DNA of 20,000 nucleotides from Chiloscyllium plagiosum (taxonomy: Eukaryota): the NCBI RefSeq assembly GCF_004010195.1, contig NC_057755.1:589453-609452 (forward strand), written 5' to 3'. A program made the position numbers and the translations under genes. The notes beneath the pieces are model-generated. The model searched no databases. It had not been told where the DNA came from and saw only the letters and a list, made by a program, of their open reading frames with translations. This document shows, piece after piece, positions 1 to 20,000 of the stretch (its first letter is position 1; every line of letters begins with the position of its first letter).

Positions 1-690
1 AACAACTCTGTTCGTTCTAACTCTGAGCTTCCAACCTAGCTCCCTGAAAGCTTGTCTAACATCCTCAGCACTCCTCCTACCTATGTCGTTGGTCGCAATA
101 TGGACCACGACTTCGGGCTGCTCCCCCTCCCCTTCCAGGACCCGGAAAACACTATCAGAGACATCACGTACCCTTGCACCTGGGAGGCAACATACCAAAC
201 GTGAGTCTCTCTCGTTCCCACAAAACCGCCTATCTGTGTCACGAACTATCGGGTCCCCAATTACTACTGCTCTGCTGTTCTTCACCCTTCCCTTCTGAGT
301 AACGGGGACAGGCTCCGTGCCAGAGACCTGAGCCCCGTTACTTACCCCTGGTAAGTCATCCCCCCCACAAGTATCCAAAACGGTATACTTGTTCTTGAGT
401 GGAATGGCCGCAGGGGGTCCCTGCACTGGCTGCTTCCTCCCAGTCCCCCTCACTGTCACCCATCTCTCTGCCATCTTTGGAGTTACTACTTCCCTATAAC
501 TCTGATCTATGACCCCCTCTGCCTCCTGAATGATCCGAAGTTCATCCAACTCCAGCTCCAGTTCCCTAACACGGTCTTGGAGGAGCTGGAGGTGGGTGCA
601 CTTCCTGCAAGTGTAATCGGCAGGGACGTCGATGGCATCCCTCACCTCATACATGTTGCAGGAGGAACATTGCACTGCCTTCACTGCCAT
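1..690 (-). CDS. CR1 ORF1p (CxxC/CxxC Zn finger, coiled coil, SGNH-esterase-like domain), partial, 230 codons open to the window edge
   Basis: My translation: MAVKAVQCSSCNMYEV...YTCRKCTHLQLLQDRVRELELELDELRII...WVTVRG...IPLKNKYTVL...AVVIGDPIVRDTDRRFCG...VCCLPGARVRDV...EVVVHIATNDIG. It is absent from the ORF track because there is no stop in the window. Confidence 0.8.
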   Translation of the reverse strand, partial: MAVKAVQCSSCNMYEVRDAIDVPADYTCRKCTHLQLLQDRVRELELELDELRIIQEAEGVIDQSYREVVTPKMAERWVTVRGTGRKQPVQGPPAAIPLKNKYTVLDTCGGDDLPGVSNGAQVSGTEPVPVTQKGRVKNSRAVVIGDPIVRDTDRRFCGNERDSRLVCCLPGARVRDVSDSVFRVLEGEGEQPEVVVHIATNDIGRRSAEDVRQAFRELGWKLRVRTNRVV

Positions 691-1063
691 CCCTCTAAAG
701 CTAACCTTTATTTAAAAAAAAAAATCTGGGTCTAAAGAATACAACAAGCAAAATTCAGCACTTACCTCCTTTCCACAACAGATGTTATTATTAGGTTAGA
801 GGACAAGGGCGGGTGGGAGGCACTACCCGTGTAGTGCCTCGGGTTCCTCTCCTTCGCGCTTTTAAAGGGGGAAAAAACCTACCCAGGTAAGCTTACACTA
901 ACTGCTTCCTGGTCTCGGCTGTCCCTCTGGGTCGTCGTCACTTCCCCCTGGTGCTCCCGCTCTTTCTGTGAAGAGAGAGTGAAAGAGAAAAAAAAACCCA
1001 CCCCTGCCTGCTACCGGTAAGTACTTTTAAAACCAAACGGTCTTACCTTCGCTGCTGCTCGCA
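1..1063 (-). mobile_element. CR1-type LINE 5' end (5'UTR about 1063-691 plus ORF1), continuing off the left edge
   Basis: The minus-strand ORF from the ATG at 690 encodes a CR1 ORF1. The sequence upstream of it (691-1063) is taken as the 5'UTR. The 5' boundary is approximate. Confidence 0.85.
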
Positions 1064-1139
1064 CATCATGTAAAGCCTATCCCTCAGGAAACAACTTGCC
1101 CACTACTGATGTCATGCTCACCTGACCATTGTTCTCTAA

Positions 1140-1375
1140 CCTTTTCTTACCCTCTTTCTTAAGCAGTAGCATTACATTAGCCAACCTTAAGTCTTTCGGC
1201 ACATCACCTGTGTCTATTTATGATACAGGTTTCTCAGCAAGGAGCCCAGCAATTACTTCCCTAGCTTACCACAGAGTTCGAGTGTACACTTGACCAGGTC
1301 CGGGAGACTTATCCACGTTTATGTACGTTAAGATATCGAGCATCTCTTCTTCTTTAATACGGACATTTGATCAAC
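1140..1375 (-). mobile_element. Decayed CR1 ORF2 fragment (region leading into the reverse transcriptase)
   Basis: Minus strand reads INVDKSPGPGQVYTRTLW*AREVIAGLL...TGDVPKDLRLANVMLLLKKEGK, matching the CR1 KSPGPD...VPxDWRxANVxPLFKKG motif, with stops. Confidence 0.8.
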
Positions 1376-1467
1376 ATGCCACAATGTATTTCCCCACGCT
1401 CTTTATCTTTTATGAAGTTAAAAATCACACAACACCAAGTTATAGTCCAACAGGTTTAATTGGAAGC

Positions 1468-1503
1468 ACACTAGCTTTCGAAGCGACGCTCCTTCTTCAG
1501 GTG
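1468..1503 (-). ncRNA. Minimal hammerhead ribozyme motif in the Penelope-like terminal repeat
   Basis: Minus strand reads cac-CTGAAGA-a-GGAGC-gtc-GCTTC-GAAA-GC-TA-gtg. This gives a CUGANGA box (1500-1494), a stem II with one G-U pair, a GAAA box (1479-1476), a palindromic AGCU minimal helix III, a UA cleavage site and cac/gtg helix I. Confidence 0.7.
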
Positions 1504-1796
1504 ATTGTGGAGGGCTCGATCGTAACACAGAATTTATAGAAAAAATTTGCAGTGTGATGTAACTGAAATTATACATTGAAGAATTGATTGTCTGTTAGCC
1601 TTTCATCTGTTAGAATACAGTGATAGTTTCACTCCTTTCATGTGTAAATCACAAAACCCTTTTTTTAATAAGTTGCATTCTCGGGTTAGCTGTTAACAAT
1701 GGTGATAGCTTGACAATGTGATGAAGGTGTTAGCCCCCTGTGTTCTCTGTCTATGACCTGATGTTTAGATTGATTCCAATCTAAAAAGTGAAATAA

Positions 1797-1870
1797 CAGA
1801 GTATCTGTGTCCGTGTGCATGTGAGAGTGTGTGTGTGTATAGGAATATCTGTGTGTGTCTGTGTGTAGTG
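1797..1870. repeat. Degenerate (GT)n/(CA)n tract inside the Penelope-like 3'UTR
   Basis: Runs of gtgtgtgtgt interrupted by ct/at. Confidence 0.7.
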
Positions 1871-2658
1871 CAATGGTGATCACCTGTAATGTGACATGAA
1901 CCCAAGGTCCCGGTTGAGGCCCTCCCTATGGGTCCCTATGGCTATCAGCCTCTGCTCAGCCACTTTCCTCTGCTGCCTATCCCGAAGTTCACCTTGGAGG
2001 ATGGTCACCGAAGGTCCGAGGCTGAATGTCCTGGACCACTGAAGTGTTCCCCAACTGGGAGGGAACCCTCCTGTCTGTTGATTGTTGTGCGGTGCCCGTT
2101 CATCCGTTGTCGGAGCCTTTACTCACTTTCCCCAATGTACCATGCCTCTGGGCATCCCTGCCTGCAACGTATAAGATAGACAATGTTGGCTGAGTCACAT
2201 GAGTACCTGCCATGTACACGGTGGGAGGTGTTCCCACGCGTAATAGTGGTATCTATGTCCACAATCTGACACGTTTTGCAGCGTCCACCGTGACAGGGTT
2301 GTATGGAGTTGTCCTGAGAGCCGGGCAGTTTGCTATGAACAATGATCTGTTTGAGGTTTGGCGGTTGTTTAAAGGCAAGTAGTGCAGGTGTGGGGAAGGT
2401 CTTGGTGAGGTGCTCATCTCCATTGATAATGTGTTCCAGGTCACGAAGAACATGGCGTAATTTTTCAGCCCCTGGGAAGGACTGAAAAACGAAGGGCACC
2501 CTATCAATTTCAGCCCGTGTCTGTCTCCTGAGGAGGTCATTACGGTTCCTTGCTGTGGCACATCGGAACTCTGTGGAATTCCCATCATTGCAGTTTCCAC
2601 AAGAATTGCCCGGGAAACTGAACTTTCCTCTGGATAGTTCATCTCCTCCTGGAACCTT

Positions 2659-3386
2659 GATGAGAAATATTGATGAACAGAGAGATCTGGGAGTTCAGGT
2701 CCATTGTAACCTGAAAATTGCTGCACAACCGTATAGAGTGGTCAAGATCGCATATGGCATGCTTGCCTTCATCGGAAGGGATATTTAATACAAGAGATGG
2801 CAGCTCATGTTAAAATTTTGCATGATGTTGGTTCGGCCGTATTTAGAATACTGTGTGCAGATATGGTCGCCACATTACCAAAAGGGTATGGATGTCTTGG
2901 AGAGGATGCAGAGAAGGTTTTTGAGGATGTTACTTGCTCTGGAATGTATGAAGAGAGGTTGAGTAGGTTAGGTTTGTTTTCATTAGTAAAAAAAGAGATT
3001 GAGTGGGGACCTTATTGAGATCTACAAAATCGTGTCGGGCATAGACAGGTTAGATATAGATACGCTTTTTCCCAGGGTGAAGGATTCTGTAATGAGAGGT
3101 CACGATTTCAAGGCGAAAGGTGAAAAGTTAAAGGGGTTACACGCGGCAAGTTCTTTACACAGATGGTGGTGGGTGCCTGAACGCATTGCCAGCAGAGGTA
3201 GTAGAGGCAGGCACGGTAGATTCATTTAAGGTACGCCTGGACAGATGCATGAGAAGGTGGAGAGCAGAGGGAAACAGATGCTTAGGAGTTGGGCGACAGG
3301 TTTACACAGTAGATTTGGATTGGCTCAGGCTTGGAGTGCCGAAGGACCTGTTCTTAGGCTGTAAATTCTCCTCTCTCTTTGTTCTT
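2659..3386 (+). mobile_element. 5'-truncated CR1 LINE (ORF2 C-terminus and 3'UTR)
   Basis: EQRDLGVQVH, AYGMLAFIGR, LVRPYLEYCVQIWSPHY, LERMQRRF, GDLIEIYKI and RGHDFK motifs spread across frames. Ends in a ctttgttctt tail. The flanks are contiguous in the paralogous intron (14647-14670). Confidence 0.92.
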
Positions 3387-4711
3387 CTGGAATTTTCCAT
3401 TTCAATCAGAGACTACAAAGAGTTTGAATGGGATTAATTACAGTAGTCACTTTCGATAAATGGTGATTTCTTGATGTAAAAATTGCGTTAACATTTGTTT
3501 CTGGTTTCCCTGCCTGATTAACTGGAAGGTTTCTCTATGTATTTGCAGCTAATAGGTAACATGCAGGCATTTCTGCAAGCACAGCAATTTCTTTTAAATA
3601 TCTCTCTTGCAGAATGGCCATGGGTTGAATGTCTGTGTGCTCAAACGAACCTGTGTTTCTTTTCGATTGCTTGGAGCTCAGCACGGTATTTATAGAACCT
3701 CAAAGGTTTGTTCGTGAATTCTGGGATCTGATCTTAATGATAACACCCTTTCTTAAGAAAACTTTCATTTAATTTTTAACTTTGAGTCATTTATTTTAGT
3801 CCGTGGAACACCCTGGAGCTGGATGGATGTATATATCAGTACTCATGAGAAGGGACTCAGAGAAGCATTCAATTATATTACCTTCGAGTGAAAAGTGTGT
3901 GTTCATTCATGACCAGAGTGTTGTGATAAAAGGAAAAAAAATCAGAAGAGATTACTTAAAGCTACATGCATTGAAGCTCAGCTGTGTTCACTCCCGCAAG
4001 AAGCTATCATAGTTATGATTTAAATTGCAAGTTGCAAATCGTTTGATCAAGTATTAGACACAGTTATTCTGGTGTGAATATTATACGAGAAGTGATTTTT
4101 GGAACTCTACTACAAGTGGGGCTTTGTATGCTTTGTAAAAGTTGTTTTCTTTCTGTTGAATTTGAAGAATGTTTGGCATTAATTGGGATATATGTTTGCT
4201 GTGTGCTTATTCCATTTTATCATAATTTCTTTAGCACCAAACTGCTGTTTTGTTATTAAAGTAAAATTTGTTGCATTATGTATTTATGATTCACCAAGAG
4301 ATCACGTTGTTCAAAACTGAAACAAAGAAGATTGTAATCTATTAAGCTGTATCAATTTTCAGCATTTGGTTTGTTCTGTAATTACATCACCATTTCTCGG
4401 ATCAGAAGAGAGGCTATTAAACACGGAGTCTGACTTCTGAGCTCCTGACCTACTGACCCCACAAAGGGTTAGACGTTCCCAACTACAGCCGTTAGGATCC
4501 ATTATTTGTACCAGAATCTGGCCGGACATCCACAATGGGAATCACTTCCATATTAACTCTTTCCAAAATTACTGCCCCCTCACTGTTGATGTAATTAAAT
4601 CTAAAACAAATTCTCTTATTCCCTGTAAAATCTGTGACACTGCGATGACATAAAACACTGAGTACCTCTCCGTTGCAGTGTTGTGAACATTGCTCGTCAC
4701 CGGTTAATACC

Positions 4712-5205
4712 AGAGACATAATTTTACTGGAAAGAGTACAGAGAAGATTTAGAAGAATGTTGTCAGAGCCTGGCAATGACTGAAATATTGGAGGAAGATT
4801 GGATAGGATTATGTTGTTTTCCTGAGATCAGAGGAGATTGAAGGTTGATGTGATCACAGTGCACAAAATAATGAGGGTTTTACGAGAGACCGGTTACCCC
4901 GAATGGAGTGGACCACTCACCAAGGGAAATAGAATAAGGCTGATTGCTGGAAGCATTGTGGAGGACGATGAGGCGAACTCTTTCATCGAGAAGGCGATGG
5001 TCTCTCTCGAGTTCACTACCAGTTTAAGGGGGTTTGAGGGGACAACCCTCAACACATTGAAAGGGGGATAATATCTGCAACTGAAGTGAAGTCACCTTCA
5101 AGACAGTGGACTGGGTGCTGAAAATTGGAATTAGAACAGGTGACTGGTTTACTCAATTGACTTACAAATGATGGGCTGAATGAGATGTTTCGATGCCTTA
5201 AATAT
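4712..5205 (+). mobile_element. Old CR1 3' fragment
   Basis: DIILLERVQRRFRRML...EERLDRIMLFS*DQRRLKVDVITVHKIMR, and a terminal gggctgaatg... 3'UTR motif. Confidence 0.75.
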
Positions 5206-6125
5206 CCTATGGTTCTTCACAACAGTGGAAAGTCGGAGGACTGTTAAATTGAATTCACAAAGTGGACTGAACGCCTGTTCCTGTGCCATAACATTCATAT
5301 AGTTCCATGAGATAGGAGGACAGCGGACGAGTGCTGAACTGAAATCCAGAAGGCTGTGGCTTCCTTCCACTTACTCAATGTAGAAGAGATTAAAGCTTCC
5401 TAATAATTACAGGAAGGAACGAAAAACATAGAGGATTATAGCTTCCTTATTCTTTACTGGAAGGAAAAAAATGAACTAACTTTAGAGCATAATACCTTAT
5501 GAATCATACCATTTGGTTAATACAGTTCACTTTGTTTAATTATTCCCGTTAGAGAGTCAGAGAGTCCGTAATTTTATTATATTGTAGTTTATTGTACACA
5601 TTCTAGAGCAGTGGCAATCTATGATTCCACAAGTGCACTGTATGTTTGATTTTCATTTTTCAATTTATTCATAAAATGTTGACGGGATCATTCCAAAAGT
5701 ATGTGAGTTAGGCAATGAAGAGAAAACATTTCAAAATCACATTATACTCTTTGAGTTTTGCACTCTTTGCTGAGTCAAAATTAGAACACTTGCTAAATAT
5801 GACTGGGGATTGTTGACATTGCAAGACATGATATCGGCGTCTGAATGTGTTACCATGCCCTGCTTATCATGACACAGAGGTCTTAGATAGTGCCTTGTGC
5901 CATTGATGATGAAACTAAATTTTCGCAGCTCTATTATCATTCTGCATCAAACAATGACAACGTCTCCAGCGTACGAACGCATGATTCGTATTATAATGAA
6001 CAGAAGTACACCCGGTATGTTAAGTGAGGTTTTCCGAAGGTTCCATAGTAGATTCATATCAACACTTTGTATTTCAATTCCCTTTTAGGTAGTAACACCT
6101 GTCCTTTGCAGTAATAGTGTTGTTC

Positions 6126-6310
6126 GCGAGAAAAATAGACTCAATGATGTGAATCTCATGGCTCTTCTTCAGAAGCATTTGTTCTGATGAAGAGGGACTC
6201 TAAGCACGAAAGGTTAACTCAGTTTCTCTCTTCCCAGATGCTGGCATATTTTTTTAGTTTCACCAGCTATTTCTTTTTGTGTTCCACATTTCCAGCATCC
6301 ACAGCTCTTT
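6126..6310. repeat. Penelope-derived short repeat with two inverted hammerhead-like termini
   Basis: CTCTTCTTCAGAA (6162-6174) is the 12/13 reverse complement of TTCTGATGAAGAG (6182-6194). The right arm continues ...CGAAAGGTTAACTCAGTTTCTCTC...CAGATGCTG, similar to the tail following the motif at 13561. Confidence 0.6.
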
Positions 6311-6394
6311 GATGAATTATTACGATGATTAATCTCTAAACGTGACCCCCAGACGAAATGTTTAAAATTAAAGAATCCAAAAGCACAGAATAGA

Positions 6395-6640
6395 TACTTC
6401 AGTCCCTCAATACTAAAATTAATCAACTCTCGTCCCTACTGGCAGCACGAGGTACATAGCTTCGATTGTTATGCGACTTCGAGTGCTCATTCAGGTAGAG
6501 GTTAAAGGTTGTGAGGTTGCCCGCTCAACTACCCTCCCAAGCACTGCATTCCAGATCCCCACTATTACCTGAGTGAAAGCCCTTTCCTTAAATCCATGCA
6601 AAATCTCTTGCCCACTCATCATCTGTCAATTCCCTGCCGA
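6395..6640 (-). mobile_element. Old CR1 3' fragment, with a homologous remnant in the paralog's intron (about 17295-17400)
   Basis: gagtgctcattcaggta...ttaaaggttgtgagg...aactaccctcccaagcactgcattccagat resembles the reverse complement of the CR1 ORF2 end (WNALxGRVVE). Confidence 0.6.
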
Positions 6641-6809
6641 CAATTATTGAAACACAATTAGTGATTTGAGACAGGCATGGGGCTGTCATTTTTAGATTGG
6701 ACCTCTGACCGGTCCCAACTGATGCATTTAGGTGAGAAGATTTCTGTTGCTGTCTGGGGCAACGTTTGATTTGTAATTTCTGATTTTTGTCTACCTCTGT
6801 CTCTTCCAT

Positions 6810-7637
6810 TTAATGTACTGGTGATTTTCGGTTTTTGTACAGAGAATGTGTGCCGTTTCAAACTGCACCATGCGCTGCCTGATGATTATGGCAACGGCAG
6901 ATCTGCTGTTTATTATTACCAACATTGTACGCAGGAGACTGAATATTTATTACTTTCCAATGTGTTTCCTGGACCTCACCCCTGTGTGCAGTCCCTCTTT
7001 TTGCCGTGGTTCATATAGTCACAGACTGTTCCACCTGGTTCATTGTCCTTTTCTCCAATGATCATTTTGTCGCCATTTGTTGCCTGAAACAGTAGAGAAG
7101 TTATTGGACACAGAAAGCCTTGGCTGTGGCTCTTCCTATATCTCGAATTCTGATCTGTATAAAAAGCATTCGCTTCCATTTTAGGTTTGAGCCAAAGAGG
7201 ATACTAGACAACGTTCCATGGTATTCCCGATTATTTTACTGATCCCAGATGGCTGGGATTTAATTGGCTTGATACCATTTTAACCCCTTTCATCCCATTC
7301 ATGTTAATTCCGTTGATGTACACTCTGATGATCGGGTACATTTTAGTGGCCAGTCGAATCTGCAAGAGCCTGAGGGGTCAGAGGAAGGGAGAAAATCACA
7401 AAGACGCAGAGATGGAGAGCCGGAGGCAGTCATTGATTTCACTCTTCACGATATCCATCAGCTTCATACTTCTGTTGGTAGTGTACGGTGCAAACATCTT
7501 ACACTGTATCATTAAAAAGCACATTATTGAAGGAACTGGTGTTTAATCCAGGTTAAGGGGGCCAGAGAAATGCTGAAGGACTTCAGCTGCAGCACGAACA
7601 CTTGATTACATGCAGTGATTCTGCCCAAGTTCAAAGC
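6810..7637 (+). pseudogene. Pseudogenised paralog of the GPR139-like GPCR (exon 2 remnant)
   Basis: Colinear with 17620-18440 (ATADLLF, FLDLTPVCS, TDCSTWF, LDNVPW, TDPRWLGF, HKDAEMESRRQS, KDFSCSTNT). The acceptor AG is replaced by AT (6808-6809). Frameshifts near 6827, 6995, 7230 and 7560, in-frame TAG at 7093-7095, TAA at 7544-7546, and DRF changed to DHF. Confidence 0.92.
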
Positions 7638-8435
7638 ATTTCTTCTTCCAGAAGTTGCACAGGGAGAGCTTTGTGGTCATCAGCCCGAAAGAAGACGTTG
7701 GCTTAATAACGTCATCTTAGTCTGACATCCTTCAGATCGGCAAATTATTTTATATCAGATAGCATGACACAGACACAGCAGTCTCCTGTTCCATCCTGAC
7801 CTCGATTGCATAGGTCTGAGAAGGCATGGAAAAGGAGAGACTGGACCAACCTAGAGTCCTCCGAAAAGAAAACAAAACTCGAGAAGCGAAGTTCTGTGGG
7901 ACTTTATTGGGCAGGACCTGCTGGATGTACATGACAGTCTCTTTCTAGCAGGTAAACTGCACGAATCCATGCTGAAAGGTATCATCACCGTTACCTAAAA
8001 GTGGTAAGACGAAAGAGAGGAAATGAGAATTTGGTCACGAATTTCAATGCTGAATGCAGACCACAAAATCTTGTCTATGGTCATCGCCAACTGGGGCAGG
8101 TCTGCTCTGGGATCGGTGATTCACCCCGCTGTGCAGGGCAGAATAATCTCTGACAGACACGTATTCCTCAAAGATGTAATTGCCTTTGTGTCGGACAGAC
8201 GGGTGGATAGCTATCGTATCAACCTGGAACAGGACGAAGCCTTATTACATGCCTACATATGGAATGTGCTGTCCACACTGGGCTTGAGGAAGGAACTTGC
8301 AATTGCACTAGACTGCTCTGCGCAAACATCGTTAGTGTAGTCTCCATTAATGGGTGGAAATAGACAAGCTTCCCAGTCAGCTCTGCAATCAGTTAGGGCT
8401 GCCCAGTGTTCGCTTGCTTATTTTATTGTTGCACC
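7636..8435 (+). mobile_element. Tx1/L1-clade LINE ORF2 (reverse transcriptase) internal fragment
   Basis: FFFQKLHRE..., LWDFIGQDLLDV, MLKGIITVT*...REEMRIWSRISMLNADHKILSMVIAN...LGSVIHP...GRIISD, INLEQDEA and a degenerate V*GCP motif. These match Tx1-type NWRPISLLNVDYKILSKVIAN, SLDQEKAFD and GVRQGCP motifs. Confidence 0.85.
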
Positions 8436-8439
8436 AGAG

Positions 8440-8870
8440 AAAAGGAATAATTGTTACAACTCATGCATACGTTTCTGACATATTGCCGATTGCTTATCTA
8501 CTGCCAAATTTTTACTGAAGTTCTTCAATCCATCATTGCTAATTTATGCATCAATCCCGTCTTTTTCAGTTTATTTAGATTCGGGATTCTCATTCAGATT
8601 TGATATCGTCATTCTGTATCTGAGAAAGCAATTCCAAATTTTATCATTGTACCCAATGCAGTAAGATTGTTAATTAGTACTGATTGCACATCTACCAATC
8701 TGAATAGCCTGTTTCCTTCTTCCTCAATGTGTTTTTCTAAATCAATATTGCACATGCACTTCAGGAAATTGTTGTCCACAGCATTATTGCTTGTTTTGTT
8801 TGTCCAATTAAATGTAGATTAATGTCAGCTATGATGTCATCCGTACACTGTAGTTCTGCTTTGTAATGCC
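8440..8870 (-). mobile_element. Highly decayed CR1 ORF2 endonuclease-region fragment
   Basis: Minus strand reads IIADINLHL..., WTNKTSNNAVDNNFLKCMCNIDLEKHIEE...QAI...LINNL, resembling the GDFNLH...FLECI...FLDQYVEEPTR..AILD region. Confidence 0.6.
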
Positions 8871-9059
8871 TTCCGGTGTGTCTTCAGTACTGTTTTTCGT
8901 CTGTCGAAGAATCCCTCCAGTATTAAATATTTCTTATAACTCTTATCACCACCCGTATAGGTTCCAGTTTGGCAATAGGGAAGAGGACACAAGATGTCTG
9001 TAGGTGTGAGATAGTGGAAGGGTAACAGGACGAGGCTGCACGAGTCAAGTTTGGTGGAG

Positions 9060-9589
9060 ATGGAGGCATTCATGTTCTAAATTGAAGGAAACTTTCAGAA
9101 TTCTGAAGAGTAAAGGGATTTGGGTATCATAGCTCAGAATGCTCTTAAGGTTACCATACAGGTTTTGTTGTCAGTTAGAAAGGCAAATGCAATGTTAGCA
9201 CTCATTTCAAGAGAGCAAGAATATAAATGCAGGAGTGAATTGCAGAAACTGTACTCGTCTCTGGTCAGATTGCAATCGGAATGTTGTGAGCAGTTGTGGG
9301 CTCCATATCTTAAACCTTTTGTGCTAACATTGTAACAGATCCAGAGGACATTTATAGGAAACATCCCGGGGATCAGGGGTTTGTGATAAGAGGAGCAGCT
9401 GAGGGGTTTGCGTCTGTAGTTGATAAATTTCAAAAGATGAGAGGTGCATCTGATCAAAATGCACGGAATGCTGTGAGGCCTGTAGACAGTGGGTATGGCA
9501 AATCTGTTTACATTTCAATGCAGGATTGGGATGCAAGGGTACTGTCTCAGAATGAATCATGACTCTTTAGAACAGAGGTGAGAACGATT
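9060..9589 (+). mobile_element. CR1 3' fragment, left part (interrupted by a nested CR1)
   Basis: RDLGII, VRKANAMLALISR, KLYSSLVRLQSECCEQLWAPYL motifs. Confidence 0.85.
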
Positions 9590-10431
9590 AACAAAGAACA
9601 AAAATGTTACACCACAAGAACAGGAAATTCAGCCCACCAAGCCAGCGCTGATCTAGATCCCTATCTAAACCAGTCACCTATTATCCAATGATCTGTGTGC
9701 CTCTGCACCCTAGCCCATTCATTTGTCTGTCTCGATACATCTTAAATAGCGCTGTTTTGCCCGCCTCTACACCTCCACTGGCAATGCGTTCCAGGCACCT
9801 ACCACCCTCTGCGGAAAGAAATTTCCATTCATATGTTCCTGAAACATTTCCACTCTCACCTTGAACTCATGACTCTTGTAATTGAGTTCCCCACTATAGG
9901 AAAATCTTCTTGTTGTCCACCCTGTCTACACCTCTCATGATTTTAAAGACGTGAATCAGACTCCCCCCCCCACCAACAGCCGTCTTTCTAAAGAAAAAGA
10001 GTGTTAATCCACTCAACCTCTCTTTATAGCTAGCGTCCTCCATACCAGGCCATATCCTCTCCAAAGTATCCACATCCTACTGCTAATGTGGTGACCAGAA
10101 ATGTACACAGCATTCCAAATGATGGATAGCCTTCTTGACTACTTTATCGAGCTGTGTTGCCACCTCTGTACATTAATTCTCAGGGACTTTTCCATTTACG
10201 TATAGTTCACTCCAGAATTGGATCTTCCAAAATGCATCACCTCGCATTTGCTAGATTAAACTTCATCTGCACGTTCTCCACACAACTCTCCAAGCTATAT
10301 ATATATATATTCTGCTACATTCTCTGACAGTCGCATTTACGAACGGACTCCACCAATCTTAGTGTCATCTGCAAACTTGCTAAACAGTCCCTGATGAGGC
10401 CTTCAGTCCTCGAGGTCAGTTATTTATATTA
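9590..10431 (-). mobile_element. CR1 3' fragment nested in antisense orientation
   Basis: gtgtcatctgcaaacttgct (about 10362-10381) reads SKFADDT on the minus strand. The tail aacaaagaac at 9590 is the reverse complement of a gttctttgtt CR1 tail. Confidence 0.85.
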
Positions 10432-10662
10432 GTGAGGAGGAGTTACGTCAACCAGAGAGTGTGAAATTATGGATCACATTGCCAGAGATGGCAGTGAGTA
10501 GCTAGTGATTCCGTTTATTTAAGTCAGAGATAGGAAATGTTCTGGATTAATAAGGGAGTAATCGGTTACAGGGAAAGGACTTGAGAATAGGGTGATGGTC
10601 GAATGGTGGTTAAGACTTGAAGGGCCGAATGATCTAATTCTGCTTCCACATTCTCTGGTTTT
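10432..10662 (+). mobile_element. CR1 3' fragment, right part (continuation of 9060-9589)
   Basis: Resumes at gaggaggagttacgtcaaccagagagtg (RRSYVNQRV, compare RRNFFSQRV) and ends with the aagggccgaatg... 3'UTR motif. Confidence 0.75.
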
Positions 10663-11721
10663 CAGGCTGCAAATTTCCAACAGGCAGAAAAAGAATTACA
10701 GATAGAGAAAAGAGGGAGGCTGCAAGGATTGGAAGGAGAGATTGTGAATGAAGGAAGATTGAAGGAGGCAGCAAGGGATGGAGAAAAGGAGAGAAGAATG
10801 TGATGGAAACCAGGAAACAGAACCATTGGAAAACAGTGAGGCAATTAACTCCATGATTTTTTCCGTTTGTAAGGTTGTATTTCTCCCATAGGATCAGCAT
10901 GGATTTTGGTTGGAGAACGCAAGTCATTCTGATCAGTAATGGAACAATTTCTAAGTTTCAATTTGAGATTGTGGCCTGAGATGTGACAACATGTGTGCAA
11001 CTGCCGGATTAAAGTTTCCACTTTTCTGTGTCTTTATTGCAAATTCATTCACCACGTTTCTGGTGAAAACATGATCGGGGGATGGTTTTTTGTGGTAGAA
11101 GTGTCTTCATGGTTTTGAAGAATGTGTCAGAAAATGCTGCACGCTTACATTTTGTGCTCTTGCGCCAAATCAATATGGCGAGACGTAATAAATTAATCCT
11201 TCTACTTGTGAATGTGGCTTTAAGTATGTTGGTGTTTGGAGACAGTTCAAAATATTGATGGGTCCTTCCAATGTAATTCCACTTAAGTGTCTCACGCATC
11301 CACACAAAAAAAGGTTGAAGTTTCGACGGTACTGTATCACTAAATGGAGGAGGAGTATCCCCCGAACATCACAAAGTAACGGTCCAGAATGAACCCTGCT
11401 CCTAAATCTGTGAAGTATGTGAGGGGGGTGTTTGCTCCTGAAGACTCTGATTCTGAACCACAGCATCAATGTGGATCCAGAACGTGTTTCTGCTGCTTTT
11501 CTCTTTCACTTAATGACTTTTAATTTCACGTGGCCAGTTTCATTTTCCTCCAAACTGAGTTACGTCACAGATTCCCAGACCCCTGAAAGATTAGATTCAA
11601 TATTCCGCAACAACAGTACCATGCTTCCGGAGATGGCTAGTAATTTCCAGCCCGTTATAGTGAAATCCACCTTTTCAATGTTTTCAAATCACACCAGACC
11701 CAGACATGACAGAATAAGTCG

Positions 11722-12102
11722 AGACTGATTGAGGTCTACAAAATCATGACGGGTATAGACGGGGTAGGTAGAGATAAGCTTTTTCCCATGGTGAGGGATT
11801 CAATAACGAGCGGTCACACGTTCAAGGCGAGAGGTGAAAGTTTTAAGGGGGATGCACGCGGCAAGTATTTTATGCAAAGGGTGGTAAGTCCTGGAACGCA
11901 TAGCCTGCAGAGGTAGTAGAGTCAGGGAGGGTAGATTCATTTAATGTCCGTCCGGGCAGATGCATGAATAGGTGGGGAGCAGAGGGATCCAGAAACTTAG
12001 GAATTGGGCGATAGGTTAAGACAGCGGGTTTAGATCGCCTTAGGCTTGGAGGACCGAAGGGAATGTTCCTGGGCTGTAAATTTTATTTGTTCTTTGTTCT
12101 TT
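11722..12102 (+). mobile_element. CR1 3' end, same subfamily as 2659-3386
   Basis: Colinear with about 3008-3386 (ttgag.tctacaaaatc, cacgcggcaagt, cagaggtagtagag, ggtagattcatttaa, ggctgtaaatt). Ends in a tttgttctttgttctttg tail. Confidence 0.9.
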
Positions 12103-13428
12103 GAGACTTCCAAGGCCCTTCCTTCTGCTACCAAGTATTTACATTTGCGCATTTATTGGCCTAATGAGCTTTTCAATTTCTTGCCCAACTACGTCAATTC
12201 TACTTTGAAGAACTCATCACTGTGTCCACCTGCAGTGATTGTAATCAGGTCAAACAGCTGGACCTCAGGATATGAGTTCCCTGATTGGGGCTGCTAATCT
12301 GATCCAATCAGGGAGACCTGGTTAACACAGCAGGGTGAAATACAACGGATATTGTGATGCCGAATGCCTGACTTATTGAGAGGCTATTGTTAAAGGCTTT
12401 GCATTTGTAAATAAAGGGTGATTGCTCCTGAATTAATGGCCTCTGCAGAGTTACTTCATGAACAAACATTGTTGATGCCAATGTGGGGTAGGACCTCTGG
12501 ATCTTCACTTTGCACAATTCCCGCTCCTGCCCTTACTCCCATTCCCATTCCAAAATGTCCTGTAACTGCCCTTTGAACATCTTGAACAGATGCACTACTG
12601 ATTCAACTTATGAGTCTGGAATGTGTCAAGTCAGCAGTAATGATCCTGTAGGAGACCTTCAGTCAGCTGTTTTAGGTTTTTCCACTGAAGAAACTTGGTG
12701 TGAACACAGCATCGACGTTGATTTCATTAAACTGGGAAAGGCAAGAATGATGAAGGCTAGCGAGTGCATGTCCATTTCAGTGCATCAAAGATTCACGAGA
12801 ATGAAAGCTGGATAATAGCGCTTCAATGATGAAATCACACAAACCCATTGTTGTATTCCTAAATCTCAGAAAGGTCTGAGAGGAGTACAGTTTCCAAGAA
12901 AATAAATGGAAATTGATGGCATGACTGCACAGAAAGGCATCTTATTGCTCTTTGATCGAGGACTAGTATCATCATCTATAAATCTAAGAATGGTCTGAAA
13001 TCCTTTCAAGATTGAAATGAAAGAACATTACTTGACATTTCTCTAGCTTACGTTGCACAGACTATTTCTCTCTCACTCACCCACTGAACCTGCACTTCCC
13101 CTTTTCAGGTTTTCTGTGTCCTCGGTTTATTTTACTGTCTCACCTAACAGTGTGTTCCTGAAAAGAAAGCACATGGTCACATCATTTCAGTCATTGGTAT
13201 AGATTATAAATGGCTTTGTCTTTTTTAATGTTCATTGTGGCACCCAATAACTCGCGACTGGCAATCTTGAAAAATAAATGTTTATTCGCATTCTCTATTT
13301 TCTGTCATTTATCAGCCCTGACACTAAATTCTGTTACCCCAACACTACTGGAGCTCACCGACAAATTTGACACCAGCTTAAACAATACTGATTTTTTACA
13401 CTTTCTACATCTTTGTCACTGCAAATTC

Positions 13429-13492
13429 CTCCCTGCCCCCACTTCTCAATTTCTCTTCGAATCTCCCTGCCCCCACTTCTCAATTTCTCTTC
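13429..13492 (+). repeat. Perfect 30-bp direct repeat, two copies, period 34
   Basis: ctccctgcccccacttctcaatttctcttc at 13429-13458 and 13463-13492. Confidence 0.95.
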
Positions 13493-13555
13493 CATCACTT
13501 CAGTGTTCAGCTGTTTTAGATTTCTTCACTGAATATTGCCAATACAGCTGAAAAA

Positions 13556-13652
13556 TATTCCTGATAAAGGGTTTTTGCCCGAAACGTCGATTTTCCTGCT
13601 CCTCGGATGCTGTTTGACCTGCTGTGCCTTACGAGCATCACATTCTGGACTG
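13556..13652 (+). repeat. Penelope-derived terminal fragment with a mutated hammerhead motif
   Basis: CTGATAA-AGGG-TTTTTG-CCC-GAAA-CGTC-GA at 13561-13590, then ...ctcggatgctgtttgacctgctgtg. The second G of CUGANGA is replaced by A. Confidence 0.7.
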
Positions 13653-14354
13653 AGAAATGTTAATGCCCTCTGCTGCTGTGCAGCTTGTGTGTTTCTCAGG
13701 GTCACTTCTGAAAAATCTCCAGAACAGTTTAAACTTGCTGGAGAATCTTTATTGCTTGCAGCTTATGCGACCTTAGAGGAATAAACCTTTATAGTTATTT
13801 GACTTGTTTAAAAGTTTGTTTTAATTTGTGAATTTACAGTGGATTGATAAGCTACTGTGCATTGCGATGTTGGACTTGTTGACACCTCGAACGCATCATC
13901 TCCATTAACCACTGTCATCTCTTTACGGAACAGCCGCTGTTTAACAGGGAAGCCACATCCCATGGCTAAGGAGAACAGTTCTCAGAGAGACACTTAACAA
14001 CCGGAATATCATTACGAAATTGTCCAATTCAAGGGAAGGACGACATTGAAATCAAAGGATATTTCAGAGTGGAACGGTTCATGATTGGGTATCATAGATG
14101 CAATTTCCAATATTTGAGATTGACCGATTGAGATTTGCATCATCCATTAACCCTCAGTTATCTTCTGTCACAAATTGGGGTTAATTCACTGTCATCTCTT
14201 GTTTGCTTAAATTTTTAAATAACATAATTGATGGGTGTAGTAACGTGACTGTTCCCCAGGTGATACCATCAGGCATAAATGAAAGGCTTTGGGAATATAT
14301 TTCCACAGCTTTTAGTACAGAGAAATTGCCTGCACAAAGGGATTCGCGCAGAAA

Positions 14355-14421
14355 ATGCTTCAAACAGTTTATCAGGCACGGAAAATATGTTACGTGATCC
14401 TTCCAATTGTAGCAGTTCCTG
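14355..14421 (+). CDS. Exon 1 (coding part) of GPR139-like orphan class A GPCR
   Basis: ATG at 14355 reads MLQTVYQARKICYVILPIVAVP plus one G, followed by a consensus donor G|GTGAGT at 14422. The phase-1 G joins TT at 17620-17621 to give V-N-F-L-V, completing TM1 in frame with exon 2. Confidence 0.85.
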
Positions 14422-15280
14422 GTGAGTGTTGTGCACCGTTGACTTTGTGTAAATCTGCCTGAGAATACTCTGCGGTTTCACTTTCCCGTTGACAATGATA
14501 CATGGACATGTTGTGACCACCGTCACATAGGGGCAGACAATAGTTGATTTCGATTCAGACCGCAGGCTCCCTGCGGAATCCCCAGCATCGCAGGCTCAGA
14601 AGGAATTGTTTGACAAAACAATTTCCCGCTGGATAAGTAATCACTTCCTGGAACCTTCTGTAAATCTCCATTTTAATCGGAGGCTTCAGCGAATTACAAC
14701 ATAATTAAGTAGAATAGTCACTTTGGATTGTGTGACGTAAACTGTGGAAATCGTATGCAGTAAGTGCTAAAGCATATAGGGTGAATTTCGTTCTTGTTTT
14801 GGAGTAATTAACCGGTGTGTTTCTCTGTGTCTCTGAAGATAATCGTTCTGTTAATAGAGAGAGTTTAGATAGTGGCATGTGCCCTCAATGATGAAACAGA
14901 TTTTTATCAGTTCAGTTATCATTCTCCATGTTGTCCAATTCGTCAACTCATGTTGTTGTGATATGTTCGCCAGAACCAGACCTGTTAAATGAAGGATGCT
15001 CATTGCAGATCAATTTTGGATGAGTAATAACTCTTTGCATTCCAATTCCCTTCTGGAAATGAACGCCTGTCCTAAATTGGTAATGGTATTGTTTTATAAC
15101 TCTCTTAAGGCTATTTTCCATTTTTGTGAATCTGTCCCTCTGAGCTCCCAAACACATTGATCTCATTTGGATGCTTGTTTTCCAAGGAATCTTTTGAAAA
15201 TCACCCTTCCTACCTAATTGCAGCAATGCGTGCTTGACACTCTAGACATTATTTTCATTTAAATGTGGACTTGATATTTT

Positions 15281-15470
15281 GGGATCGGTTAGCGCAGTTA
15301 GCTGAATAGCTACTTTACAATGCAGCATGATGCGAACAGCGTGCGTCCATTTCTTGCACTGGTGTTGAAGTTACCTTTGAATGATTCTCCTTTTCAATCT
15401 CTGTCATTGGCTGATGCACTAGATATTCGGATTACACCAACACCAGTCATCTCTCTCTTAACAGAGGATA
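15281..15470 (+). mobile_element. Decayed tRNA-derived SINE in the GPCR intron
   Basis: Box-A-like GGTTAGCGCAGTTAG at the start and a degenerate box B (cgtccatttct) about 55 nt later. It resembles a shark SINE as I recall it. Confidence 0.55.
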
Positions 15471-15659
15471 ATGCAAGGGTCTGCCCTGCTTTCCAAATGC
15501 ATGTAGTACTTACTCTATTTTAATGTATTGCATTCTTTCCCCCTGCGTTCCTAAATAGAGCGACGTTTATACTCTGCTGAGATATTTCACAAGTTTAGAG
15601 ATGTTGACTTGAATGCACCCCACTACTCCTACGTTTTCTTTCGAAATTTCTGAACAGCA

Positions 15660-16590
15660 GTTTGGCGCAAGTGTTGGTTCCACGACCTTTTCCTCATTTA
15701 TAAAATTGATTTGAATGTGAATATAGCAGCAATGGTTCGCAAATTTGCAAATAATACCAGAATAACTGGCATAGTGAAAAGTGCAAAATGTTACTTCCGA
15801 GCGCAACAGCATCTTGATCAGTTGGGCATTGGTCCGAGAAGGTGCAGATGGAGCTTAACTTTGATAAACGTAAGATGCTGTATTTTGGTCAGGGAAAGCA
15901 GGGCAGGACTTATAGGTTTAATGGTCGGGCCCTGGGATGTTTTGCCGAACAGATACGGATGAGTTTCGGGGAGACACAATGGTGAGGAAAGTGTTTAGCA
16001 AGCTTACCTTCATGCGCAGTGGATGCGTATAGGAGTTGGGATGTCATGGTGCAGCTGTCCAGGACGTTAGTGAGGTGACGTATGGAATGCTGTATTCAAT
16101 ACTGATCTCCCTGCGAAAGGAATGTTGCTATCTTGCAAACGTTCAAAAAAGAATGACAAGGGCTTTACTAGGATTGAAGAGTTTGAACAAGAGTGAGAGG
16201 CTGAATAGGCTGGAGCTATTTTGTCTGGTGCATTGGAGGCTGAGACGTGACCTTATAGAGCTTTATAAATTCATGAAGCGCACGGTTAGGGGGAATAGCC
16301 AATGTTTATTTTCTTTCTCTATTATAGGGGAGCCCAAACCTCGAGCACATTGGCTTAAGTTGATAGGCTTGCGATTTAAAAGCAACCTGAGGGGCAATGT
16401 TTCCATTCAAAGTGTGATGTGTTTATGGAAATACAGGTGCAAATACATCATTGAAAATACATCTATATGGGTAGATGAATAAGATATCGATCAGATACTG
16501 GCCGATGAGACTTGCTCAATGTTGGAAAACCTGTCGGTATGAATGAGTTGCACAGAAGTGTCTGTTTTTGTGATGTATGACCACAATGGC
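15660..16590 (+). mobile_element. Decayed CR1 ORF2 3' half in the GPCR intron
   Basis: RKFANNTRI (compare KFADDTKI), LANVQKRMTRALLGL, ERLNRLELFCL..RLRRDLIELYKFM, followed by a 3'UTR. Confidence 0.85.
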
Positions 16591-17127
16591 TACGGCATTA
16601 GGCGCAGTCGAATTTGTATTTTCAACTGCAGTCTTTGATGTAGACTCTGAACATAGACTGCACATTTCCAGAACGCATGGATAAAGTGCGATGTTTGGTG
16701 TTGCTGAGGAAAAAAATATCTCATGACAAGAATATGGACGGCATATGGTTAGGCGGCAGGAAACAGAATGTCAGCTAAAACCGAGTCTTGGGGTGGAACG
16801 CCAGTTTCATGATCCTCAGGTTGATTCATAATCTGATGATCATGTGATGGAGGAAGAGATAATGCGTCCAATCTCCAACATTCCATCTCTCTCCCTCAAA
16901 CTCTGAGTTTGTTTTCTGGGGTGTTAGACAGGTGCGGTTTGTGATCTTAAGGGCACCCAGGGGAACGGACAGCTGTTGGGAACGTGCAACCAAAATGTCA
17001 AATAGCAGTGCAGGTTCGAAAGGCTGAATGGACCTCACGTTCTCGAAATTCTTCAAACTAGGACAGTCAGAGCTAAACTGAAAAAGCTGATTAAGATAAA
17101 GACTTATGGCCACAATGAATCATGTCA

Positions 17128-17228
17128 AAGAAAAACTAAAACTGCTGATGAAAGTTGGCTGCTCTGTTTGCATGTGCGAGAAGAAAGCCTTGTTAAGATT
17201 TTGAATCCAGCGATCCTTCTTCAGGAAA
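17128..17228 (-). repeat. Degenerate Penelope-derived hammerhead-type terminus in the GPCR intron
   Basis: Minus strand reads CTGAAGAAGGATCGCTGGATTCAAAATCTTAAC. The CUGANGA box is kept (17224-17218) and GAAA is decayed to AAAA. Confidence 0.5.
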
Positions 17229-17619
17229 AGATGTCCTGACTAGTTATCCTGAATGCTCACCCAAGGACTTATTAATTTTTTTGTGTTCTCCTTTAACTGC
17301 CCTCCAAAGCAGTGCATTTCACTGTTCTCCAGTGAAAGCCTTAACCTCAAGCTACCCTCCAAAGCTTAGGCCAGTCACCGCAAACGTATGCGCCCTTGTC
17401 ATTTGCTAATTCACTACATTGCCCCTGAACTCCCCAAATAAACTTAGAAGTGAACATTTTTGAAATCAGTCAGGCTCAGATCTGCTATTTTCAGATTTGA
17501 CCACAGACAATTCCCAACTAATGTATGTGGGTGCTAAGACCATCCATTGCTTTCTGGATAGACGTGGAGAATGTTTTATCAATAATCGCCGATTTGCATT
17601 TTACCCCTGTCTCTTTCAG

Positions 17620-18476
17620 TTAACTTCCTGGTGATGTTGGTTCTCGCACGTGGAAAGTGTGGCCTCTCAAACTGCACAAAGCGATGCCTAGTGGCCATGG
17701 CAATGGCAGATTTACTGTTCATTCTCGTGAACGTCATACTGTGGCAACTCAAGAACATTTATTTCCCAAGGAGTTTCCTGGACCTCACCCCTGTGTGCAG
17801 TTCTATCTTTGTTCTGATTCATGCCACCACAGACTGTTCTGTCTGGTTCACTGTCCTTTTCTCCTTTGATCGTTTTGTTGTCATTTGCTGTCAGAAACTG
17901 AAGAGAAAATATTGGACAGACAAAACCTTGTCTGTGACTCTAGCTACAATTGGCATTCTGCTCTGTTCAAAAAACATTCCCTTCTATTTGTTGTTTCAAC
18001 CTGGGTGGATACTTGACAATGTTCCATGGGGCTGCCGAGTAAAGTCAAGTTTTTTTACTGATCCAAGGTGGCTGGGATTTAAGTGGTTTGACAACGTTTT
18101 AACACCTTTCATTCCACTGGTGTTAATTCTGTTAATGAACACTCTGACGGTCAGGCACATCGTCGTGGTTAGTCGAGTCCGGAAGGCACTCAAGGGTCCA
18201 AGTACGGGAGAGAGTCACAAAGATGCAGAGATGGAAAGCCGGAGGAAGTCAATGATTACCCTCTTCACCATATCCACCAGCTTCATACTTCTGTGGATAG
18301 TGTACGTAACAAGTTTCTTATATAACTGCATTAATGGAACAACTTTAACTGTTTTTGCACCAATCGGATACCTCATCAAGGATTTCAGCTGCAGCACAAA
18401 CACATTATTTTATGCAGTGACTCTGTCCAAGTTCAGAGCGAAGTTCAGGAACGCCGTGCACCAACTGATCTCATAA
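17620..18476 (+). CDS. Exon 2 of GPR139-like orphan class A GPCR (rest of TM1 through TM7 and helix 8); spliced product about 307 aa
   Basis: Polypyrimidine tract and acceptor (ttacccctgtctctttcAG, AG at 17618-17619). The ORF shows LARGKCGLS (ICL1), AMAMADLL (TM2), DCSVWFTVLFSFDRFVVIC (TM3, DRF), KNIPFY (TM4), LTPFIPLVLILLMNTLTVRHI (TM5), DAEMESRRKS (ICL3), SFILLW (TM6), SCSTNTLFYAVT (TM7) and SKFR (helix 8). These match the expanded chondrichthyan GPR139-like group as I recall it. It is probably not the true GPR139 orthologue. Confidence 0.9.
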
Positions 18477-18694
18477 ATTCTTCACTTAATGATTCAGAAA
18501 AACAACTGAGAGAGCTCCAAAAGCAGCCACAGTGTTCCCTGTGCAGGAATTGTATATGTACAGCCAGGACTCCATCAGCACAACTACATGGATCTGAGTA
18601 TAACACTCAGTGGTTAGTGGGGAAGGGGTATGTAAAAGGATGGGTCACCTTTCACTATGCTCAGGAACAAGCTGCTGCCTTACAGACTGTCACA

Positions 18695-18900
18695 AACGGT
18701 GACACACAGACAATGAGCAACAAGCAGTAGGCCATTCAGCCTTCGATTCTGATCCTCTTGCCATTCCAGAAGATCGCAACACATCTAATTCTAACGTCAA
18801 ACCCGCTTTCACATCTGCCCCTGAGGACGATCCCACTCCTCCCTCTCCAAAGGTTAACAATAATCTATCCAGTTCTAAATTGACATTATTGAAGGACATA
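18695..18900 (-). mobile_element. Old CR1 3'UTR fragment
   Basis: gcagtaggccattcagccttcga is the reverse complement of the CR1 terminal ...ggctgaatggcctact motif. Confidence 0.6.
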
Positions 18901-19157
18901 ACGAAGGGACAGCAAGTAAAGAGGCAAGAGGTGACTGTCAGGCGCAGGAAAGAGGCTGCAAAAGTGATTGGAAATGACGGACTGACTGTGAGTGATGGGT
19001 TCAGCTGGAACATTGGGTTTTCACGGACTTCTCTGTGGTTGAATGTTAAAGACCAGCAGGATGGGTCTCTGCATTGCCCTGCAGGGGAGTATGAGGAGAG
19101 GCAGAAACAGTCCCTACTGCACCATGATGATAGTCAGACTCTCTCTGTACAACTTGC

Positions 19158-19163
19158 AATAAA
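19158..19163 (+). promoter_or_regulatory. Candidate polyadenylation signal of the GPCR gene
   Basis: First AATAAA that I saw downstream of the stop, about 680 nt away. No transcript support. Confidence 0.3.
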
Positions 19164-19304
19164 CACTTTATTATAACAAGAGAAAGGCTCCTTGTGCTGG
19201 TCATTCCTCCAACAAAATTTGAAATTATTTCCTGCTGTTCTGTTCATTATTGAAAGAGTTTCTTGAGCCCAGCTCCCATCCACTCTCAACACTGGGAATA
19301 TTAT

Positions 19305-19650
19305 TTCCCCTCCACTCTGTCTCTTTCTGTCTACCATTGTCTCACGTTTCTCCTTCTCTCTCTGTCTCTCCCTCTATTTCACTCTCTCTATCTATCTCTC
19401 TCACTATCGATCAGTTTCTCGCAATCAGTCTCTTCCTCTGTCACTCTGACCGTCTTTCTATCTCTCTTCATCTTTCACTGACTTCGCTCTCTTTGTATCT
19501 CTGTCTCAGTTTCTCTCGGTTTCTCTCTGTCTCTCTCACTCTCTCTGTCTCTCTCACTCTTTGTCTCTGTCTAATTCTTTCTCCGTCTCTCTCTCTATCC
19601 TCTCTCCTTTTGTCTCTCTCTCTCTCCCTTTGTCTCTTTCTCTCATTGAC
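19305..19650. repeat. CT-rich degenerate microsatellite / polypyrimidine tract
   Basis: Imperfect (CT)n and (CTGT)n runs. This explains the SLSL and RERE ORFs. Confidence 0.9.
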
Positions 19651-19870
19651 TGAGTCAGACACTTGACTCAGTTTACCACATGTTCACATACATTGGCTCA
19701 AATCCCCTACTTATCTCTTCAGTCACTGATTTCACTGCAGGAAGTGATTTTCGAAAACGCAACACGCACGGACACAACCAGCAATACGTTGATAAAATAT
19801 TAATTAGAGTTCTGTAAAATTCTGTTTCCTTTCATCTGCGGCACTCTGATTTTATTCCTCTCTCTCTCTG

Positions 19871-19892
19871 TATCTATCTGTCTATCTATCTG

Positions 19893-19960
<68 letters not shown>
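19871..19960. repeat. (TCTA)n / GATA tetranucleotide microsatellite
   Basis: 17 perfect TCTA units at 19893-19960, preceded by TCTG-interrupted units. Confidence 0.97.
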
Positions 19961-19961
<1 letters not shown>

Positions 19962-20000
19962 AGAACATAGAACATAGAACAATACAGCACAGACAGGCCC
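19960..20000 (-). mobile_element. 3' tail of a CR1-type LINE or CR1-mobilised SINE, continuing off the right edge
   Basis: Minus strand reads gggcctgtctgtgctgtatt(gttctat)x3, a typical terminal motif followed by a short tandem tail. Confidence 0.75.

Follow-up and report, generated by a model that had tools for sequence, protein, structure and literature searches.

An intact two-exon receptor gene

The window, that is, the whole 20,000-nt stretch of Chiloscyllium plagiosum DNA that was analyzed, carries a predicted two-exon receptor gene (14355-18476) and, 10 kb upstream of it, a broken paralog. The features are as follows:

5876..6124, + strand, intron remnant of the pseudogene, homologous to 14858-15093
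6688..7637, + strand, pseudogenized tandem paralog (intron end and exon 2), 72% nucleotide identity to the gene
14355..14421, + strand, coding exon 1, encoding the Met, an extracellular N-terminus of very few residues, and the first half of TM1, with a phase-1 donor, GTGAGT
14422..17619, + strand, GT..AG intron of 3,198 nt, splitting the codon just before N1.50 and holding retroelement-like remnants
15732..15788, + strand, intronic remnant that matches (63% over 19 aa, E 5e-8) the N-terminus taken as first exon in public model P0002
17620..18476, + strand, coding exon 2 with the 7tm_1 match, running from the second half of TM1 through helix 8 to the stop
18477..18509, + strand, tail remnant, 10 codons in frame behind the stop, of the family's usual C-terminal tail
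19158..19163, + strand, candidate poly(A) signal, the sole AATAAA/ATTAAA 3' of the stop within the window

Exon 1 (67 nt) opens with an ATG and runs into its donor, and a pyrimidine tract and CAG lie directly 5' of exon 2 (857 nt). Conceptual splicing of 14355-14421 to 17620-18476 yields 924 nt in phase 1 with 307 open codons, and stops occur in all three neighboring join offsets. Exon 2 matches Pfam 7tm_1 with 61.5 bits against a cut-off of 30.5, and the class A hallmarks are present (7tm_1, N1.50, D2.50, R3.50, C3.25 with an ECL2 Cys, P5.50, W6.48, N7.49, and Y7.53). Judged by its sequence, the receptor is a class A (rhodopsin-like) GPCR. The sequence-only reading had proposed an intact gene whose two exons join in phase into a 307-aa 7TM protein, and the canonical splice sites, the open join, and the domain match bear this out. 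The noncanonical motifs that it listed, i.e., DRF, the missing P6.50 (a Val stands there), and NTLFY, are indeed found in exon 2, together with C3.25 and the ECL2 Cys, D3.37, D5.42, and W6.48.

Exon 2 depends on exon 1, as its own frame meets a stop 11 codons 5' of the acceptor. Of 73 family N-termini, 48 map to the exon 1 spot, which outscores every other bin (31.2 bits); three noise bins collected more N-terminus matches, but weaker ones (20.2 bits at most). Moreover, the 24 residues from Met to N1.50 are the modal length among Met-initiated close models (35/71). Altogether, exon 1 is supported by homology and the splice is predicted. That this exon is hard to see, as had been suggested, is illustrated by the public models of the nearest relatives, which either lack exon 1 or carry a wrong one. 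The remnant at 15732-15788 presumably resembles a LINE reverse transcriptase. A single-exon gene was ruled out, since P0004-6 use an upstream stretch that lies out of frame in this gene. At the other end of the protein, the early C-terminal end recurs in the five nearest relatives, and the tail truncation is therefore common to the subclade.

The name opsin, carried by P0001 and P0002, was rejected: position 7.43 is an Asp and not a Lys, the Lys sits at 7.42 instead and occurs in only 2 of 78 close members, and no opsin occurs among the 60 listed PDB relatives of the family profile. The predicted AlphaFold model is poor (pLDDT 57, pTM 0.42) and was left out of the pocket geometry; with this low-confidence model, every Foldseek match in the ranks listed was a generic class A one, GPR139 being absent from the listed top 50.

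Among the 15 splice joints listed (68 more are unlisted), no read joins 14421 to 17620. A run of unstated tissue (13.0 million records, ~2% of the run) shows no coverage in the bins at either exon. Another run, RNA only by guess, has a contig depth of 1 to 3.4 over 17225-18895 and 0 over exon 1. At 90% likeness, the depth over 17225-18895 may come from paralogs or DNA. None of these read observations speaks for or against expression.

A dead neighbor and the integrity of this copy

The neighboring pseudogene claimed earlier is confirmed as a broken paralog at 6688-7637. Its acceptor position reads CAT (6807-6809), indels lie near 6829, 6993, 7231 (11 nt), and 7514-7551, and stops lie near 7095, 7546, and 7605; no exon 1 of this copy was found within the window. 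The remnant at 5876-6124 aligns with the intron of the intact gene with a score of 127 against a shuffled maximum of 48, and this homology of intron sequence indicates that the copy arose by DNA duplication and not by retroposition. The dN/dS between gene and pseudogene is 0.62, a value that combines one branch under selection with a neutral one and is uninformative.

We are highly confident that this gene is intact and belongs to a large orphan class A family restricted to chondrichthyans. That this copy is instead a young pseudogene whose frame is still open is a very slim prospect: it would account for four changes at near-invariant columns (three of them absent from P0002 and P0004-6), a long branch (0.47), the shortened tail, and the dead neighbor, but both splice sites are canonical, the frame is open, 76 of 80 near-invariant family columns are retained, and the truncated tail is common to the five relatives. 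Moreover, a 94%-identical relative, itself with an open exon-2 frame, differs by zero changes from TM5 through ICL3 into TM6.

A very large chondrichthyan family

At E<=1e-10, 1,499 of 2,520 candidates count as matches, which sets a lower bound on family size. The 120 matches listed all come from sharks or rays, 75 of them from the horn shark, Heterodontus francisci, and a chimaera member nests inside the family clade, so that the family spans sharks, rays, and a chimaera. Only 2 of the 75 listed horn-shark members have a neighbor at 95% or more, and one 74.5-Mb contig is named for 38 of the 75 (hand count). In one sequencing run, the summed depth over exon 2 was 2,427 versus ~50 to 100 in unique flanks, a value that is not a copy number and hints at many close copies. 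The birth-and-death family proposed from the window thus stands, with far more than a few paralogs (1,499 matches), a tandem copy, and a pseudogene; many paralogs per genome, tandem copies, and pseudogenes are features of a chemoreceptor-type repertoire.

The family is apparently undescribed, chondrichthyan, and very large, its horn-shark members being hidden under the automatic label "probable GPR139." No description of it was found in the literature searched (most subscription journals lay outside the scope). The 24 supplementary files of PMC8455134 hold nothing on it beyond one orthogroup label, GPR142, and it was not found in the supplements of PMC7677710, PMC10529500, and PMC10115646 or in the text of PMC10620051.

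A sister lineage of an amphibian and sturgeon orphan

GPR139 and GPR142 are class A orphans activated by L-Trp and L-Phe, and the locus had been read as an orphan GPR139-like receptor. In a tree in which GPR139 itself is not included, support is 97/92 for the family and 100/99 for the family plus an amphibian/sturgeon gene. In this tree, the family is the sister lineage of an apparently single-copy orphan of amphibians and sturgeon, and it would not be a set of GPR139 duplicates. The amphibian orphan forms one 90% cluster per listed species. Automatically labeled "probable GPR139" (e.g., XP_069092602.1), the orphan has coelacanth and teleost relatives and is possibly related to GPR210A/B of PMC6504862. 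Like the shark family, it has a short N-terminus, C3.25, and a D-x-E in ICL3 and lacks P7.50; unlike it, it has a nearly invariant pocket and keeps F3.33, P6.50, K6.51, N7.39, and DRY. From Met to N1.50, the amphibian orthologues count 25 to 27 residues in 20 of 20, and P7.50 is missing in them as well as in human GPR139. A short N-terminus and a missing P7.50 are therefore ancestral and no sign of chemosensation, and the earlier use of the short N-terminus as a sensory mark has to be abandoned; NTLFY is no such mark either.

Among solved structures, GPR139 comes closest to the family profile (60.6 bits versus 40.8 for the next), and amphibian, coelacanth, teleost, and amphioxus proteins plus three further matches all score above it (96 to 171 bits); exon 2 alone finds no match among PDB chains at E<=0.001. 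Mutagenesis has mapped the Trp/Phe site of GPR139 to F109, H187, W241, and N271 (PMC5430874), and in our alignment reading only the W is kept, the other three being H90, D180, and Y273. Given the distant profile score and the replacement of three of four ligand residues, the gene was rejected as a GPR139 orthologue, and this replacement also leaves the aromatic-amino-acid lead weak. The gene resembles GPR139/GPR142 in its two exons, its lack of proline at 7.50, and its retained W6.48, whereas C3.25, absent from human GPR139, is present in the family gene, which lacks P6.50. GPR139 is 70 to 96% identical across vertebrates, in contrast to the multicopy, fast-evolving shark family. Two exons are described for GPR139 in PMC7318219, matching the two coding exons of this gene. 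The intron of GPR139 presumably lies at the same position as the one found here.

By similarity only, and not by a tree, the nearest characterized relatives lie in the GPR139/142-MIP/SPR/FMRFamide receptor branch. The wider branch takes in invertebrate MIP, sex-peptide, and FMRFamide-type receptors, according to the accessible part of PMC12208981, which would suit a repertoire tuned to diversified signals from the animal itself or from conspecifics (peptides, pheromones, and cues from gametes or the reproductive tract) rather than to general environmental chemicals, as would the testis enrichment of some catshark V2Rs reported in the available portion of PMC11979771. We hold this to be highly improbable, as the very short N-terminus and the short ECL3 of the subclade would offer little surface for long peptides.

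Diversification is concentrated in the pocket

We compared 26 positions presumed to form the pocket (with approximate numbering in TM2 and TM4) with 161 other TM positions in 48 horn-shark paralogs and 20 amphibian orthologues, using proteins only; the amphibian sister gene served as the orthologue control, in place of orthologues of individual shark paralogs. Among the horn-shark paralogs, pairwise difference was 0.454 in the pocket versus 0.175 at the other TM positions, with 11.85 versus 4.09 parsimony changes per site (p<1e-4), whereas among the amphibian orthologues the pocket was the more constant part (0.048 versus 0.200 pairwise difference; 0.46 versus 1.76 changes). The intracellular loops of the paralogs differ by 0.08 to 0.12 and the extracellular loops by 0.28 to 0.47. 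Between the gene and its nearest relative, the excess of extracellular changes is not significant (11 versus 5, p=0.11). The pocket is thus variable among paralogs and conserved among orthologues, with a constant intracellular face, a pattern typical of chemoreceptor-type repertoires. As the measure uses proteins only, it does not separate positive selection from loss of constraint at the pocket.

Loss of constraint is the core of one alternative, in which the ancestral ligand was lost, the pocket drifts, the copies spread by genomic drift or for ligand-independent signaling dosage, and the paralogs are functionally alike. The ancestral residues F3.33, P6.50, K6.51, and N7.39 are gone in most members, and repeat-rich tandem arrays favor duplication. 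We nevertheless consider this improbable: the pocket has changed about twice as much as those 40 TM sites outside it that tolerate the most change in amphibians (11.85 versus 5.5 changes, p=0.0004), C3.25, W6.48, and an acidic 3.37 are conserved, and the family persists across sharks, rays, and a chimaera.

Position 3.37 is an Asp or Glu in most members (73 of 78 close ones, 16 of 18 divergent ones), and D5.42 is found in 62 of 78 close members and only 4 of 18 divergent ones. In teleost TAARs, Asp5.42 binds amines (available text of PMC4695389). The acidic residues at 3.37 and 5.42 might, tentatively, anchor an amine or another cationic group in this family, with specificity perhaps set by TM2, TM3, ECL2, and TM7.

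What the repertoire may sense

We propose a model in which one ancestral gene, of which amphibians and sturgeon would retain an apparently single copy with a conserved pocket, gave rise by tandem duplication and loss to the large chondrichthyan family. The paralogs would differ in which small water-borne or surface chemicals they bind, all would feed one shared G-protein pathway, and the repertoire would sit in sensory cells of the nose, mouth, gill, skin, or gut. We give a little less than an even chance to this reading from protein comparison, in which the family would detect outside chemicals in such cells. The chemosensory idea put forward earlier is in this way partly retained, being backed by the pocket-focused diversification and no longer by the N-terminus argument.

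The same pocket pattern fits immune or irritant receptors. Mammalian MRGPRs and formyl-peptide receptors, which are tandem, pocket-diverse expansions, survey microbial, parasite, or cationic peptides. A repertoire for immune or irritant surveillance of such peptides in leukocytes, mast-like cells, or nociceptors would accommodate the variable pocket and the constant signaling loops equally well, and the family comes from a peptide-receptor-like branch. Cartilaginous fishes are reported to be without MAS1 and related receptors (PMC8455134), which would leave this role open. The family is not named in the 4,750-character supplement of a nurse-shark spleen single-cell paper, which is uninformative. 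In the catshark, expression beyond the nose is reported for OR genes and for some V2R genes (PMC11979771), so family type does not fix the tissue; the top-50 brain-and-olfactory-epithelium list of that paper contains no GPCR. We rate immune or irritant surveillance as unlikely, while granting it a real share of the probability.

The sensory reading has a bolder form, possible and distinctly doubtful, in which sharks, rays, and chimaeras would possess a seventh vertebrate chemoreceptor family that arose independently from a GPR139-related orphan, with ~100 or more genes per genome, outnumbering OR, TAAR, V1R, and V2R together and expressed in microvillous olfactory or in skin, gill, or gut chemosensory cells. 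According to the available text of PMC10869828, cartilaginous fishes have 20 to 62 olfactory receptor genes each, the smallest olfactory repertoire among the vertebrate groups listed (mean, 43.8 genes), a range exceeded by the at least 75 horn-shark members of the family. A paucity of GPCRs has been reported for these fishes (accessible part of PMC8455134), and whether their odor space is a restricted one has been posed as an open question (PMC10116579). If true, a seventh family would put an end to the picture of cartilaginous fishes smelling with ~40 receptors. Whether the missing chemoreceptors or a large unrecognized set of immune or irritant sensors, either outcome matters, and through the conserved sister gene of amphibians, which Xenopus has, the ancestral ligand could be sought in a tractable system.

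Comparison with known systems

Like the OR, TAAR, V1R/ORA, V2R, T1R, and T2R systems, the shark family is large, evolves by tandem birth and death, includes pseudogenes, and has a diversified pocket, and it shares D5.42 with nonclassical TAARs. It differs from OR, TAAR, V1R, V2R, T1R, and T2R in its peptide-receptor-like ancestry, its TM1 intron, and its lack of D3.32, and it lies outside the six chemoreceptor families counted in the available text of PMC10869828. The MRGPR and formyl-peptide receptors do not occur in the list of 60 solved relatives found with the profile and are an analogy only. Lophotrochozoan class A expansions have heterogeneous pockets and were read as chemoreceptors in PMC11886862, the available text of which mentions neither GPR139 nor sharks. 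The atlas neighbors of the family include FMRFamide-receptor-like clusters carrying the Srw family. Like these lophotrochozoan expansions and the nematode Srw-type receptors, the shark family is lineage specific, and its expansion is an independent one, within jawed vertebrates.

Gene model and degenerate neighbor

This is a genuine and probably intact gene. An intact two-exon receptor with a hidden first exon, as the sequence-only reading had proposed, was borne out at sequence level, at which the splice model is real: the exons join in phase into 307 stop-free codons, three alternative offsets fail, and exon 2 matches the 7tm_1 domain (Pfam, 61.5 bits).

Features of the gene and its surroundings
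2119-2694, minus strand: open frame, no Pfam match
6688-7637, same strand as the gene: paralogous pseudogene, 72% nucleotide identity
14355-14421, plus strand: exon 1, followed by a GTGAGT donor
17620-18476, plus strand: exon 2, with a pyrimidine tract and CAG directly 5'
18477-18509, behind the stop: still legible vestige of the C-terminal tail that is usual in the family
19300-19960: CT-rich and (CTAT)n simple repeats

Since the exon 2 frame is closed directly 5' of the acceptor, TM1 needs exon 1. The distance from Met to N1.50 is 24 residues, a length also seen in 35 of the 71 close models that start with Met. Of 73 family N-termini, 48 match the predicted exon 1 spot; no bin scored higher, although weak matches were more numerous in noise bins. 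IQ-TREE places the gene on a long branch in a six-member hemiscylliid subclade, and it combines a short ECL3 with an early stop that leaves the old tail readable behind it; it retains 76/80 near-invariant family columns. Compared with its nearest relative P0001, the gene shows 16 differences, 11 of them extracellular (p=0.11), and the extracellular excess is significant against the related models P0002 and P0004-6 (p=0.04 to 0.001). That the gene is a young pseudogene seems to us very improbable.

The nearest public models have wrongly placed starts: P0001 opens in TM2, the N-terminus of P0002 matches a retroelement-like remnant also present in the gene's intron (15732-15788), and those of P0004-6 run into the intron end (17554-17604). 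The true exon 1 is probably missing from many of the family's public models, because only 44 of the 120 models among the family matches listed contain the strict TM1 motif. All five relatives share the gene's early end point.

The pseudogenized neighboring copy is also confirmed, with CAT instead of an acceptor, three stops, and a number of indels. It is a DNA duplicate, since a stretch of its intron corresponds to the gene's intron; its exon 1 was not found in the window. The 2119-2694 frame, which resembles a Penelope-type element whose end is GIY-YIG-like, may have displaced this exon, since a fragment with homology in the gene's intron (2571-2658, matching 14571-14657) borders it. The remainder of the window presumably consists of retroelement remnants and simple repeats, with frames that resemble LINE ORF1 or reverse-transcriptase remnants at 1-711 (minus strand), 2737-3018, 8008-8340, 9314-9562, and 16033-16482; none of six retroelement-like frames tested had a Pfam match. 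Several of these LINE-like frames overlap very high summed contig depth.

A chondrichthyan family distinct from GPR139

Taken singly, the gene is ordinary; its family is not. The suggested repertoire of many paralogs was recovered, as 1,499 of 2,520 candidates matched exon 2 at E<=1e-10. Species were assigned for the best 120 of these (the other 1,379 lie outside the assignment): 120/120 are shark or ray, 116 are named probable or putative GPR139, and the nearest is a Hemiscyllium ocellatum protein (94% over 259 aa), which makes a hemiscylliid shark the most likely source of the window. Heterodontus francisci, a horn shark, accounts for 75 of the 120 and thus has at least 75 members, with a mean pairwise identity of 0.76; only two have a neighbor at 95% or more, and 38 were assigned by hand count to one 74.5-Mb contig. 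A family profile search of 1.84 billion representatives gave 131 matches at E<=1e-30, and 18 of 19 high-scoring representatives looked up were chondrichthyan, including Callorhinchus milii, the other being unnamed.

Identity with GPR139 itself did not hold. The next profile scores belong to a salamander protein (170.7 bits), followed by coelacanth at 169.6, a teleost at 153.9, amphioxus at 105-111, and three unnamed proteins at 96-98. Human GPR139, at 60.6 bits, falls below each of these, yet it leads among solved relatives, with 40.8 for the runner-up. The salamander query, a word-limited search of 1,675 candidates, returned 20 amphibian clusters, one sturgeon, and four shark or skate proteins, and no amniotes or teleosts; each amphibian species appears once among the matches listed. 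A midpoint-rooted IQ-TREE tree of 72 rows, which does not contain GPR139 or GPR142, unites the 48 family rows (the window gene, 39 rows carrying a chondrichthyan name, and 8 unnamed ones) in a single clade (97/92), inside which a chimaera protein nests; the sister group of this clade is the gene of amphibians and sturgeon (100/99). Activation of GPR139 depends on four residues (PMC5430874); by mapping read from alignments, the amphibian orthologues keep F3.33, W6.48, and N7.39, and the window gene only W6.48.

The non-canonical motifs and short N-terminus described from the sequence are present, but part of them is not peculiar to the gene: P7.50 is absent from amphibians and human GPR139, and the short N-terminus is common to amphibians, coelacanth, and teleost, so that both traits are ancestral. 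DRF characterizes the family (77/78 close, 12/18 divergent members). P6.50 was lost inside the family, because it is kept in 20/20 amphibians and in 4/18 divergent members, of which three lie on the earliest branches. Lys7.42 (residue 276, TM7), found in only 2/78 close members, is shared with P0001 and P0002 and adjoins Asp7.43; the retinal Lys of opsins is at 7.43, and we rejected the "opsin" label of these two relatives, which Lys7.42 may explain.

A variable pocket over conserved intracellular loops

We compared 26 positions that we take, following the literature, to line the class A pocket with 161 other TM positions, dropping four TM1 pocket positions since exon 1 is missing from many models; numbering followed motif anchors and is approximate in TM2 and TM4. 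The horn-shark set comprised 48 of 75 proteins, 27 having lengths outside 295-345 aa.

Pocket variability in horn-shark paralogs (n=48) and amphibian orthologues (n=20)
Pairwise difference, paralogs: pocket 0.454, other TM 0.175
Pairwise difference, orthologues: pocket 0.048, other TM 0.200
Tree-counted changes, paralogs: pocket 11.85, other TM 4.09
Tree-counted changes, orthologues: pocket 0.46, other TM 1.76

The pattern is thus reversed in amphibians. The paralog pocket also exceeds other extracellular-half positions (0.250; p=0.0002) and, in tree-counted changes, the 40 sites outside the pocket that tolerate most change in amphibians (5.5; p=0.0004). The most variable TM sites (3.29, 7.39, 3.32, and 7.35) are each invariant in amphibians, and at 14 pocket-side positions, chosen after seeing the profile, 48/48 paralogs differ and 17/20 amphibians are identical. 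Loop differences are 0.08-0.12 on the intracellular and 0.28-0.47 on the extracellular side. As read from sequence, this is a pattern of many inputs onto one output, compatible with positive selection or relaxation; a relaxed drift of the whole family appears unlikely to us.

By its sequence logic, the family works like a chemoreceptor repertoire. We tentatively favor a model in which the paralogs would each recognize a distinct set of external small molecules, with the C3.25-ECL2 disulfide capping the extracellular binding pocket, and would signal via a shared G protein. Immune or irritant surveillance by the same repertoire is a less probable reading, and reception of self or pheromonal signals a highly doubtful one. 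Acidic 3.37 (73/78 close, 16/18 divergent members) and D5.42 (62/78 close but 4/18 divergent) might conceivably form a cationic anchor, by analogy with Asp5.42 of the TAAR amine site (PMC4695389). The amphibian sister receptor (P0230, P0269, P0272, and P0281-P0297), a conserved unnamed orphan with Asn2.50 and Ser1.50 in 20/20 sequences, has an invariant, strongly basic pocket (R2.61, K6.51, K6.55, R6.59, and R7.35) and may bind an anionic ligand.

Comparison with known receptor systems

We found no description of the family in the literature searched, which included the supplements of PMC7677710, PMC10529500, and PMC10115646 and the text of PMC10620051; subscription journals and a catshark supplement could hold one. 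Six chemoreceptor families have been counted, with 20-62 olfactory genes in cartilaginous fishes (PMC10869828), a GPCR paucity was reported (PMC8455134), and a small catshark repertoire was described (PMC11979771 and PMC10116579), the text of both papers being free of "139". GPR139 is covered in PMC12208981 and PMC7318219, and GPR210A/B were named beside GPR139/142 in bony fishes (PMC6504862), where the portion available does not contain the word "shark". The window gene and its family are not GPR139 and stand outside every named sensory family; comparable receptor expansions are those of invertebrates (PMC11886862).
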